Assembly: GCA_963813715.1 (NCBI GenBank)
Contig: CAWFAK010000007.1
Location: 192,001-256,000 of the forward strand
DNA from: an uncultured Planctomycetaceae bacterium
GTDB taxonomy: Bacteria > Planctomycetota > Planctomycetia > Planctomycetales > Planctomycetaceae
Length of the DNA stretch: 64,000 bases
Direction of reading: 5' to 3'
Program-made: the position numbers and the translations under genes
Notes under the pieces: generated by a model
What the model was told of the DNA's origin: nothing
Seen by the model: only the letters and a program-made list of their open reading frames with translations
The model's database searches: none
Part shown: positions 1-64,000 of the stretch, piece after piece
How positions within the stretch are numbered: the stretch's first letter is position 1
Layout: each line of letters starts with the position of its first letter

Positions 1-1
1 A

Positions 2-511
2 CCGCAACCAGCGACTGGCCAAGAAACGCCGGTCCCCCGCTCCCGCCGGAGATTCGTCGCCGTCCTGGGCGGGGGGATCGCGGCGTGCGTCGGCCTGGCA
101 TACGTGGGGCTGCAGTCGTTCTACGATCCCGTCGTGCGCTGGTTCAGGCAGCGGCAGGTTCCGTTTCGGCCGATCGCGGCGATCGACGGCTTGCCCGTCG
201 GCGAATGGAAGCTGGTTCAATTCGACGCGGCGAATCCGAACGGAGCGGGCAAGACTCAAGAAGCGGTCTTCGTACGGAAATCCGCGGACGGACCCGACGC
301 GCTGCGCGTCCTTTCGCCACGCTGTCCGCACAAAGGATGTCGCGTTGCCTGGCGGACCGAGCGCACGCTCTTTGTTTGCCCGTGTCACGGCGGCACGTTC
401 GACGCGGAAGGGAAGCGGACCGCTGGACCGCCCGATGCGCCTCTGGACGACGTCAATTTTCGCGTTGAGAACGGCCAACTGCTCGTGCGTTTTGAGAGCC
501 CGCACGCCTGA
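2..511 (+). CDS. Rieske [2Fe-2S] protein with Tat-type N-terminal anchor (5' end outside window)
   Basis: CPHKGC and CPCHGG Rieske boxes. The frame is open back to base 2 and reads SRRRFVAVLGGGIAACVGLAYVGL (twin-Arg plus TM helix). Confidence 0.9.
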   Translation, partial: PQPATGQETPVPRSRRRFVAVLGGGIAACVGLAYVGLQSFYDPVVRWFRQRQVPFRPIAAIDGLPVGEWKLVQFDAANPNGAGKTQEAVFVRKSADGPDALRVLSPRCPHKGCRVAWRTERTLFVCPCHGGTFDAEGKRTAGPPDAPLDDVNFRVENGQLLVRFESPHA

Positions 512-564
512 TCGAGCCGAGATGCGTCGGCCGTCTTTGCCGGCGGGATTACGTCTCGCGGCGC

Positions 565-1860
565 TTACTTCGACGGTCGCCCCAGGTGCTGCTGGACCAG
601 CGTGACCGATTCGCGGGACCGCTCTTCTTGAATGTCCCCTTGATGCCGCAGCGCGACGACGGGCATGGCCCCGGTCCGCTTGCGTCCCTCAAGGCGCTGC
701 TGCGCCCGATAGTAGGTCAGTCCGATTCGGCGGAAGGTAAACGCCGTGAGATAAAACCCGCTGCTCCAACAGACCCATAACAGGGGAAACGCCGTGAGCG
801 GCGTCACGTGCAACTGGCCGATCGCGTAGCCGGCAACGAGCAAGTGTCCCAGGAACACGGCCGATGCCAGGACCGTCAGCCCGGCGAATTCCCAGGGCAT
901 GGTCAGCGCCGTCGCCACGACGTGCACGGGCGACGCCACCCGCACCGAGTCGTCCAGATTGGTCAACAAGAGCGCGATCAGCCACCAGCCGACGGCTGCC
1001 AGGCACAGCTCGACGAGAATCGACCAGTCGATGATCGTCAAATCGCCGCAGTAAAGCCAAAAACCCACCGCCGCCGCAAAAAGCAGCACGGGGCCGGCGA
1101 GCAGGCAGCTGAGCCAATGACCGCAGCTCACCAAGGCGCCGACCGCGGTGCAGCCGATTCCCGGCTCGTATTGGATTTTCCCGTGGCAGGCCATTTCGAG
1201 AATGGCATTGAAATAATGGAAGGTGTGCCCCAGCACGAAGAGGACGCCGCACAAGCAGACGAACAAGCAGACGACGAACTGGGCCTGATGCGGGCTATCC
1301 CGCTCCATCGACAGCCACAGGATCAGTGCGGCCGTCGTCAACACGGACTGCAGCAAGCCGAGCCGCAAAAAGATCGGCAGCTTTTCGAAAGGAAAAGCCA
1401 GGCTGTGATACCACTGCTGCTTGCTGCGATCCGAGATCAGCTTCACCCAGCGGGGCTGGGTCCGCAGCATCACGCTGTTGGGCTGATAGTCGTCGCCGTT
1501 ACAGAGCGCGCGTGTGGGAACAAACGTGGTCTTGCGACTCTTGGGAGGCTGCTTTGGCTTGATGAACGCGGTCGAGCGGCCCTCGCTGGCGAACGGATCA
1601 CCGACCGGTGCCCCCGGTTGGCCGATGGAGGGGCGGAAGGATGAGTTCGTCGCCGGCGCGGCGTCCGGGGGCGGAGTGTTGGCATCGGCCGGTCGAGGGC
1701 TCTCGCCCCGTTTCTGTTTCGCCGGTCCCAGCAATCCGAACAAGCGGGGGCGCGGAATGCTCACCGAGTTCCAGCAGGCGGGACACTGCGTGCTCCGCCC
1801 CGCCATCCAGTCGGGGGCTTTGAGACGTTTCCCACACTCGCAAACGACGTCGATCGCCAT
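565..1860 (-). CDS. Membrane protein with N-terminal zinc ribbon
   Basis: MAIDVVCECGKRLK...CPAC ribbon, Pro-rich linker, about 6 hydrophobic segments. ATG at 1860 preferred to 1926. Confidence 0.7.
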   Translation of the reverse strand: MAIDVVCECGKRLKAPDWMAGRSTQCPACWNSVSIPRPRLFGLLGPAKQKRGESPRPADANTPPPDAAPATNSSFRPSIGQPGAPVGDPFASEGRSTAFIKPKQPPKSRKTTFVPTRALCNGDDYQPNSVMLRTQPRWVKLISDRSKQQWYHSLAFPFEKLPIFLRLGLLQSVLTTAALILWLSMERDSPHQAQFVVCLFVCLCGVLFVLGHTFHYFNAILEMACHGKIQYEPGIGCTAVGALVSCGHWLSCLLAGPVLLFAAAVGFWLYCGDLTIIDWSILVELCLAAVGWWLIALLLTNLDDSVRVASPVHVVATALTMPWEFAGLTVLASAVFLGHLLVAGYAIGQLHVTPLTAFPLLWVCWSSGFYLTAFTFRRIGLTYYRAQQRLEGRKRTGAMPVVALRHQGDIQEERSRESVTLVQQHLGRPSK

Positions 1861-1953
1861 GCGCTCAGTGCTGGTTGCACTCTCGTAACGCGACGTGTGC
1901 CGCCGAACCTCCGGCGGCAGAGGCACGAATCGCTAGAGGGTCATCGTAGCGCG

Positions 1954-3364
1954 CTAGAGCTGCGGTTGCGAGTCCCGCTCTGCCGATTTCGGGGCACGCA
2001 GCGTCCGCAGGAAGGCCAACAGCTCTTCCTTTTGTTCCCACTTGAGCTGCTTATACTTGTCGGCCACGCTCTTGGCCTGTCCGGCGTGCAACTCGATGGC
2101 TTGGTTCAAGTCCGCGGCCCGGCCGTCGTGCAAATAGGGAGCGGAGTCGGCCACGCCCCACAGCGGCGGCGTCCGCCACTCGCTCGATTGAGGCGCTCCG
2201 CCCTCGGCGAAGTCGGGCAGGTTCGGCGGCAAGTCGCCATACGTCCCGCCGCCGACCAGCGTCTGCCCCATGCGATGCAGCAGCAGATCGCTGTAAATTC
2301 CCTTGGCCGGGCCGACGTCTTGCTTGTGGCAATCGGAGCAGCCGATCAGGTCAAAACGCTTTTTGCCTTCGGCGGCCTGGCGCCTGCGCAGGTGAATCGG
2401 GCACTTCTTCGACCGGATGGCCGAGCGTGCCGACATACGCCGTCAGCTGATCGCACTGCTCGTTGGTCAGATCGAGACCCGGAGCCTTGTAATCGCGCTT
2501 GGCCATCGACACGGGCTGCGGCTGGCTTGGATTGCCGAGACCCAGCTCGTTCGCGCAGGCGGCCCGCACGAAGCCTCCCAGCGTCGTCGTCTGGGCTTTC
2601 CAGCCGAACCGACCGACGTGCCCGTCGACCAGTCGCAGCGCGCGACCGACCGGGTAATCGTCGGTGTCGGAGTCGGCGAGCGCCCACTTGAGGCGCTCAG
2701 CCCGTTCGTTGGCGATGATCGTCTCGTCCGGAATCGCGTCGATCAGATCGGCCCCGAACAGGGCCGGCGTGTTACGTTGCGACACGTCCATCCCGGTGAC
2801 GATGCCGATATTGGGGGCCGTCGTGCAATCGCGCTGCACCTTCGGCAACAAGTCGCTCAGCGGAGGCGGCGGGCTCGACTTCGGGAACGTCGGCGCCAGG
2901 AGGAACAGCGTTTCGGCAAATTGGTCATCCGTGGCGAACTTATGAACGACGCCCTGCCGCGAGCCCTTCGCGGTTCCGCTGGTTTGGGCCGGGGCCGCCT
3001 GCTGATTGCGGGTGTTGCGGAGCGCGCGATTCGCCGCGTCGCGGGCGTCCTCGACCGGATTGTCGATCTGCGTGAAGGTGGTCACGTTATTTTCGAGCGG
3101 ACCGCCGCCGCCGAGACCGGCCTGCTTGTGGCACTGTGAGCACGACTTGGCGTTGAACACGGGGCCCAACCCATCGCCGCCGCCGGCCAGCGGATCGTTG
3201 GGGGTCCACTCGTGAACGAACAGGTCACGACCGGCGGTCGCCGCCGCCACGTCATAGTGCGTTTGGGGCGTGGCCCGGACCAACCAGGAAGCTCCGCGGT
3301 AAGCGAAGGGGAGCACCAGCAGCACAGGAATAATCACCCGGAGCGAACCGAACGACCGCTTCAT
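1954..3364 (-). CDS. Di-heme oxidoreductase family protein (DUF1111-like), frameshifted near 2400
   Basis: GDGLGPVFNAKSCSQCH and GRFGWKA in ORF 2351..3418; GCSDCH, YSDLLLH and WRTPPLWG..PYLHDGRA in ORF 1954..2436. Confidence 0.85.
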
Positions 3365-3572
3365 GACCCTCTCCCCAATCCCGGTAATGCCACACGCCAC
3401 CGACCGAACTGCCACCACAACTACCGCTCCCTAAGAGGGGGCCGGTGGGACTTTTTTGTCTATCGGACTTTCCGGCCGACTTTGGGGGCAGACTCTCAGT
3501 CGAATTTTCTGCACGATTTTGCAGCCTGCGGCTGGGCGGCGACCTCGAGATTAGCGCTAAACCGTCTTCCGG

Positions 3573-3767
3573 CTACGTCTTACGCCGTTTCTTCCGGGCC
3601 AGCTCTTGTTCGGCGGCTTCCAAGAGGACTTTTCGCGCCCAGCGCGATGAATTGCTCTCCCCGGCCGATTCGGCTGCTGAATCGACCTGCTGGCGCTCTT
3701 CGTCCGTCATGCGGATGCGAAACGGCTTGTCCCGGCGCTCTTCATCGGACAGAGGTTTCCTTCCCAT
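3573..3767 (-). CDS. Small ribbon-helix-helix-like DNA-binding protein
   Basis: MGRKPL...FRIRMTDEERQQVDSAAESAG..SSRWARKVLL matches the beta-strand plus two-helix RHH pattern. Start at 3767 or 3785. Confidence 0.65.
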   Translation of the reverse strand: MGRKPLSDEERRDKPFRIRMTDEERQQVDSAAESAGESNSSRWARKVLLEAAEQELARKKRRKT

Positions 3768-3830
3768 CCGCGTCAGTGTTGCCACGATTTTTCTCCCGTC
3801 AACCTAAAACATGTAGCCACGTCTATTGCC

Positions 3831-4034
3831 TGGAGCCTGTTCTCTCGGGCCTTGATGGGCAGTTTTCATCACGTCAGCCGCAAGCACCTGCATCGGTATC
3901 TTTCGGAATTCGAGAGCCGGTTTAACTCGCGGCGTGAGGATTTGGGGCATTTCCTTGATCGCGTGCTTGCTCAGGCGGAAGGCCGGCAGCTATCGCACGG
4001 GGCGCTGGTTGGCCAAAAGATTACGCCAGCTTGA
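3831..4034 (+). pseudogene. IS1595-family (ISXO2-like) transposase C-terminal remnant
   Basis: WSLFSRALMGSFHHVSRKHLHRYLSEFESRFN matches the conserved IS1595 transposase C-terminus. The N-terminal part is absent. Confidence 0.85.
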
Positions 4035-5184
4035 CTTCATCCCTTCCATCTTCGTGCCTCATGGTCCTGAATCGCTTTTCGTCGGGCCGCCCATTGGGCG
4101 CAAAGGCGCGAAGGTTAATTTCGTAGTCAGTACCCAGCGTTCCATATGAATCCATGCCACCGGGGCCATCGTGTCGAGCGTAAATGAAAATGCAGGTTTC
4201 TTCGATCTTGCAAAAATCAAAGAAGCGATGCCCTTTCCCGCTTATGTCAATCGTGCTCAGGTTCGTTTCAGACACACGTAAGCGCGGCGTCCCTGAAAGC
4301 CTGGGCTCAGTAAATTTTGGGCTCGATTCCACAATTTCGAGTGTTGCAGTAGTGGTGACTTCCAAATTGTTGATGACGCGAATTCTCCAGCCGCGCCAGC
4401 CACGAACCGGGACAGGGTCAATTGACACTGGCGACAGATCGTCGGGCAATTTTTCGGCCGTCGCCTGCGGGGTGCGTGGCTGCGTGATTCTTAAATCATC
4501 CTCGGTCAGATTGTTGAGGAGCGCCAGTAAGTGATAAATCGCGACGGGGCGCGAGTTGTCCTCTCGGCTAATACTTTCGATCCTTCTGATGAATCGGTTT
4601 GTCGCGCTGCCTTTGCACAGTTCTGACAGCATCGCATCCATGCGTTCAACCCACTTTTCCCATTCACCGCTCTTGTGTCCTGAAGGAAATTCCGGAACCC
4701 GATCAATCTCGATTTCGATTAGGGCTTTGGCCCCCTCTAGGCCACCCAATTTCACGGCGGCCGCGCGTCTGCCTTGCGGAGTTTCGGCAGCCTTTCGCGC
4801 TTCATGCCTACCCCGAAATTCGGCTTCCGCCAAATCAGCCAAGTTCAGATTCGCGACAGATTTAATGGCTTCGATCGTCCGCTCCAAATGCGGATGTTGA
4901 GCCTGGGCAGGCTTCCCTTTGACGAATATGCGGCGACGAATCCAACCCCAAGGTATCCACAGGCCTAGAAACAGCGCGCCTCCAACGATTCCCGCCACAA
5001 TTTTGACCCAGTTGTGCGCCACTGCATTCACAAACCATTCCGTGTTGTCCCATGAGGACGCGGCATCTTTAATGACGGACTTGCTGGTGAATGCGATGTA
5101 CACCAAAAGAAGGCTGACAACGGTGCCGACCGTCTGGCGCACGACGCTGATGCGCGGCAACCGGAGCTGGAAGAATTCACGCAT
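4021..5184 (-). CDS. Hypothetical protein with two N-terminal TM segments (probable passenger gene)
   Basis: 387-aa ORF, visibly more AT-rich than its flanks. Its 3' end overlaps the IS1595 remnant. Confidence 0.65.
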   Translation of the reverse strand: MREFFQLRLPRISVVRQTVGTVVSLLLVYIAFTSKSVIKDAASSWDNTEWFVNAVAHNWVKIVAGIVGGALFLGLWIPWGWIRRRIFVKGKPAQAQHPHLERTIEAIKSVANLNLADLAEAEFRGRHEARKAAETPQGRRAAAVKLGGLEGAKALIEIEIDRVPEFPSGHKSGEWEKWVERMDAMLSELCKGSATNRFIRRIESISREDNSRPVAIYHLLALLNNLTEDDLRITQPRTPQATAEKLPDDLSPVSIDPVPVRGWRGWRIRVINNLEVTTTATLEIVESSPKFTEPRLSGTPRLRVSETNLSTIDISGKGHRFFDFCKIEETCIFIYARHDGPGGMDSYGTLGTDYEINLRAFAPNGRPDEKRFRTMRHEDGRDEVKLA

Positions 5185-5389
5185 GCCGCCACTCTAACAA
5201 AACGTGGCCACATGTGCAGGCGTCGCGTGTTGCTCATGCTTCGCAGCTTTCGTAAACTAGGTGCAGTAAGCCGCAAAATTGCCAAATACGTTTAACCGCC
5301 CGCCGATATCCCTCCTCGCTCTCGCTGCTGAGCGACCCCAACCGTTAGCCGCCTGGTTTTGTTAGCCGGGCCATCTGCTTAGGTGAGAT

Positions 5390-7951
5390 TTGCTCCCGAC
5401 CCGCCCGCCTGCGAGTTGGACCGTTGCGTGCGATTGCGCGCCGAAGCGGCGTGACAATCCTCGCACGCCGATCGGCCGGCGGACGCTGATCGGCGGCGGA
5501 TTGCTGGCCCTGATCGCCGCTGGCCTCGTCTGGCAGGCGGTGGGCCGGAGGGCAATCGGCGGCGACCAGCAACGACCGCCGTCCGAAAAGCCTTCGACCG
5601 CCCCGGCAGCCGCGGCCCCGATCGAACCCGCGCGGGCCTATCGCGAAACGATTCAGCCACTCGTCCGCAAATACTGCGTCGATTGTCACAGCAACGACAA
5701 CGTCAACGGCGGCGTGAATTTCGACAGTTTTTCCGATCTCTCGTCCGCCGTTGCCAGCCGCAAGACGTGGGACAAAGTCCGCAAGATGCTCGAGACCGGC
5801 GCGATGCCGCCGGCCGAACATCCGACACGACCCAACGAAGCCGAGGTGGCCGCCCTGCTCCGCGGCATCAATCAGTCGGTCTTCGACGACGACTGCGGCA
5901 AGTCTCACGATCCCGGTCATGTCACGATTCGGCGGCTGAATCGCGCCGAGTACAACAACACGATCCACGACCTGCTGGGCGTCTCGCTGCGGCCCGCCGA
6001 CGAATTTCCGTCCGACGACGTCGGCAACGGCTTCGACAACCAAGGCGACGTGCTGTCGATTTCGCCCCTGTTGATGGAGCGATATCTGACCGCTGCCGAG
6101 CGCGTTTCTTCCGTGGCGCTGTTCGGCGTCGATTTGAAAGCCCCGCCGATCGACCGCATCGAGATCCGCAAGCTCGCTACGCAAGGCTCGGCGCAGTTGG
6201 ACCGCAAGAAGTACGCGCGGGACAAGTACGTGTGGCTGCCCTCGGCGGGCTCGGTAAACGGCACGTTTCGCTGCCGCATGCAGGGCGAGTACGTGCTGCG
6301 CGTGATCGCCGTGGCCCGGCAAGCCGGGAACGAACGGCCGCGGCTCGAGGTGCAGATCGACGACCAACCGCGACAGGTTTTTCAGTTGAGGGGCAACAAC
6401 GCTCCCGACCGCTACGAAGTGCGGACGCAGCTCGCCAGCGGTCTCCACAAGTTTTCGGCCGCTTTCACCAACTCGCTCACCGAGCCGCCGGCTCCGCCCG
6501 CATTGCCACTGGTCGCGACGGCTCACACGAAGAAGAAAAAAGTCGTCCGACAACGGCTGGCGCGCGAACTCGAGCTGGAACGGTTTGAGGTCGAAGGCCC
6601 GTTCTCGATCGATGAACACGACCCGGCACTCGCGACGATCGAGACCCGCAACCGTATTTTGTCGCAGTCGACGGAAGCTGATGGTTCGGTGTCCGAGCGG
6701 GCGAATCGCATTCTCACCCGTATCGCGACGCGGGCCTTCCGCCGGCCGGTGAACAGCATCGAAATCAAACCGTACGTCGAATTGGCCGTCGCGTCGGCAC
6801 CGGGCGCTTCGCTCGATCGCGTCGTTCAAACGGGGCTGACGGCGATCCTGGTTTCGCCGCATTTCCTGTTTCGCGTCGAGCAGCCGGGAAGTCCGACTGA
6901 GGGCAAAGACGCGGTGCCGATCAGCGCGTTCGAGCTCGCCTCGCGGCTCTCCTACTTCCTTTGGAGCAGCATGCCGGACGACGAGCTGTTTCGCCTGGCT
7001 GGCGACGGCAGCCTCGAGCGGCCCGACATATTGGCGGCCCAGGTCCGCCGCATGCTCAAAGACAAGAAGTCGCAGGCGCTCGTCAGCAACTTTGCCGCCC
7101 AGTGGCTCAACCTGGGATTGTTGGATTTGGCGCGGCCCAACCCGAGAGTTTTCGACGCGTTCGACGGCGAATTGCAGAAGGACATGCGTCGCGAGACGGA
7201 TCTCTTCTTCCAGAGCCTGGTCCGCGACGACCGCCGCGTGCTCGATCTGCTCAACGGAAAATACACGTTTCTCAACGAGCGGTTGGCGAAGTTCTACGAC
7301 GTCAAAGGAGTGACAGGCGACGAATTCCGTGAAGTGTCGCTCGAGGGGCTGCCCCGTGCGGGCGTGCTGACGCAGGCGAGCATCCTCACGCTGACTTCGC
7401 AGCGCACGCGGACCTCGCCGGTCAAGCGGGGCAAATGGATCCTCGAAACCTTTTTGGGCGAGGCGCCGCCCCCGCCGCCGGCCAACGTCCCCGAGCTCTC
7501 CGAGACGCAAAAGTCCAATCCCAAGGCGTCTTTACGCGACCAGCTGGCGCTGCACCGCACGAGCGCCTCGTGCGCGGTTTGTCACAAAATTATGGATCCG
7601 CTGGGACTCGGACTGGAGAATTTCGACGGGATCGGCCGATGGCGCGAGAAGGAGAAAGATCATCCCATCGACGCCAGTGGCAGCCTGCCCGGCGGCGAAT
7701 CGTTTCGCGGGCCGGTCGAGCTGATCGGCGTGCTGAGCAAACGCCAGGACGCCTTTCGGCGGCACTTCGCCGAGACGCTCCTGGCGTATGCGCTGGGCCG
7801 CGGAATGGAGTATTATGATCGCTGCGCGATCGACCGGATCGTGGACGGCACGCGTCGCGGCGACGACCGTTTTTCGGCATTAGTCACCCAGATCGTCGAG
7901 AGCGATCCGTTTCTCTTGCGACGCGGAGGCGGGAACCGGAATGACCGATAA
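5390..7951 (+). CDS. Planctomycete cytochrome c / DUF1587-DUF1595-DUF1592-DUF1588-DUF1585 protein
   Basis: CVDCH, RRLNRAEYNNTIHDLLG, ELASRLSYFLWSSMPD, TSPVKRGKWIL, CAVCH..DPLGLGLENFD. Start uncertain. Confidence 0.9.
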   Translation: MLPTRPPASWTVACDCAPKRRDNPRTPIGRRTLIGGGLLALIAAGLVWQAVGRRAIGGDQQRPPSEKPSTAPAAAAPIEPARAYRETIQPLVRKYCVDCHSNDNVNGGVNFDSFSDLSSAVASRKTWDKVRKMLETGAMPPAEHPTRPNEAEVAALLRGINQSVFDDDCGKSHDPGHVTIRRLNRAEYNNTIHDLLGVSLRPADEFPSDDVGNGFDNQGDVLSISPLLMERYLTAAERVSSVALFGVDLKAPPIDRIEIRKLATQGSAQLDRKKYARDKYVWLPSAGSVNGTFRCRMQGEYVLRVIAVARQAGNERPRLEVQIDDQPRQVFQLRGNNAPDRYEVRTQLASGLHKFSAAFTNSLTEPPAPPALPLVATAHTKKKKVVRQRLARELELERFEVEGPFSIDEHDPALATIETRNRILSQSTEADGSVSERANRILTRIATRAFRRPVNSIEIKPYVELAVASAPGASLDRVVQTGLTAILVSPHFLFRVEQPGSPTEGKDAVPISAFELASRLSYFLWSSMPDDELFRLAGDGSLERPDILAAQVRRMLKDKKSQALVSNFAAQWLNLGLLDLARPNPRVFDAFDGELQKDMRRETDLFFQSLVRDDRRVLDLLNGKYTFLNERLAKFYDVKGVTGDEFREVSLEGLPRAGVLTQASILTLTSQRTRTSPVKRGKWILETFLGEAPPPPPANVPELSETQKSNPKASLRDQLALHRTSASCAVCHKIMDPLGLGLENFDGIGRWREKEKDHPIDASGSLPGGESFRGPVELIGVLSKRQDAFRRHFAETLLAYALGRGMEYYDRCAIDRIVDGTRRGDDRFSALVTQIVESDPFLLRRGGGNRNDR

Positions 7952-9365
7952 CAAGTCACACGCCAACAAGTCCAACACGGTCGACAGCCAGCTCGGGTCG
8001 CTTGCCAAAGCGGGGCTGCAACGTCGCACGTTCCTCCGCGGCGCCGGGGTGGCGCTGGCGCTCCCTTGGCTCGAAGCCATGCTGCCCCGCTCTCTCGGTG
8101 CGGCCGCCGTCGGCAAGGGTGCGGTCAGCAAAGCCCTGGCGAAGCCGCCCGTCCGCATGGCCTTTCTCTTCACGCCCAACGGCGTGATCCCCTCAGCCTG
8201 GGAGCCGAAAGAGGGCGGCGCGAACTTCACCCTCTCACCCACGCTCGAGCCGTTGGCCCCCGTAAAAAGCGAAGTTATGGTGCTGAGCGGCCTGTCGCAG
8301 CATCGGGCTTACGCGCTCGGCGACGGAGCCGGCGATCATGCTCGCTCCGCCTCAGCGTTCCTGACCGGCGCGCATCCGTACAAAACGTCCGGCGCCAACA
8401 TTCGCGTGGGCGTATCGGTCGACCAGATCGCAGCGGCCAGGATCGGCCATCACACGCCGCTGCCGTCGCTGGAATTGGGCATCGACCGCAGTGCGACCGC
8501 GGGGAATTGCGATTCGGGTTACAGCTGTGCCTATTCGTCGTGCATCTCCTGGAAGACGCCGACGACCCCGATGGCCAAAGAGGTGAATCCCAAGCTCGTC
8601 TTCGAACGGATGTTCGGCAATGCCAACGTCGCTCCGCAAGAACGGGAACGCCGGAACTTCCTGCGGAAGAGCATTCTCGACCTCGTGCGGGACGACTCGG
8701 ATCGGCTCAACAAAAAGCTGGGGCTGGTCGACCGACACAAGATGGATGAATACACGACCGGCGTCCGCGAGCTGGAGCAGCGAATCGAGCTGGCCGGACA
8801 GGCCGCCGCTCGCCGACCGGCCGCCGCCACCGCACCGGTGGGCATTCCCGACGACTTCGCCAAGCACGTCGAGCTGATGTTCGACCTCTTGGCTCTGGCC
8901 TTCCAGACCGACATGACCCGCGTGGCCACCTTCATGTTCGGCAACGAGGGGAGCAACCGTGGCTACCCGATGGTCGGCGCCAAAGACGGGCACCATGCCC
9001 TCTCGCACCATCGCAACAACAAGGACATGATCGCCCAGATCAAGAAGATCGATCGCTATCTCGTCGGACATTACGCGGCCTTCCTCGGCAAGCTCCGCTC
9101 GATTCGCGAGGGGGAAGGAACGCTGTTGGACAATTGCATGGTGCTTTACGGCAGCGGCATCAAGGACGGCAACGCTCACTCGCACAACGATCTGCCGATC
9201 CTGCTGGCCGGTCGCGCCGGCGGCACGATCCGCCCCGGGCGCCACGTGCAGCTGCCGAAAGAGACTCCGCTCAACAATCTCTTCCTGGCCATGCTCGATC
9301 GCGTCGGCGCCGGCACCTCGCAGGTCGGCGACAGTACCGGTGCGGTCCACGGCCTCGACGGCTAG
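7941..9365 (+). CDS. DUF1552 (HXXSHH) protein, Tat substrate
   Basis: RRTFLRGAG twin-Arg signal and HHALSHH motif. Overlaps the stop of its usual DUF1592 partner. Confidence 0.9.
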   Translation: MTDNKSHANKSNTVDSQLGSLAKAGLQRRTFLRGAGVALALPWLEAMLPRSLGAAAVGKGAVSKALAKPPVRMAFLFTPNGVIPSAWEPKEGGANFTLSPTLEPLAPVKSEVMVLSGLSQHRAYALGDGAGDHARSASAFLTGAHPYKTSGANIRVGVSVDQIAAARIGHHTPLPSLELGIDRSATAGNCDSGYSCAYSSCISWKTPTTPMAKEVNPKLVFERMFGNANVAPQERERRNFLRKSILDLVRDDSDRLNKKLGLVDRHKMDEYTTGVRELEQRIELAGQAAARRPAAATAPVGIPDDFAKHVELMFDLLALAFQTDMTRVATFMFGNEGSNRGYPMVGAKDGHHALSHHRNNKDMIAQIKKIDRYLVGHYAAFLGKLRSIREGEGTLLDNCMVLYGSGIKDGNAHSHNDLPILLAGRAGGTIRPGRHVQLPKETPLNNLFLAMLDRVGAGTSQVGDSTGAVHGLDG

Positions 9366-9727
9366 CCGAGCCGGTAAAGAGCAAAGCGACGGTACGCCGA
9401 AGTGCGCCCTCTCGCGGTGAGCTCTCGAAGGTTCCCTCCGACACCCTGGCGAGCAACAGTCGGAAGTTATTTTTCCAGCAGGGCTGCGCTCATTCGCCAT
9501 CGCTCGTGCGCGCGCTATTTCTTTGCGTCGCGAGAAAATCGCCGATATGATGAACCCGCTGTGATGCGGGATTTCTTCAGGTCCTTCGTGACAGATCTTC
9601 GTCTCGCTCTCTTACGCCGCGATCATGGGATTTGCGGTGTTTCCTTTGACATTGTTTCATTTGGCCCTGTCTCACATTTGGCCCGGTTTCATTTGACGTT
9701 GTTCGATCACGAAGGAGCTTTCCAGCC

Positions 9728-11038
9728 ATGGCCCCGAATCCACGAGCGAATGTTGCGCGTCGACAGGCGGAGGATAACCCAGCCGGTCCACGAGCCTGGA
9801 TGCACGTTCTCTTAACCAGCTTCCTGACGGTCACGCTCTTTGGGCTGGCCGGCTGCGACAAGCCGCCGACCTGGAGCGAGCTGATCGGCAAGAAAAAGGA
9901 AGAGGCACCGGCCCCGGCACCGGTCGTCAAGCAGGCCGAGCCGACCAAGGCCGCGCCGGCCCCGGCCCCGAAACAGCCGGAAGCCCCCAAGAAGACGGCC
10001 CAGGAAGCCATGGCCCAATTCAACTCCACGCCCGTCTATCGCCGGACGAACGAGCAATTGGCGGAACTCGCCTCCTTCCCCGAGGTTCGCGATCAGATCA
10101 CGAACCTCGACATCCAGTCGAGCGCGGTCAACGACGCCGGGTTTGCGGCACTGCCCAAGTTCGACCACGTCGAGCAACTGAACATCAGCACGCTCAGCTA
10201 CGGCAACGAGGCGCTCGCCAACGTCGCCAAGATGAAAAGCGTCACCTCACTCTGGATGGCCAGGGGCGCGCAGAAGGACAAGAACAGCGACGCGGGGATG
10301 GGCTATATCAAGCAAATGAAGCAGCTCACCGAGCTGCACGTCGACGCCTCGAAGCTGACCGCGGCGGGGATTGCCGAGATCGCGCAGATGACCCAGCTCG
10401 AAAAGCTGTCGGTCGCCGGCGTCACAGGCTTTGCCGACGAGCACTTGGAGAAGCTGACGCCGCTGGTGAACCTCAAATATCTCGATCTCACCGGCACCTA
10501 TGTCACCGATAACGGGATGCAGTATCTATTGCCCTTCACGGAGCTGGAAGTGCTGAAGATGGCCAAGATGCAGGGCCTTCGCGGTCGCGGGCTGAAAGAG
10601 TTGATGACGAAGCACAAGGGACTGCCCCACCTTCTTCAATTGACGGTGTACGACAATCCCTATCTGTCGATCGAGGCGTACGAGGGGATCTCCCGGATGA
10701 AGACCCTGGTCAGCCTCGACGTTGGTGCCGCCAACTGCACCAACGCGGCCTTCACCGGCGCGATACCGCCGCTGAAAAACCTGGAATACCTCTCGGTCCA
10801 CGAAAATGACGCGCTCAGCGACCCGGCGATGGCGGTGCTGCCCAGGATGAAGAAGCTCAAGAACCTCTACTTTCAGAACAACAAGCTCATTAGCGACGCA
10901 TCGCTCCCGATGTTTGCCAAGGTGAAGACGCTCGAGGGCCTCGCGCTCTTGAACACCTTGGTCACGCCGACCGGCGCGGAGAAGCTCAAAAACAAGCTCA
11001 AGAACTGCAAGATCAACTACAACGGTCGGACGCTCTAG
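9728..11038 (+). CDS. Leucine-rich-repeat lipoprotein
   Basis: Lipobox LAGC, Pro/Ala linker, repeated LxxLxxLxL..VTDxG units. Confidence 0.85.
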   Translation: MAPNPRANVARRQAEDNPAGPRAWMHVLLTSFLTVTLFGLAGCDKPPTWSELIGKKKEEAPAPAPVVKQAEPTKAAPAPAPKQPEAPKKTAQEAMAQFNSTPVYRRTNEQLAELASFPEVRDQITNLDIQSSAVNDAGFAALPKFDHVEQLNISTLSYGNEALANVAKMKSVTSLWMARGAQKDKNSDAGMGYIKQMKQLTELHVDASKLTAAGIAEIAQMTQLEKLSVAGVTGFADEHLEKLTPLVNLKYLDLTGTYVTDNGMQYLLPFTELEVLKMAKMQGLRGRGLKELMTKHKGLPHLLQLTVYDNPYLSIEAYEGISRMKTLVSLDVGAANCTNAAFTGAIPPLKNLEYLSVHENDALSDPAMAVLPRMKKLKNLYFQNNKLISDASLPMFAKVKTLEGLALLNTLVTPTGAEKLKNKLKNCKINYNGRTL

Positions 11039-11070
11039 TCGCGGGCGGATTCGATTTGCCGGAGGGGTTC

Positions 11071-11096
11071 GGTTTGCCGGAATCGTCCGGCAAACC
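11071..11096. terminator. Hairpin between convergent LRR gene and gltD
   Basis: GGTTTGCCGGA-atcg-TCCGGCAAACC perfect 11-bp inverted repeat; no strong U-tract. Confidence 0.5.
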
Positions 11097-11160
11097 GGCC
11101 GGCGCGGGCAGCTGAAACGCGGGACTGACCGATTCCGTCCAGACTCCGCCGCAGGCGACC

Positions 11161-12649
11161 TTACGGCAGGTCGGTCGAGCCCATCAGGTAGCGATCGCAT
11201 TCGCGCGCCGCGCCGCGGCCTTCGTTGATTGCCCAGACGATCAGGCTCTGCCCGCGGCGGCAGTCGCCGGCGGCAAACACCTTATCGACGTTCGTGCGGA
11301 ACTTGCCGTAGGGCGCTTTGTAGTTCGTCGTTCGCTCGTCCAGCTCGACGCCGAGTTGTGCCGAGGCGGCGGTCTCCGGCCCCAAGAAGCCCAGGGCCAA
11401 GAGCACCAGGTCGCACTCGAAAATTTCTTCCGAGCCCTCGATCACGCTGAAAGGCGCCTTGCCCGGGGTGGGCTTCGACCAGTCGACCCGCACCGCCTTG
11501 AGCGCTTGCACGTTGCCGGCGCCGTCGGATTGAAACTCGACAGTGGAGATGGCGAACTCGCGCGGGTCGCGGCCGAAACGGGCAGCCGCCTCGGCGTGCC
11601 CATAGTCGACGCGGAAGATGCGAGGCCACTGCGGCCAAGGGTTGTTGGCCGCCCGCGCCTCGGGCGGCATCGGCACGATCTCGAAATTCACTAAGTCGCG
11701 GCAGCCGTGCCGCATCGATGTGCCGATGCAGTCGGTCCCCGTGTCACCGCCGCCGATGACGATCACTCGCTTGTCCTTGGCGCTGAGATACCGCCCGTCG
11801 GCCAGTCCCGAATCGAGGAGGCTCTTGGTGTTGGCGTGCAAAAACTCCATCGCGAAGTGGATTCCCTTCAGCTCCCGCCCGGGAATCGGCAAATCGCGGG
11901 GCCGCGTCGCCCCGGTCGACAGCACAATGGCGTCGAAGCGGGCCAACAGGTCAGCCCCGGTCGGATCGCGGCCGACCTCCTTCCCGGTGAGGAACTCCAC
12001 TCCCTCCTCGGCCAACAGCCGCACGCGCCGCTCGACCACCGTTTTTTCGAGCTTCATGTTGGGGATGCCGTACATCAACAGGCCGCCGATGCGGTCGGAC
12101 CGCTCGAAGACGGTGACCTGATGGCCGGCGCTGATTGAGCTGCGCGGCCGCAGCCAGTCCGGCGGGACCTGAGCCGACCACGGCCACGGTCTTGCCGGTG
12201 CGGGAGCGAGGCGGCTTGGCCGTCACCCACCCCTCTTGAAAGCCGCGGTCGATGATCGCACATTCGATCGACTTGATCGTCACCGCCGGCTCGATGATGC
12301 CGAGCACGCAGGAGCCTTCGCACGGCGCCGGGCACACGCGGCCGGTAAATTCCGGAAAGTTGTTGGTCTTGTGCAGGCGGTCGAGCGCCTCGCGCCAGTG
12401 ATCCCGATAGACCAGGTCGTTCCATTCGGGGATCAGGTTGTTGACGGGGCAGCCGGCGGCCATGTTGGCCATCAAGTCGCCCGAGTGGCAGAACGGCACG
12501 CCGCAGTCCATGCAGCGCGCGCCTTGCTCGCGCAGCTCGCGCGGGCTCAAGTGCTCGTGGAATTCGTTCCAATCGAGCACGCGCAGCGCCGGCTCGCGGT
12601 CCGGCGGAAGCTGTCGCGAAAACTCGGTGAAGCCGGTCGGCTTTCCCAT
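11161..12649 (-). CDS. gltD: Glutamate synthase small subunit (frameshift near 12130)
   Basis: [27 protein letters not shown] in ORF 11951..12649; [31 protein letters not shown] in ORF 11161..12078. Confidence 0.95.
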
Positions 12650-12791
12650 CTCGTAGGGTGCTCTTAGCAGTCTAAGTAATGTCGATCGGAGTCAATGCCG
12701 TCAGCCCACTCTGGGTCCGGCGATGCGGCGGGCGGTTCGAGTCGAAGAACAGGCCGACACTCGGAAATCGAGTACCGCGCCAAATCGCGTT

Positions 12792-15700
12792 CTAGGTGCG
12801 TCCTCCGGGTGACGCCGCGACTGCAGCCGCACGCTCGGAGTCGTCGGCCGCGCCCAGTTCGTCGGTCGCAATTGAGCGGTCGGCCAGTTCCTGCAGGGCC
12901 CGTTTGTAATCGGTCGGAATGACTTTCTTGAACTTGGTCAGGCTGTTCTCCCAGTCGGACAGGAGCCGGCCGGCGAGGGTCGAGCCTGTGTATTCACGGT
13001 GGTTGTCGATCAGGCGCTGCAGTTCTTCGACGTCGCGCGGTTCCGTGATCGGCTCGAGTTCGACCATCTCCATGTTGCAATTCGCCAACAGCTCGTCACC
13101 GGGATCGTAAACGTAGGCGACGCCGCCGGACATGCCGGCTGCGAAGTTGCGTCCGGTCGTTCCGAGGATCACGGCCACGCCGCCCGTCATGTACTCACAG
13201 CCGTGGTCGCCGACCCCTTCCACGACGGCGATCGCTCCCGAATTCCGCACACAGAAGCGTTCGGCCGCCTGGCCACGGAAATAAGCCTCGCCATGAATGG
13301 CGCCGTAAAGCGCGACGTTGCCGATGATGATGTTCTCTTCGGGGCAGAACGTGGCGGTCTTCGGCGGATAAACGATGATCCGCCCTCCAGAGAGCCCCTT
13401 GCCGACGTAGTCGTTGGCATCCCCCTCGAGCTCGATGGTCACGCCGTGGACCAGCCACGCGCCCAGGCTCTGCCCGGCCGAACCCGTGGCCTTGATGTGG
13501 ACCGTGCCGTCGGGCAAGCCGTCGGGTCCCCAGTTTTTCGAGATGCGATGGCTCAGCATGGTGCCGAACGCGCGGTCGATGTTTTCGATCGGCATTTCGA
13601 TGCGGTTGGGAATCCCCTCGTTGATGGAAGCCCAAAACCTTTCGATCAGCTCGTTGTCGAGCACTTCGTCGAGGCAGTGATTCTGGGACTTCGTGCAATA
13701 AACCTGAATGCCCGGCCGCGGTTTGATCGCCGGCGTAAGCACCGGCGTCAGGTCGAGCCCGCGGGCCTTCCAGTGGTCGATGGCGTCGTTCATTTCCAGG
13801 CGATCGCAACGGCCGACCATTTCATTGATGGTGCGGAAACCGAGCTGGGCCATCAGTTGGCGGCACTCCTCCGCGACCATGAAGAAGAAGTTGATCACGT
13901 GCTCGGGCAGCCCCGTGAATTTCTTCCGCAGCTCGGGATCTTGCGTGGCCACGCCGACCGGGCAGGTGTTGAGGTGGCACTTCCGCATCATGATGCAGCC
14001 GAGCGCGATCAGCGGCGCCGTCGAGAAGCCGAATTCCTCGGCCCCCAGCATGCAGGCGATGACCACGTCGCGCCCCGTCTTTAACTGGCCGTCCGTCTGC
14101 AGCCGCACCCGGCTCCGCAGGTCGTTGAGCACGAGCGTTTGATGCGTCTCCGCGATGCCCAGCTCCCACGGCAAGCCCGCGTGCTTGATGCTGGTGAGCG
14201 GTGAAGCGCCGGTCCCGCCGCTGTCGCCGGAGATCAAAATGTTATCGGCATGCCCCTTGGCCACGCCGGCAGCAATAGTCCCCACGCCCACTTCCGACAC
14301 CAGCTTTACGCTGATCCGCGCCGAAGGATTCGCGTTCTTCAGGTCGAAAATGAGCTGGGCCAGGTCTTCGATCGAGTAGATGTCGTGGTGCGGTGGCGGG
14401 CTGATCAGGCCGACGCCGGGTGTCGAGTGCCGCACGGCCGCGATCACGCGGTCGACCTTCTTGCCGGGCAGTTCGCCCCCTTCACCGGGCTTGGCCCCCT
14501 GGGCGATCTTGATTTGCAGCTCGTCGGCGTTCGTGAGGTACCAGCTCGTGACGCCGAAGCGGCCCGACGCCACCTGCTTGATGGCCGAACGCTTGGAATC
14601 GCCATTCGACATCGGCTTGAAGCGAGCGTAATCTTCGCCTCCTTCGCCCGTGTTGCTCTTGCCGCCCAGGCGGTTCATGGCGACGGCCAGCGTTTCGTGG
14701 ACTTCCGCGGAGATCGAGCCAAAGCTCATCGCGCCCGTGCAGAACCGGCGGACGATAAAGGGAGCCTCCTCGACTTCCTCCAGCGGCACGGGCGTCGACG
14801 GCTTGAACCGCAGCAAGCCGCGGAGATGGCATTCGCGCGTCGTCGTCTCGTTGATCAGCCGGGAGTAGCGCTCGTAGGCCGACTGGTCGCCCCCGCGGGC
14901 CGCCTGCTGCAGTTCGGCGATCGTGTGCGGATTCCAGGCGTGCTTCTCGCCGTTTTTTCGCCACTGATAGAGGCCGGGATTAGGCAGCACATTGAGGCGG
15001 ACCTGGTCGCGCGTCGGATAGCCGATTTCGTGCCGGCGGATCGATTCTTCGGCGAGCACGGCGAGGTTGACGCCGCGAATGCGGCTGGCCGTACCCGAGA
15101 AGCAGCGCTCGATCACGTCCTCATCGATGCCGACCGCCTCGAAGATTTGGGCCCCCTTGTAACTTTGCAAGGTGGAGATGCCCATCTTGCCCATCACCTT
15201 GAGCAGTCCCTTGGCTACGCCCTTCCGGTAGGCGGAGACGATCGCCTCGTCTGTGTATTCGGGCTCGAGCATGCCGTCTTCGCGGGCCTGGTAGAGGGAC
15301 TCGAAGGCCAGGTACGGATTGATGGCATCGGCCCCGTATCCCACCAGCAGGCAATGATGGTGCACGTCCCGGGCTTCGCCCGTTTCCAGCACCAGTCCGA
15401 TCTGCGTGCGCTCTTCGTCGCGGATGAGTTGATGGTGGACGGCCCCGCACGCCAATAACGTGCTGATGGGGACGCGGTCTTTGGCGCAATTGCGATCCGA
15501 CAGCACGATCAGGCTGTAGCCCTGGTCGATCGCCAGCGACGCTTCGTGACAGATGCGGTCGAGTGCCGGCTCCAACCCGGCCGCCCCTTCGCTCCGCGGA
15601 TAGGTAATGTCGATCGTCTTGGTTTTCCAGCCGCGGTGGTCGAGTTGGCGCAGCGCGCCATCTCTTCGTTGGCGAGAATTGGGTGCGGCACGACCAGTCG

Positions 15701-17507
15701 ATGGCATTGTTGCTCGGTCGTCTCGAGCAGGTTTCCTTCCGGCCCAATGTAGCACTCCAACGACATGATGATGTCTTCGCGGATCGAATCGATCGGCGGG
15801 TTGGTGACCTGCGCGAAGAGCTGCTTGAAGTAGTCGTAGAGCATCCGCGGCTGATCGCTCAAACACTCGAGGGCCGCGTCGTTGCCCATCGAGCCGATCG
15901 GATCTTTTTTCTCATGCAACAGCGGGATGAGCATGAAGCCCATCGTCTCGGTCGTGTAGCCGAAGGCCTGCATCCGCGCGAGCAGATCAGGCGGAGGATA
16001 ATGCGGAGGCACCGGCGCCCGCGGCAGATCGGCGAAGACGAGCCGCTGACGGCGGAGCCATTCGCCATAGGGACGGCGGGTGGCGACTTCGAGCTTGAGC
16101 TCTTCGTCGTCGATGATCCGCCCCTTTTCGAAGTCGACGAGGAACATACGTCCGGGCTGCAGGCGGCCCTTCAGCTTGACGTCGCTGGGATTGATATCGA
16201 GCACGCCGACTTCGCTCGCCATCACCACCTTGTCGTCCTTGGTGACGTAGTAACGGCTGGGGCGGAGACCGTTGCGGTCGAGCACGGCGCCGATGTAGTG
16301 CCCGTCGGTAAACGAGATCGATGCCGGCCCGTCCCATGGCTCCTGCAGGGCCGAGTGGTATTCGTAAAAGGCGCGTTTCTCCTCGGGCATGCTCGGGTGA
16401 TTCTGCCAGGCCTCCGGGATCATCATCATCACGGCTTCGGGCAGGCTGCGGCCGGCGTGCAACAGCAACTCGAGCGCGTTGTCGAAATTGCCCGAGTCCG
16501 AGCAATGCGGCTCGCTGATGGGAAAGACCTTCTCCAGGTCGGCTCCGAACAATGGGCTGCTCATCATCCCCTGGCGGGCCAGCATCCAATTCCGGTTGCC
16601 GCGAAGCGTGTTGATCTCGCCGTTGTGGGCCATGTAGCGGTTGGGATGCGCGGTCCCAACTGGGAAACGTATTGGTTGAGAACCGCGAGTGAACCATCGC
16701 CAGGTGGCTGCGGTAGTCGGCATCCTGCAGATCCGGGTAGTACGGGACGAGCTGCCGGGCCGTGAGCATGCCCTTGTAGACGATGACTCGCGAAGAGAGG
16801 CTGCAGATGTAGAACATCAGCGCCTGCTCGAGATCGCTCGTCCGCAGGATACGGCTGGTCCGCTTGCGAATCACGAAGAGCTGGCGGTCAAACGCGTCTC
16901 GATCGAACCCGTCGGCCGCGCCAATAAAAAGCTGTTCGATCACCGGCTCGGCTGCCCGCGCCGAGGGGCCGATGTCGGCTCCGTCCGCCCGCGTCGGCAG
17001 CGGTCGCCAACCCAGCAGCCTTTGTCCCTGCTCGGCGATCAGGCGATTGACCGTCTCCTTGCAGGCCCGACGTTCGCGAGCGTTGGTCGGCAGGAAGACG
17101 TTGCCCACGCCGTAAAGGCCCGGCTTGGGCAGCGTCACACCCAAGTCGACATCAGCGACTTTCTGCAGGAATTCGTAGGGCAAGCCGGTCAGCATGCCGG
17201 CCCCGTCGCCCGTATTGGCTTCGCAGCCGGTCGCACCGCGATGGATCAGGTGACGCAGGATGCGATCCGCGTCGTCGATGATTTCGCGACAGCGGACCCC
17301 CTTGATGTTCGCGACGAAGCCGACGCCGCAGCAATCGTGCTCGTATTCGGGATCGTAAAGACCGCTCTTGGCCGGCGGGCCGTAGAGCGCCCCGGGCGGA
17401 GCCTCGCCCCCGGTGCCAGGATACGATGCAACAACGGGTCCTTCCGTGGGGCGTGCCGTCAAATTGTTTGCGGTGGACTCAGCCGAGCGCTCGGCGTGGG
17501 ACTTCAT
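12792..17507 (-). CDS. gltB: Glutamate synthase large subunit (frameshifts near 16655 and 15655)
   Basis: [12 protein letters not shown]-terminal Cys, [45 protein letters not shown] and C-terminal GXGXG repeats across three ORFs. Confidence 0.95.
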
Positions 17508-18418
17508 GCTCTCTCACTTCCGCGACTGACGATCAGCTCCGGGCTCTCCCGCAGAAGTTCCACCAGCTTGCGCGCCGGGTTCGTCAAGGTCCGGTTGCGC
17601 CGATGGATGATTCCCAGGGGACGGTGCCACGGAGTTCCTTCGATGGAGACGGCACACAGCGAACCGGTCTCCGCTTCACGTCGGACGGTCGGGGCGGGCA
17701 ACAAAGCGACACCCGAACCGATCTCGACGGCCCGTTTGATGTTCTCCACGTTGTCGAACAGATGCACAAAATCGACGGCGATATTGGCCTGTTTGAACCA
17801 GCGGTCGATCTGTTTGCGAATCGTCAGCTCGGAGGTGAAGCCCACGAACGATTCGCCGTCCAACTGCGCCGGCGCGATCGGCGGCCGGCCGGCAAGGCGG
17901 TGCCCGCGCGGGACGACCAACACGATCTCCTGGTTTTGCCAGGGAATGGAGGCGATTTCGTTGCCGGCCCGGGGAAACGACACGATGCCCAAATCGGCTT
18001 CGTCGTTGAGCACGCGCGAATAGACTTCGTCGGGATGCAGATATTCGAGTTGCAGCACGACGTCCGGAAACTGGGTTTTGTAGCGCTTGGCGTACGTATC
18101 CATCTGCAACAGCCCGACCGAGTAGATCGCCGCCATCCGGACGCGCCCGATCACCTTGTTGCGCATCTGCTGCACGCGGTCTTCGACGTGCCGGATCGAC
18201 TCCAGGATCTTGCGGCAGCCGTCGTAGTAAATCTGGCCGGCGGCCGTGAGCTCGAAGGGCCGCTTCGAACGGTCGATCAGCTTGCAGCCGAGCCGCTTCT
18301 CGAGGATGAGCACGGCCTGGCTGGCGGAAGATTGAGACACCTCATTCTCGATCGCGGCCTTCGAAAAACTGCCGTGTGCGACCACGTCGCAGAAAATTTC
18401 CACGTTACGTAAGTGCAT
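17504..18418 (-). CDS. LysR-family transcriptional regulator
   Basis: N-terminal HTH (SFSKAA..VSQSSASQ..LEKRLG..LIDR) plus substrate-binding domain. Its stop overlaps the gltB ATG by 4 nt. Confidence 0.95.
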   Translation of the reverse strand: MHLRNVEIFCDVVAHGSFSKAAIENEVSQSSASQAVLILEKRLGCKLIDRSKRPFELTAAGQIYYDGCRKILESIRHVEDRVQQMRNKVIGRVRMAAIYSVGLLQMDTYAKRYKTQFPDVVLQLEYLHPDEVYSRVLNDEADLGIVSFPRAGNEIASIPWQNQEIVLVVPRGHRLAGRPPIAPAQLDGESFVGFTSELTIRKQIDRWFKQANIAVDFVHLFDNVENIKRAVEIGSGVALLPAPTVRREAETGSLCAVSIEGTPWHRPLGIIHRRNRTLTNPARKLVELLRESPELIVSRGSERA

Positions 18419-18430
18419 ACCGGGCCTGGA

Positions 18431-18449
18431 GTATTAGTAAAAATAATAC
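18431..18449. promoter_or_regulatory. Putative LysR box
   Basis: Perfect palindrome GTATTA-N7-TAATAC containing T-N11-A, 13 bp upstream of the lysR ATG. Confidence 0.6.
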
Positions 18450-18727
18450 CGTTAAGGATTGTTATCAAAAAATGCGAATTTGCAGTCTACGGTGCACGTT
18501 TAGACCCGTCAAGAAGCAAGTGAGCCTAAAACGGCCCGGCGCAGTAGATTCCGCCTCCCCCGCGGCTGCCAAATTTCTCGCTGCCCCGCGGCCGCCGTGG
18601 ACCTCTTTTCAGTGGTGCCGCCGGCACTCAGAGGAAAACAAACAGCCGCCCCGATAAGATGGGCGTCGCCGTCATTGCCGCGCGCTGATTCCAGCCGCTG
18701 CGGCCAAATCCGACCTTTGGGAGTTCT

Positions 18728-20025
18728 GTGAAGATGTCCAGCCACCAGCGCTATCTTTGTCTGTGTTCGCTCCTGATCGTTGGTTTAGCTGGTTGCCAAT
18801 CGGACACACCCGCGCCCCCAGCCGCAGCAACCTACCCTGCGGAGGTGCCCGCCGTTCCCGTGCTCAATCCCGACGTTCCGCAAACCCCTGAGCTGGCCGT
18901 AAAAGCGGTGCTCGACGGTTTGAACGCGTCGAAGCCCGTCGCGCTGTGGGACGCGATCCCGGCGACCGCACAACAATCGATCGACAAACAACTCGGCGAC
19001 GCGTTCGCCACGGTCGACCCCGAAGTCTGGCAGCGCACCGTTGCCAACCTGAAGAAACTGGTCACCCTGCTCGAAACGAGAAAGAGCGACTTCCTGGCGT
19101 GCGCCCTCTTTAGAACCGGACAGATCCCCAAGGTCATCGATCTGAAGGCGGCCTGGGATCCCGGCGTAAAACTGCTGAAGGCGCTGGTCAACAGCGACGC
19201 TGTCGACCAACAGAAGATGAGCAAGTTCAGCGGCCGCGCGTTTTTTGGCGGAGTCGGCGCCACCGTACTCGCGGAGGCCCGGGCGGTCAGCAAGACGATG
19301 AAGCCCGATCGGCTCGCCTTCCTGGACGGCATTAAAGCCACGGTCAAGAAAACCTCGGACAGCGCCGCCCAAGTCACGCTGAATTTCGCCGATCCAAAAG
19401 CCAAGCCCATAGAACTTCGGCTGGCGATCATCGAAGGCAAATGGACTAGTCAACAGATGGCCTTCATCCTCTCGATCGGCAGCGGAGTGGCCGCGGCGTA
19501 CTTTGAGCCGTTTCGCCCCTACCGATTGGTGGAATGGAAGAGCGGCTATTTGAAAGACATGGACCGCCTGAGCCAAATCATCGACAAACTGCAGGCGGCA
19601 AAGAGTGGGGACGAGTTCCAGAATCTGATGTTCAATCAAGTTTTGATGTTCGCGATGCAGAAGGGCGGACAGCTCCGCGCCCTCGTCCGCAACCGACGCC
19701 GACGCAAACCCTGTCGTGGGACCGAAAGGCCAATACCGCCATGATCGTGGTGAAAGACCTTCACTCCTTCGAAGAGCCCACGTATGAAGCGTTGACCAAG
19801 GCCCTCCGTGCGGTCGACGTGGAAACTTTCCGCGGTCCGAAAGAAGTCGAAGGGGCGACGCTCTTCTTCGTCGGCCCCACCGATAATGCGCTCGACAAGG
19901 TGGTGAAGGCGATTCAGGTGGGCAAGATCACCAACACCGACAAGCTGCGAGACACCGTGAAGGTCGAGCTGCCAACTTCTCTCAAAGAGCCGCCGTCGAC
20001 TGCGGAAGCCCCGAAGGCGAAGTAG
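18728..20025 (+). CDS. Hypothetical lipoprotein (frameshift near 19680)
   Basis: Lipobox LAGC. ORF 18728..19744 continues plausibly in ORF 19534..20025. Confidence 0.7.
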
Positions 20026-20062
20026 TGGACAAGGCGGCGCGGCCCGCGTCAGACAAGCTCGC

Positions 20063-22185
20063 TCAGGCCAGCCCGTTGTGCCGCAAGAGTGCCTGCGGGT
20101 TGGGTTCGCGGCCGCGGAAGTCTTTGAAGACCTCCATCGGATGGCGGCTGCCGCCTTGCGCCAGCACCGTGTCGCGGAAACGCCTGCCGATCCGGGCGAT
20201 CGCCGGCTCATTGTCGAGCCCGGCCTCCTCGAAGGCGCTGAAGGCGTCGGCACTGAGCACCTCGGCCCACTTGTAGCTGTAGTAGCCCGCCGCGTATCCG
20301 CCCGCGAAAATGTGGGTGAAGGCACACAGCGAGCGATCCTCCGGCAGTAAAGGCATCACCGACGTCTGCTCGCCGATCCGCCGCTGCAACTCGAAGACCG
20401 ACTCGCCCGACGCAGGCGAATATCCATGGTGCAGTGCCATGTCGGTCATGCCGAAGAGCAGCTGCCGCAGCATCGCCAGGCCGGCCTGAAAGGTTCGGGC
20501 CGCGCAGATCTTCTCGAACAGATCTTCCGGCAGCGGCTGCGCCCGTTTCGTAGTGGTGCTTAAGCCCAGCAGCGTAGGCCGATGGTAGCACCAGTTCTCC
20601 ATGAACTGGCTCGGCAGCTCGACCGCATCCCACTCGACGCCGTTAATGCCGGCCGCATCCGCGTAGTCCACGGTCGTCAGCATGTGCTGCAGCCCGTGTC
20701 CGAACTCGTGGAACAGCGTCTCCACTTCGCGGAAGGTCATCAGCGACGGTTTGCCGCCGGCCGGAGGCGTCGAATTGCAGATCAGGTGGGCGACCGGCAG
20801 CTGCAGCTTTCCGCGGAGGAAACGGCGGCCGAGACAATCGTCCATCCAGGCGCCGCCCCGCTTGTTCTCCGGCCGACTATAAGGGTCGAGGTAGAACGCA
20901 GCGATCTGCTTGCCGCTTTCATTCGAGATGCGGAAAAAGCGGACGTCCTTGTGCCAGACAGGCGCCTCGCCGTCGGCCGGCGACACGTGGATGCCGAACA
21001 ATCCGCTCCGCCAGGCCGAAGAGCCCTTTCAGCACCGACTCGAGCGGAAAATAAGGACGCAACTCTTCGTCGGTGAATTGGAACTTTTTCTCGCGCAGAC
21101 GTTCGGACCAGAAGGCGACGTCCCAATTCATCACGGGCTGGCCCCCCTGCCCCAGCTCGGTCCCTGCCTCGGCCGCCAGCGCGCGGACAGCGTCCAGCTC
21201 GCGATGCGCGGCGGCCCAGGACGCCTCGCGAAGCGTCTGAAACATGGCCGACACCATCTCGACACTGGGCGCCATCTTTTTGGCCAGGCTCAGCTCGGCG
21301 AAGGTGGAAAAGCCCAAGAGCTGCGCCTCTTCGGCACGCAGGGACGAGGATCTTTGCGACCAGCGGAGTGTTATCCCACTCGCCCGACGAGGCTCGCGTG
21401 ATGTAGGCCCGATACATCTTCTCGCGCAAGTCGCGGCGGCGGCTGTGCTGCATGAAGGGGCCGAAGCTCGGGAATTCGAGCGTGAACCGCCATGGGCCGG
21501 CTTCCTCGGTCCCGGACGTCTGCCCGTCTTCGAGCATCGCGTTATGCGAGTGCGAAGCCAGCCGCAGCAGGCTCGGCGGCAATCCTTCGACGTCGGCCCG
21601 ATCGGTGAGCGTGATCGAAAAAGCCTTCGTCGCGTCGAGCACGTGATTGGAAAAGTCGGTCGTCAGTTGGGACATTTCCTGCGCGATGGCGTTGAACCGC
21701 TCCCGCTTTTCTCCACTGAGACCGATGCCGGCCAGCTCGGCGTCGAGAATCTTGTGCTCGACGATCCGCCGCTGTGGACCAGTCAGCGTCGCCCAGGACG
21801 GGCCTTCCTTGAGTCCTTTGAGGGCGCGATAAACCGGCTCGCTCTGACCGACGCGGAGGCTGAACGTCACAACCTCTGGCAGCACCTCCTCGTGCGCTCT
21901 GCGCAATTCGGGCGAATTGAGCACACCCAACAGATGCGACACCGGGCTCCATGAGTATTGGAACGGCGTATTCAGCTCTTCGAGCGATTCGACGGAGCTG
22001 GCCCAAGTCGGCTCGACGGTTTTTTCGATTTGCTCGAAGCGCGCCGAGGCGTCGGCCAGCACCTTTTGCACGGCCGGAACCACGTGCTCGGGCTGGATGC
22101 GATCGAACCGCGGCAGACCGTCGGTTACGAGCAGTGGGTTGTCGGCGAGTTCGGCTGTGGACACGAGCAACTCCGATCGTGACAT
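20063..22185 (-). CDS. prlC: Oligopeptidase A (peptidase M3A), several frameshifts
   Basis: [27 protein letters not shown] zinc motif, [25 protein letters not shown]. Confidence 0.93.
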
Positions 22186-22288
22186 TTCCGGGCGAGCGTC
22201 GGGTGTCAGCCCGGCGGGTTGTCGGATTCTATCCGCGCAGGGAATTCTATGCGCGTGCGAACCGCAGCGACAAATTTGCCACCAGAAA

Positions 22289-25217
<2,929 letters not shown>

Positions 25218-25246
25218 TTTTTCTCTCGCCACTCTCTCCCATTGGC

Positions 25247-25335
25247 CGGGTGGCACTGGCGGCTTGTCCGCCAGTGTCTTAACTGGGTCGCGCCGTGAAT
25301 GATTCGCACTGGCGGACGAGCCGCCAGTGGCACCC
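25247..25335. repeat. Inverted doublet of a palindromic REP-like unit (CACTGGCGGACAAGCCGCCAGTG-CACCC)
   Basis: Copies at 25247-25276 (reverse) and 25307-25335 (forward). A third copy lies at 43257-43286. Confidence 0.85.
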
Positions 25336-25358
25336 ACCAATTTGGAACAGTCGGTCTA

Positions 25359-26971
25359 CTAGCGCCGCGCGGAAGCTGCGCTTGCCGTCGTCCGTCGGGT
25401 CGATTTGCCGAGTCCGCCGAGATCTTTGAAGAGCTTATATTCCACGCTGTCAACCAACGCTAGCCAACTGGCTTCGATCACGTTTTCACTCACGCCGACG
25501 GTCGTCCAGACGTTGTCGCGATCGCGGCTCTCGATCATCACGCGAACGCGGGCGGCCGTCCCTTCCGTCGAGTTAATGACGCGGACCTTGTAGTCGTCCA
25601 AATGCATCTCCGCCAGACGCGGATAGGCGGACGCCAGCGCTTTGCGGAGGGCCGTGTCGAGGGCGTTGACGGGACCGTCCCCCTCCGCCACGACGTGCTC
25701 GTGTGCGCCGCCGACGGTCAGCTTGATCGTTGCCTCGGTCACCGGTTGGCCACCTTCGTCCGTGACCACGTTCACACGGTAGTGATCGCGGACGAACTTC
25801 GGCTCGTACGTCCCGGCAACCTTCATCACCAGCAGATCGAAGGACGCCTCGGCCGCTTCGAACTGGTAGCCTTCGCTCTCCAGCTCCTGTACGCGGTCGA
25901 GGATTTTCTTCATCAGCTCGGGATTGTCGTCGCCGCCGTCTTTGCCGAGCTTGGCCACGATGTTCGAGCGCCCGGAGAGTTCGCTGACCAGGATCCGCCG
26001 CTCATTGCCCACCGTTTCCGGATCGATGTGCTCGTAGCTCTGCGACACGCGGTTGACGGCATGGACGTGCATCCCGCCTTTGTGGGCGAACGCGCTCATC
26101 CCCACGAAGGCCTGGTTCGCGCGGAAGTTCATGTTGGCGATCTCGTAGACGTAGCGCGATAGCTCGGTGAGCCGCGACACGCCATCGGGCACCAGCACTT
26201 CGTGCCCTTCCTTGATCGCGAGGTTGGCGACCACGCTGATCAGGTCGACGTTGCCGCAGCGCTCGCCCACGCCGTTCACCGTCCCCTGCACCTGGATCGC
26301 GCCGTGTCGCACGGCGGCCAGCGAATTGGCCGTCGCCACGTCGCAGTCGTTATGGCAGTGGATGCCGACGGGCACCTTGAGGGCGCCGCGGGCTGCTTCG
26401 ACGCCGATCGCAATCCGCTCGGGCAGGCTGCCGCCATTGGTGTCGCACAACACGACGATCTCCGCGCCCCCTCCTGCGCCGCTTGAATCGTCTTCAGCGC
26501 AAACTCGGGATTGAGCCTGTGCCCGTCGAAGAAGTGTTCGGCGTCGTAGATCACGCGGCGTCCCTCGGCCCGCAAGAAGGCGACCGAGTCGCGGATCATC
26601 GCGAGGTTCTCTTCCTCGCTGACCGACAGCACTTCGCGGACGTGCAGGTCCCAGCTCTTGCCAACGAGCGTCACGACTTTAGTCCGGGCGTCGCGGAGGG
26701 CCAGCATGCCGACGTCTTTTTCGGCGGCCGTCGCTTTGCGGCGCGTCATGCCGAAGGCCACGACTTGCGCGTGCTGGAGCGGCAGATCGGCCACGCGCTG
26801 GAAGTACTCGGCATCTTTCTGGTTGGAAAGCGGATAGCCGCCTTCGATGAAGTCGAAACCCAGCTCGTCGAGCTTGGCCGTGATCAGCAGCTTGTCCTGC
26901 AGCGAAAAGTAGACCCCCTCGCCCTGGCTGCCGTCGCGAAGCGTCGTGTCGTAGATCTGTACGCGTGACAT
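25359..26971 (-). CDS. cimA: Citramalate synthase (LeuA/CimA family; frameshift near 26470)
   Basis: YDTTLRDGSQGEG, IYDAEHFFDG, LCDTNGG, HCHND, AFAHKGGMH and LeuA-type regulatory domain. DAEHFFDG is typical of bacterial CimA. Confidence 0.9.
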
Positions 26972-27042
26972 TTTCAGTGCTTCCTCTGGCGAGCCGGCGG
27001 GCTGTCAGCCCGCCGGTTCTCGAACGGGCCTTCGTCTCGTTC

Positions 27043-27082
27043 AAAACGAAAAAACCCTCAGGCCGGGCGGGCGACCTGAGGG
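27043..27082 (-). terminator. Attenuator (intrinsic terminator) upstream of cimA
   Basis: Minus strand reads CCCUCAGGUCG-CCCGCC-CGGCCUGAGGG followed by UUUUUUCGUUUU. Confidence 0.85.
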
Positions 27083-27117
27083 CTGAGATTTCTTGTCGGA
27101 AGGTCTCTGCTAATGCC

Positions 27118-27198
27118 TCACGTCGCGCCGCCCCGAGGCGGCTCGATAATGGCAATGCCAATCGCGGTGCCGACGACGACTACCGGTCGCAGAGTCAT
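27118..27198 (-). CDS. Val/Ile-rich leader peptide MTLRPVVVVGTAIGIAIIEPPRGGAT
   Basis: 26-codon ORF translated by hand, with 4 tandem Val and 4 clustered Ile codons. It ends 35 nt before the terminator. Confidence 0.85.
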   Translation of the reverse strand: MTLRPVVVVGTAIGIAIIEPPRGGAT

Positions 27199-27335
27199 GG
27201 GAGGTGTCGCAGGCTGAAACATCGAACGTCAGATCCGAATTACGGCACTTCAAATCAGGGCATTTGAAGGATAGGGCAAGCCGAAACGGCTGTCAAACCG
27301 GGGCTTTCACCCACCCTGCGCGCTACAATCGCTGC

Positions 27336-27602
27336 ATGCTGTTTATGGTGATCGAGCAGTTTCGCAACAGCGATCCGAAACCCGTTCGCCAGCGGTTCCT
27401 GGAGCAAGGCCGGCTGCTGCCCGAAGGCGTCATTTACCACGCCAGCTGGGTCGATGCGGAACGAGCCCGCTGCTACCAGCTGATGGAGGTGCCCGACCTC
27501 GACAAGGTTCGCCTGTGGACGCAGGCTTGGGACGACATCGTCGATTTCGAGATCGTCCCGGTGGAGACGTCGCAGGACTTTTGGGCCCGCTTCGGCGGTT
27601 AG
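27336..27602 (+). CDS. DUF3303-like small protein
   Basis: MLFMVIEQF...GRLLPEGV.YHASWV...CYQLME...WDDIVDFEIVPV. Confidence 0.8.
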   Translation: MLFMVIEQFRNSDPKPVRQRFLEQGRLLPEGVIYHASWVDAERARCYQLMEVPDLDKVRLWTQAWDDIVDFEIVPVETSQDFWARFGG

Positions 27603-29964
27603 TCTTCTTCTTCGTCTTCCTCGTCCTCGTCGCCTGCCGTCACGCCGACCAGTTCGCGGCCTTCGCCCCCCTTGAGCTCTTGCCACTGCTCAAAGGTGAA
27701 GAGCACTTCGCGGGCTTGTGAGCCGTTGTATTCGCCGACGATGCCGTCTTCGGCCATGTAGTCGATGAGGCGGGCACCGCGGCCGTAGCCAACACCCAGG
27801 GCTCGCTGCAAGAGCGAGACGCTGCCGCGGCCTTCGCGAATCACGACTTCGACGGCCTGGTCGTACATGTCGTCGCGCTCGCGGGTGCGCCCGACTGAGC
27901 TTTGCCGTCGGCCGACTTCACGCTGAGCTGCGCCAATTCCGGACTGTACTGCGGCTCGTAACCGCTGAAGAACTCGATGACGTTGTTGACCTCGTCGTCG
28001 GCGACGAAGCTTCCCTGAGCGCGGGTCAGATGGCTCGTGCCCGGGGCCAGATACAGCATGTCGCCGTTGCCCAACAGCCGCTCGGCCCCCATTTCGTCGA
28101 GCACTACGCGGCTGTCGGTGCGACTCGAGACCTGGAACGCGATCCGCGCCGGCAGGTTCGACTTGATGAGGCCGGTGATGACGTCGACGGTCGGCTTCTG
28201 CGTCGCCAGCACCAGGTGGATGCCGACGGCACGCGACTTCTGCGCCAGACGGATGATGTGCCCTTCGACGTCCTTGCCCGAGGTCATCATCATGTCGGCC
28301 ATTTCGTCGGCGATGATCACGATGTACGGCATCGACTCGGGAATCCGTTCGGCTTCGTCCGAATCGGGATCGAGGCCCAGCTTCTCGAGCACGGCCTCTT
28401 TGCCGAGCTTGTTGTAGCTGTCGAGGTGGCGGACGCCGACCTGGGCGAGCAGGTCGTATCGCTCTTCCATCTTGTCGACGGCCCACGCCAGCACGGCCTC
28501 GGCCTTCTTCATGTCGGTGATGACCGGGTGCATCAGGTGCGGCACGCGCTTGTACGGGCTGAGCTCGACCATCTTCGGGTCGATCAAGATCATCTTCACC
28601 TGGTCGGGGCTGCGGGTCATCAGCATCGACAGGATCAGCGTGTTGAGGCAGACGCTCTTGCCCGTGCCCGTGCGGCCGGCGATCAACAGGTGGGGCATCT
28701 TGGCGAGGTCGACGGCCAGCGGGCGACCGCTGACGTCCTTGCCCAGGAAGATCGGAATCCGCATCTTGTCGATGGCTTCCGGACAGGCCTCGATGATTTC
28801 CCGCAGGCGGACCAGCACCTGCTTCTCGTTGGGCACCTCGACGCCGACCGTATTCTTGCCGGGAATCGACGGCACCACGCGCACCGACGGCACGCGGAGA
28901 GCGATCGCCAGGTCGTCGGCCAGCGCCGCGACTTTCGACAAGCGCAAGCCGGCCTCGAGCTCCAGCTCAAACTGTGTGACGACCGGCCCAGTGTCGATCT
29001 CGACGACGCGGACGTTCAGGTTGAAGTCCTTGAACGTCTTCTCCAGCACGACGGCGGCCGCTTGAGCTTTGCTCGCGAGCGTGTCGTACGGGAAATCCTC
29101 CGCCGGCTCCAGCAGGTCGAGCGAAGGCTTCTCGAACGGGCCGTTCGCACCGGAGCCGTTGCCGGCTTCCAGGCGTTCGAGCACTTCGTCGCGCATCGAT
29201 TTGGCGGTAACCGGCGGATTCACCTTAATCGGCAGCTTCGACTTTGCAGGCGGCTTCGAAGTCGTGACAGCCCCCTGGGCGGGGGCGGCCGCTTTCTTTT
29301 TCGACTTGTCTTTGGGCTTCTCGGGAGGCGGATCGTCGTCTTCCTCTTCCTCCTCCTCTTCTTTGGTGGCGACATCGTCCGCATCGGCGTCGGCCGGCGA
29401 GCGGCGGCGGAACACCCGGCCGATCATGCGGAACGGGAAGAAGACGACGGCAAACCCCAGCCACACCAGCGACAGCTCGCCGGCAATCAGCAGGCCGGCC
29501 GCCAGGCACGTGGCGATGAGGATCGAAATGCCTTCGGGCGAGAAGTAGCGTTCCATAATCGCCAGGCCCATCGCACCGGCAAAGCCGCCGCTGCCCACCA
29601 CGTTCGCCCCACTCAGTTCGGGAGCAAAACGTTGCAGCAACATGCAGACGCCGCTAAGGCCGAGCACCACCCCGAAGAGTCGCACCACGTGGTCGGTCGG
29701 CCCATTCCGCAGAAAGAGCCGCAGATCCATCATGAAGAGCGAGAAGACCAGGAAGAACGAGCCGAAGCCCAGCATCGAGTGCAGGTGATAAGCGGTCTGG
29801 GCGCCGTAGGGGCCGCAGATATTCAACGCGTTCTGGCGAGCCGGAAAGACGACGTGCCCGGGCGGGTCGACGGGGTCATAGCTCCACAGGCACACGGCCA
29901 GGAAGACGCACAGTGCCAACAGGCACAGGGCGAAGAGGTCGGTGCGGAGGCGACGCAAGTCCAT
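27599..29964 (-). CDS. ftsK: DNA translocase FtsK (frameshift near 27890)
   Basis: 4-TM N-domain, GPVVTQFE, PHLLIAGRTGTGKS Walker A, IIADEMADMM, GAERLLGNGDML. The gamma domain (SVSLLQR.LGVGYGRGAR) is in ORF 27599..28486. Confidence 0.95.
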
Positions 29965-30461
29965 CGGGCAGATTCCAGGTGAGCGGCAGCGAGCGACGGC
30001 GTCGGCCGGCGCGCACCGCGAGCGTGGGATGCCGCCCGCGCGTCGGACCATCTCCTCGGTCCGACGCCCGGACGCACCCCGGCGACACACCACCAATCAC
30101 AAAATCGCGACGGAAACAAGGGCCATCAATTGGCTTTTGGCGCGCACCGCGAACGCATGACGGAATGGACGGCAAATCGACAAGCGATTTGAACCGCGAC
30201 TCCGCAACTCGTCGTGATACGCTCAAGTGAGCGTTCCTGCTCGCCACAAACTTATCACGCGGGCGGAGCGACGTCGGAAAAAAGCAACGTCTTCTGTTGT
30301 TTTTTGGCAACGTGCCACCACTTTTCGCAAAACTTCCGAAGATGCGACGGGCGGCAGGCGGTCAGCCGCTGTTCGGACGTTACAAAACCGCCGGGACCGC
30401 TCAAGTCGCCGCCGCCGAGTGCGCCGTAGAGGGACGAATCCCGTCCCGTTCGCAGCTACTG

Positions 30462-30541
30462 GAGAGTCCCACCCCGTTCGATCCGTGAGAGAGTCCCGTC
30501 CCGTCGGTCCGTTAGAGGGACCCATGTCGTTCGGACCGCTA
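30462..30541. repeat. Degenerate ~27-bp tandem repeat, 3 units
   Basis: GAGAGTCCCACCCCGTTCGATCCGTGA / GAGAGTCCCGTCCCGTCGGTCCGTTA / GAGGGACCCATGTCGTTCGGACCGCTA. Confidence 0.55.
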
Positions 30542-30590
30542 GATTCGTCAAACGTGTCCGGACCGGATCCTGGACCGGCTTGATTCACTT

Positions 30591-30790
30591 CACCACAAAG
30601 GCACCAAGACACAAAGGAATGCGAAGGCTTTGTGTCTTCGTGTCCCCGTCCCGAGTTTTCCAGCCCCCAACAGGGCGCGACAGCTATAGCCTGTGTCGGA
30701 GCGCAGCGCAGGCCCAGGACCCCGAGGGCCCGCCCTGCTTCCAATCTTCTCCCCTCTCCCCTCGTGGGAGGAGGAGCCGGGGGTGAGGGA
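30591..30790. repeat. Cluster of three different REP-like palindromes
   Basis: AAGACACAAAG..CTTTGTGTCTT (~30606-30638); GCCCCCAACAGGGC (~30663-30676); CCCCTCTCCCCTCGTGGGAGGAGGAGCCGGGGGTGAGGG (~30751-30789). Confidence 0.55.
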
Positions 30791-31747
30791 GCGTTCCGCT
30801 CATCGCTAACTGGATCGCCGCTGACCGGTGGGACTCTCAGCGGTGGGTCCATCCCCCTTATATCAATTCACGGAGACCCGTCCCGGCGGGACCACTTTTA
30901 GGCGGACCCGGCGGGACAACTTGTCCCGCGCGCGCGGGGATCTTTTTCCCCTCCTGTGTGAAAAAAGGATCCCCACCACCAGCAGCGACGAAAGTTTTGT
31001 CACGGCGGGGATCTTTGTCCCCGGCGCGCGGTGGGGCGCAATTCTCTCGAACCCGACTCGCTGCCGTCGGACTGGGGCATCGCGACGCCGCGCGGCCGAG
31101 CTCGGGCGACGTGGTCAACTTTCTCGTGGTCAACTACCTAGTGAAAGAAGGTGACCACACCACACCCCACTGCGGTTAAATTCTCGTGAGCCAGCTCTCT
31201 GACTCATCGGGCTTCTGAATTCCGCCTGCAGTCCGGACCCAATCGCCAGCCTACCCGGCTTTTCGCGGTGCGCGGAGCCCGTGTTTCTATGGGCGTGGAA
31301 ACAACTCGAAAAGGCGTTTGGACGCCCCGGGGGTCACCGGGACTGCCGGCGATCTGCACGCCGAACCCACCCGACCGAGAGCGTCCCCGGTCGCAAATCG
31401 GTTCTCACCGCTCACACATCGGTCGTTTGATGGCGGTCCCGAAAAACGGTTGAGATTTCGGCTCAGTCGCCAGGATCACGCCTGCCATCGATTCGACGAA
31501 GACAATTCCGCTTGCGTTTCGAGCGTTATAGGCGCGATGGAGAAGCTCGTCTGAGCTTCTCCGACTTGGGCAGCACGAATGGGTTGCCCTCGGCACAGAC
31601 TTCGGCGACGGGCGTTGCAGTTCCGACACCGCCGCCGGCTGGCCGCTGCAAAACGCGCGCTTGCACGCGATACCCGCGCCCGACACTCAGAGGATGACTT
31701 CACCACGCGTCCTGTGCTTTCGGTGTTGCCCGCGCTACAATTAGTTT

Positions 31748-31894
31748 GTCTCTGGGGCAAGGCAAGCGTGCGGTTCCAGAAGACATCGTCGGATGACTAG
31801 ATAAAGGGCGACCCGGCTGGGCCGGGGAGCCCGTTGACGAGTAAACCGACGTGGTCGAGTACTTCAAGGGTGCTCAGCCACGTCGGTTTTTTTT
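31748..31894 (+). ncRNA. Candidate structured sRNA or cis-regulatory leader
   Basis: TACAAT -10-like box at 31736-31741, two hairpins, then a strong intrinsic terminator. Confidence 0.5.
31843..31894 (+). terminator. Intrinsic terminator
   Basis: AAACCGACGTGG...CCACGTCGGTTT 12-bp outer stem ending in a T8 run. Confidence 0.85.
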
Positions 31895-32002
31895 GGCCGG
31901 TGGACGACCGTAATAGCGAACCTTCGAGGGCCTTGTTTGAGGCTGTAGATTGCGAATCCGCACGAAACCTGTGCGGATTCCCTCCGTTGAAAGGATCTCA
32001 TC

Positions 32003-32371
32003 ATGGCGGTTCAAACCTCGAACGAACTCATCCACAAGAAATGCTCCCCCTGCGAGGGCGGCGTGGCAGCGGTCCAGCCGGACGAGGCCAAGTCCCAGCT
32101 TGAAAAGCTCCCAGGTTGGCGGATCTCGCACGCCGGCAAGCGAATTCGCAAGGACTGGACCGTAAAGAACTTCATGGCCGGGTTGGATTTTTTCAAACGC
32201 GTCGGCCAACTCGCGGAGAGCGAAGACCATCATCCCGATCTGCACCTTGAAGGCTATCGCAACGTCTGGATCGAACTCTCGTCGCACGCAATCGGCGGAC
32301 TGTCGGAAAACGATTTCATCCTGGCTGCGAAGATCAACGACCTTTCCGTCGAGCTGCAGCCGGCCAAGTAA
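32003..32371 (+). CDS. phhB: Pterin-4a-carbinolamine dehydratase
   Basis: CSPCEGG, AESEDHHPDLHL, SHAIGGLSENDFILAAKI; AAGGA RBS. Confidence 0.93.
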   Translation: MAVQTSNELIHKKCSPCEGGVAAVQPDEAKSQLEKLPGWRISHAGKRIRKDWTVKNFMAGLDFFKRVGQLAESEDHHPDLHLEGYRNVWIELSSHAIGGLSENDFILAAKINDLSVELQPAK

Positions 32372-32528
32372 GCACTACCGCGAGCGGCCGGAGGCAGTTC
32401 TCCGCGGCGCGGGAGCGGACGGGTGAAGCTATGAGGAGCGGTAAGAGGTAGGCCGAGCCGGTTGGTGGTTGTGCTTGAACGTGGTAAACGGAGTTTGTTG
32501 CCAACCGTTTCCACAAAAGGACACCGCC

Positions 32529-33549
32529 ATGAAATTTGCCGGCTGCGACCTACACAAGCAGACTATCACGATTTGCGTCGTCGACCAATTGCGGCGGGTC
32601 TTGGAGCGTCGGACCGTGCGTTGTGGCGAAGAGCGGACCATCCTGGCATTCTTCGAAAGACTCGGGGAGTTCGAGGCTGTCGTGGAAGCGACCGCCAGCT
32701 ACGAATGGTTCGTGCGATTGATCGAGCCCGTGGCCCATCGCGTGTTGTTGGCCCACCCGAAGAAGCTGCGTGTGATTGCCGAGAGCACGCGTAAAAGCGA
32801 TCGGCTCGACGCGCAAATCCTCGCGGAGTTCCTGGCCTTGGACATGATTCCGACGTCTTACCGGGCGACTCCGCGGCAGCATGAGCATCGACGACTGGTG
32901 CGTCAGCGGGGCGGCGTTCAACGGCGATTGACCTCCGTCAAGAACCGTCTGCGCCGCATTCTCTGCGACTACAACGCGGATCGCCCCAGTCTGTTCACCG
33001 TGGACGGGTTGGCGTATCTCGCCCAAGTGCCTCTCTCGGGAGCGGATCGGTTCGCCGTGGATCAAATGGTCGAAGAGTTGCACTTCGGGCGGCGTCAGCT
33101 GCTGGCCGTCAACGCCCGGCTGAAGGAGTTCGCCGAGGCGGCGCCGCTTTGCGAGCAGGAAGGCGCGGACGCTGTTGCGGACGATCCCCGGAGTGGGCTT
33201 CGTGACCACCGAAGTTGTGCTGGCCGAGTTGGCAGACATTGATCGCTTCGGTTCGCAAAAGCGGGTCGTCGCTTACGCAGGGCTCTCACCGGGTCAACGC
33301 GAGAGTGCGGGCAAGAGTCGGGAGCTGCACCTGGAGAAGAACGGTTCGACGCTGCTGCGCTCGACGCTGGTGGAAGCCGCCTGGCGGCTGGTTCAGCACT
33401 CGTTACGTTGGCGTCGGATTTATGAACGATTGAAGTTGCGCGTGCGTGCCAAGAAGGCGATCGTCGCCGTGGCCCGCCGGTTGTTGTGCCTGATGACAGC
33501 GATCTTGAAGACGGGCCAACCCTACTCGCTCAGCCAGCAACCGACTTAA
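32529..33549 (+). CDS. IS110-family DEDD recombinase/transposase (one extra G near 33162)
   Basis: GCDLHK, VVEAT, KSDRLDA (DEDD), TIPGVG, YAGLSP..RESAGK (conserved Ser), AIVAVARRL. Deleting one G gives a 339-aa ORF. Confidence 0.95.
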
Positions 33550-33589
33550 ATCCCTGACCTTGGCAGGAGAGCACAAAACAAAACATCGA

Positions 33590-33800
33590 TCGAAAGCGCT
33601 GCGACGACCCACAGACGACCCCGCCCCCGGCCATGAAGGCGTTCCCTCAAAAGAGCGACCTTCGAAGGGTGAATGGGGCGTCTCTCGAAAGTCGGCTTCC
33701 TGGCGACATCGACGGACCTGTTCCAGACCGTTGGTGATCCCGAATAGATGGTTGAGCGTACCGCATCGCCCAGATCACCACTTCAAACGCAAAAACCAAC
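33590..33800 (+). ncRNA. Putative bridge RNA (seekRNA) of the IS1111-type element; ends approximate
   Basis: Stem-loops carry CCCCGGCCA and GAAGGGTG (target halves) and ATAGATG and CTTCA (donor-junction halves). Confidence 0.8.
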
Positions 33801-33824
33801 CCTTGACGCTACCCTTCTCATAGA

Positions 33825-33915
33825 TGGCCGGGGCGCTCCGCGTAGCGGAAGCCCCGGAACGCCGGCCTAGCCCACCACTTGCCTCCGAGCCTTCAGGGAC
33901 ATTCGCCCGCCGAAT
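33825..33915 (+). repeat. REP-like repeat, copy 1 (interrupted by the IS)
   Basis: About 90 bp, closely similar to 42937-43025 (TGGCCGGGG.GCTCCGCGTAGCGGAAGC.CCGGAACGCCGG...CCACTTGC.TCCGA). Confidence 0.85.
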
Positions 33916-34025
33916 CGGGCCGAGAGAGCTGGTGTGTCTGCGGCCTATTCAATTGAAGCGAAAGAGCTTTTTGGGTTTGCCTTCGTGGCGGCGCTGGTCA
34001 CGACCCTTTTCGATGTCGACACGAC

Positions 34026-35840
34026 CTAGTTCTTCGCCGCCTTCGCGCGAATGCAATACAGGTTGTCGACGCTGCGGAGGTAGATCGACCCATCGGCGAC
34101 GGCGGGCGAGGCCCAGAATTGCTCGCTCAGCTTGTTGGTGCTGAGCAATTTGAACTCCGGGCCCGCGTCGAGGACGTGCGTCGACCCCGCGTCGTCGAGG
34201 CAGAAAATCTTTCCCTCGGCGGCCCAGGGAGACGTCCAGAACGCGGCGGCCTCCGGAATGCGATGACGGTACAGCAGCTTGCCCGTCGCTTTGTCGTAAC
34301 AGGTCAAGAGGCCGCCGTTGTTCTTGAGAATGTAGACGTGACCGTTGTAGATCAGCGGTGACGCCTTTTCGGGACCGCCGCGCGACGTCGACCAGGCGAC
34401 CCCGGCGTTGGAGGTCTCGTTTTGTTTAAGCGTGAGGTCGCCCGACGCGCCGGCCTTCACCGCGTAGAGCCCGCCGCCCCCGCCGCCGTTCATGCCCATT
34501 CCCGGCTCCGAGCCGACGTAGAGCATCTCCGCGTCGCCAACCGGTGACGAGTAGCAACGGCCGCCCATCTCTAATTCCCAAAGCACTTTGCCCGTGGCCG
34601 GATCGTAGGAGCGGACCTTGTGGCCGCTGGTGACCAGCTCGGTGCGGACCTTGTTCTTCCACACGACGGGTGAGCAGTGGTTCGTGCGCTCGTCGCGGGA
34701 GACGCGCCACAGCTCCTCGCCCGTCTCGGCATTGAGAGCGACGAGGAACGACTTCTCCTCGTTGTCGATCTGCAGGTAGAGCCGCTCGCCGTCGAGCACA
34801 GGCGAGCTGGCGGGGCCTTGGCCCATCACCGTGGGAAACGATCCGAAGTCTTTCTTCCAAAGTTCCTTGCCGTCAAAGTCGTAGCAGTAGAGCCCGTGCA
34901 TGCCGAAATAGGCGAAGACGCGGCGGCCGTCGCTGACCGGCGTCTCGGTTGCGTAAGTATTGCTCTGTTGGATGGCGGTGCGTGGTTTTCCGTCGAGCGC
35001 GTGCTTGTCCCACAGGACTTTGCCCGTGTTGCGATCGAGGCAGACGACTTGCCAGTGATAGACGGCGTTGGGGATCCGTTCGCCCATGCCCCGGCCCATT
35101 CCACCGCCTCGGCCTCCGCGTCCGCCGCGGCGCCCGCCTCCGGGGCCTTCACGCAGCGCCTGCAACTGACCCTTCTGCTCCTGGTTCAGAATCCTTTCGA
35201 GCTTGCCGGTGGTGGTCTTCTGGAAGTCGTCGAGCTGCTTCTTCTGGGCGTCGGTCAGCTTCAGACGCTCGACGTCCGCCGCGGGCAGGACGCGTCCCGG
35301 CTCCGGCCGACGGAACCGAGGAGCCTCGTCTTCTTCCGGCGGCGCTTTGAGCGTCTTTTGTTGTTCTGGGGTGAGCAGCTTGGCGAGCTCGGCGTCGACT
35401 TCTTTTTGCAGGTCGTGGAGTTGCTTCTTCTGCGCGTCGGACGGCTCAAGCCGGTCCTCGAGAAACGGAGGCAAGAGCACGCCGGGCTGCGGGGGTCCGC
35501 CCGGACCGCCGCCGAATCCGCCGCGCCGGCCGCCGCCGCGACCGCCCGGGCCGCCCATACCGAACCCACGGGACGGCCGCGCCTGGTTCTCGGTGCTGGC
35601 GGTGGTCACGAAGACTTTGTCGCCGCACACAATGGGCGACGACCAGCCGAGCCCCGGGATTTTCGTTTTCCAGAGCACGTTGATGCTGGTCCCCCACTCG
35701 CTCGGGATAGTCGTGGCGGCCACGCCGTCGCTCTGCGGTCCACGAAACTGCGGCCAATCATCAGCCTGAAGCAAGGCCGCCGAAACGCCGACGACGAGCC
35801 ACGCGATTCCGATCGATTTACGGGTCGACTCGCCGATCAT
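34026..35840 (-). CDS. Secreted PQQ-like beta-propeller protein
   Basis: Signal peptide, DWPQFRGP, GWSSP, NTYATETP, SSPV repeats, FWASPAVADG. ATG at 35840 preferred. Confidence 0.9.
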   Translation of the reverse strand: MIGESTRKSIGIAWLVVGVSAALLQADDWPQFRGPQSDGVAATTIPSEWGTSINVLWKTKIPGLGWSSPIVCGDKVFVTTASTENQARPSRGFGMGGPGGRGGGRRGGFGGGPGGPPQPGVLLPPFLEDRLEPSDAQKKQLHDLQKEVDAELAKLLTPEQQKTLKAPPEEDEAPRFRRPEPGRVLPAADVERLKLTDAQKKQLDDFQKTTTGKLERILNQEQKGQLQALREGPGGGRRGGRGGRGGGMGRGMGERIPNAVYHWQVVCLDRNTGKVLWDKHALDGKPRTAIQQSNTYATETPVSDGRRVFAYFGMHGLYCYDFDGKELWKKDFGSFPTVMGQGPASSPVLDGERLYLQIDNEEKSFLVALNAETGEELWRVSRDERTNHCSPVVWKNKVRTELVTSGHKVRSYDPATGKVLWELEMGGRCYSSPVGDAEMLYVGSEPGMGMNGGGGGGLYAVKAGASGDLTLKQNETSNAGVAWSTSRGGPEKASPLIYNGHVYILKNNGGLLTCYDKATGKLLYRHRIPEAAAFWTSPWAAEGKIFCLDDAGSTHVLDAGPEFKLLSTNKLSEQFWASPAVADGSIYLRSVDNLYCIRAKAAKN

Positions 35841-36096
35841 GCGGCTCGGTCCTTTGCGAAGTGTGTTTGGAAAAGAAGTGCTCGCGAATACCTTGCCGGC
35901 GCCACAAGAGGGCGCCGAGCACCGGATATTACTGGAATCATGAGACCGCCGCAGCACGACGTCCGGCATCAAGTCCGCGAGCTTAATAGGAGATTAAGAC
36001 CGACATCGATTGTCCGAGATTGCCACTTCTTGGCCGCGAAGCTCGCCGTTGTGGCTGCCAATTATGGTTGGACGGTGTCCTACGAGACTTACGAGA

Positions 36097-36954
36097 CTAT
36101 TGAGACTGTCCCTCTTTTCGCGTCTCTGGTTCGATGTCCGTGGAGACGCTCAGGTCCTTCCACTTTCTGTCGGAGTCCATCTTCGCGAGATCATTCTGTT
36201 CCACAAAATGCACTGCGTCACTGCCGAGCAACAAACGGAGCGGCGGATCGTTCAGGCTTGCGATGTGGAGAACGGCGGCAGCCGCTTTGGCGGGATCGCC
36301 GGGTTGCTTGCCGTTATAGTCGCGCTGGAACCGCGCTGTTTTGCCTACCGTCGAATCGTACTCGGGACGTCCTGCGCGGATCGCCGTCGAAGAGCCTGCG
36401 AAGTCGGTTCGGAAACCACCCGGCTCGATGATCGTCACTTTAACACCGAACGGTCCGACCTCTTTGGAGAGCACTTCGGAGAAGCCTTCGACTCCCCACT
36501 TGGCGGCTGCATAAGGGGCCCGGCCCACCGGCCCGATTCGACCTCCAACTGAGGAGAACTGAAGGATATGACCAGCCCGTTGCTCCCGCATGAGAGGAAG
36601 CGCGGCCTTGGTGACGTTGATCACGCCGAAGAGATTCGTCTCAATCTGCGCACGAAACTCGTCGAGGCTTGTGTCTTCGATAGGACTGATGTCGCCATAC
36701 CCCGCATTGTTGACGAGCACGTCGAGCCGCCCAAATGCCTTTGTCGCTACGGCGACGGCATCGACGGCCGCCTGCTCGTTGGTCACGTCAAGCGCAACGG
36801 TTCGCACCTGGTCGCCATACCGCTCGATCAGATCGGCGAGTTGCGCTGGATTACGCGCCGTTGCAACGAGCTTGTGGCCAGCAGCGAGCACTGCATCCGC
36901 GAGTGCGCGTCCAAGGCCCCGAGAGCTCCCGGTAATCAGCCACACCTGTGACAT
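36097..36954 (-). CDS. Short-chain dehydrogenase/reductase
   Basis: TGSSRGLG, NNAG, YAAAK, IEPGGFRTDF. Confidence 0.93.
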   Translation of the reverse strand: MSQVWLITGSSRGLGRALADAVLAAGHKLVATARNPAQLADLIERYGDQVRTVALDVTNEQAAVDAVAVATKAFGRLDVLVNNAGYGDISPIEDTSLDEFRAQIETNLFGVINVTKAALPLMREQRAGHILQFSSVGGRIGPVGRAPYAAAKWGVEGFSEVLSKEVGPFGVKVTIIEPGGFRTDFAGSSTAIRAGRPEYDSTVGKTARFQRDYNGKQPGDPAKAAAAVLHIASLNDPPLRLLLGSDAVHFVEQNDLAKMDSDRKWKDLSVSTDIEPETRKEGQSQ

Positions 36955-37120
36955 CGGACTCACCTTCTAAAATCATTTGTCATTGGTCGCATCAAGGAGA
37001 CAAGCGGCGGGCAACCGAGGATGCTCAAATGGCGATGAACAAACTCAGGTGAACGAAATCACGTGCGCGATTATGAGACGTCGAGCGCGGTTGGCCACCC
37101 TGCAATGAGTGGGCCGTCGG

Positions 37121-37542
37121 CTATTCCCCGACCGGGACGAGCAGCTTGCGTTCCGGCGGCGCGGACAGGAATTGCTTGAGTTCGGCCTGCAAGGTCGTGA
37201 TGTAGGGGCTCGTGAGATGCGCCTCCATATCAGCCAGGCTTTTCCAGCGTTCGTAGATCAGGTAACGCCTGGGTTCCTTGACGTCGCGGTTGACGTCATA
37301 GGCCAGGCAGCCTTTCTCCCGGTGAGCCTCCTTGGCGACCTTGGCGAAAGCCGCTTCGAGCTTTGCCTGCATGCCGTCCTTGGCCTGAAGGCTGACGATC
37401 CACGTGAAAGGCTTGGACGGGTCCTTCAATTCCGACTTGATCCGGGTGACGAGCGGGTTGGGTTCGGCCTGGTCGGCCCCCAGCGCCACCAATGGCCTGC
37501 CAGCAGACCAGCGACACCGGTCAGGAGTGTGGGGGACAACAT
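37121..37542 (-). CDS. Antibiotic-biosynthesis-monooxygenase (ABM) family protein with signal-like N-terminus (frameshift near 37495)
   Basis: EKGCLAYDVNRD..YLIYERWKS..AH ABM pattern. Hydrophobic leader MLSPTLLTGVAGLLAG lies in another frame, preceded by GGAG. Confidence 0.75.
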
Positions 37543-37863
37543 GGGTGGCTCCCGGCGTAAGGTTCGATAGCGAGCGTCTTTGGTGCGATGATAGGAGCAC
37601 CAATGCCTTGCGGCAACGACGTGCACTCCCCTTACGCTGGAGTCGGCTGTCCGAAGCCGGACAGGGCGCAACGAGGTGATGCGCCATTCCCGCAATTCGG
37701 TCGTTTAACGGGGTTCCCGAAAAACGGTTGGCTTTGACGATACACGACAGATTCTCATCGGGCTCACAGCTTCGGTTATGTTGGACTGGAGCACGAGAGG
37801 CTACTTGGTGCCAATAGGCCGGGGACGCCCTTTAGGCCGTGGGCGTCAATTTGGCGATGCGCG

Positions 37864-38656
37864 TTATGAGGCCTGGTGAACCGATCTGCTCGGCGGCGCG
37901 AGCGAACGCGTCCGTCGCTCCGCGCAGCGCAGCGCCTCGACGTCGGTGAAGAGCGGCGCGTCGGTACGCAGCGTCGCCAGTCTCTTAAAGAGCAGCGCAC
38001 GCTCCAGGTGGTTGCCGAGGACGTGCGGCGGGAACTCATCGATCGCACCGTAGCGCGTGATCAATCTTGCGGCCGTTCTTGGCTCCGATTCTCGGAATCC
38101 CAGGATAACCGTCCGCTGCGTCGCCGACGAGCGCGAGGTAGTCGGCGATGTGCGACGGCGCGACACCGAACTTCGCGCGCACGCCCGCGTCGTCGCGAAT
38201 CTGCCCGCTCCGGCGATCGACCTGCACAACGCGCGCACCTGATACGCACTGGGCGAGGTCCTTGTCCGGAGTCCAGATGCAGACCTTATCGACCAGGGGA
38301 TCCTGCGCCGCAATGTGTGCGGCAGATGCCAACGCGTCGTCGGCCTCGAGTTCGACCATCGGCCACGTCACGACGCCCATTGCGAAAAGCGCCTGCTCGA
38401 GCGGCACGAACTGCGCGTGCAGCGCAGGCTCAATACCCTGCCCAGTCTTGTAGCCTGGCCAGAGATCGTTGCGGAATGATTCGATGATGTGATCCGTGGC
38501 CACGCCAATGTGCGTCGCGCCCTCTTCGAGCATCTGGATGACCGTTACCAGGACGCCCGCGACTGCCCCGAACGGCAGGCCCTTCGATGGGAGACGCCGC
38601 AGGCCGTAGTAGTGGCGAAACAGCTCGTAAGTGCCGTCGATGAGGTGAATGATCAT
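37864..38656 (-). CDS. Stand-alone 5'-3' exonuclease / flap endonuclease (frameshifted; 3' end uncertain)
   Basis: LIDGTYELFR, SFRNDLWPGYK, EADDALA, TPDKDLAQ, LALVGDAADGYPGI. Confidence 0.88.
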
Positions 38657-38896
38657 GTCGTGCAGGAATGCTCTCGACGAAGGCGATTTGAATTGCTCGG
38701 CGCGATCTGGCATGGTTGCGGCAACGTCGGGCACAATTGCCGCAGATCAAGGTTTAGTGCGAGATGCGTGCGCATCGGGTTGCTGGAGCTACCCTATTTC
38801 TCATTTGACGTCGTCTGTACCGCATGGAATCATCGACGGATCAACCGCCTGCACTCCCGAGCGGCACCCATCACGTCATTCTGCCGGAGACTCGCC

Positions 38897-41098
38897 GTGA
38901 AGACATCCGGTCGTGGTTTATTCGATTCGCTGCTATGCGGCATTGCCGTGGTGGCTGCCTGTGGCGGTCTGAGTGCCCAGGACCGGCTGCCGTCCATGCC
39001 GGGGTACGAGAACTATGAGAAGATGGCCAAGCAACTCCCCGGCGCGGTCAAGTCGGGGGCTATGTTCGTCACGTGGAAAGATGGCGGGAAAGCGCTGGAA
39101 TACCGCCACGACGGCAAGCGCATCCGAATCGACGTCGCGACCGGGAAATCGGAAGCCATGCCCGAGCCGAAGGACGGCGGCAAGGACAGACCAGGCTCCG
39201 GACCCGGCAGAGGGCGGTTCGCGGGCGGAAGGAACGGCGGTCGTGGCCGTGAACGCGGCGGACGGGGCGGCGCCGCCGCCGGCCGTGGTCGTCAAGCCAC
39301 TTCAAGCCTCTCCCCCGATGGTCAGTTCAAGGCGTTTTACCGCGACCGGAACCTTTGGATCTCCGATGCCAAAGGGCTGATCGAAATGCCCGTCACCACC
39401 GACGGGAGCGAGAAGAACCGGATCAAGAATGGCTCCGCCAGTTGGATGTACGGCGAGGAACTGGAGCAGCGGACCGCGATCTGGTGGTCGCCCGACGGCA
39501 AGAAGATTGCGTTCTACCGATTCGACGAGTCGAAGGTGTCCGATTACTTCCTGGCGCTCGACCAGACCGCGCTGATGACGCGGCTCGATGCCGAGCCGTA
39601 TCCGAAGCCCGGCGCCCCGAACCCGGTGGTCGATCTGTTCATCTATGACCTGGCGAGCAAGAAACTGACTCGGCTCGACGTCCGCGACGGCGGGCCCTTT
39701 ACCAACGACTCGATCGGGCATTACGTCTATCACGTCTCCTGGTCGCCAGATGGCAAAGAGCTGCTCTTCAACCGGACGAACCGTAAGCAGAACGCGATGG
39801 AGTTTGTGGCGGCCGACCCGGCGAGCGGGAAGTGCCGCGTGATCGTCCGCGAGGAGTGGCCGGCGAGCTGGGTCGAGAACACGCCGGCAATGCGGTTCCT
39901 CAAGGACAACCGCCGATTCGTCTGGTCCTCCGAGCGGACGGGCTGGCGGAACTTCTACCTCTACGACCTTTCGGGCAAGCTCCTGACGACGCTGACGAAC
40001 CACCCGTTCGAGGTAGCGGACGTCGTTCACATCGACGAGGGCGCTGGGTTGCTCTACTACACGGCCCACAGCGGCGATAATCCGATGAAGCTGCAACTGC
40101 ACCGGGTTGGCCTCGACGGCAAGGGCGATACCCGCCTGACCGACCCGGCCTACCACCACACGGTCGATTTCGCCCCGGACGGGAAGTCGTTCGTCAGTGT
40201 CATGCAGACCCACGATGCCGCGCCCGCCAGCAGACTTTTCAGGGCCGAGGGCAAGGTCATTGCCGACCTCGCCCGGAGCGACCTGTCGCGGTTCAAGCAA
40301 CTCGGGCTGCGCCCGGCCGAACTGGTCACGTTCAAGGCTGCGGACGGGGTCACCGACCTCTACGGTCTCTTGTATTTCCCGTCGAACTTCGACCCTTCAA
40401 AGAAGTACCCGCTGCTGGTTTCGGTGTACGCGGGGCCGCAGACCAACGCCGCGCGGGAGACGTACTCCTCCGCCCAAACGTTGGCCGAGTACGGGTTCCT
40501 CGTCGCGACCTTCGACTCGCGCAGCGCGGGCGGGCGTGGGAAGAAGTTCGTCGACGCGATCTACGGCAAGCTCGGGGTCGTCGAGATCGACGATCAGGCG
40601 GCTGGGGTGAAGTCGCTGTGGGACCGGCCGTATCTGGATAAGGCCCGCGTCGGAATCTACGGCACGTCGTACGGCGGGTACGCGTCCGTCATGTGCCTTT
40701 TGCGGCACCCGAACGTGTTCCGGGCCGCATGTGCGTCGTCGCCGGTCACCGACTACCGGCTCTACGACTCGATCTACACGGAGCGGTACATGGGCCTACC
40801 CCAGTCCAACAAAGCGGGCTACGACGCGGGCAGCGCGGTGGTCCACGCCAAGGACTTGAAGGGCCGACTGATGCTCTACTACGGCACGGCGGACAACAAC
40901 GTCCACCCGTCGAACTCGATGCAACTGATCCAGGCCTTGCAGCAGGCGGGGAAAAGTTTCGAGGTGCAAATCGGGCCGGATCGCGGCCACTCCGGGATCT
41001 CTCGGCCGCGGATGATGGAGTTCTTCATCGAGAACCTGGTGTTATCCGCACCGTCGAACAAACAAGGCCTGCCTTCGCCGCCACCAAAGTCCGGTTAG
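38897..41098 (+). CDS. Dipeptidyl-peptidase IV-like S9 peptidase
   Basis: Signal peptide, YGEEL..WWSPDG, YPKPG..NP, GTSYGG nucleophile, DNNVH, RGH. GTG start at 38897. Confidence 0.93.
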   Translation: MKTSGRGLFDSLLCGIAVVAACGGLSAQDRLPSMPGYENYEKMAKQLPGAVKSGAMFVTWKDGGKALEYRHDGKRIRIDVATGKSEAMPEPKDGGKDRPGSGPGRGRFAGGRNGGRGRERGGRGGAAAGRGRQATSSLSPDGQFKAFYRDRNLWISDAKGLIEMPVTTDGSEKNRIKNGSASWMYGEELEQRTAIWWSPDGKKIAFYRFDESKVSDYFLALDQTALMTRLDAEPYPKPGAPNPVVDLFIYDLASKKLTRLDVRDGGPFTNDSIGHYVYHVSWSPDGKELLFNRTNRKQNAMEFVAADPASGKCRVIVREEWPASWVENTPAMRFLKDNRRFVWSSERTGWRNFYLYDLSGKLLTTLTNHPFEVADVVHIDEGAGLLYYTAHSGDNPMKLQLHRVGLDGKGDTRLTDPAYHHTVDFAPDGKSFVSVMQTHDAAPASRLFRAEGKVIADLARSDLSRFKQLGLRPAELVTFKAADGVTDLYGLLYFPSNFDPSKKYPLLVSVYAGPQTNAARETYSSAQTLAEYGFLVATFDSRSAGGRGKKFVDAIYGKLGVVEIDDQAAGVKSLWDRPYLDKARVGIYGTSYGGYASVMCLLRHPNVFRAACASSPVTDYRLYDSIYTERYMGLPQSNKAGYDAGSAVVHAKDLKGRLMLYYGTADNNVHPSNSMQLIQALQQAGKSFEVQIGPDRGHSGISRPRMMEFFIENLVLSAPSNKQGLPSPPPKSG

Positions 41099-41265
41099 GA
41101 AGAGTCCGAAGAGACCTCGCATCCGATTTGACACAGTCTTGGGAGTGTTGCGCGACCGGTCGCATCAATCAGCGTAACGCCGCACGCTGTCACCGTATCT
41201 GGCCGGTCGCCGGGGAAACCGCGGCCCCCCGCAAAACGCAACACGGCCCCTGTCCCGAGGCAACC

Positions 41266-42735
41266 TTGGACCCGAACTTGGTTCCCGCCGAAATCCCCAA
41301 ACCGGGCGATGCCCCGACCGATGCCAACCCGACACTGGCCCGGGCGCTCGGCCTTTTCGACATCACCATGCTGGTCATGGGCAGCGTTATCGGGGCCGGC
41401 ATCTTCGTGGTCCCGCACGACGTCGCCAAGATAGTGCATACGCCCGAACTCGTCCTAATCGCGTGGGTTTTGGGCGGGGTGGTGAGCTTGGCGGGCAGCC
41501 TTGTGTACGCGGACCTCGTCCGGCGTCGCCCCCACGTCGGCGGACAGTACGCGTTCCTGCGCGAGGCGTACCATCCCGTCGTCGCCTTTCTGTACGGCTG
41601 GTGCCTCCTCTGGGTCATTCAGTCCGGCGGGATGGCGTCGGTGGCCGTGGTCTTCGCGCGCTACTTCATGGAATTGGGAAATCTCTTCCCGGCCATCCTC
41701 TCCGGTTCGCCGGCCGAGGCCCCCGGCACGGCGGCGGGCGACACGCTGGTCGGCAAGGTAATCGCGGCCGTCGCTATCGCCATCTTGACGGCCGTCAACT
41801 GCCTGGGAGTCCGAACCGCAAGCACGGCGCAGAACCTCTTCATGGTGCTCAAAGTCCTTGCCATCGTTGTCCTGATCGCCTGCGGCCTGCTCGTTGCGCT
41901 GCCGTCGGGCGGACAATCCGGCGGCCAGATAGCTGAGACTGCCGGAGCGTGGTGGATGGTGCCCGCCTTGGCCGCCGCCCTGGTGCCGGTCCTGTTCGCT
42001 TTCGGCGGCTGGCACACGACGACGTTTATGGCGGCCGAGGTTCGCGACGCCCGACGGACCTTGCCGCGTGGCCTGCTTCTAGGCGTCGCGGGCGTGACGG
42101 TGCTCTACCTGGGTGTGAATTACGTCTGCCTGCGCGTCCTGGGCGTGGAGGAACTGGCCGCCAACGGCAGCCCCGCGTACGAAGTCATGCGCCGGGCGCT
42201 GGGCGGGCCCGGCGCGGTCATCCTTTCGGCCGGGATCGCCGTCTCGGCCTTGGGCTTCCTGAGCCAGGCGGTGCTCACGTCGCCCCGCGTTTATTTCGCG
42301 ATGGCCCGCGACGGCCTCTTCTTCCAAGCCGTCGCCCGCATCCACCCGCGCACCCGAGTCCCCGTCGTCGCCATCCTGCTCCAAGGCGCGTTCGCGAGCG
42401 TCATTGCAGTGTCGGGCACGTTTCACCAGATTCTGAACTACGTCATGTCGGTCGAATTGGTGTTCCTAGCCCTGACGGCCTTGAGCCTGTTCATTTTGCG
42501 GCGCAGAGACAAAGCTGAGGCGATCGTCGCGAGCGACACAGTGCCGGGTCATCCGGTGACCACGTTACTTTTCGCGGCGGCAACGCTCGCCGTGGTCGCC
42601 GCCATCGTTTACGAGTATCCGGCGAACAGCGCGATCGGACTCGGGATCGCCGCGGCAGGGGTTCCGGTCTACGCCTTCTGGCGGTGGTGGAACCGCGGAG
42701 GAAAGAACACGGTGGAGCTTGATCATTTCGGATAA
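41266..42735 (+). CDS. APC-family amino acid permease
   Basis: GSVIGAGIF, GGQYAFL, FAFGGW, RVYFAMARDGLF, about 12 TMs. Start approximate. Confidence 0.92.
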   Translation: MDPNLVPAEIPKPGDAPTDANPTLARALGLFDITMLVMGSVIGAGIFVVPHDVAKIVHTPELVLIAWVLGGVVSLAGSLVYADLVRRRPHVGGQYAFLREAYHPVVAFLYGWCLLWVIQSGGMASVAVVFARYFMELGNLFPAILSGSPAEAPGTAAGDTLVGKVIAAVAIAILTAVNCLGVRTASTAQNLFMVLKVLAIVVLIACGLLVALPSGGQSGGQIAETAGAWWMVPALAAALVPVLFAFGGWHTTTFMAAEVRDARRTLPRGLLLGVAGVTVLYLGVNYVCLRVLGVEELAANGSPAYEVMRRALGGPGAVILSAGIAVSALGFLSQAVLTSPRVYFAMARDGLFFQAVARIHPRTRVPVVAILLQGAFASVIAVSGTFHQILNYVMSVELVFLALTALSLFILRRRDKAEAIVASDTVPGHPVTTLLFAAATLAVVAAIVYEYPANSAIGLGIAAAGVPVYAFWRWWNRGGKNTVELDHFG

Positions 42736-42930
42736 ACGAACCTCGACTGGCTCGTTTGCGTGCTTCGCGGCATCGCCCTGCCTGCCTGTGCACAATTGCC
42801 GAATTTCCTGAGATTCGCGTTCCGGAATTCTCATTACGGAAATCAAATCACCGGGAACTCGTCGGATCGCAGATTTTTCGGGATTGGAAACTCGTTGATT
42901 CGGCCGCGTTCCAAAGTTTTTAACGCCGGC

Positions 42931-43073
42931 GACGGGTGGCCGGGGAGCTCCGCGTAGCGGAAGCGCCGGAACGCCGGTTCAGCCCGCCACTTGCTTCCGA
43001 ACTGTCAGGACATTCCCGGCCGAACGAACTGACGGAGAAACGGGGGCTTCCGCGAAGCGGAGCGCCCCGCCAC
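42931..43073. repeat. REPIN-like inverted doublet; contains an empty IS target
   Basis: Left arm GTGGCCGGGGAGCTCCGCGTAGCGGAAGCGCCGG; right arm (43041-43073) reverse-complements to GTGGCGGGGCGCTCCGCTTCGCGGAAGCCCCCG. Confidence 0.85.
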
Positions 43074-43197
43074 ACAACACGACCCCCCCGCCACTTCTCG
43101 CAAATTGCGCAAAAATCCGGAAAATAGACCTCAGGGCAGAAAATAAAGGGGTGGGCTGGCGCATCGTTCCTTTGAGAGTTGTGCGGCGAGGGTCTTT

Positions 43198-43842
43198 GTG
43201 ACCGCGGCAGACCATGGTCAGACTGATCCCGGCCGGACAGACCCGCCGCCGAAAAACACTGGCGGACAAGCCGCCAGTGCTACCCGGTCGGAAACAGGCC
43301 GGATCGATGCGGCTCTCGTCGCCGAGCTTTACGATCGTTACGCCGAGGAAATCGGCTCGTTCTTAAAGGGTGTGCTGCGGAACTCCGACCTGGCGGCCGA
43401 GGCTCTGCAAAACACTTTTGCCAAAGCAGTTGAGTCGGGCCATACGGCCCGGGAGGAAACGCTCAAAGGGTGGCTGTTTCGGGTGGCTTTTCACGAAGCC
43501 GCCCTGCTCCGGCGACGCGGTCAGGTGCATGAACGCTCGCTGAGGCAAATGGCCCGCAACAGCCCGGCCGCGAACGAATCGGCCGAGCAACCCCACGAGC
43601 GGCTCGCACGAGACGAAACACTGGCCGAAGTTCGCCGGGCCCTCCGGGAGCTTCCGCCGGATCAGCGACAAGTGGTGCAGATGCGGATTTATGAGGAGAA
43701 GTCGTTCGCGGAAATCGCCGCCGACCTCTCCTTGCCGCTGGGCACCGTGTTGACGCGGATGCGGCTGGCCATGCAAAAACTGTCGCGACACATGCGGCCA
43801 CCGGGGAGCGAAGGCCCCTCGGACCGCGGTCGCCACGGATGA
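43198..43842 (+). CDS. ECF RNA polymerase sigma factor
   Basis: Region 2 (LYDRY..ALQNTF..WLFRVA) and region 4 (LPPDQR..SFAEIA..LGTVLTRMR). Confidence 0.93.
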   Translation: MTAADHGQTDPGRTDPPPKNTGGQAASATRSETGRIDAALVAELYDRYAEEIGSFLKGVLRNSDLAAEALQNTFAKAVESGHTAREETLKGWLFRVAFHEAALLRRRGQVHERSLRQMARNSPAANESAEQPHERLARDETLAEVRRALRELPPDQRQVVQMRIYEEKSFAEIAADLSLPLGTVLTRMRLAMQKLSRHMRPPGSEGPSDRGRHG

Positions 43843-43849
43843 CCTTTAT

Positions 43850-44671
43850 ATGAAGACAAATGGAACACCTCGAGACGACAGCGCGGCAAGCGGGCCGAAC
43901 GGCACGCTCGGTCCGGATGCCGAATGGTCCGCGCTGCGTTACGTGCTGGGCGAAATGACGGCCGCCGAGGCGGACGCCTTCGAGCAGACCTTGGCGAGCG
44001 ACCCGCAGGCCTGCGAGCAAGTCGCCGCGGCGACCCGCCTGACGAACACGGTTTACAGTGTCCTCGCTACCGAGGAGCCGATTGACAACGTCCTCGCTAC
44101 CGAGGAGCCGATTGACGACGTCCTCGCTACCGACGATCGAAACACGGTCCTCGCAGCCGAGCTCTCGGGCCAGGCGCCAAACGGAGTCGGAATGCCTCAG
44201 TCCGCCCGACCCACTCCGGTTGTTGTGCCGGCCCGCTCGGTGCGAGGCCCACAAGTGCGCAGCGGACAGTGGGCCATCGTCGGCCTGGCGGCCGCGGTCT
44301 GTGTGGTCGTCGCCGGCGGCCTGAGCTGGCTGTCGGCCCCGAACACTCCGCAGGACGCCACGGCGTTGGACCGCGCGGACGGTGCGGGCTCACTCGTCGC
44401 CATGTGGACTGAGCAGTCGGCCGAGGCCGCGGAAGAATCGTCGACGACGGGAGCGGTCGCTGGCGAACATGCGAACGCGGACGAAACCGTGGCATTGTCA
44501 GAGGGAGTGGGAGTGGCCGTCGCCGACGCCGACGATCTCAATGGCACGGACGAGGACGAAGTGCTGATTGCCGACGACGATTACAACGTTCCCGGCTGGA
44601 TGATCGCGGCCGTCGACAACAGTCACAGCTTCACCCCCGGCAATCCATCGATGGACGTGCAGGAGAACTGA
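43850..44671 (+). CDS. Probable single-TM anti-sigma factor
   Basis: RYVLGEM..EADAFE..L anti-sigma-like N-terminus and one TM helix, directly after the ECF gene. Confidence 0.75.
   Translation: MKTNGTPRDDSAASGPNGTLGPDAEWSALRYVLGEMTAAEADAFEQTLASDPQACEQVAAATRLTNTVYSVLATEEPIDNVLATEEPIDDVLATDDRNTVLAAELSGQAPNGVGMPQSARPTPVVVPARSVRGPQVRSGQWAIVGLAAAVCVVVAGGLSWLSAPNTPQDATALDRADGAGSLVAMWTEQSAEAAEESSTTGAVAGEHANADETVALSEGVGVAVADADDLNGTDEDEVLIADDDYNVPGWMIAAVDNSHSFTPGNPSMDVQEN
44060..44161 (+). repeat. In-frame 30-bp tandem repeat
   Basis: GTCCTCGCTACCGAGGAGCCGATTGAC(A/G)AC twice plus degenerate units, encoding VLATEEPIDN/VLATEEPIDD/VLATDDRNT/VLAAE. Confidence 0.85.
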
Positions 44672-44674
44672 TTG

Positions 44675-45547
44675 ATGCCGGCGTTTCGTGGTTTTCTTGT
44701 CGCTTTGTCCGCAGCCTTCGTGATCGTCGGCGTGGCCAGCCTGAACGCTCGGGCCGGCGATCCGCCCACGAACGCCAACGGGCAGGCGGCAACCGGCAAA
44801 TCGACCACCGACAAGAATGGCGCCGACAAGACGAACGTCGGCAAAACAGGGGCCGACAAATCGACGAACGGCAAATCGCCGGCCACGAGCCAAGTGGGCA
44901 AATCTGCCGCGGCAAAAAAAACCAACGTCCGACCCCCTGCCCCGCTCTCGGCGGAACGTGAGGCGGCCGCGCTCGCCTTTGGCCGAGCGCATCATCCCGA
45001 ATTAGCCGCGTTGATCGACAAGCTGCATCGCGACAATCGTCGGGACTATGACCGTGCGATCCGAGAGCTGTCGCAAGCGTGCGAGCGATTGACGCGGCTT
45101 AAAAAACAATCGGCCGAGCAGTACGAGCTGTCGCTGGCCGCCTGGAAACTCGATTCGCGGGCCCAACTGCTGGCCGCCCGCCTGACGATCTCGCAGACGC
45201 CGGCGCTCGAGGCCGAGCTGAAGCAAGTTCTGGCTGACCGGGCCGACGTGCGACTGAAGGAATTCAAGTTCGAGCAAGCCCGTCTGCAAGACCGGCTGAC
45301 CAAGGTCAAGGCTTCGATTCAGGCCCTGGAGAGCGACAAGAACGGGCTGGTCGAAAAAGACCTGCTACGCATCAAACGGTCGATCGCTAGCCGCCGCCGT
45401 CCCGCAAAACCCGCCAACAAGTCCGCCATCGCCTCGAAGGCTCCCGTGACCGAACCGCCGCGGCCCCCGGCCGTCCCGACCACCGCAGCTTCGGTCACTC
45501 CGCCTGCCGACGCGTCAGCGGCTTCCCGCACCAATAAACAGCAATAG
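44675..45547 (+). CDS. Secreted helical hypothetical protein
   Basis: Signal peptide, low-complexity linker, coiled-coil core; 3 nt after the anti-sigma stop. Confidence 0.75.
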   Translation: MPAFRGFLVALSAAFVIVGVASLNARAGDPPTNANGQAATGKSTTDKNGADKTNVGKTGADKSTNGKSPATSQVGKSAAAKKTNVRPPAPLSAEREAAALAFGRAHHPELAALIDKLHRDNRRDYDRAIRELSQACERLTRLKKQSAEQYELSLAAWKLDSRAQLLAARLTISQTPALEAELKQVLADRADVRLKEFKFEQARLQDRLTKVKASIQALESDKNGLVEKDLLRIKRSIASRRRPAKPANKSAIASKAPVTEPPRPPAVPTTAASVTPPADASAASRTNKQQ

Positions 45548-45667
45548 ACCGGCCAGCGCAAACAAACAGTCGAAATCCATCCGCTCTAGTGAAGCGTTCG
45601 CGACGGACAACCAACCCGCCTGCTGCAAGCCACAGGCGGCCGAAAAGGATCAGGGGGACGAGCAGAC

Positions 45668-48600
45668 ATGATCGCACTGGCCAGGATCGCACGGGGGATA
45701 GCCGCGCGAATTACGATCATTGCCCTCGGAGTTGTCGGCCTTTCAGCCGGCGCGGCGATCTGTGCGCCGTCGCCCAATACACCGGCCAGCAGTGACGCTT
45801 CGAAGCCCGCGGTTGCCGCCACGACGTCGAAATCATCTGACGCCGCGCCGCTTGCTCCAGCCGCCGTCGCCAAGACGCAGTCCAAAAAGGACGAAAAGCC
45901 GCTCGAGCCGATTTCCAAGCGGTTTGCCGCGGCCATCAGCCGGGAGACGCCCTCGTTTCAACGGCACGTCACGCCCCTGTTGGGCAAGCTCGGCTGCAAC
46001 GGCCGGGCTTGTCACGGTTCGTTCCAGGGGCGCGGCGGTTTTCGGCTCTCGCTCTTCGGTTACGACTTCAAGATGGATCACGACGCTCTGATGGCGGGCG
46101 AAGAAGGCCCGCGCGTCAACGTCAAGAACCCCGATGCCAGCCTGATCCTGCAGAAGCCGACGCTCCGCATGGACCACGAAGGGGGCAAGCGTTACGAGCT
46201 GGGGAGCTGGGAACATCACGTTCTGTTGAAGTGGATTCAAAGCGGTGCCCCGGGCGTCAAACCGGGCGACCCGACCTTGGCCCGGCTGGAAGTGCGGCCG
46301 GCCGAAATTCGCTTCGCCAAGAAAGGCGAAAAAGTCGCTCTGCGGGCCATCGCTCACTGGACCGACGGCACCAGCGAAGACGTCACTCCGCTGTGCCGCT
46401 ACCAATCGAACGACGAGCAAATTGCCAAGATCGACACCAACGGCCAAGTGACCGCGGTCGAGCCGGGCGATTCGCATGTCGTCGCGTTTTACGATGCCGG
46501 CGTCACGCCCGTCCCGGTGATGCAGCCGGTGTCGGACGTGGTCGGCAACAAGTATCCCGACGTTCCCACGCCGACCGAGATCGACCGCCTGGTCGTGCAA
46601 AAACTCCGCAAGCTGGGGATCGTGCCGTCGGACGTCTGCACCGACGCCGAGTATCTCCGCCGGGTGAGCCTGGACCTGACGGGCACCCTGCCGACGGCCG
46701 ACGAGGTCGTGAAATTCCTGGCCGACAAGTCGCCCGAGAAGCGGCACAAGAAGGTCGACGAGCTGCTCGAGCGGCCGACGTACGTCGCCTGGTGGACCAC
46801 TCGTTTGTGCGACCTCACCGGCAACACGGACCGGTCGCTGGCCAACATCACTCCCGTCAACACGAAGATCGCCAGCGAAGAATGGTACGACTGGATCGAG
46901 AAACGCGTCCGCCAGAACGTCCCCTACGACAAGCTTGTCGCAGGCATCGTGCTGGCGACCAGCCGTCCGCTCGGCCAGACCTACACCGAATACTCCGACG
47001 AGATGACGGCCCTCTACCGCAAGACGCCGGCAGGCAATTATGCCGACCATCCGGGGCTGACGCATTTCTGGGCGCGGCGCAACATCGGCCAACCGGCGCA
47101 GAAGGCCCTGAGCTTTGCGTACACGTTCCTGGGAATTCGGATCCAGTGTGCCGAGTGTCACAAGCATCCGTTCGACCAGTGGACGCAGGACGACTACAAG
47201 GACTTCACCAAGTTCTTCACTCGCGTGCGTTACGGGACCAATCCGGAAGATGCGGCGGAGCGCAAAGAACTCAATGACTCGCTGCACCTCGACGCGAAGA
47301 AGCTCGTCGACATTCGCCGCGAGTATCCGCGACTGATCGCCGAGGGGAAAACACTCCCCTTCGATGAGCTGTTCGTCGCGCCGCTGCGAACGCGCGGCTC
47401 GCTGATGGCCCAACGGCCGGGCGCCTTGCGTCCGCAAGCGAAAGGCAAAGCGAAAGCGAAGGACGCCAAAGGCACGAAGGCCAAGATGGCCGACGCCAGC
47501 CGTCCGCGAAAACCGCTCGCCGCCCAGAGGCCGCAGGCCGCAGGCAAAACCACGAAGCCGATCGTCGCCCAGCGCGACGACAAGAAGACCGCCGACGGAA
47601 AGTCGGGCCAGACCGCCAAGAACGACCCCGCGAAGAACGACGCCAAGTCGCCGACGAAAAAGCCGGGCGAGCGCAAGCCCCTCGTCGCACTGCGTCCGGG
47701 ACAAAAACCGCCGGCAGCCAACGTCGCCAAGCGGAGGCAGCCGCAACCGATTCAGGATGGCACCGCCCGCCTGTTGGGCGCCGGCGTGGTCGACCTCACC
47801 AAGTACGACGATCCGCGGACTCCGCTGATGGATTGGCTGCGAGCGAAGAACAATCGCTTCTTTGCCCGCGCGTTCGTCAACCGCGTGTGGGCCAACTACT
47901 TCAACGTCGGCATCGTCAACCCGCCCGACGATCTCAGCCTGTCCAATCCGCCCAGCAACGCCGCGCTGCTCGACTACCTTGCCAACGGCTTCATCAAGCA
48001 CAACTACGACATGAAGTGGCTGCATCGCGAAATCACCAGCAGCCGCACCTACCAGATGAGCTGGAAGCCCAACGCGACCAATCGGCTCGACCAGCGGAAC
48101 TTCAGCCACGCCGTGCTGCGTCGGTTGCCGGCGGAGGTGGCCTACGACGCCGTTCGCCAGGCCACGTCCTCTGATCAGGCGGTGGCGGGCATGCAAGCCG
48201 ACTGCAGCGACCGGGCGATCGGCATCGCAGGAACCACGCGTCGCGGCGGCCGGGCGATTTCGCCCTACGCCCTGGGACTGTTCGGCCGCTCGGTCCGCGA
48301 GACCAACTGCGACTGCGACCGCTCGAACGAGCCGAGCCTGTTGCAGACTGTCTTCCTGCGAAATGACAACGAGATGCTGTCGCTCGTCAGCAATCCGCGA
48401 ACCGGCTGGATCGCCCAGATCGCCTCGGAACTGCAACCGAAGCCGACCGGCAAGCCCCGCCCCGCCGCGAAGAAGCCCTCCGGCACCGCGAAAATGGCGG
48501 CGTCGAACAAAGACGTCTCCAAGAAAGACATCGTTAAGAAAGACACTCTCAAGCAGCAGCCGGCGAACGACGGTGTGAAAACGGTCCTCGCCAAGAACGA

Positions 48601-49075
48601 CACGACCACGCCAGATACCACTAAGAAAGACATCGCAAAGAAAGACCCGGTCAAGAAAGACGCCGCCAAGAAGGACGCGAAGAACGTCGGCGACCCCAAC
48701 GGCGAAATGCTCACGCCGGAGCAGAAGGCGCGGCGGATCGCACAGATCACGGCCCGGCTGCAAAAGGCGCAGGAAGCCGGCGACGCGCGTCAGGTCAAGC
48801 TGATCACGCTGCGGCTCGAAGAGGTCAAGCGTCTGCCCACGAAGGCACGTCCCGCCGCCGCGCCCATCGGCGTGATGAAACCGTCGCAGCTCGCCCTCTC
48901 CAAGAAGAAGGATCTGATCCGCACGGTCTACCTGCGAACGCTGAGCCGGTATCCCAAGGACCAGGAATCGGATCGGGCGCTCGCCTACCTCAACAGCTCC
49001 GACAACGTCTTTAGCGGCCTCCGCGACGTGGTGTGGGCCGTCGTCAACACCGAAGAATTCATCGTCAATCACTAG
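45668..49075 (+). CDS. DUF1549/DUF1553 protein with Ig-like (Big_2) domain
   Basis: GCNGRACHGS, EYLRRVSLDLTGTLP, IQCAECHKHPFD, FVNRVWANYF, RETNCDCDRS, NTEEFIVNH. Confidence 0.92.
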   Translation: MIALARIARGIAARITIIALGVVGLSAGAAICAPSPNTPASSDASKPAVAATTSKSSDAAPLAPAAVAKTQSKKDEKPLEPISKRFAAAISRETPSFQRHVTPLLGKLGCNGRACHGSFQGRGGFRLSLFGYDFKMDHDALMAGEEGPRVNVKNPDASLILQKPTLRMDHEGGKRYELGSWEHHVLLKWIQSGAPGVKPGDPTLARLEVRPAEIRFAKKGEKVALRAIAHWTDGTSEDVTPLCRYQSNDEQIAKIDTNGQVTAVEPGDSHVVAFYDAGVTPVPVMQPVSDVVGNKYPDVPTPTEIDRLVVQKLRKLGIVPSDVCTDAEYLRRVSLDLTGTLPTADEVVKFLADKSPEKRHKKVDELLERPTYVAWWTTRLCDLTGNTDRSLANITPVNTKIASEEWYDWIEKRVRQNVPYDKLVAGIVLATSRPLGQTYTEYSDEMTALYRKTPAGNYADHPGLTHFWARRNIGQPAQKALSFAYTFLGIRIQCAECHKHPFDQWTQDDYKDFTKFFTRVRYGTNPEDAAERKELNDSLHLDAKKLVDIRREYPRLIAEGKTLPFDELFVAPLRTRGSLMAQRPGALRPQAKGKAKAKDAKGTKAKMADASRPRKPLAAQRPQAAGKTTKPIVAQRDDKKTADGKSGQTAKNDPAKNDAKSPTKKPGERKPLVALRPGQKPPAANVAKRRQPQPIQDGTARLLGAGVVDLTKYDDPRTPLMDWLRAKNNRFFARAFVNRVWANYFNVGIVNPPDDLSLSNPPSNAALLDYLANGFIKHNYDMKWLHREITSSRTYQMSWKPNATNRLDQRNFSHAVLRRLPAEVAYDAVRQATSSDQAVAGMQADCSDRAIGIAGTTRRGGRAISPYALGLFGRSVRETNCDCDRSNEPSLLQTVFLRNDNEMLSLVSNPRTGWIAQIASELQPKPTGKPRPAAKKPSGTAKMAASNKDVSKKDIVKKDTLKQQPANDGVKTVLAKNDTTTPDTTKKDIAKKDPVKKDAAKKDAKNVGDPNGEMLTPEQKARRIAQITARLQKAQEAGDARQVKLITLRLEEVKRLPTKARPAAAPIGVMKPSQLALSKKKDLIRTVYLRTLSRYPKDQESDRALAYLNSSDNVFSGLRDVVWAVVNTEEFIVNH

Positions 49076-49170
49076 AGCGACGCTCTCGAAGACGACTCAC
49101 GAGAGCGAGACAAAAACCGACGGCAACCGCACACCAGCCTCACGAATCAATCAGGAAAGGAACACAATCG

Positions 49171-50493
49171 ATGGCCATCAACCTCACGTGCGACGGGATC
49201 AGTCGACGCGACTTTCTCACCGTCGGCGCCTTGGGCACCGGCTTGACCCTGGCCGGCTACCTGCGGCTGTCGGCCGCGGCCGAGCTGTCGCCCCATAAAG
49301 AGCAGTCGCGGAAGCTGAAGGGCCGCGCCAAGTCGGCCATTTTCATCAACCTGGGCGGCGGTCCTTCCCATACCGACACCTTCGACCTCAAGCCGACGGC
49401 GCCGACCGAATACCGGGGCACGTTCAATCCCATCCCCACGGCCGCGGCCGGCGTGCAGATCTGCGAGCACCTGCCGAAGATGGCCAAGAGCTTCGGGCAC
49501 TTCGCCCTGTTGCGAAGCATCACGCACACGCTGGCGGCCCACGAGCTGGGCACGCTTTACGTCAACTCGGGGAACCGGCCGATCAACTCGCTCGATTTTC
49601 CCAGCTTCGGAGCCGTCGTCAGCAAGGAGATGCCCGGCCGTCGCGACCTGCCTCCGTTTGTGGCGATTCCGAATACGCCCCAGCGGACCGGCTTCCTCGG
49701 CGTGCAGTACTCGGCCCTCAGCACCAGCGACATTCCGAAGCCGGGCAAGCCCTTCGGCGTGCGGGGCATTTCGCTCGGCAACGGGCTGACCGTGGCCGAC
49801 GTCGAAAAGCGGCAGCACCTGCTGGCCGATCTCGATAAGACGTTCCGCAGCGTCGACACCAAGAGCACGCTCTTGGACGGGCTCGACCGGTTCGGACGCC
49901 AGGCTTACGAGATCATCACGTCGAAGCGGGCCCGCGAAGCGTTCGACGTCAGCCGCGAGTCGCCCGCCTTCTGCACTCCGTACGGCAAAACGCCGTTCGG
50001 CATGAGCTGCCTGTTGGCGACGCGGCTGGTCGAGTCGGGCGTTCGGTTCGTGACCATCAACTACGGCGGCTGGGACACGCACTTCGACAACTGGAACGTG
50101 CTTGCCAAGAAGCAGCTGCCGCCGCTCGACGAAGGTCTCAGTGCGCTCGTCAATGGCCTCGAGTCGAAGGGCCTGCTCGACTCGACCGTGATCCTGATGA
50201 CGGGCGAATTCGGCCGCACGCCCAAGATCAACCCGCAGCGGGCCGGCCGCGACCACTACCCGCGAGCCATGTCGATGGTGATGGCCGGCGGCGGAATTCG
50301 CGGTGGCCAGGTGATCGGCGCCACGGACGAAAAAGGCACCGAGCCGACGCGCGACGCCCATGCTCCGGACGACGTCGCGGCGACGTTCTACACCGCGCTG
50401 GGCATCAACCCGACCAAGGAATACCACACCAACACGGGTCGCCCGGTGATGATCGTCCGCGAAGGCACGCCGATCGACAAGCTGCTCGCCTGA
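49171..50493 (+). CDS. DUF1501 protein, Tat-like
   Basis: CDGISRRDFL, GGPSHTDTFDLKP, GWDTH, GEFGRTPKIN..RDHYP. Confidence 0.93.
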   Translation: MAINLTCDGISRRDFLTVGALGTGLTLAGYLRLSAAAELSPHKEQSRKLKGRAKSAIFINLGGGPSHTDTFDLKPTAPTEYRGTFNPIPTAAAGVQICEHLPKMAKSFGHFALLRSITHTLAAHELGTLYVNSGNRPINSLDFPSFGAVVSKEMPGRRDLPPFVAIPNTPQRTGFLGVQYSALSTSDIPKPGKPFGVRGISLGNGLTVADVEKRQHLLADLDKTFRSVDTKSTLLDGLDRFGRQAYEIITSKRAREAFDVSRESPAFCTPYGKTPFGMSCLLATRLVESGVRFVTINYGGWDTHFDNWNVLAKKQLPPLDEGLSALVNGLESKGLLDSTVILMTGEFGRTPKINPQRAGRDHYPRAMSMVMAGGGIRGGQVIGATDEKGTEPTRDAHAPDDVAATFYTALGINPTKEYHTNTGRPVMIVREGTPIDKLLA

Positions 50494-50519
50494 CGCGAAA
50501 CGCAGCTCTAGAAAACTCG

Positions 50520-50558
50520 AAAGCACACTGGCAGCCCCTCCGCCAGTGTGCTTTTTTT
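50520..50558 (+). terminator. Intrinsic terminator of the ECF-DUF1501 cluster
   Basis: AAAGCACACTGGC-agcccctcc-GCCAGTGTGCTTT followed by more Ts. Confidence 0.85.
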
Positions 50559-50753
50559 GCGTCGTTGCTCGAGGCGATTCCACGACGCCGCGAACGGAGC
50601 GGTCTTCGAGCCGCGGGATCCGCTCCTTGCGTGCAAAATTTCGCGGGCACTATAATCGCTGGCTGACCGTGGTGTCTGGTGCGAACGCAGCCCGCAGTCC
50701 GTTCAGTTGTTCGGTTGTTTCAGCCTTCGATCGATTTCAGGGGGAACCCCACG

Positions 50754-51152
50754 GTGCTCGTGCGGATGGAACTGGCGCGGATCGTCATCAGTGACATTAG
50801 CAGCGAGCAGATCATTTACCTGCGCGAAGTCGATGGGTCACGCACCTTCCCGATCCTGATCGGCCTCTTCGAGGCGACCAGCATCGACCGCCGCGTGAAG
50901 GGCGAAGTCCCCACCCGCCCGCTGACGCACGACCTGCTCAAAAACACCATCCAGGAGCTGGGCGGCGAAGTGCAGGACGTGGTGATCAACAACCTGATGG
51001 ATCACACGTATTACGCGGTCCTGCGGGTCCGCGTGAACGGCGAAGTGATCGAGATCGACAGCCGCCCCAGCGACGCCATCGCCCTCTCAGTCCACTTCGA
51101 CCCGGTGCTGCCGATCTACGTCGAAGACTCAGTCCTAGGCGAAGTCGCCTAG
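50754..51152 (+). CDS. Bifunctional nuclease family protein (DUF151)
   Basis: PILIGLFEA, RPLTHDL, IDSRPSDAIAL. Confidence 0.92.
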   Translation: MLVRMELARIVISDISSEQIIYLREVDGSRTFPILIGLFEATSIDRRVKGEVPTRPLTHDLLKNTIQELGGEVQDVVINNLMDHTYYAVLRVRVNGEVIEIDSRPSDAIALSVHFDPVLPIYVEDSVLGEVA

Positions 51153-51385
51153 CCGCCAATGGCCCGCCAATGGCGGTTTCGTGCGGGCTAGCCGCGTGGA
51201 CGTCAGTAAAAATGTCACGCGGATAGCGGGAAGAAAAGTGACCGCGTGCGGCTTTGCGCGGCTATCAGGGGAGGGCTCAATGGTGCCGGGATGCAGGAGA
51301 CGCTTCGTCGAGCGTTACGACGTGCCCGACACGATGAATCATCCGGCGGCGGCCATGACCTGGAAATGACACGGCGATCAGATCG

Positions 51386-51859
51386 ATGGGCCACGCGATA
51401 AACGCGATCGTTTTCGGAACGGCCGTGAAGGACGCGATCCTTGCGGAGATTCCGCATGCCAGGGTGACCTCGCTTAGCAAAGGGCTCTTTCTCGTGCCCA
51501 ACACCGATGCGCTGTTTGATGCACTGAGGGAACAATACCCAAACGTTGAGGACGCCAATCGCGAGATTTTTTGGAAGTTGTCAGGTCTGCTCGCGCTCGT
51601 TCTCGAACGCGCGTCGATCCACGGACCAATCGCCTACATAGAAACCGACTATTTCGGAGGCGCAGGTACTCAAGCGGCGGCAGTTTGGCGGGATGGCCGG
51701 GTGCTCATGTCACCCGCGAAAGCGCGGCGCGGACCGATCAACCGAGCTCTTCGACACCTCGGAGTCCGATTCACATGGCCGCGCGACGTCCAGGCAGTCG
51801 GACTTCATCGCTACCGAACGAACGATGATTGGCTTGCAGCCGACGAATCGGATGTTTGA
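51386..51859 (+). CDS. Hypothetical protein
   Basis: Globular-looking ORF with YIETDYFGGAGTQAAAVW and PINRALRHLGV motifs. Confidence 0.7.
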   Translation: MGHAINAIVFGTAVKDAILAEIPHARVTSLSKGLFLVPNTDALFDALREQYPNVEDANREIFWKLSGLLALVLERASIHGPIAYIETDYFGGAGTQAAAVWRDGRVLMSPAKARRGPINRALRHLGVRFTWPRDVQAVGLHRYRTNDDWLAADESDV

Positions 51860-51866
51860 GCAGCCT

Positions 51867-53087
51867 TCATTTTTGCGGTTCGACAGCGTGGCCGGCGCGT
51901 TTGACGAGCGCGATTTCCACTTCAACCGCCGCCCGGGCCGCGCTTTCGCCTCCCTGGTTGATGCCGATCAAAATCGCCCGGTTCTCGGCCGGGCGGAGCG
52001 AAATGACCGCGTACCACATCGTGTTGCTGCCGGCGTGAGTGAGTCTGACGCCGCGCGACCCGGGTCGCTCGATCACGCCCCACCCCATCGCGTATTTGGC
52101 CCCGCTCTTGTCGATCGGTCCGCCGAACGGTGTGTGCAAGCGGCGGAGCGACTCGGCGGACACCAGCGGCTTCAGCCCTGCATCAACCAGTTCGTGCCGG
52201 TTTGCCGGCTCGGCTGACAGATGCAGCGTGGCAAATCGCGCCCAATCAGCCAGTGTCAGATGGACGCGCCCGGCCGGGCCGAAGCATGGGGGATTATCGG
52301 CATCGGGGCCAGGTTTCACGGCTTCGCCAGTCGGCAAATGGCCCCACGGCTGGTCGATGGGCGGCGAACCCGAATGTTTCTTCGATTCGAGCGAAACTCC
52401 CGGCGGTCCAAAACCCGCATGATCCATTCCCAGCGGCTTGAACACCCGCTCGAGCATGAGGTCTTCCCACGACTCGTCGCCGACGACCTCTGCCATCGCT
52501 CCCGCGATGATGTAGCCGGTATTCGAATACAAGAAATTCGTTCCTGGGTCGTGTAGCGGTGGACTGTGCAAGACCGCGCGGGAGACACGGAACCGTTGTT
52601 CTCGAGGTGATTGCGCCGACACGCTGACGAGCGTTTGCTCGTCCGGATTGGGCCGCACTCCAGCTCGATGCGTCAGAAGTTCTTCGAGGGTGACGCGGTT
52701 CCACGCCGGGTCGATGTCTTTGATGCCCCGTTTCGCAAAGACTTCGACCGGCGTGCTGTTCCAGCGAAGCTTGCCTTCTTCGATCAGGACCGCGATCAAC
52801 GTCGCCGTGATGCTCTTGGTGTCGGAGCCGATGTGGAACAGATCGTCGACCGTCACTTTTTCGGGATGTCCCTGACAGCGCACGCCGGCCGCGCCGAGAG
52901 CCGTGATCTTGCCTCCCTCGACGACGGCCGCCGCCATGCCCGGCAGCTTGTGCTTCTTCACGCTCTCAGCCAAGAGACGCGATAGATCGTCGACGGCCGT
53001 GCCGGCAGGTTCAGCCGCCCGCGCAACAAGCGCGCACGAGTTCGCCAGAATTATGACGAGCACGAACGCGAGCGGACGACAAGGCAT
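51867..53087 (-). CDS. Secreted serine hydrolase, beta-lactamase class C-like
   Basis: FHIGSDTK (SxxK), LLTHRAG, YSN, HAGS; signal peptide. Confidence 0.9.
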   Translation of the reverse strand: MPCRPLAFVLVIILANSCALVARAAEPAGTAVDDLSRLLAESVKKHKLPGMAAAVVEGGKITALGAAGVRCQGHPEKVTVDDLFHIGSDTKSITATLIAVLIEEGKLRWNSTPVEVFAKRGIKDIDPAWNRVTLEELLTHRAGVRPNPDEQTLVSVSAQSPREQRFRVSRAVLHSPPLHDPGTNFLYSNTGYIIAGAMAEVVGDESWEDLMLERVFKPLGMDHAGFGPPGVSLESKKHSGSPPIDQPWGHLPTGEAVKPGPDADNPPCFGPAGRVHLTLADWARFATLHLSAEPANRHELVDAGLKPLVSAESLRRLHTPFGGPIDKSGAKYAMGWGVIERPGSRGVRLTHAGSNTMWYAVISLRPAENRAILIGINQGGESAARAAVEVEIALVKRAGHAVEPQK

Positions 53088-53203
53088 GCGGAATCGCTCC
53101 CAGCGATGAAGAGACAGGATCATTCGAGACGGGCTAGTGTTGAACCGATCTAAAATGATGGGTGCCATGCACCCAACCTATGAATTCAGGGGGGATCGCA
53201 CAA

Positions 53204-54154
53204 CTAATTGCATTCCGCCACCAGCGGACCAGCCAGTTCCTGCAGAATGAAGAGGCGCCCCGGCTGCGTCGGCATGTAAGTCGACGGAATCCACGGAGTC
53301 GGCTCGTGCCGCAGCGTCATCCACACGCTCAGGCCCTGCCACATCATGCCGCGGCCAAACGTGCCGTCGCAACCGCCGATGATGCGGTCGGCCCCCAGAA
53401 ACAGGGCCGGGCCGATCGTGTTGGCAAAGGCCGGCACGAGCGTGGTGCGGCTCTTGAAACTGGTCAGCGCGTTCTGTTCGACCGTCAGCGGATGCAGCCG
53501 CGCGCCCAACCGATGCGTCTGCCGTTTCCACTCTTCCTCGCTGGCGAACTCGGCCGCGAAGTGCGGCTCCCAAAAGGCGATGTGGCACACGCGACCGATG
53601 CCGAAGATCACGGCCAGCTTCGCCCCCTGCTTCCGCAGCGCGGCGATCTGCTCGGCGTACTCCGGCAGCTGGCTCTTGGTGGCGAAATGGCGTTGGCTCT
53701 TCGGCACCGTGCCCGTTCCGAGCGGCCCGTAGAACGCGGCTTCCATCGCGTGCTCGAACGATCCCGGATGGCTGGCCGGCAGCGAATTGCCGGCGGCGTC
53801 GCTCCATTCGTCCATGTTGAAGCCGTGCACGTGATCACAGGGCACGCCCCACTCAGTGAGGAAATAGATGACCCAGCGATACATGCCCATCGGCCCGACC
53901 GGCAGGATCAGCGCCAGCTTCTCGCCCGCGTCGCGGCTGCGCTTGATGGTGAGCGCAATCTCGTGCCCCATCAGCGTCTCGAAGTCCGCCAGCGACTGGC
54001 AGAGGACCGGCTGGAAATCCTTATGCCAGGCCGGCTGCCGCGCCGTGAGGCGGCCCGGATCGGCATCGACGCAGGCGTCGATTTTTTTCAGGTCCCAGCC
54101 GGTGGGCAAAAAGCCCTCCATCAGCGACCCGGCAATTGTTGAGAGCAAATCCAT
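53204..54154 (-). CDS. Glucosamine-6-phosphate isomerase/deaminase-like (NagB-fold) protein
   Basis: [26 protein letters not shown] resemble NagB/6PGL motifs. Confidence 0.75.
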
Positions 54155-54176
54155 GTCGGCCTCCGGCGGGGATCAG

Positions 54177-54208
54177 GTCCAAAGTCCAAGGTCCAAAGTC
54201 CAAAGTCT
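54177..54208. repeat. 7-bp tandem repeat (GTCCAAA/G)x4
   Basis: gtccaaa gtccaag gtccaaa gtccaaa gtc. Confidence 0.8.
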
Positions 54209-54833
54209 GGGCGGGAATTGCAACGCAGAACCTGACCGCCGTCGCCATGGTGCGAGCCGAACGCGGACTACGAACGGGAAACCGGACGTGACGATTAGTG
54301 CGATTGTCCCGATCGTGCTACGGAGGATGCCTGGCTCGATTAACTCGGAAGCGCGCAGCCGGCGGCCGATGCTTGTCCGTTTGGTGAACCTCGATCGCCG
54401 GGCCGCGTCACAAAGTTGTCCGCGGAACTCGTCGCGCGACCGGATGAGCGCGCGAATCTGGCCGGTTGCGAAAACTCCACGCGTTCTTTCGATTGCGACC
54501 TATAGTTAAGCGTCGCCGACAGGCGGCAGGCTGCAAGTTCGAGGGGTTCCAGCGTTTTCGAGCGGTGGCTCGATCGCGCGAAAGCAGGTGCGGAAATGCC
54601 GACGGTGTACGCGGACTGGACTTCACAAACGGTCGCATGGCGGAGCGAAGGGGGCGAGCTGGAGGCTGCCACCGAGGATGGGTCGGAGAGCGAGGGCATC
54701 TCGGCGCAGGGTTGGAGATCCTGCGGGTGCTCAACGACGTCTTCAATACGCTGCCGCGCGAAGCGGCCACGCGGTCGCAACGATCCAACCAGGACTGACG
54801 GATCGCGTCAACGCGTTCGACAGGAGCGGAATT

Positions 54834-55478
54834 GTGAACGCCAAAGGCACCCGCGTGCTGATCATCGACGATGATCCGCTGATTCGCACGCTGCTGGTCT
54901 CCGCCCTGCGGAAGGATTGCCTGGTCGCAGTTGCCGCCGAAGGCTCCGAGGGTTTTGCCAAAGCGCTCGAGCTGAAACCGGACGTCGCGGTGATTGACGT
55001 CAACATGCCGGGCTGGGACGGCCTCAAGACGCTCGAGGCATTTCGCGCTCACCCGGGTCTGCGCGAGATCAAGATCATCATGCTGACGGCCGACTCCAGC
55101 AAGCAGACGGTGATGGCCGCCGTCCGCGCCGGCGCCAACGATTACCTGATCAAGACGAGCTTTTCCAAGGCCGAGTTTTATCGCAAGCTCAATCAGCTCG
55201 TGCCGGGAACGATCCCGCAGTCAGCCGCCGCACCCTCACCGCGTGCCGCCGCAAGCGAGCCGTCATCGACGCGAGACGACGACGCACCGGACAGCGCGGA
55301 CCTCCGGGAGAGCGCCGATTGCGTGGCCACTTCGAGTAACGTCCACAAGCGGCACGCACACGATGCAGTCGCCGCCGCCGCGGACGCGCCTCACTCCGAG
55401 GCGGCCCTCGATCGCACGACGTCGGGCCACTCGGACATCGACCCGCGTTTGCAGGTGATGATCGACGGCTGGGACTAA
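54834..55478 (+). CDS. Response regulator receiver protein without recognisable output domain
   Basis: VLIIDDD, IDVNMPGWDG, MLTA, DYLIK, then a low-complexity tail. Confidence 0.88.
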   Translation: MNAKGTRVLIIDDDPLIRTLLVSALRKDCLVAVAAEGSEGFAKALELKPDVAVIDVNMPGWDGLKTLEAFRAHPGLREIKIIMLTADSSKQTVMAAVRAGANDYLIKTSFSKAEFYRKLNQLVPGTIPQSAAAPSPRAAASEPSSTRDDDAPDSADLRESADCVATSSNVHKRHAHDAVAAAADAPHSEAALDRTTSGHSDIDPRLQVMIDGWD

Positions 55479-55949
55479 ATCGCGCCGACCGCGACGATCA
55501 TTCATTTCGCGTGATCGCGATCTCTCCGCATCGATCAACGCGCCTCGCGTTCGGGCGATTGTTTGCGCCGTTGATTATTTGCGCCGGTCGCGTCTGGGCC
55601 AGCGCTTGTCGCGCTGAACTCTGTCTCCGCGCGTCGCGAGGCGGTTCACGGCTTTGTGTGATTTCCTACATCGCGTTTGCCGCACGGTTGACGCGCCGCA
55701 CGCGATCGTTTCTGCTGGGTCTTGGCCCCTGGAAATTTCATCCATTTGGGGCTTTCCACGTTCTGCAAAATGTGCTTACAATCGACAGCGTACTCGGTGA
55801 AGCGACGCACGCTTCGCACACATGCGTTGATGAATCGGGGGACGGGCCGGGCAGCGGTCTCGAGAAGATTTCGGTTCCGCAAACGTCGATCGGCGAATCG
55901 GTGAGGCAGAAAGTCCTGCACTCTCCAACTCGGGAAGGATTCGAATCTC

Positions 55950-56249
55950 ATGTTGCACTTTACGTGCGATCTGTGCGGACGAGAGCTGGGTGACGAGAGG
56001 TTCGTCGTCAAGGTTGAAGTCTATCCCGGCTTCGATCCCGAAGAGGTCGACGAAGAACATCTCGATGCCGATCACCTGCAGGCCATCTCCGAGGCCCTGC
56101 AGGAAGTCGAAGAAACCGGCAAGATGGAACTGGAAGACTGCGGCACGAAAGATTTTCGCTACGACTTGTGCCCCCGCTGCCATAAGAAGTTCCTTAAGGA
56201 TCCGCTCGGCCGCGACGCACTGCGTCGGCTGAACTTCAGCGAGAACTAA
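55950..56249 (+). CDS. Small acidic zinc-binding protein
   Basis: CDLC ... CPRC pair; RBS GGAAGG. Confidence 0.8.
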   Translation: MLHFTCDLCGRELGDERFVVKVEVYPGFDPEEVDEEHLDADHLQAISEALQEVEETGKMELEDCGTKDFRYDLCPRCHKKFLKDPLGRDALRRLNFSEN

Positions 56250-56435
56250 GCGCTCCGCCGAGAGGCCTTTCGCTCGGGCACCATGCCCGAACGGTCAGTC
56301 CTGAGCGCAGGCGAGCCCCGGCTGAGTTTCGGAAATCTCCGGCCCTGTATTCGCAGTCTCCGCCAAGGCACTTGCCGAGACGGCGTCATGATCGCTCGCG
56401 GCCGCCACACCGCTCCTGCCGCCGCCCCATCCGTA

Positions 56436-56973
56436 GTGGGGCCGCTGCGCCGCCTGCCGATTCGCTTTCCGACCCGGAGCGTTTGGGCGCTCGATTATTC
56501 TGTGCCTGCTCGTCGCGGGTCGGTTTTGGCAGCACTCCGCGCTGCCGTCGGCCAACTTTCGCTTCGAGCCGGGGGTTCCCCGACACGTCGAGCGGGTGAT
56601 CGACGGCGACACCATCGTGGTCGACGGCCACGTGCGAGTGAGGCTGATCGGCGTCGACACTCCCGAGACCCTGCATCCGCAAAAGCCGGTCGAGCCGCTC
56701 GGTCCGGAGGCGACCGCCTTCACGCGGAGCCTTGTCGAGGACCGCAACGTCGAGCTGCAGTTCGACCGCGAGCGCCGCGATCGCTACGGTCGCGTGTTGG
56801 CCTATGTCTACGTCGACGGCCGGCTGCTAAACGAAGAGATCATCCGCGCCGGTTTCTCCCGGGCGGAGACCCGCTACAAATTCGAGCGCGCGATGGCGCT
56901 GCGGTTTCAGGAGGCGGAGAACGAAGCCCGCGAGGCCGGCCGGGGCATCTGGGGTCCGCTCACCGCTCGGTAA
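56436..56973 (+). CDS. Thermonuclease (SNase-like); start uncertain, probable frameshift near 56493
   Basis: VIDGDT, VRLIGVDTPE, DRYGRVLAYV, EAREAGRGIW; hydrophobic IILCLLVAG upstream in frame. Confidence 0.88.
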
Positions 56974-57068
56974 TCTCGCGGCCCGAGGTCCCCGCGGTTT
57001 GTCGGGTCGCGGCCGATTTGGTACTTTCGCCAATCGACGAACGCCACCAGGGACGTGGCGAGCTGTGA

Positions 57069-57437
<369 letters not shown>

Positions 57438-57488
57438 CTCCGCTGTCTACGTCCCTCCCGCCTTTTCCTCCTCGCGCGAGAATTCACG

Positions 57489-58529
57489 ATGTCCGCTCAA
57501 CGGAACACTCTCCGCCGACTGCTCGTTGCCAGCCTGGTTTCCGTCGCGCTGGTCACCGCACTGGTGGCGGCCCGGAACAGCGAAGAACCCTCGTCCGGAC
57601 CACAGATGGCAGCCGCGGCCAACGCGTTCCTGCAAAAGCTTTCGCCCGAGCAGCGAACGCAGGCGACGTTTCGCTACGACGATCCCGAGCGGCTCAACTG
57701 GCACTACATTCCCAAGCCGCGGAAAGGAATTCCGCTCAAGGCCCTCGATCCGTCGTCACGCACCTCGGCACGCGCGTTCATCGCCACGGGCCTGTCGAAG
57801 GCCGGCTACGAGCAGGCCGTCAACGTGATGAGCCTGGACGACGTCTTGTATCTGCTGGAGACCGACGACTGGACGGCCCGCCGCGAGCGTCGCGATCCGC
57901 TCAATTACTATGTCAGCATTTTCGGAACGCCCGGGGAGCGGGGCGAGTGGGGCTGGCGGCTCGAGGGGCATCACCTCTCGCTCAATTTCAGCGTGCGGGA
58001 CGGACGCGTCGTCGCGAGCACACCCGAGTTCTTTGGAGCCAATCCGGCTCAACTCGACGCGGGTCCGGGTCGTACCCTACGCCCGTTAGGTTCGCTGGAG
58101 GACATCGCTCGGGAAATCGTGCGGACGGCCACCCCGGAGCAAATGAAAACCATCCTGATCGACAAGAAAGCTCCCAACGACGTTTGGAGCACCAACAAGC
58201 TGCAACCGGTTCTCACGCCGGAGGTCGGGCTGCCGGCCGCCGAAATGTCGAAGGACCAGCAGGAACTGTTGCGGCACTTGCTCGCCGAGTATCTCAAGGT
58301 GTGCCCGACCGACATTCGCGCAGAGCGCCAGTCGCAGCTCGAAGCGGCGGGCTTCGACAAGATTCGGCTGGCCTGGTGGGGCAGCCTCGAACGCAACGCC
58401 AAGCACGCGTATCGCCTGCAAGGACCGACATTTCTCGTCGAGTACAACAACACGCAGAACAACGCCAATCACGTGCACAGCGTGTGGCGCAGCACGGCCG
58501 GCGATCTCAACCAGGCCCCCGCGAACTGA
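57489..58529 (+). CDS. DUF3500 secreted protein
   Basis: Signal peptide, WHYIP, WGWRLEGHHLSLN, TPEFFGANP, NHVHSVWR. Confidence 0.9.
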   Translation: MSAQRNTLRRLLVASLVSVALVTALVAARNSEEPSSGPQMAAAANAFLQKLSPEQRTQATFRYDDPERLNWHYIPKPRKGIPLKALDPSSRTSARAFIATGLSKAGYEQAVNVMSLDDVLYLLETDDWTARRERRDPLNYYVSIFGTPGERGEWGWRLEGHHLSLNFSVRDGRVVASTPEFFGANPAQLDAGPGRTLRPLGSLEDIAREIVRTATPEQMKTILIDKKAPNDVWSTNKLQPVLTPEVGLPAAEMSKDQQELLRHLLAEYLKVCPTDIRAERQSQLEAAGFDKIRLAWWGSLERNAKHAYRLQGPTFLVEYNNTQNNANHVHSVWRSTAGDLNQAPAN

Positions 58530-58764
58530 TCGCCACTGCTAATGAGCGACGTACTGCCTTCGCGCGCTCTCCTTTGCATGCCCGCGCACGTGGCCGCACT
58601 CGACGATCGCGCAAACATTGTCGAACGACTTTGTCGCACACGCTAACGTTCTTCGACGAGTCGCATACTACGCCTGACGTGCTCTGTGCGCGTCGTGGTT
58701 GATCATCCGCTCGCGGCAAGCGAAATCACGTTTGTTCAGGAATTCGCCACTATGGCGTAATTTC

Positions 58765-58780
58765 GGGCTCGCGATTTGCT
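58765..58780 (+). promoter_or_regulatory. Possible sigma-54 -24/-12 promoter
   Basis: GGCTCG-CGAT-TTGCT has the GG-N10-GC spacing and resembles GGCACG-N4-TTGC. Confidence 0.35.
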
Positions 58781-58899
58781 TCGTACACCACTGCCGGCCG
58801 ACGTGCTCAACTGATCCAAGTTGGATCGGACGAGTTTGACGTAGGGGCGGGCCGGCAGTGAGTGTAGTAACTATTCCTGTTCGACAGGTGGGTGATCCC

Positions 58900-59337
58900 A
58901 TGTCCGAACCAGACGACGTCCAATTACTGATTCAATTGCTCGATCCCCGGCTCGCCAACGACCAAACCGATTTGTATCGGCGCGCCCTCGAGCAGTTTGA
59001 CCGTGTGATCCTCAAACGCGCCTTGGATCGGTGCGAGGGCAACTTGACCCGCGCCGCGGCGCTCTTGGGTCTGTCGCGCGTGACGTTGCGGTCCAAGCTG
59101 CGATCGCTGGGCATTGCCGGCAGGGGGAATTCCGTCGAGGCGGGGACAAACGATCCGAGCCATCCTCATGCAGAACATCCGCCGCAAACTTCGCCTCATT
59201 TTCCGGCGGCGCCCAACAGTCCCAGCGAGGTTGGACAAGAGCTGACCAGGCAGGACCGCCCGGGAGCGGGATTTTCCGAGCCCCGCATGAACGATACGGT
59301 CCGCCGCGAAGCCGCCGGCTTTCACAACCTGAAATAG
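58900..59337 (+). CDS. Stand-alone Fis-type HTH protein
   Basis: ALDRCEGNLTRAAALLGLSRVTLRSKLR. Confidence 0.8.
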   Translation: MSEPDDVQLLIQLLDPRLANDQTDLYRRALEQFDRVILKRALDRCEGNLTRAAALLGLSRVTLRSKLRSLGIAGRGNSVEAGTNDPSHPHAEHPPQTSPHFPAAPNSPSEVGQELTRQDRPGAGFSEPRMNDTVRREAAGFHNLK

Positions 59338-59447
59338 CCATTCAGGTTGCGTCCCCAGCCGCGCGAGCGCTTGAGCCGCTGGAACGGCAGTTGCGTCACC
59401 GTAGTGCGTTCTTTCCACGCACCGGTTATTGGGAGGCACCGCCTGCC

Positions 59448-59741
59448 ATGAGACGCAAACATTTCAGCACGTTCGTCTTCGTGCTACTCGTTGGACTGAT
59501 CGTCGCCGTGGGGTTCAGCCGCGGCTGGTTCACGGTCACCAGCAGCGAAGACTCAGCGGCCAACGAAGTTCACGTGAACCTCACGCTCGACCGCGGCAAG
59601 TTCCAGAAGGATGCCGAGCGGGCCGTCGAGGAAACTCGCAACAAGGCGTCGCACCTTTCGAGCGCGACCAAGCCGGGGGATTCGCCGTCGAACGATCGGA
59701 CAGAGACGCAGCCACCCAGCAATGTCCCCGACCATCTGTGA
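59448..59741 (+). CDS. Small membrane-anchored hypothetical protein
   Basis: GGAGG RBS, TM helix followed by RGWF, short helical tail. Confidence 0.75.
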   Translation: MRRKHFSTFVFVLLVGLIVAVGFSRGWFTVTSSEDSAANEVHVNLTLDRGKFQKDAERAVEETRNKASHLSSATKPGDSPSNDRTETQPPSNVPDHL

Positions 59742-60131
59742 GCAAGCGGGCGGCGCTCCGTCCTTGGGCGAATTTCGGGTCGACTGAAGAAAATCTCGGT
59801 CGACTATGAAAACTTTTCCATTCGAATTGGAAATCCTCCTCATTAGACAAAGAGGTCAAGGACCTGGCTTAGAGAAGTTGGGCGCGGCACGGCCCTCTCG
59901 CAAAGTCTCCGCCGCCCGCAGCGAAAGTTCGTCTCATCCTCGCGGAAACGAACGATTTCAGACGCGTGGCGCGCGAGCCTTTTGTGGAGATGGTCGGCCG
60001 AAGAAACGATACCCGTCACGGTACGCTTGCCAGAAAAACCGGGAACGGCACACAACGCGCATGGAATCAGCTACCACCGATGATCCACGACGGAGAAACC
60101 AGGGACGAACCCCTGCATCGGGAACGACGAC

Positions 60132-61652
60132 ATGAGCGTACGTCAAGGCGATCAAGGACCGGCGGCCTACAAGGCGGAAGAGATGATCTTCCGTCCCTCC
60201 CCGACGACCACGGTCGGCGCGAAGCTCGAGTTGATGCTGCTCGATCCCGATTCGGGCGACTTGGCGCCCGGCGCGATCCGCTTGCTCAAAGCCTGCGCGG
60301 ATGAAGCGATCGACGGCGTCTCCGCCGAGTTGATGCAGTCGATGATCGAGCTGAAGACGGGCGTCTGCCAGAACGTTGCGGAAGTGCGCGAGCAGCTCGT
60401 GCCTCGTTTGCGGAGGGTGCGCAACATCGCCCGCTCGATGGGTTATCAACTGGCGATGTCGGGCACGCATCCGTTTCACCGCCCTTCCAACAGCGCGGTC
60501 TCCCCCTCCGAGCGCTATGACCGCCTGGTCGATCGTCTCGCGTACTTGATCCATCAACGGGTGGTGTTCGGGCTGCACATCCACGTCGGCCTGCCGGACG
60601 GCGACATGGCGCTGGGCGTGATGAATCAACTCGTGCGGTATCTGCCGCACTTGTTGGCGGTCTCGGCCAGTTCCCCCTTCTGGCAAGGGATCGACACGGG
60701 GCTGGCTTCGTGCCGCACGGCGCTTTACCGCACGTTGCCGCATGCCGGCGTCCCCCGCTATTTTCCCCGGTGGAAGAATTTCCGCTCGTATTTTCGCGTG
60801 ATGCGCGAGTGCGGCGCCATTCAGTCGATGAAAGACATCTACTGGGACATTCGCCCGCGCCCCGAGTTCGGCACGATCGAGTTGCGCGTCTGCGACATGC
60901 CCGCGACGCTGGAAACGACGTTCGCCCTGGTGGCGCTCGTCCGCTCGCTGGCGATCGCCAGTCAGCGGCTGCTCGAGGAACGTCCACAATTACGGAAGGG
61001 CGACATCCGCCGGCATTGGATCGCCGTCGAGAACAAATGGCTCGCCACGCGCTACGGGCTGGATGCGATCTATATCCGCACGCCTGCCGGCAAACGTCGC
61101 CCATTGCGGCAGGATCTGCAGGAATTGCTCAGCCGCTTGATGCCCATCGCCGCCGAAACGGGAGACGACGTGTACCTGTCGACTCTGCTGCCGCTCGACA
61201 AATTCGAGTCGAACGCCGACCGGCAGCGTCGCCTATATCGCGAGTCGGGCAAGGCGCGGCCGCTGGTCGACGATATGATCGCACGCTTGGCGTCGGAATT
61301 GGACGAAGTCCCTGCGAACGCGACTGGCTCTTCCGGTGGGGCCAGCAGCGGCGCGAATGGAGCCGCTTTGGCCGATAGCCCGGACGCGAGTCCGTTGGAT
61401 CGACCGCAGGGCATCACCCCGCCCAAACCGGGCGGGCCCAATGTCGACCGAACGAACGTCGATCAGCGACCTGCCGAACGAATCACCATCGATCAGCCCG
61501 CCGCGACGCCTCGCGCGTCGTCCCCTCCGACGGCGGGCACACTCAACCGCTCCGCGGCTCTGGATTTGCCGGGGAGCGTTTTGTTCCGGTCGCCAGCAGC
61601 CAATACGGGGCCCGCGGCGGATCGGCAGCTGGCTTTGGCCGTAAGAGGATAA
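60132..61652 (+). CDS. Carboxylate-amine ligase, YbdK/GCS2 family, with low-complexity C-terminal extension
   Basis: SGTHPF, FGLHIHVG, SASSPFWQG.DTGLAS.R, YWDIRPRPEFGTIELRVCD. Confidence 0.9.
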   Translation: MSVRQGDQGPAAYKAEEMIFRPSPTTTVGAKLELMLLDPDSGDLAPGAIRLLKACADEAIDGVSAELMQSMIELKTGVCQNVAEVREQLVPRLRRVRNIARSMGYQLAMSGTHPFHRPSNSAVSPSERYDRLVDRLAYLIHQRVVFGLHIHVGLPDGDMALGVMNQLVRYLPHLLAVSASSPFWQGIDTGLASCRTALYRTLPHAGVPRYFPRWKNFRSYFRVMRECGAIQSMKDIYWDIRPRPEFGTIELRVCDMPATLETTFALVALVRSLAIASQRLLEERPQLRKGDIRRHWIAVENKWLATRYGLDAIYIRTPAGKRRPLRQDLQELLSRLMPIAAETGDDVYLSTLLPLDKFESNADRQRRLYRESGKARPLVDDMIARLASELDEVPANATGSSGGASSGANGAALADSPDASPLDRPQGITPPKPGGPNVDRTNVDQRPAERITIDQPAATPRASSPPTAGTLNRSAALDLPGSVLFRSPAANTGPAADRQLALAVRG

Positions 61653-61655
61653 ACG

Positions 61656-62336
61656 ATGCCTGCGATTGAACCGTTTGCGGTTTTCGACTGCACACTGGCC
61701 CGCCTGCCGATCGGGCGCAGTTGTTCGAACATGCGCGAGCTGCTCGAGGCCATCCGGGCCGTTCCGGACATGGTGATCGAGCATCACATGACCCGGTGTG
61801 CTCTGGAAGATCACTTCGATCTCTACGAGTTCCCCAACGACCTGGCCCGCTGGTGCTGGGACATGCTGGCCGACCACGTGCTGGCCGAGAAGCTGGGGCT
61901 CGTCGATCCGTTCTCGCACCCGTCGATCGATTCGTTGCGGGCCGAACTGGTGAACCTGGTCGAGGAGCGGGTGTGGGAGCTCGATCGCATGCCGACCTGC
62001 CAGCCCGGGCTCGAACTGCATTTCGTCGGCTCGCGGCTCATTGCCTACGACACGGGCGAGCGGCTGCCGACGCCGGCGTCGCTGTTTGAGACGTTGCCGC
62101 GGCTATCGCTGCGGTCGTTCTTCTATCACGTGCACAACGCGCGGCGCCGCACCGGCGGCCGCACCGACGATTTTTCGAACTGGCTCGAAGCTTACGGAGC
62201 CGATCCGGCACTTGTCGCTCGGCTGCGGGGCATCGACGTCTATTTTCTCAACCTCAACCAGCTTCGGGACCAGATGGTGGAGGCGTTTCAGGAGCACACG
62301 CCCAACGCGGAGGTCATGCTCAAGGCGTCCGCCTGA
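61656..62336 (+). CDS. DUF5752-like protein
   Basis: Two internally similar halves (HH...FPNDLARW and FYH...DDFSNW), directly before a TreT-like gene. Confidence 0.75.
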   Translation: MPAIEPFAVFDCTLARLPIGRSCSNMRELLEAIRAVPDMVIEHHMTRCALEDHFDLYEFPNDLARWCWDMLADHVLAEKLGLVDPFSHPSIDSLRAELVNLVEERVWELDRMPTCQPGLELHFVGSRLIAYDTGERLPTPASLFETLPRLSLRSFFYHVHNARRRTGGRTDDFSNWLEAYGADPALVARLRGIDVYFLNLNQLRDQMVEAFQEHTPNAEVMLKASA

Positions 62337-62386
62337 TGCCAGGCGGGAAGCACCGGCCGACAACAACCTGATGGACTGCGGGAACC

Positions 62387-63616
62387 ATGCAACAACTCGA
62401 TCGCTACGAGGAAGTCGTTGGACACGCGGAAGTGCAACGCCTGCGCAATCTGGCTGCGCGACTGGAGGGACGAAAGATCGTCCACGTCAACTCCACGAAG
62501 GCGGGCGGTGGCGTGGCCGAGATTCTCGGCTGGATGATTCCGCTGATGCGCGAGCTCGGGCTCGACGTCTCCTGGGAAGTGATTTCGGGGCCGCCCGATT
62601 TCTACCGCGTCACCAAAACGCTGCACAACGGACTGCAGGGGCTGCCGGTGTCGTTCCGGCCGCGGGATTTCGATCTGCATCACGACGTCGACAAGCAGAA
62701 CGCCGAAAAACTCAACCTGGCGGCCGACGTCGTCATCGTGCACGACCCGCAGCCGATTTTTCTGCCGGAGTACACACCAAAGGACCAGGTCAAACGCTGG
62801 ATTTGGCGGTGCCACGTCGACGCGTCGCGGCCCAACCGGGTCGTCTGGAAACACCTGGCCGGAGCGATTTCCCGCTATCAGGCGACGATCTTTTCGATGG
62901 CGGCTTTCACGCGGCCTCTCCCCTGCCCGATGTTCCTGATCCCTCCGTCGATCGATCCGCTGTCCGACAAAAACTGCCCGATTTCCGAGACGGAGCGGCT
63001 GGAAACGTTGAATCGACTGGGGATCGACGCGGACCGGCCCTTCTTGCTGCAGGTCTCGCGGTTCGATCGCTTCAAAGATCCGCTTGGCGTGATCGAAGCC
63101 TACCGGATGGTGAAGCCGTATCACCCCGAGATGCAGCTAGTGCTCGCGGGCGGACCGGCCGACGACGATCCCGAAGGGGCCGAGGTACTGCGCGAAGTGA
63201 TGGAGGCGGCCGGCGAAGATAAGGACCTCAAAGTCCTGATGTTGCCCCCCGATTCGCACCGCATGATCAACGCGCTGCAGCGCTCGGCCGTGATCGTTCT
63301 GCAAAAGTCGCTCAAGGAAGGTTTCGGGCTGACCGTGACCGAGGCGCTCTGGAAAGGCAAGCCGGTGATCGGCGGCGCCTGCGGCGGAATTACACTGCAA
63401 GTCCACGACTATCACACGGGCTTTTTGGTCCACTCGCCGGCCGGGGCGGCCTACCGCATTCGCTACCTGCTTCGCTATTCCGACAAGCGGGAACGGATGG
63501 GGCGAACGGGCTTCGAGTTCGTCCGCGAGCACTTCCTCCTCATCCGGCACCTGCGAGATTACTTGTCCACGATGCTCTGTCTCGACTCGCCGGGGGAGAT
63601 GGATTTGGTCGCCTGA
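62387..63616 (+). CDS. treT: GT4 glycosyltransferase, trehalose synthase TreT-like
   Basis: HVNSTKAGGGVAEIL, HDPQP, WRCHVD, VSRFDRFKDPLG, QKSLKEGFGLTVTEALWK. Confidence 0.85.
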   Translation: MQQLDRYEEVVGHAEVQRLRNLAARLEGRKIVHVNSTKAGGGVAEILGWMIPLMRELGLDVSWEVISGPPDFYRVTKTLHNGLQGLPVSFRPRDFDLHHDVDKQNAEKLNLAADVVIVHDPQPIFLPEYTPKDQVKRWIWRCHVDASRPNRVVWKHLAGAISRYQATIFSMAAFTRPLPCPMFLIPPSIDPLSDKNCPISETERLETLNRLGIDADRPFLLQVSRFDRFKDPLGVIEAYRMVKPYHPEMQLVLAGGPADDDPEGAEVLREVMEAAGEDKDLKVLMLPPDSHRMINALQRSAVIVLQKSLKEGFGLTVTEALWKGKPVIGGACGGITLQVHDYHTGFLVHSPAGAAYRIRYLLRYSDKRERMGRTGFEFVREHFLLIRHLRDYLSTMLCLDSPGEMDLVA

Positions 63617-63729
63617 TTGGGCTGACAGAGCAGCGCGGCGCCGGTGAGGGGACAACGGCGAGCGGACAACGGCGAGGGCCGCAACTGCGAAGTCAAAGAA
63701 AGTCCACGGAAGATGTCGGGACGTGATCG

Positions 63730-64000
63730 ATGAGTGAGTTGCTTCTCCGGCATACCGATTCCGAGCAACTGATCGGCAGATCGTGTGGGGCGCTGACCGG
63801 CCCCGGCAATTCAATCTGCTGGCGCGTCTGGGCGCCGAGCGCGAAACAGGTCGAATTGTTCCTGGCCGACGGCACCAGCAGCGAAACGGAATTTCGCCGT
63901 CTGGTCATGGAACCCGCTGCCCGCGGCCACTTCGTCCATTCCGAAGCGGACGTGGCGGAGGGGCGGCGGTACGCCTTCTCCCTCGATGGCGGTCCCCTGC
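63730..64000 (+). CDS. treZ: GH13 N-terminal domain, probably malto-oligosyltrehalose trehalohydrolase (partial)
   Basis: Hand translation MSELLLRH...WRVWAPSAKQVEL...GRRYAFSLDGG, open to the window end. Trehalose gene context. Confidence 0.7.
   Translation, partial: MSELLLRHTDSEQLIGRSCGALTGPGNSICWRVWAPSAKQVELFLADGTSSETEFRRLVMEPAARGHFVHSEADVAEGRRYAFSLDGGPL

Follow-up and report, generated by a model that had tools for sequence, protein, structure and literature searches.

An IS1111-type insertion sequence with a probable REP-targeting bridge RNA in a soil Planctomycetaceae bacterium

What directs an insertion sequence to one position of a short palindromic repeat, and can the answer be read in the element's own DNA? 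The question is raised by a locus of an uncultured soil bacterium, placed in the Planctomycetaceae by named contigs, in a stretch of 64,000 nucleotides that we analysed as a whole (hereafter the window; positions 192,001 to 256,000 of contig CAWFAK010000007.1, assembly GCA_963813715.1). Here positions 32426-33824 are occupied by an insertion sequence of 1.4 kb that belongs to the IS1111 type of the IS110 family. A preliminary description of the window had interpreted the locus as a complete RNA-guided recombinase with a TG core and a legible guide in its non-coding end. The IS1111 type, the guides, their order and the TG core all stand, while the word 'complete' does not hold for the window copy, the gene of which is frameshifted. 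We consider it very likely that the element is an IS1111-type insertion in a REP-like repeat and that positions 33614-33682 form the target module of a bridge (seek) RNA with two guides.

The element can be delimited by means of its own multiplicity, as the 7.5-Mb assembly contains eight copies of 97-100% identity. When these are aligned together with their flanks, similarity begins directly after GGGTG on the left and stops directly before TGGC on the right; the body therefore corresponds to 32426-33824, with TG on either side. The features of the body are as follows:

32426-33824, + strand: insertion-sequence body (eight copies; contigs of other samples skip exactly 1401 nt)
32429-32435, + strand: left subterminal inverted repeat CTATGAG, the reverse complement of 33817-33823
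32529-33549, + strand: recombinase gene with DEDD RuvC-like and Transposase_20 domains, frameshifted in the window copy
33817-33824, + strand: right end CTCATAGA, containing the right subterminal inverted repeat CTCATAG (33817-33823)

Body lengths, given here without the TG core, one of which comes on top, are 1399 nt for the window copy, 1398 nt for three of the four copies with a full recombinase frame, and 1399 nt for the copy C8:46193. There are no terminal inverted repeats; the subterminal ones are perfect over 7 bp and inset from the body ends by 3 nt on the left and 1 nt on the right, and insertion is site-specific, with a short core common to the target and the element ends. The hexamer CTATGA is found in 15 of the 18 homologues that have an alignable left end, the exceptions being L039 (CTATGT) and the pair L047 and L048 (GTATGG). 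Non-coding DNA is distributed very unevenly, with 103 nt upstream of the recombinase gene (32426-32528) versus 275 nt downstream of it (33550-33824). The stop codon ends at 33549 and the body at 33824, which is precisely the non-coding end of about 275 nt that had been reported, and the assignment to the IS1111 type is borne out by this long downstream region, the 7-bp subterminal repeats, a recombinase of 339 aa and matches to the Pfam and NCBIfam models described below.

The site into which the element has inserted is equally well defined, and comprises three features:

32418-32425, + strand: left target half GACGGGTG, with the core TG at 32424-32425; the flanks of the eight copies diverge to the left of GGGTG
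33825-33833, + strand: right target half TGGCCGGGG, the first nine bases past the element, running into the REP-like palindrome
33830-33857, + strand: REP-like palindrome, the same repeat as after six of the eight copies

All eight insertions sit between GGGTG and TGGC. The palindromic repeat GGGGCGCTCCGC...GCGGAAGCCCCGG that follows six of them occurs at 22 more places in the genome, where uninterrupted copies read ..CGGGTGGCCGGGGCG.. or ..CGGGTGGCGGGGGCG.., and the target sequence of the element is GACGGGTGGCCGGGG. Four unoccupied sites in the genome read exactly GGGTGGCCGGGG, all of them in REP context, and one of the four lies inside the window itself (42934-42945). The empty form of the very locus is found in other samples: in two public runs, contigs pass straight from 32423 to 33825, leaving out 1401 nt at a join that is ambiguous by 2 nt, and a third run displays the same join as a loose end. 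These joins define the target as GACGGG-TG-GCCGGGG with a TG core and reveal that the insertion is polymorphic in nature and, since the same locus is unoccupied elsewhere, recent. The TG core proposed earlier thus rests on two observations, the 2-nt ambiguity of the empty-site join and the unoccupied REP sites reading GGGTGGCCGGGG. To the left of the core, only GGGTG is constant across the eight copies, and the longer left match discussed below is for this reason specific to the site of the window copy; the left target half that is recognised probably measures 5-7 nt.

The protein encoded by the element matches the models of the IS110 family. In a full-length copy (L005) the domains PF01548 (DEDD_Tnp_IS110) and PF02371 (Transposase_20) score 50.6 bits (cut-off 29) and 81.6 bits (cut-off 21.3), respectively, and the 339-aa product matches NF033542, 'IS110 family RNA-guided transposase' (NCBIfam), with 214.5 bits against a cut-off of 140. 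Over its C-terminal half the protein is similar to the ISCro4 and IS621 transposases, the structures of which have been solved (E ~1e-12). Residues D7, E53, D91 and S259 do not vary among 22 homologues, and D94 is kept in seven of the eight copies of the genome, being N in C7:42923; from their position in the motifs we take these five residues to be catalytic. The serine motif reads GLSPGQRESAG, with A rather than G after the serine, a feature shared by 15 relatives of 53-76% identity, and L047 and L048 have SD at this place. IS1111 transposases are described as measuring 330-350 aa and bearing the motif GL-P----S(t)G, in which SG, TG and occasionally TA occur, as compared to GL-P----SA in our element (Siddiquee et al. 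2024, PMC11187229; partial text).

In the window copy one extra G at 33162/33163 breaks the gene into frames of 237 and 124 aa, one ending at 33242 and the other spanning 33175-33549, so that the two domains lie in different frames and the copy is unable to make a full recombinase. It might be thought that the guide is a former working guide, that the whole family is now inactive in this genome and that the window copy is a fossil. A 1-nt insertion is indeed found at this place in four of the eight copies, where it reads GGAAGGCG in two of them and GGAAAGCG in the other two; one of these four has suffered a further deletion, and C7:42923, one of the four copies with the full 339-aa frame, none of which is the window copy, bears the D94N change. 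Against this, three copies retain the 339-aa frame together with D7, E53, D91, D94 and S259, the copies are 97-100% identical, the guide module is identical in six of the eight, the insertion at the window locus is polymorphic and recent, and all four public runs that were compared carry the unbroken form of the gene without the extra G. We hold inactivity of the whole family to be very improbable. The RNA module of the window copy is identical to that of five of the seven other copies, and the window copy could therefore still be moved in trans.

The predicted target-binding module lies in the downstream non-coding end and comprises the following parts:

33614-33682, + strand: target-binding module with outer stem, internal loop and inner hairpin (33635-33663), based on folds, covariation and a covariance model
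33614-33622 GACGACCCC with 33675-33682 GGGGCGTC: outer stem, with one bulged A
33635-33644 GAAGGCGTTC with 33653-33663 GAGCGACCTTC: inner stem
33624-33633, + strand: predicted right target guide CCCCCGGCCA, 9/10 bases complementary to 33825-33834
33664-33671, + strand: predicted left target guide GAAGGGTG, 7/8 identity to GACGGGTG at 32418-32425

The two guide strands face each other on opposite sides of the internal loop and overlap on the TG core. The predicted partner of the right guide is the top strand of the right target half, core included, while the left guide has the same sense as the top strand of the left half and would pair with the bottom strand. Both matches had been noted before and were reproduced on recounting: CCCCGGCCA at 33625-33633 and TGGCCGGGG at 33825-33833 are exact reverse complements of each other, and GAAGGGTG at 33664-33671 agrees with the left flank GACGGGTG at seven of eight positions, the latter at the site of the window copy specifically. 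The outer and the inner stem around the loop, also part of the preliminary description, recur in the centroid folds of three different stretches. The fold energies of these stretches are unremarkable by themselves (z = -0.68, -1.78 and -1.38) and too weak to lean on, and we have relied on covariation instead.

Matches of this length in G+C-rich DNA could be fortuitous, or could stem from a picked-up piece of the REP, and would then have no guiding role. The target repeat exists in dozens of copies, the 9-mer is found at 191 places in the genome (both strands), and short G+C-rich matches are common: among 20000 dinucleotide-preserving shuffles of the 275 nt the exact 9-mer appeared in 75 and a 7/8 left match in as many as 1725. 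Their conjunction is another matter, as none of the 20000 shuffles held both matches in order and 20-60 nt apart, and 20000 pseudo-targets drawn from the window and compared with the real non-coding end yielded 66 exact 9-mer complements and three instances of both features. Moreover, the two halves run in opposite senses on the two sides of a conserved, covarying stem-loop and do not form a contiguous REP fragment, and relatives whose insertion sites are quite unlike this one (TGGCACGCC, TGGGACAAG, TAAGCCCGA, CGGACCGG) have, at the corresponding columns, letters that match those sites. Coincidence or a captured repeat is thus an extremely improbable source of the likeness, and we return to the loop segments as guides.

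The strongest evidence for such a role comes from the relatives of the element. Among 398 genomes of the order to which the host belongs, 49 (counting that of the host itself) gave protein matches at E <= 1e-30, and the comparison drew on relatives that were 47-76% identical and had sufficient flanking sequence, 18 elements in all; for three multi-copy relatives all copies were used to fix the element ends. The guide-flank count left out L040 (no recognisable left end), L044 (the contig ends at the right end), the partial genes L049, L050, L052 and L053, and L051 and L054-L057, which share 33-35% identity and have a non-coding end that cannot be aligned. L034 and L035 represent one element found in two genomes, and the right-guide register of L045-L048 was adjusted manually and differs by one base from the MAFFT columns. 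Across this set the scaffold is conserved in the order GACGACCCCG, ten variable bases, inner hairpin, ..GGGTG and AATGGGGCGTC, and the variable 10-mer follows the right flank of each individual element, as illustrated by the following examples:

Window: right guide CCCCGGCCA, right flank TGGCCGGGG
L031: right guide CCCCAGCCA, right flank TGGCTGGGG
L034: right guide ATCGGGCTTA (..GCTTA), right flank TAAGCCCGA (TAAGC..)
L037: right guide ATCGGGCCTA (..GCCTA), right flank TAGGCCCGA (TAGGC..)
L039: right guide ACCGGGCCCA (..GCCCA), right flank TGGGCCCG (TGGGC..)
L038: right guide TGGCGTGCCA, right flank TGGCACGCC
L043: right guide CCCGGGGCCA, also given as CCGGGGCCA, right flank TGGCCCCGG
L045: right guide GCTTGTCCCA, right flank TGGGACAAG (site in two of four copies; the other two differ at one base)

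Counting Watson-Crick pairs over ten flank bases, the right guide matches its own flank at nine positions in 12 of the 18 elements, at eight in one and at seven in three, with poor fits in L046 (5/10) and L036 (3/10); the mean per element for non-cognate flanks is 3.2-6.1. The left guide is short, and it shifts along with the left flank. In L038 it reads TTCGTGTG (CGTGTG) where the flank reads TCGTATG, and in L047 and L048, which have a CG core, guide and flank both read TAGGCCG. Right and left guides together average 14.2 cognate matches out of 18 versus 9.9 non-cognate ones, and none of 20000 permutations of the flank assignment reached the observed total, a count that overstates independence because the relatives share ancestry. 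The preliminary description had named homologues with different targets but the same loop sequences as an outcome that would speak against guides; what is found is the opposite, and on the strength of this co-variation in the DNA the two loop segments behave as target guides.

The pairing of the stems has been preserved by the same relatives. In an 18-sequence alignment (A1), 11 of the 17 pairs have changed on both sides, compared to 4.7 +/- 1.5 in shuffles, none of 500 of which came as high, and 89.5% of the cells are paired as opposed to 32.5-62.0% once the partners have been displaced by 1-3 columns. The folding of the non-coding end and the building of a covariance model, both proposed at the outset, led to model R1 (74 positions, 17 pairs), which finds 33612-33686 and the seven other copies on the expected strand. 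No R1 match was seen in the genome outside the eight element copies among the 150 candidates scored of ~7500 from a first look, and 18 of 151 genomes of the family hold matches. Nine held-out R1 matches were examined and three of them have a recognisable right end: L079 is identical to the window element, L074 fits at 9/10 (CCCCCCGCCA against the flank TGGCGGGGG, the other REP variant), and L081 fits poorly (6/10 by reading). No Rfam family matched the region, two matches at E 1.4 and 6.5 being chance; no curated bridge-RNA model thus covers it.

Does the module act as RNA? An alternative is that it works as DNA, as a site within the right end for recombinase binding or for synapsis, and that its likeness to the target is accidental. 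IS1111-type subterminal repeats could be bound as DNA, and no sign of transcription emerged: a scan for sigma-70-like promoters found none in 32350-33900, a terminator scan of the same interval came upon one terminator-like site, which lies inside the gene and is within chance, with none in the non-coding end, and the contigs of public runs show no transcript. The element is present in 20 public runs from 19 studies, six of them metatranscriptomes, and contigs of three RNA runs cover it in its entirety; such contigs show neither strand, nor ends, nor level, and DNA is a possible source. The stems, on the other hand, contain G-U and U-G pairs when read on the + strand, and pairing has been kept via such intermediates, which work only in + strand RNA and thus fit an RNA of that strand. 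The NCBIfam model names the protein family RNA-guided, and in studied IS1111 elements RNA from the same region co-purifies with the transposase, is required and can be reprogrammed (Siddiquee et al. 2024, PMC11187229; partial text). A purely DNA-borne role is in our judgement most improbable, and a bridge RNA is the reading that we pursue.

The apparent lack of an internal promoter in fact agrees with a remark on ISEc11, the only promoter of which is formed at the junction of the circular form (PMC11187229; partial text). A conserved motif may provide half of such a promoter:

33803-33807, + strand: conserved TTGAC, 16 nt before the body end and upstream of every located right end among the relatives

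It is possible that this TTGAC serves as the -35 box of a promoter assembled at the circle junction. By reading, no clear -10 box was found across that junction, and among the contigs of public runs no back-joining ones, as expected from circles, were listed.

A bridge RNA would also have to recognise its donor, and a candidate for this function follows directly upon the target module:

33683-33760, + strand: candidate donor-binding module with a left-end strand, a variable hairpin and a right-end motif
33694-33700: strand GGCTTCC, partly complementary to the left end (TGAAGC)
33707-33736: variable hairpin, which folds in 16 of 18 sequences
33743-33750: AATAGATG, identical to the right end ATAGA followed by the core TG

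The motif AATAGATG is invariant in 16 aligned TG-core relatives and is replaced by AATAGACG in the two CG-core relatives (L047 and L048, ATAGACG), a change of core that represents one lineage. The first donor strand matches the left ends of the respective elements at 69 of 108 positions, a total that none of 20000 permutations reached, and the clearest co-changes with the left end are seen in L032 (CAC) and L038 (CTC). The stems proposed for this module (A1 columns 119-123/216-220 and 138-143/200-205) display no covariation, with 78.9% of cells paired versus 78.7% in shuffles, and the donor module is accordingly put forward as a proposal, not as a demonstrated structure. Many IS1111 orthologues seem to hold their donor-binding bases in a multi-loop (Durrant et al. 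2024, PMC11208160; partial text), and the donor strands of the present element may likewise sit in a more complex loop than those of IS621.

Taken together with what is known of related systems, these features outline how the element might move. By analogy we infer that it would be excised as a circle joining ..CTCATAGA-TG-AAGCTATGAG.., and that RNA made from its 3' non-coding end would bind the recombinase. The outer stem and the inner hairpin would hold open the internal loop with its two guide strands, one of which, the 5' strand CCCCCGGCCA, would anneal to the right target half on its top strand, and the other, the 3' strand (..AGGGTG), to the left half on its bottom strand. The second module (~33683-33760) may pair with the joined ends and so hold the circularised donor. 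The recombinase, with its DEDD RuvC-like and serine-bearing C-terminal domains, would together with the RNA bring target and donor to one another, and strands would be exchanged at the TG core; the product would be an insertion into the REP-like repeat between GGGTG and GCCGGGG, with the TG core common to both.

Systems of this kind have been known since 2024, and the element adds a member to them and no new mechanism or principle. The closest parallels are the IS1111 elements ISEc11, ISPa11 and ISKpn4 (Siddiquee et al. 2024, PMC11187229; partial text), with which it shares a non-coding region downstream of its 339-aa DEDD transposase and subterminal inverted repeats, ~7-17 bp in the IS1111 group. 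Their seekRNAs place the complement of the top strand 5' of the complement of the bottom strand, the two overlapping in the target, and our element has a stem-loop module of the same ~70-80 nt, the same guide order and the same overlap on the core. Like IS1111 seekRNA elements as described in that paper, it has no internal promoter that we could see; like ISPa11, it targets a REP; and its relatives have been retargeted by way of guide letters on a kept stem, just as ISEc11 and ISXne4 differ (PMC11187229; partial text). Unlike the three characterised elements, it resides in a Planctomycetaceae host, differs in sequence and target, and is known from its sequence alone.

With the IS621/IS110 bridge RNA (Durrant et al. 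2024, PMC11208160; partial text) it has in common the combination of a target module and a donor module, the latter a candidate here, the left and right guides aligned on a 2-nt core, and a recombinase with DEDD and Transposase_20 domains. It differs from IS621 in that the RNA lies in the right end and not the left, in the reversed order of the guides and in its longer subterminal repeats. There is a further likeness to ISPpu9 and ISPpu10 of Pseudomonas putida, multi-copy elements that occupy one position of a REP and have a small RNA gene downstream (PMC12288879, PMC11208160; partial texts). ISPpu9 possesses extra stand-alone copies of the RNA gene (PMC12288879; partial text), whereas here, among the candidates scored with R1, the RNA was found only inside the eight element copies. 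In a literature search we found no account of an IS110 bridge RNA in Planctomycetes.

The value of the element lies to a large extent in its company, with about a dozen natural relatives that share one RNA scaffold and are each aimed at a different site. They constitute a ready-made map of guide versus scaffold positions in the loop and hint at how far the core is tolerant. RNA-guided recombinases of the IS110/IS1111 type are under development as genome-editing tools. The element appears active, targets REPs and is widespread in soil Planctomycetaceae, with an insertion at the window locus that varies between samples, and its predicted target loop could be recognised from the raw sequence alone.

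The core dinucleotide itself varies within the clade. It is TG here and CG in two relatives, unlike that of IS621, which is CT. In L047 and L048, which have switched to the CG core, three guide strands have changed to match. L034, L035 and L037 have TG at the left junction and TA at the right one, their right guide reads TA, and their left guide and donor strand read TG, a pattern suggesting that a donor with a TG core entered a site with a TA core and that the mismatch was resolved alike in each case. Whether the clade amounts to a natural experiment on this dinucleotide in IS1111-type bridge recombination is doubtful, and we offer the idea tentatively; if it holds, the second core base would be tolerant and programmable in these Planctomycetaceae, and the junctions would report which strands were exchanged and which kept. 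In the genomes of L034, L035 and L037 the unoccupied repeats mostly read GGGT(A/G)(A/G)GCCCGAAT, with no extra bases.

The window copy of the element, an IS1111-type insertion sequence of the IS110 family (window 32426-33824), occupies an intergenic insertion site and has the following neighbours:

window 32003-32371, + strand: pterin-4a-carbinolamine dehydratase gene (PF01329), upstream neighbour
window 34026-35972, - strand: ORF of 648 aa, downstream neighbour, its translation containing glycine/arginine-rich stretches

The dehydratase gene ends 47 nt before the target. The exact target GGGTGGCCGGGG is also found, unoccupied, at window 42934-42945 within a unit of the REP-like repeat that is the element's usual target (context 42925-43000). 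Over ~75 nt, this unit resembles the flanks of the inserted window copy; lying 9 kb from the element, it is therefore a site into which the element could insert. Two of the eight copies in the same genome (G000) lie outside the main REP. In both, the right flank departs at a single base from a perfect match to the right guide, the strand of the bridge RNA that would pair with the right side of the target. In the first of these (G000:C7:435595-437005) the right flank, TGGCTGGGGTCGAGCC.., belongs to a second palindromic repeat class, which also occurs unoccupied at C5:658421; in the second (G000:C8:46193-47610) the right flank reads TGGCCGAGGCCC...

Among the relatives in other genomes, the right guide fits the present right flank poorly at the loci L036, L046 and L081 (3/10, 5/10 and 6/10, respectively). 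These elements may have inserted off target, have had their flanks rearranged or have decayed. Three further relatives (L034, L035 and L037, in genomes G102, G103 and G087) have GGGTG at the left junction and TAAGCCC or TAGGCCC at the right junction. Their right guides contain TA, while TG is found in the left guide and in the donor strand, part of the candidate donor-binding module. The unoccupied repeats of the three genomes mostly read GGGT(A/G)(A/G)GCCCGAAT, without extra bases. In these relatives the core of the target seems to differ from that of the donor, with a different one being kept at each junction.

The recombinase gene carries a 1-nt insertion at an identical position (window 33158-33164) in four of the eight copies that G000 has on contigs C5, C7, C8 and C12. 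The insertion takes two forms, GGAAGGCG and GGAAAGCG, each present in two copies; the remaining four read GGAAGCG, and the gene is likewise unbroken in all four public runs compared. The shared insertion may stem from a hotspot, from one broken copy that spread in trans or from gene conversion. One otherwise full-length copy (G000:C7:42923-44362; L005/L028) encodes N at recombinase residue 94, within the KSDRLD motif, where the seven others encode D. This residue is probably the fourth acidic residue, and with its replacement only three of the genome's own copies look fully intact.

TTGAC (window 33803-33807) is kept 16 nt before the right terminus in every relative for which that end was mapped. 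A promoter formed at the circle junction could use it as its -35 box; no clear -10 box was found downstream of it across the junction. Near-identical copies of the element are present in 20 public sequencing runs (X1-X20) from 19 studies, most of the runs being labelled as soil or rhizosphere metagenomes, which points to a wide distribution of either the element or the lineage that hosts it.

Follow-up and report, generated by a model that had tools for sequence, protein, structure and literature searches.

A probable IS1111-type guide RNA gene with target and donor modules in an insertion sequence of a Planctomycetaceae bacterium

When the interval at 33729-33826 of the window (the whole 64,000-nucleotide stretch of DNA that was analysed) was compared with related elements, it appeared to be the 3′ part of an IS1111-type guide RNA gene (a bridge RNA, or long seekRNA), followed by the right end of the insertion sequence. 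We place the probability of this reading at about 0.78. The RNA would span roughly 33596-33770 and would consist of two modules. The target module (33613-33683) would carry guides for a REP-like target, and the donor module would consist of a hairpin (33701-33743) flanked by two guides. In the proposed mechanism, the RNA would be made and would bind the DEDD recombinase; the donor guides would hold the excised circle at its junction (right end-TG-left end, RE-TG-LE), the target guides would hold the REP site, and the recombinase would exchange strands at TG. Circle formation would also complete a promoter only on joining of the ends, with TTGACG as the −35 box and the core G plus AAGCT as the −10 box at a spacing of 17 nt. 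This promoter would fire in the circle and direct expression of the transposase gene and, farther downstream, of the RNA. The element belongs to a type of system already described, here in a host lineage that is new for it. All features given below are on the forward strand except where noted.

The genome was searched with positions 32380-33880 as the query, which revealed eight full-length copies of 97-100% identity; the right-hand flank alone gave 22 further short matches. The boundaries are identical in all eight copies: ..GGGTG is followed by AAGCTATGAG at the left, and CTCATAGA is followed by TGGC.. at the right. Empty REP-like sites read cGGG-TG-GCCGGGGCGCTCCGC...GCGGAAGCCCCGG with a single TG, and there is no duplication beyond this shared core. 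From the shared boundaries and the single-TG empty sites, the element, an IS1111-type insertion sequence, therefore spans 1399 bp (32426-33824) with a core TG at each side (32424-32425 and 33825-33826), and this dinucleotide flanks both ends in 8/8 copies. The left end, AAGCTATGAG (32426-32435), is the right donor half (RD) and includes the subterminal inverted repeat CTATGAG (32429-32435). The right end, CTCATAGA (33817-33824), is the left donor half (LD), with the subterminal repeat CTCATAG at 33817-33823. Beyond the right core lies the right half of the palindromic target (GCCGGGGCGCTCCGC..GCGGAAGCCCCGG; 33827-33860). All eight copies sit in this same REP-like palindrome, at one position and in one orientation. 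The 12-nt empty insertion site is present in the genome as four exact and 158 one-mismatch copies. The palindrome family (GGGTGGCCGGGGCGCTCCGC..GCGGAAGCCCCGG) is also seen at 42937-42992 (locus L009) and at about 20 other places in the genome; its members are often paired and inverted, about 60-120 bp apart.

The mapped ends and the empty sites allow the circle junction to be predicted as RE-TG-LE. The junction given in the preliminary description follows from the ends common to the eight copies, and all of the motifs that it named are present where it had placed them. A search for the junction (20 nt of the right end, TG and 20 nt of the left end, with up to two mismatches) gave no match in the genome assembly, a type of sequence that is not expected to hold circles. 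A degenerate junction pattern run over all collected loci had no match other than the left end of L041, and this is not a junction. Second left-end-like motifs in L077, L113, L114, L087, L085 and L094 were set aside as chance matches, and the genome was free of orphan copies of the conserved RNA block described below. The guide segments and the −35 box show no variation among the eight genomic copies, and therefore these copies cannot test them.

The transposase gene of the IS110/IS1111 family (DEDD type) comprises positions 32529-33549. The window copy is broken by a one-nucleotide insertion near 33160-33162, and the gene is thus split between two open reading frames (32469-33242 and 33175-33549) that lie in different frames. 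Four of the eight copies encode an intact 339-aa protein, and the other four, the window copy included, share the identical insertion. The protein from one intact copy (P0001, 339 aa) matches PF01548 (1.8e-14) and PF02371 (5.7e-23). We used as the yardstick for the IS1111 group a DEDD_Tnp_IS110 N-terminal and a Transposase_20 C-terminal domain in a protein of 330-350 aa, together with subterminal inverted repeats of 7-17 bp that lie a few bases inside the ends. The 7-bp subterminal repeat CTATGAG/CTCATAG lies 3 and 1 nt from the ends. It extends imperfectly, and, as judged by eye, both ends change in step across the relatives. The non-coding region measures approximately 277 nt after the stop codon (33550-33826) and approximately 103 nt before the start codon (32426-32528). 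Assignment of the element to the IS1111 group of the IS110 family is supported, since the 3′ non-coding region, the subterminal repeat, the size and the target specificity fit the description of that group in PMC11187229. The shared insertion changes GAAGCG to GAAGGCG (33155-33165; also in copies L003, L004 and L006), and it may mark a non-autonomous lineage that spread with the help of intact copies, or it may reflect gene conversion. An inverted repeat, GTGGTAAAC..GTTTCCAC (32472-32528), is located just upstream of an AAGGA ribosome-binding site and is kept in L032, L033, L034 and L041; it may form a 5′-UTR hairpin that controls translation of the transposase.

Around 57 related elements with transposase identities of 31-75% were compared. 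A single-protein scan of species genomes yielded seven loci in Planctomycetaceae and relatives. Of 401 genomes of the phylum that were searched, 11 contained matches, among them multi-copy families of about 35% identity. An alignment of six proteins was then used to scan metagenomes, and the best 80 of 391 relatives (35-69% identity) were taken. A 22-nt block around the motif ATAGATG was identified, with up to six mismatches, in 61 of these best 80 metagenome loci; those that lacked it were mostly contigs ending before the block. We mapped the right end in 51 elements and both ends in 38. Six further right ends came from a pattern that did not require TTGAC. In L041, the true right end lies approximately 230 nt after the block. 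A set of 24 metagenome loci (L067, L070, L074, L078 and 20 others, called group B here) has approximately 110-150 nt extra after the donor block and before the right end; this extra stretch includes a conserved segment (GATCTCCCTCCGCCTCGGGCTCAAG.. and ..GGCTGAGATGGGCAGATCGACCGACGCCGACGGCG).

The consensus fold of the 51-sequence alignment (A3), obtained with RNAalifold, consists of a helix P1 that closes the target loop, a capping hairpin, and a hairpin P2 with a GG:CC base. Single-stranded segments flank each hairpin. Over the 51 sequences, the 24 consensus pairs are 89.8% paired, whereas shuffles reach 73.0%. Their covariation score is 0.469; shuffled alignments give 0.183 (0/500 reach 0.469) and slid-partner controls at most 0.158, with the proviso that shuffle tests overstate significance here because the compared sequences are related. 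The 3′ non-coding region (274 nt) folds no better than its shuffles (z = −0.56), and an Rfam scan of 32000-34200 with E-values up to 1 gave no match.

The target-binding domain comprises residues 33613-33683, and both P1 and its capping hairpin covary. P1 is formed by 33613-33621 and 33676-33683, and the capping hairpin occupies 33636-33662. The right target guide (RTG), CCCCGGCCA (33625-33633), lies before this hairpin and is the reverse complement of TGGCCGGGG. The left target guide (LTG), GGGTG (33667-33671), lies after it and equals the left flank plus the core. When the guides were compared with the flanks of their own elements, the RTG agreed at 229 of 510 positions (51 elements; shuffle mean 165.7) and the LTG at 219 of 280 (35 elements; shuffle mean 147.7), and none of 10000 shuffles reached either value. 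Some RTGs are offset by one base. IS1111 seekRNAs are encoded 3′ of tnp and carry the top-strand match 5′ of the bottom-strand match (PMC11187229). The target guides of the window have the top-strand match first, as published for those RNAs.

The hairpin P2 (33701-33743) lies between the two proposed donor guides. It starts with the anchor TGGCGAC, continues as a variable stem-loop and ends with GATCCCGA. In the RNAalifold model, G33702-03 pair with C33740-41, and 33707-33712 pair with 33731-33736. These two helices (numbers 4 and 5 of the consensus) are 100% and 83.9% paired, and all eight of their pairs are changed on both sides among the relatives.

On the 3′ side of P2, after CGA, lies the motif ATAGATG (33744-33750), within the conserved block GATCCCGAATAGATGGTTGAGC. 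This motif very probably serves as the left donor guide (LDG), for the left donor half and the core. ATAGATG is found four times on both strands of the window, where 1.29 occurrences are expected, and two of the four are inside the element. The conserved block contains an 8-mer whose last 7 nt reproduce the final 5 nt of the right end followed by TG; this holds for 50 of 51 elements, and the exception, L140, agrees at 6/7. Since the guide is identical to the right end and core, it would pair with the bottom strand. In 46 main-clade elements, ATAGATG accompanies a right end of ..CATAGA|TG. The guide is ATGGATG in L048, L050, L141, L143 and L142, where the right end reads ..CATGGA|TG, and ATGGGTG in L043, L046 and L047, where it reads ..TATGGG|TG. 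The guide and the right end thus form three haplotypes (ATAGA, ATGGA and ATGGG), which require at least two compensated changes. Because the left donor half is nearly invariant, this covariation involves two variable positions in three haplotypes. The proposal in the preliminary description that ATAGATG is the left donor guide agrees well with this identity and with the way the motif changes together with the right end. In a distant relative, L042, the motif is ATGGATG next to a right end of ATGGA|CG, so that CG replaces TG beside the right end. Its right target guide matches CG, and its two junctions have different cores.

The block is almost invariant, as scaffolds are, and one could argue that it is a protein-binding or folding scaffold whose identity to the right end is incidental or due to common descent, with the protein itself reading the subterminal repeats. 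The long subterminal repeats of IS1111 elements could indeed be protein sites. The seekRNA paper (PMC11187229) describes the domain that binds the IS ends as not known, and reports that for ISEc11 a short RNA with only the target match sufficed. However, the right end has two positions that change between clades, and the block changes there in the same way; the matches also take in the core TG, a dinucleotide that the inverted repeat does not include. A neighbouring hexamer also covaries with the other end of the element through several different base changes. We consider the scaffold explanation quite improbable.

That hexamer, GCTTCC (33695-33700), is located just 5′ of P2 and is 5/6 complementary to the top-strand sequence TGAAGC (core plus RD1-4). 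It is most likely the right donor guide (RDG). The RDG was counted by alignment columns, as the hexamer just 5′ of the conserved TGGCGAC, in the 38 elements with both ends mapped. The base opposite RD3 is complementary in 35/38 elements (shuffle mean 22.9) and that opposite RD2 in 34/38 (shuffle mean 27.1); none of 10000 shuffles reach either count. The changes are of several kinds. Left ends with AAAC are seen with (N)TTTCA, AAGC with (G/T)CTTCA (L102, L074 and L078), ATGC with GCATCA (L072), ACAC with GTGaaa (L064 and L130), ACTC with GAGaac (L032), and AACC with tGTTCc (L105). The fit has gaps. The hexamer of the window mismatches the first core base, and both core positions are complementary to the RDG in only 24/38 elements. 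The closest relative (L033, 75% identity) has GCTCTC, with only 2/6 complementary; the clade at 35% identity (L048, L050 and L143) has GTCTAN, with 3/6; and L104 does not fit the pattern. In L032, L064 and L130, which have C at RD2, the hexamer (GAGAAC, GTGAAA) pairs with RD2-4 and not with RD1 or the core, which suggests a shifted or shortened register. A right donor guide on the 5′ side of the target module was also tried and rejected: it reads AGTTTCA in L048 and L050, is not in L140, L141 or L143, and is absent in the window.

The preliminary description had arranged the donor loop differently. It was closed by a stem of TGGTGATC (33732-33739) and GATCACCA (33773-33780); ATAGATG served as its 5′ guide and CTTCA (33781-33785) as its 3′ guide, which is the order known from IS621. 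There is something to be said for this arrangement. All of its letters are present, the 8-bp stem can pair, and the left guides of IS621 are 5′ and its right guides 3′ (PMC11208160). CTTCA is the exact reverse complement of the core plus RD1-3, with both core bases included, whereas GCTTCC is not. The comparison with the relatives points the other way. CTTCA occurs 132 times in 128 kb (both strands), so that approximately 0.3 occurrences are expected by chance in a single-strand stretch of 277 nt, and its presence is uninformative by itself for this reason. The stretch after the block, in which it lies, cannot be aligned among relatives. Exact matches of at least 5 nt to an element's own core+RD reverse complement are found 24-41 nt 5′ of the block in 15/38 elements, against only 3/38 within 60 nt 3′ of the block, and these three are in non-homologous places. 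We therefore rejected CTTCA as a chance match. The proposed covariation of the donor guides with the element ends thus holds for ATAGATG and fails for CTTCA.

The stem does not do better as the closure of a donor loop, even though its two arms are complementary in the window. An equivalent is seen in only 3 of 51 elements, the window included, and its 5′ arm competes with the covarying P2, which uses 33731-33736 and has its GG:CC pairs directly beside the arm (33740-41). The guide order published for IS1111 RNAs is also the reverse of that in IS621 (PMC11187229). Taken with these observations, the IS621-like arrangement is very improbable. Because the hexamer 5′ of P2 covaries with the left-end sequence, the order of the donor guides appears to be reversed relative to IS621, and the left-then-right order that had been assumed does not apply here. 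With the RDG 5′ of P2 and the LDG 3′ of it, both modules would be ordered as right guide, hairpin, left guide.

A further helix, P0, may enclose the whole RNA. In the minimum free energy fold of 33590-33790, its putative 5′ strand (33596-33603) pairs with 33762-33769. For the 24 elements of group B, RNAalifold predicts a homologous helix (GACGUG/CACGUC). A long-range P0 that closes the donor domain and gives a three-way junction is the more likely architecture; for the window, we infer it from these models. The predicted junction agrees with the multi-loop donor sites remarked on for IS1111 orthologues in PMC11208160.

The right end carries the remaining conserved feature. TTGACG (33803-33808) faces the right end and lies 16 nt before the core TG, so that in the joined circle it would be 17 nt from GAAGCT. 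It is the candidate −35 box of the predicted circle-junction promoter, which would fire once the ends are joined; the spacing looked for in such promoters is 16-18 nt. In 48 of 51 elements, TTGACN stands before the core TG at a distance of exactly 16 nt (TTGACA in 37, TTGACC in five, TTGACG in three and TTGACT in three), and the remaining three have the box displaced by 1 or 3 nt; the count is in part circular because the first right-end pattern required TTGA[CT]. The six elements found without the TTGAC requirement all have TTGACA at the same distance, which repairs the circularity for these six only and brings the total to 54/57. No locus that was long enough was found to be without the box. 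The bases beside it are variable. The −10 hexamer GAAGCT, made of the G of the core and AAGCT of the left end, matches TATAAT at two of six positions, and that of most relatives, GAAACT, at three of six, on a σ70 yardstick rather than the rules of this phylum. Positions 1 and 4-8 of the left end are invariant in 38/38 elements, and positions 2-3 vary. The would-be −11A and −7T are accordingly invariant in 38/38 and the would-be −10 and −9 positions vary, which is weak evidence because these bases are also constrained as donor sequence. An extended −10 (TG-A-AACTAT with a 19-nt spacer) was set aside; its −11 base is the variable position 3 of the left end. We found no σ70-like promoter in the linear element. 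The outward direction of TTGACG, its 17-nt distance to GAAGCT on joining and the weakness of that −10 hexamer were all described correctly beforehand.

TTGACN could have been kept for another reason, such as a contact of the recombinase in the donor arm, a role as part of the 3′ tail of the RNA, or an outward promoter that serves host genes in the flank. The poor −10 (2/6 in the window and 3/6, GAAACT, in most relatives) would fit such a role, and circles of ISPpu9 form no junction promoter (PMC12288879). Nevertheless, the hexamer equals the σ70 −35 consensus in 37/51 elements and lies at a fixed 17-nt distance from a hexamer whose −11A and −7T are retained in 38/38. The bases directly beside the box vary. 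An outward promoter would have no conserved −10, because the flanks beyond the end differ between elements. Junction promoters with the −35 in the right end and the −10 in the left end are reported for ISEc11, ISEc21, IS621 and ISPpu10 (PMC11187229, PMC12288879). We regard these other roles as unlikely, and favour the −35 box of a junction promoter. The candidate resembles the Pjunc of those four elements in its outward −35 in the right end and in a −10 that the left end would supply once circular; it differs from them in its weak −10 and in being predicted here from sequence.

The element is closest in its features to ISEc11, ISPa11 and ISKpn4 (Siddiquee et al. 2024, PMC11187229). Like these, it has a DEDD transposase (339 aa), a 3′ non-coding region and subterminal repeats, and it uses one position and orientation in a specific target, which is REP-like here. 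The sizes also fit: the target module of approximately 71 nt compares with the short seekRNA of 70-100 nt, and the region bounded by the putative P0, approximately 174 nt, compares with the long form of 145-170 nt, to which that report assigns no role. The differences are the host from the Planctomycetota, the different palindrome and the core TG. In its account of the long form, PMC11187229 gives no donor-binding role, whereas the extra part of the RNA covaries here with the element ends, as judged by sequence comparison alone.

Comparison with the IS621 bridge RNA (Durrant et al. 2024, PMC11208160) shows target and donor modules in one RNA in both cases, and a donor that is the joined RE-core-LE of the circle, which is predicted here. 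Unlike IS621, the RNA would be encoded at the right end after tnp instead of the left end, and the guides of both modules would be in right-then-left order instead of left-then-right. The donor guides would flank a hairpin, probably inside a three-way junction, instead of lying in a simple internal loop. The element also has long subterminal repeats, and its core is TG instead of CT.

RNA-guided recombinases of the IS110/IS1111 family are under development as genome-editing tools. For the IS1111 branch, experiments have established that the seekRNA recognises the target, but donor recognition has only been suggested by manual inspection of a few elements. The element and its approximately 57 relatives provide comparative evidence that the RNA reads both donor halves, and they point to the positions of the guides and to an order reversed with respect to IS621. 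This order may already be shown for ISPa11, ISAzs32 or ISCARN28 in the supplements of PMC11208160 and PMC11187229. We tentatively propose, at slightly less than even odds, that the 3′ domain of the long seekRNA is a true donor module unlike that of IS621, in which right-then-left guides flank a hairpin in a three-way junction and the RDG has a flexible register. If so, IS1111 elements would be fully bispecific bridge systems, and the donor end could be reprogrammed by changing 6-7 nt on either side of a single hairpin. When IS1111-type elements are annotated, the place to look for the right donor guide is the 5′ side of the hairpin before the left donor guide, rather than its 3′ side.

For the organism itself, the element is ordinary: a multi-copy insertion sequence in REP-like repeats, half of whose copies have the same frameshift. 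Its position in the window is intergenic, and neither neighbouring gene is interrupted. One neighbour (32003-32371) encodes a pterin-4a-carbinolamine dehydratase (PF01329). The other (34026-35972) lies on the minus strand and encodes a PQQ-like β-propeller protein of 648 aa. The latter carries glycine/arginine-rich and LTXXQ-like inserts.

Follow-up and report, generated by a model that had tools for sequence, protein, structure and literature searches.

A probable RNA-guided IS1111-like insertion sequence aimed at the ends of a palindromic repeat family in an uncultured Planctomycetaceae bacterium

Described repeat-targeting elements and the planctomycete locus

The IS1111-family element ISPa11 targets the REPs of Pseudomonas aeruginosa, and its seekRNA is reported to have been shown experimentally (PMC11187229, PMC1525189). 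IS621 of E. coli and ISPpu9/ISPpu10 of P. putida, from the IS110 group, are described as guided by a bridge RNA and also insert in REPs (PMC11208160, PMC12288879, 10.64898/2026.03.19.712850). Finally, the related elements ISEc11 and ISXne4 are reported to keep the stems of their RNA while swapping the target-matching bases along with the target (PMC11187229).

Here, we analyzed a window of 64,000 nucleotides from the genome of an uncultured soil Planctomycetaceae bacterium (G000 below; 7.49 Mb, 63% G+C, assembly 82.6% complete). Window coordinates are those of contig C7 minus 192000. The window carries a 1401-bp insertion sequence (IS) of the IS110 family, IS1111-like, which most likely picks its sites by means of a seekRNA or bridge RNA encoded in its 3' non-coding region and aimed at the ends of a host repeat. 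It clearly adds one more case to a known mechanism, REP targeting and RNA guidance of IS110/IS1111 elements being in print (PMC1525189, PMC11187229, PMC11208160). As such, it offers a worked natural example, outside Proteobacteria, of a probably RNA-guided IS that uses a family of repeats in its host as a safe place to land, with compact data on occupancy as a function of guide mismatch, on discrimination between arms by one base, and on possible natural retargeting within one genus. These data are useful for understanding how IS1111-type seekRNAs, on which there is less work than on IS621, achieve their specificity, and help the annotation of such elements and their short guides in environmental genomes.

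In its described features, ISPa11 resembles this element closely: a DEDD transposase of about 340 aa, a long downstream non-coding region, subterminal inverted repeats, site- and orientation-specific insertion in palindromic repeats, and a guide whose top-strand complement lies 5' of the bottom-strand complement. The two differ in phylum (here Planctomycetota), in repeat, and in guide. Furthermore, the terminal extensions reported for ISPa11 are 7 and 3 bp, against 3 and 3 here, and more than 1000 unique insertions are reported for it, against 8 perfect sites here. The likeness to IS621 and ISPpu9/ISPpu10, as described, lies in the DEDD recombinase, the dinucleotide core common to element and target, the REP targets, and the recognition of both strands by two segments, which here is read from sequence alone. 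In those elements, however, the RNA comes from the left end, the two guides stand in the opposite order, and the subterminal repeats are very short, whereas the RNA of this element would come from the right end. The shared dinucleotide also differs, being CT in IS621 and TG in this IS. A pattern like that of ISEc11/ISXne4 is seen in the series of elements G000/G005/L028, but in this series the target changes from one repeat family to another within a single genus, the left half-site GGGTG being common to both families, and it is mainly the right-hand guide that changed.

The insertion sequence and its transposase

The genome carries 8 full copies of the IS, each aligned over positions 1-1401 at 97.5-100% identity (Table 1). 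All 8 have the same junction, GGGTG, then the IS, then GC(C/T)G(G/A)G. In the window, the left flank ends in ...GACGGGTG (32418-32425) and the right flank begins with GCCGGGGCGCTCCGCGTAGCGG at 33827. A previous reading of this DNA, made from the letters only (the sequence-only reading), held that the ends of the IS were fixed to the base. This is too strict, because TG ends both the left flank and the IS, which leaves an ambiguity of 2 bp, and a joint seen in a metagenome contig has the same two-letter ambiguity. Written with TG at the right end, the termini of the IS are AAGC...GATG.

Table 1. Features of the occupied and the empty target sites (window coordinates; C7 positions are those of the contig; a slash marks the insertion point)
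Feature	Position	Strand	Basis or remark
Left half of occupied target, GGGTG (last TG is the shared core)	32421-32425	+	Invariant in 8/8 left flanks
Insertion sequence	32426-33826	+	End-to-end alignment of 8 copies with identical junctions; exactly 1401 bp absent from a metagenome contig
Left subterminal inverted repeat, CTATGAGGAG	32429-32438	+	3 bp from left end; 10 nt, 90% complementary to 33814-33823
DEDD transposase gene	32529-33549	+	ORFs; window copy broken by one extra A in a GGAAGG run near 33160-33162
Predicted target-binding module of seekRNA/bridge RNA	33614-33682	+	Individual folds
Putative guide segment T, CCCCGGCCA	33625-33633	+	Complementary to top strand TG+GCCGGGG, 9/9 pairs
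Putative guide segment B, GGGUG	33667-33671	+	Same letters as the left half-site on the top strand, so that it complements the bottom strand
Tentative donor-binding part	33694-33750	+	GGCUUCC (33694-33700) complementary to left-end G/AAGC; AAUAGAUG (33743-33750) identical to right-end ATAGATG
TTGACG, -35-like hexamer, candidate promoter half	33803-33808	+	18 bp from right end
Right subterminal inverted repeat, CTTCTCATAG	33814-33823	+	3 bp from right end; pairs with 32429-32438
Right half of occupied target, GCCGGGG, then rest of REP-like A unit	33827-33860	+	Unit C7:225823-225859
REP-like A unit of doublet	about 42931-42975	+	Profile search unit C7:234933-234971
Empty perfect target, GGGTG/GCCGGGG	42934-42945	+	1 of 4 empty perfect 12-mers in the genome, C7:234938
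REP-like B unit of doublet	43039-43073	-	C7:235039-235073; outer end GTGTGGCGGGG, not a target

Intact copies encode a transposase of 339 aa (an intact example is at C7:42929), and the frameshift by an extra A is found in 4 of the 8 copies, the one in the window included, according to the alignment of the copies. The intact protein matches PF01548 (E 2.4e-13) and PF02371 (E 5.7e-23), both above the cut-off, and so has the N-terminal DEDD/RuvC-like and the C-terminal domains required of the IS110 family. It also matches NF033542, 'IS110 family RNA-guided transposase', with 214.5 bits for a cut-off of 140, over positions 1-343 of 343. Insertion is of the IS110 type, i.e., sequence- and orientation-specific, without a long target duplication, and with a short core common to the element and the target. 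IS1111 transposases are described as having 330-350 aa and a GL-P----S(t)G motif, with SG, TG, or occasionally TA (PMC11187229). Here, the transposase reads GLSPGQRESAG at the motif, i.e., GL-P----SA followed by G.

The non-coding part of the IS amounts to 103 bp upstream of the transposase gene (32426-32528) and 277 bp downstream (33550-33826), the longer downstream region being an IS1111 trait. The subterminal inverted repeats of IS1111 elements are reported to have 11-13 bp (PMC11187229) or 7-17 bp (PMC11208160). Those of the window IS, with 10 nt, are inside the second range and one short of the first. IS1111 elements are described with asymmetric extensions, a left one of 7 (or 6) bp and a right one of 3 bp. 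We did not find these at the ends of this IS, which are extended by AAG and ATG, i.e., by 3 bp each; counting TG with the left end would make the extensions 5 and 1. A TTGAC(A/G) hexamer lies at the same distance from the right end in all 7 elements read. We infer that the IS moves via a circular intermediate, whose junction is predicted to be ...CATAGATG/AAGCTATG, and the TTGACG of the window copy is a candidate for half of a promoter that would be completed at this junction.

The target repeats and their occupancy

When the flanks of the window IS are joined, they reproduce positions 42931-42960 (GACGGGTGGCCGGGGAGCTCCGCGTAGCGG) with a difference at one base (C/A, 16th base). The sequence-only reading had seen this, and the similarity is actually about three times longer than it reported, extending to 43024: a local alignment from 32418/42931 to 33914/43024 has 83 identical positions over 94 aligned ones, with 2 gaps, and spans 88 bp rightward and 8 bp leftward. 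The same reading correctly placed the target at the outer end of an inverted palindromic doublet. We find an A unit on the plus strand (about 42933-42971) and a B unit on the minus strand, and the doublet as a whole (42931-43073) has on one side an ORF for an amino-acid permease, ending at 42735, and on the other an ORF for an ECF sigma factor, starting at 43198. The occupied and the empty site of the window are both located between ORFs with Pfam support, and the A unit to the right of the IS has the hairpin GGGGCGCTCCGC-GTA-GCGGAAGCCCC. The proposal of an unoccupied site at 42937-42938 was right about the empty perfect target but not about its position, since these two bases are the shared TG and insertion is predicted just after them, between 42938 and 42939.

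We searched the genome for the repeat with an nhmmer profile built from 41 units defined by a regular expression, a single 45-nt seed having collapsed to 1-3 matches. This gave 56 units, in 21 convergent inverted doublets and 14 singletons. The units are imperfect palindromes of 35-40 bp, mostly in head-to-head pairs with spacers of 17-115 bp. The core pattern is present in 7 of the 11 other genomes of the genus, and the control with the reversed pattern gave 0 matches in 12/12 genomes. Hence, the repeat is not restricted to the two places in the window. A family of this size bears out the earlier expectation of a repeat offering landing sites, but to call them many is generous, as only 4 perfect sites are empty.

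These repeats have the REP trait of short (20-40 bp) imperfect palindromes, often in inverted pairs, and resemble in their arrangement the spaced, paired palindromes described as REP dimers (PMC3733652). However, the REP label in the strict, RAYT-associated sense is not established. REPs are described as usually exceeding 100 per genome (PMC2817692), a number that the 56 units of this 82.6%-complete assembly do not reach. A conserved GTAG (or CGTC) tag at one end is another REP trait; in this family, the bases that precede GGGTG are variable, often GAC, with no conserved GTAG, and none of the 8 PF01797 (Y1 transposase) matches has units on both sides, one of them having a single unit about 0.9 kb away. 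The family may instead be another small palindromic element, e.g., a MITE with the A and B arms as terminal repeats. We regard this as doubtful, albeit a serious contender, and it concerns the label of the target, not the targeting. It agrees with the inverted ends of about 35 bp that bound the doublets and with the orthologous locus of genome G002, which is without the doublet. Yet, no target-site duplication is apparent around 17 of the 21 doublets, the automatic boundaries being unreliable for several of them, a sister family in G005 carries GTAG at its outer end, and a RAYT locus could be missing from the incomplete assembly. If the family were a MITE, the closest parallel would be IS4321/IS5075, which target the terminal repeats of transposons.

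Most IS copies (6 of 8) are at the outer end of A-arm units of this one family, at the same position and in the same orientation. This membership was taken from the comparison of the flanks of the 8 copies, not from the occupancy listing, which mislabelled plus-strand copies. The remaining 2 are outside the family, at sites that have only a short motif in common, and one of them sits inside a Hydrolase_4 gene, as revealed by a Pfam follow-up of the insertion in contig C8. At 63% G+C, the lack of stops in a frame that crosses an insertion site carries no information, and the comparison with Pfam-supported ORFs covers the two window sites and the C8 insertion. Copies in unrelated sequences, which would have spoken against the sequence-only reading, were not found: the junction is GGGTG/GCYGRG in 8/8, on top of the 6/8 in A units.

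Once the IS is removed in silico, the 12-mer GGGTGGCCGGGG has 8 occurrences in the genome, all inside the REP-like family. Half are occupied and have A-unit sequence on their right, and half are empty (C5:1203417, C5:1286401, C7:234938, which is 42938 of the window, and C9:353567). The variant GGCTGGGG has 19 sites. Occupancy falls with the number of mismatches, from 4/8 with none to 4/158 with one and 0/1860 with two. Of the occupied variants, 2 have a distal GGGC change, 1 has T for C, so that a G-T wobble remains, and 1 has a single A-C mismatch. As half of the perfect sites are empty, determinants beyond the 12-mer, e.g., the target hairpin, may contribute to the choice.

Nearly all of the 128 one-mismatch sites outside the repeats are empty, against 2 of 6 GGGC-variant sites occupied. 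This could indicate that the transposase protein reads the repeat directly, by its sequence or by the shape of its hairpin, the guide complementarity described below being incidental or auxiliary. The right half-site GCCGGGG does form the stem base of the unit (GGGGCGCTCCGC-nnn-GCGGAAGCCCC), and the stem-loop of the ISPpu10 target is reported to add specificity beyond base pairing (10.64898/2026.03.19.712850). We nevertheless find direct reading by the protein improbable. The hairpins of the A and B arms are nearly alike, yet perfect sites are occupied in 4/8 cases and B-arm ends in 0/12: the 12 B-arm ends read GGGTGGCGGGGG, with a central C-to-G change, so that a single base differs inside the guide duplex. 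Moreover, the 2 copies outside the family, with the one in the Hydrolase_4 gene among them, share the short motif only.

The site occupied in the window is polymorphic in nature. Soil metagenome contigs hold its empty allele, which the sequence-only reading had suggested looking for at 32425. In run X2, one contig goes from 32423 directly to 33825, so that 1401 bp are left out and the unit is uninterrupted again, and one in X10 passes from 32425 straight into GCCGGGGCGCTCCGCG. Other contigs, in X3 and X10, lead from the flank into the IS. In the sister genome G007, the IS adjoins the orthologous position of a site which, in G000, is empty. None of the metagenome contigs listed for 42938 has an insertion there; 180 further loose ends lie beyond those listed, and the class is inflated by cross-matching of the repeats. 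We rejected as deletions the long-range joints from 33855-33894 to 43015-43043, which are other doublets of the family matching both window units. The search for an orthologue of the flank 31900-32425 gave only matches of 28-60 bp in G002, G003, G006, G007, and G009.

The repeat is always to the right of the IS, where most of the similarity between the window sites also lies, and one might thus take it for part of the IS (whose true right end would then lie farther out, or of which earlier copies would have left a footprint or a solo end) and the empty site for a relic. Such an origin is very hard to reconcile with the contig that skips exactly 1401 bp and restores an intact unit, or with the presence of the family in G002 (19 pattern matches) and G003 (15), neither of which gave a match to the IS. 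The right end is uniform among the copies (...CATAGATG), and the sequence to its right diverges between them after about 35 bp. Two copies are without the repeat, and most units are in doublets whose B arm never carries the IS. We consider it the least probable of the alternatives, and take the repeat to be the target.

The putative guide module and its changes among relatives

The predicted target-binding module has an outer stem (33614-33622 with 33675-33682) and an inner hairpin (33635-33663). All 8 homologous segments fold alike, with outer stem, loops, and inner hairpin, and the outer stem shows compensatory changes. The latter were read from individual folds; a MAFFT alignment of the 8 modules misplaced the outer-stem pairs between two subgroups. 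Among the 8 copies in the genome, the module is invariant except at 4 columns (33646-33650), all apical in the inner hairpin, and the coding region varies at dozens of columns. The putative guide segments T and B overlap on TG, with T 5' of B. IS1111-type seekRNAs are described as having the top-strand complement first (PMC11187229), an order that is thus found here as far as the letters tell. The left guide has only 5 nt in this element and is longer in relatives (UAGGGUG, UCGUGUG), whose left flank matches correspondingly.

An RNA from the 3' non-coding region would place the two guide segments on either side of the inner hairpin, within the outer stem. There, CCCCGGCCA would pair with the top strand TG-GCCGGGG and GGGUG with the bottom strand of GGGTG, and the two guides together would specify the 12-bp site GGGTG/GCCGGGG, with TG as the shared crossover core. 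Since this 12-mer is confined in the genome to the outer ends of A arms, the IS would land at those repeat ends, in one orientation and mostly in intergenic positions, and near-match sites elsewhere would be used only rarely. We presume that the guide segment gives rise to an RNA and that the transposase binds it; the IS does occur in contigs from libraries labelled as RNA, but such contigs are no proof of transcription.

No Rfam family matched positions 32300-34000, even at E up to 1, and the whole 277-nt non-coding region is no more stable than its shuffles (z = -0.68, 46/200 fold at least as well). A consistent architecture came only from the module of 80-95 nt. An exact 9-nt match anywhere between a non-coding region and a 20-nt target was obtained in 206, 192, and 163 of 5000 mononucleotide shuffles. 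This frequency, of about 4%, counts in favor of direct reading by the protein, and makes each single 9-nt match no more than modest evidence. What carries weight is that the matches stand at homologous positions and covary with the target.

In genome G005, of the same genus, the related element is present in 4 copies. Every one of them is inserted in a repeat other than that of G000, at GTAGGGTG/GGACAAG, and the guides of the element, CUUGUCCCA and UAGGGUG, make 9/9 and 7/7 pairs with their own target. The guide of element L028, GGCGUGCCA, makes 9/9 pairs with TG/GCACGCC, and its left guide 6 pairs and 1 wobble out of 7, while L029 has 8/9 pairs between guide and target. Non-cognate guides and targets, when the targets differ, make 2-5 pairs out of 9. 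Such changes of the guide with the target in G005, L028, and L029 are not predicted by a purely protein-based view. They support guidance by the RNA, and the earlier description of the element as programmed is well founded in that its 3' non-coding region complements both target strands and covaries with the target in relatives.

Among the 6 elements for which we know both flanks, G008 and L030 do not fit. The right flank in G008 makes 5/9 pairs, and its 3 copies share a block of more than 2.6 kb. The guide of G008 predicts TAGGGTG/GGATCAG, and no such site was found in G008, G005, or G009; the nearest repeat variant, GGACCAG, makes 8/9 pairs. The single copy of L030 makes 3 pairs and 1 wobble out of 9, ungapped.

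The different repeat is a sister family (family 2) of the one described above (family 1). It is found in G005, G008, and G009 and starts with GTAGGGTG. The outer motif GGGTGG is common to both families. G000 has 33 pattern matches for family 1 and 0 for family 2, G005 has 48 for family 2 and 1 for family 1, and G009 carries both repeat families and both IS types. As a tentative scenario, to which we give somewhat less than an even chance, the IS1111-like lineage re-aimed its right-hand guide between the two palindromic repeat families and kept the left GGGUG, each variant fitting the resident repeat of its host. The IS would perhaps be tied to a conserved end of the repeats, possibly the part handled by their mobilizing enzyme, and the repeat hairpin might be a further, structural requirement for insertion, in which case the near-absence of the IS from similar sites outside the repeats would be accounted for.

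The 3' part of the RNA may also bind the donor. Its 3' segment is invariant, and hence uninformative, and its 5' segment tracks the left-end triplet in 5 of 7 elements.

The insertion sequence and its target

The insertion sequence (IS) is 1401 bp long, starting with AAGCTATGAGG and ending with CTCATAGATG. Our blastn search of the entire assembly (7.49 Mb, 18 contigs), in which the window spans C7:192001-256000, found eight copies, all aligned over positions 1-1401 with 97.5-100% identity. The transposase of an intact copy (339 aa) matches PF01548 (DEDD_Tnp_IS110) and PF02371, and scores 214.5 bits (cut-off 140) against NCBIfam NF033542, "IS110 family RNA-guided transposase". The gene leaves 103 bp of non-coding DNA upstream and 277 bp downstream. 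This longer downstream part and the subterminal inverted repeats (10 nt, 90% complementary, 3 bp inside either end) resemble the IS1111 group as presented in excerpts of PMC11187229 and PMC11208160, where terminal extensions are given as 7+3 bp, against 3+3 bp here. A further inverted repeat, of 20 nt and with 80% complementarity, sits some 35 bp in from each end. The transposase gene is split by one extra A in the window copy and three others (C7:435600, C12:9579 and C12:90468), hence the same frameshift at four distinct sites; it is absent from the IS contigs of three metagenome runs. Either defective copies are mobilised in trans by intact ones, or the change has spread via gene conversion.

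Coordinates of the features in the window
Feature	Position	Remark
IS	32426-33826	
Extra A	33160-33162 (approximate)	frameshifting insertion within 33155-33168
Outer stem	33614-33622 with 33675-33682	predicted fold, encloses both guides
Guide T	33625-33633	predicted
Hairpin between guides	33635-33663	predicted fold
Guide B	33667-33671	predicted
Second module	33683-33790	tentative
Further inverted repeat	32460-32479 / 33782-33801	
Doublet, A arm	42933-42971 (+)	between permease and ECF sigma ORFs
Empty perfect site	42934-42945	
Doublet, B arm	43039-43073 (-)	
Other palindromic repeat	43254-43287	just inside predicted ECF sigma ORF

The sequence-only reading had observed that the joined IS flanks reproduce the 30-mer at 42931-42960 with one mismatch. 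This comparison is correct, and the similarity extends further, to 83 of 94 positions (42931-43024) in an alignment that starts exactly at 32418/42931. The claim that it fixes the IS ends to the base did not hold, as they are resolvable only to a TG common to flank and element, an ambiguity also present at the joint of a metagenome contig (32423 -> 33825). The target does lie, as proposed, within an inverted palindromic doublet between genes, and the occupied window site has a pterin-4a-carbinolamine dehydratase ORF on one side and a convergent PQQ-repeat ORF on the other.

Once the flanks of all copies were mapped, none was in wholly unrelated sequence: in all eight, GGGTG precedes the IS and GC(C/T)G(G/A)G follows it, the latter continuing in six as GCCGGG(G)CGCTC(C/T)GC-nnn-GCGGAAG(C/T)CCCGGA. 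The two lacking this continuation are at C7:435600 (GGGTG-IS-GCTGGGG) and C8:47604 (GGGTG-IS-GCCGAGG). The latter (G000:C8:45704-48104) breaks an alpha/beta-hydrolase gene between two codons, its flanks covering Hydrolase_4 profile positions 2-22 and 24-165. With one mismatch to the target and no repeat around it, this copy represents natural off-target insertion.

A host repeat family with unequal ends

The repeat is far from limited to two places: a profile search of the source genome (G000) gave 56 units of this family (family 1), arranged as 21 convergent pairs (spacers of 17-115 bp) and 14 singletons. A arms read GGGTGGCCGGGGCGC...CCCCGGA, B arms GGGTGGCGGGGGCGC...CCCCCG, and every unit has the hairpin GGGGC-GC-TCCGC nnn GCGGA-A-GCCCC. 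Across 12 genomes of the genus, the core pattern (at most one mismatch) has 33 hits in G000, 26 in G006, 21 in G007, 19 in G002, 15 in G003, 12 in G009, 3 in G010, 1 in G005 and none in G001, G004, G008 and G011; the reversed pattern has no hits in any of the 12. Since the family is present in G002 and G003, where a search for the IS gave no match, it is a property of the hosts and not of the IS. At the G002 locus (C3:889278-892675) orthologous to window positions 42931-43097, the doublet is replaced by about 56 bp of unrelated sequence before homology picks up again at CGCAAAT; doublets are therefore gained or lost between species. Family 1 is not shown to be REP in the strict sense, with only 56 units, no conserved GTAG tag, and none of the eight Y1-transposase matches having units on both sides.

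After in silico removal of the eight IS copies, we scanned the genome for the 12-mer GGGTGGCCGGGG. Perfect matches were occupied at 4 of 8 sites, one-mismatch sites at 4 of 158, and two-mismatch sites at 0 of 1860. All perfect sites are A-unit ends, the four empty ones including that of the window doublet. The occupied one-mismatch sites are two GGGC variants in A units, one GCTGGGG and one GCCGAGG (A-unit assignment of occupied plus-strand sites was taken from the copies' flanks). None of the 12 B ends reading GGGTGGCGGGGG is occupied, against four of eight A ends (one-sided hypergeometric probability 70/4845, ~0.014).

Another palindromic repeat of the window, with core CACTGGCGG-ACAAG-CCGCCAGTG, has 63 matches to its 34-mer in G000 (at most 4 mismatches, both strands counted) and many 31-40-bp matches of 92-97% identity in five sister genomes. 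It also adjoins the C5:1486992 IS copy.

A predicted guide module that changes with the target

The 3' non-coding region of the IS contains two predicted target-binding segments: guide T, CCCCGGCCA, is the reverse complement of TG+GCCGGGG, and guide B, GGGUG, corresponds to the left half-site. As in IS1111-type seekRNAs, which measure 70-100 nt and are purified together with the transposase, the top-strand complement comes first and the two overlap in the target (PMC11187229, in part). The base by which the A and B arms differ lies at the centre of the 9-bp guide duplex. The GCTGGGG variant gives a G-T wobble with guide T and the GGGC variant affects the last pair alone. Taken alone, a 9-nt match is not rare: an exact one between a non-coding region and a 20-nt target arose in 206, 192 and 163 of 5000 shuffles.

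Related elements were drawn from the genus and other Planctomycetaceae assemblies. In G005, all four copies of a 1608-bp relative lie at cGTAGGGTG-IS-GGACAAGGCC, the outer end of a doublet family other than family 1, and the homologous place of the element reads CUUGUCCCA and UAGGGUG, with outer stem GCGACCUCC/GGAGGCGC. The element L028 has site GGTCGTATG-IS-GCACGCC with guides GGCGUGCCA and UCGUGUG, and L029 has site GGGTG-IS-GCCGGGG with guide CCCCAGCCA. Cognate guides and targets pair at 9 of 9 positions in G000, G005 and L028, 8 in L029, 5 in G008, and 3 plus one wobble in L030 (single copy); non-cognate pairs with different targets reach 2-5 of 9. The three G008 copies (L024, L025 and L013) of a related 1438-bp IS sit within a common block exceeding 2.6 kb; of their two flanks only the left, GTAGGGTG, is a repeat end. 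As their right flank (TGCTCCATG...) is not matched by the element's own guide, another repeated element may enclose this IS or have truncated it. All eight homologous segments have the same predicted fold architecture, with compensatory outer-stem changes in the individual folds (CCCC/GGGG, CCUCC/GGAGG, CCUUC/GAAGG, ACUCC/GGAG).

The second doublet family (pattern TAGGGTGGGAC[A/C]AG) has 48 sites in G005, 35 in G008, 23 in G009 and none in G000. Because G000 lacks it and G005 has a single family 1 hit, each IS variant matches the resident repeat family of its host. These GTAG-tagged doublets, GTAGGGTGGGAC[A/C]AGGCC..., were counted as exact 14-mer sites (loci L040-L045) and share the outer GGGTGG with family 1.

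The suggestion that the IS is programmed against a host repeat family is thus supported and sharpened. The finding is real and belongs to an established kind, both traits being known beforehand: REP targeting by IS110/IS1111 elements, namely ISPa11, ISPpu9 and ISPpu10 (PMC1525189, in part) and IS621 (by the reference list of PMC11187229), and RNA guidance (PMC11187229; PMC11208160, both in part). For ISPpu10, a preprint excerpt reports the target stem-loop as an additional determinant. A limited literature search, which is no proof of absence from print, gave among the papers listed no report of a REP-targeting IS110-type element in Planctomycetes; part of a GTAG/CGTC repeat survey mentions tagged repeats there.

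The tentative second module has GGCUUCC, complementary to the left-end G-AAGC, and AAUAGAUG, identical to the IS right end. In five of seven elements the former position tracks the triplet at the left end; the latter is invariant. All seven elements have TTGAC(A/G) at a distance of 18-19 bp from their right end, by sequence alone a candidate for the junction promoter that has been put forward for these families (PMC11187229, in part).

Movement of the element

The stretch is present in 20 metagenome runs from 19 studies of soil and rhizosphere, and insertion alleles were checked in contigs of four runs. The empty allele of the 32425 site is there: a contig of run X2 joins the flanks across the IS, skipping 1401 bp, and one of X10 passes from 32425 directly into GCCGGGGCGCTCCGCG. 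Others (X3 record 25, X10 record 10) bridge the flank into the IS, and therefore both alleles of this locus exist. At 42938, the predicted empty site, no insertion was seen among the contig matches listed for these four runs.

In G007, the right side of the IS is orthologous (98.6% identity) to C5:1203417, an empty perfect site of G000, and the left to C9:21478, a GGCTGGGG site. The contig (C165:1-1766, 1766 bp, L009) has flanks orthologous to G000 C9:21479-21701 on the left and C5:1203275-1203417 on the right. It is either an assembly chimera merging two insertions or a recombinant or IS-mediated rearrangement. In G009, the IS adjoins the orthologue of the C9:754835 unit.
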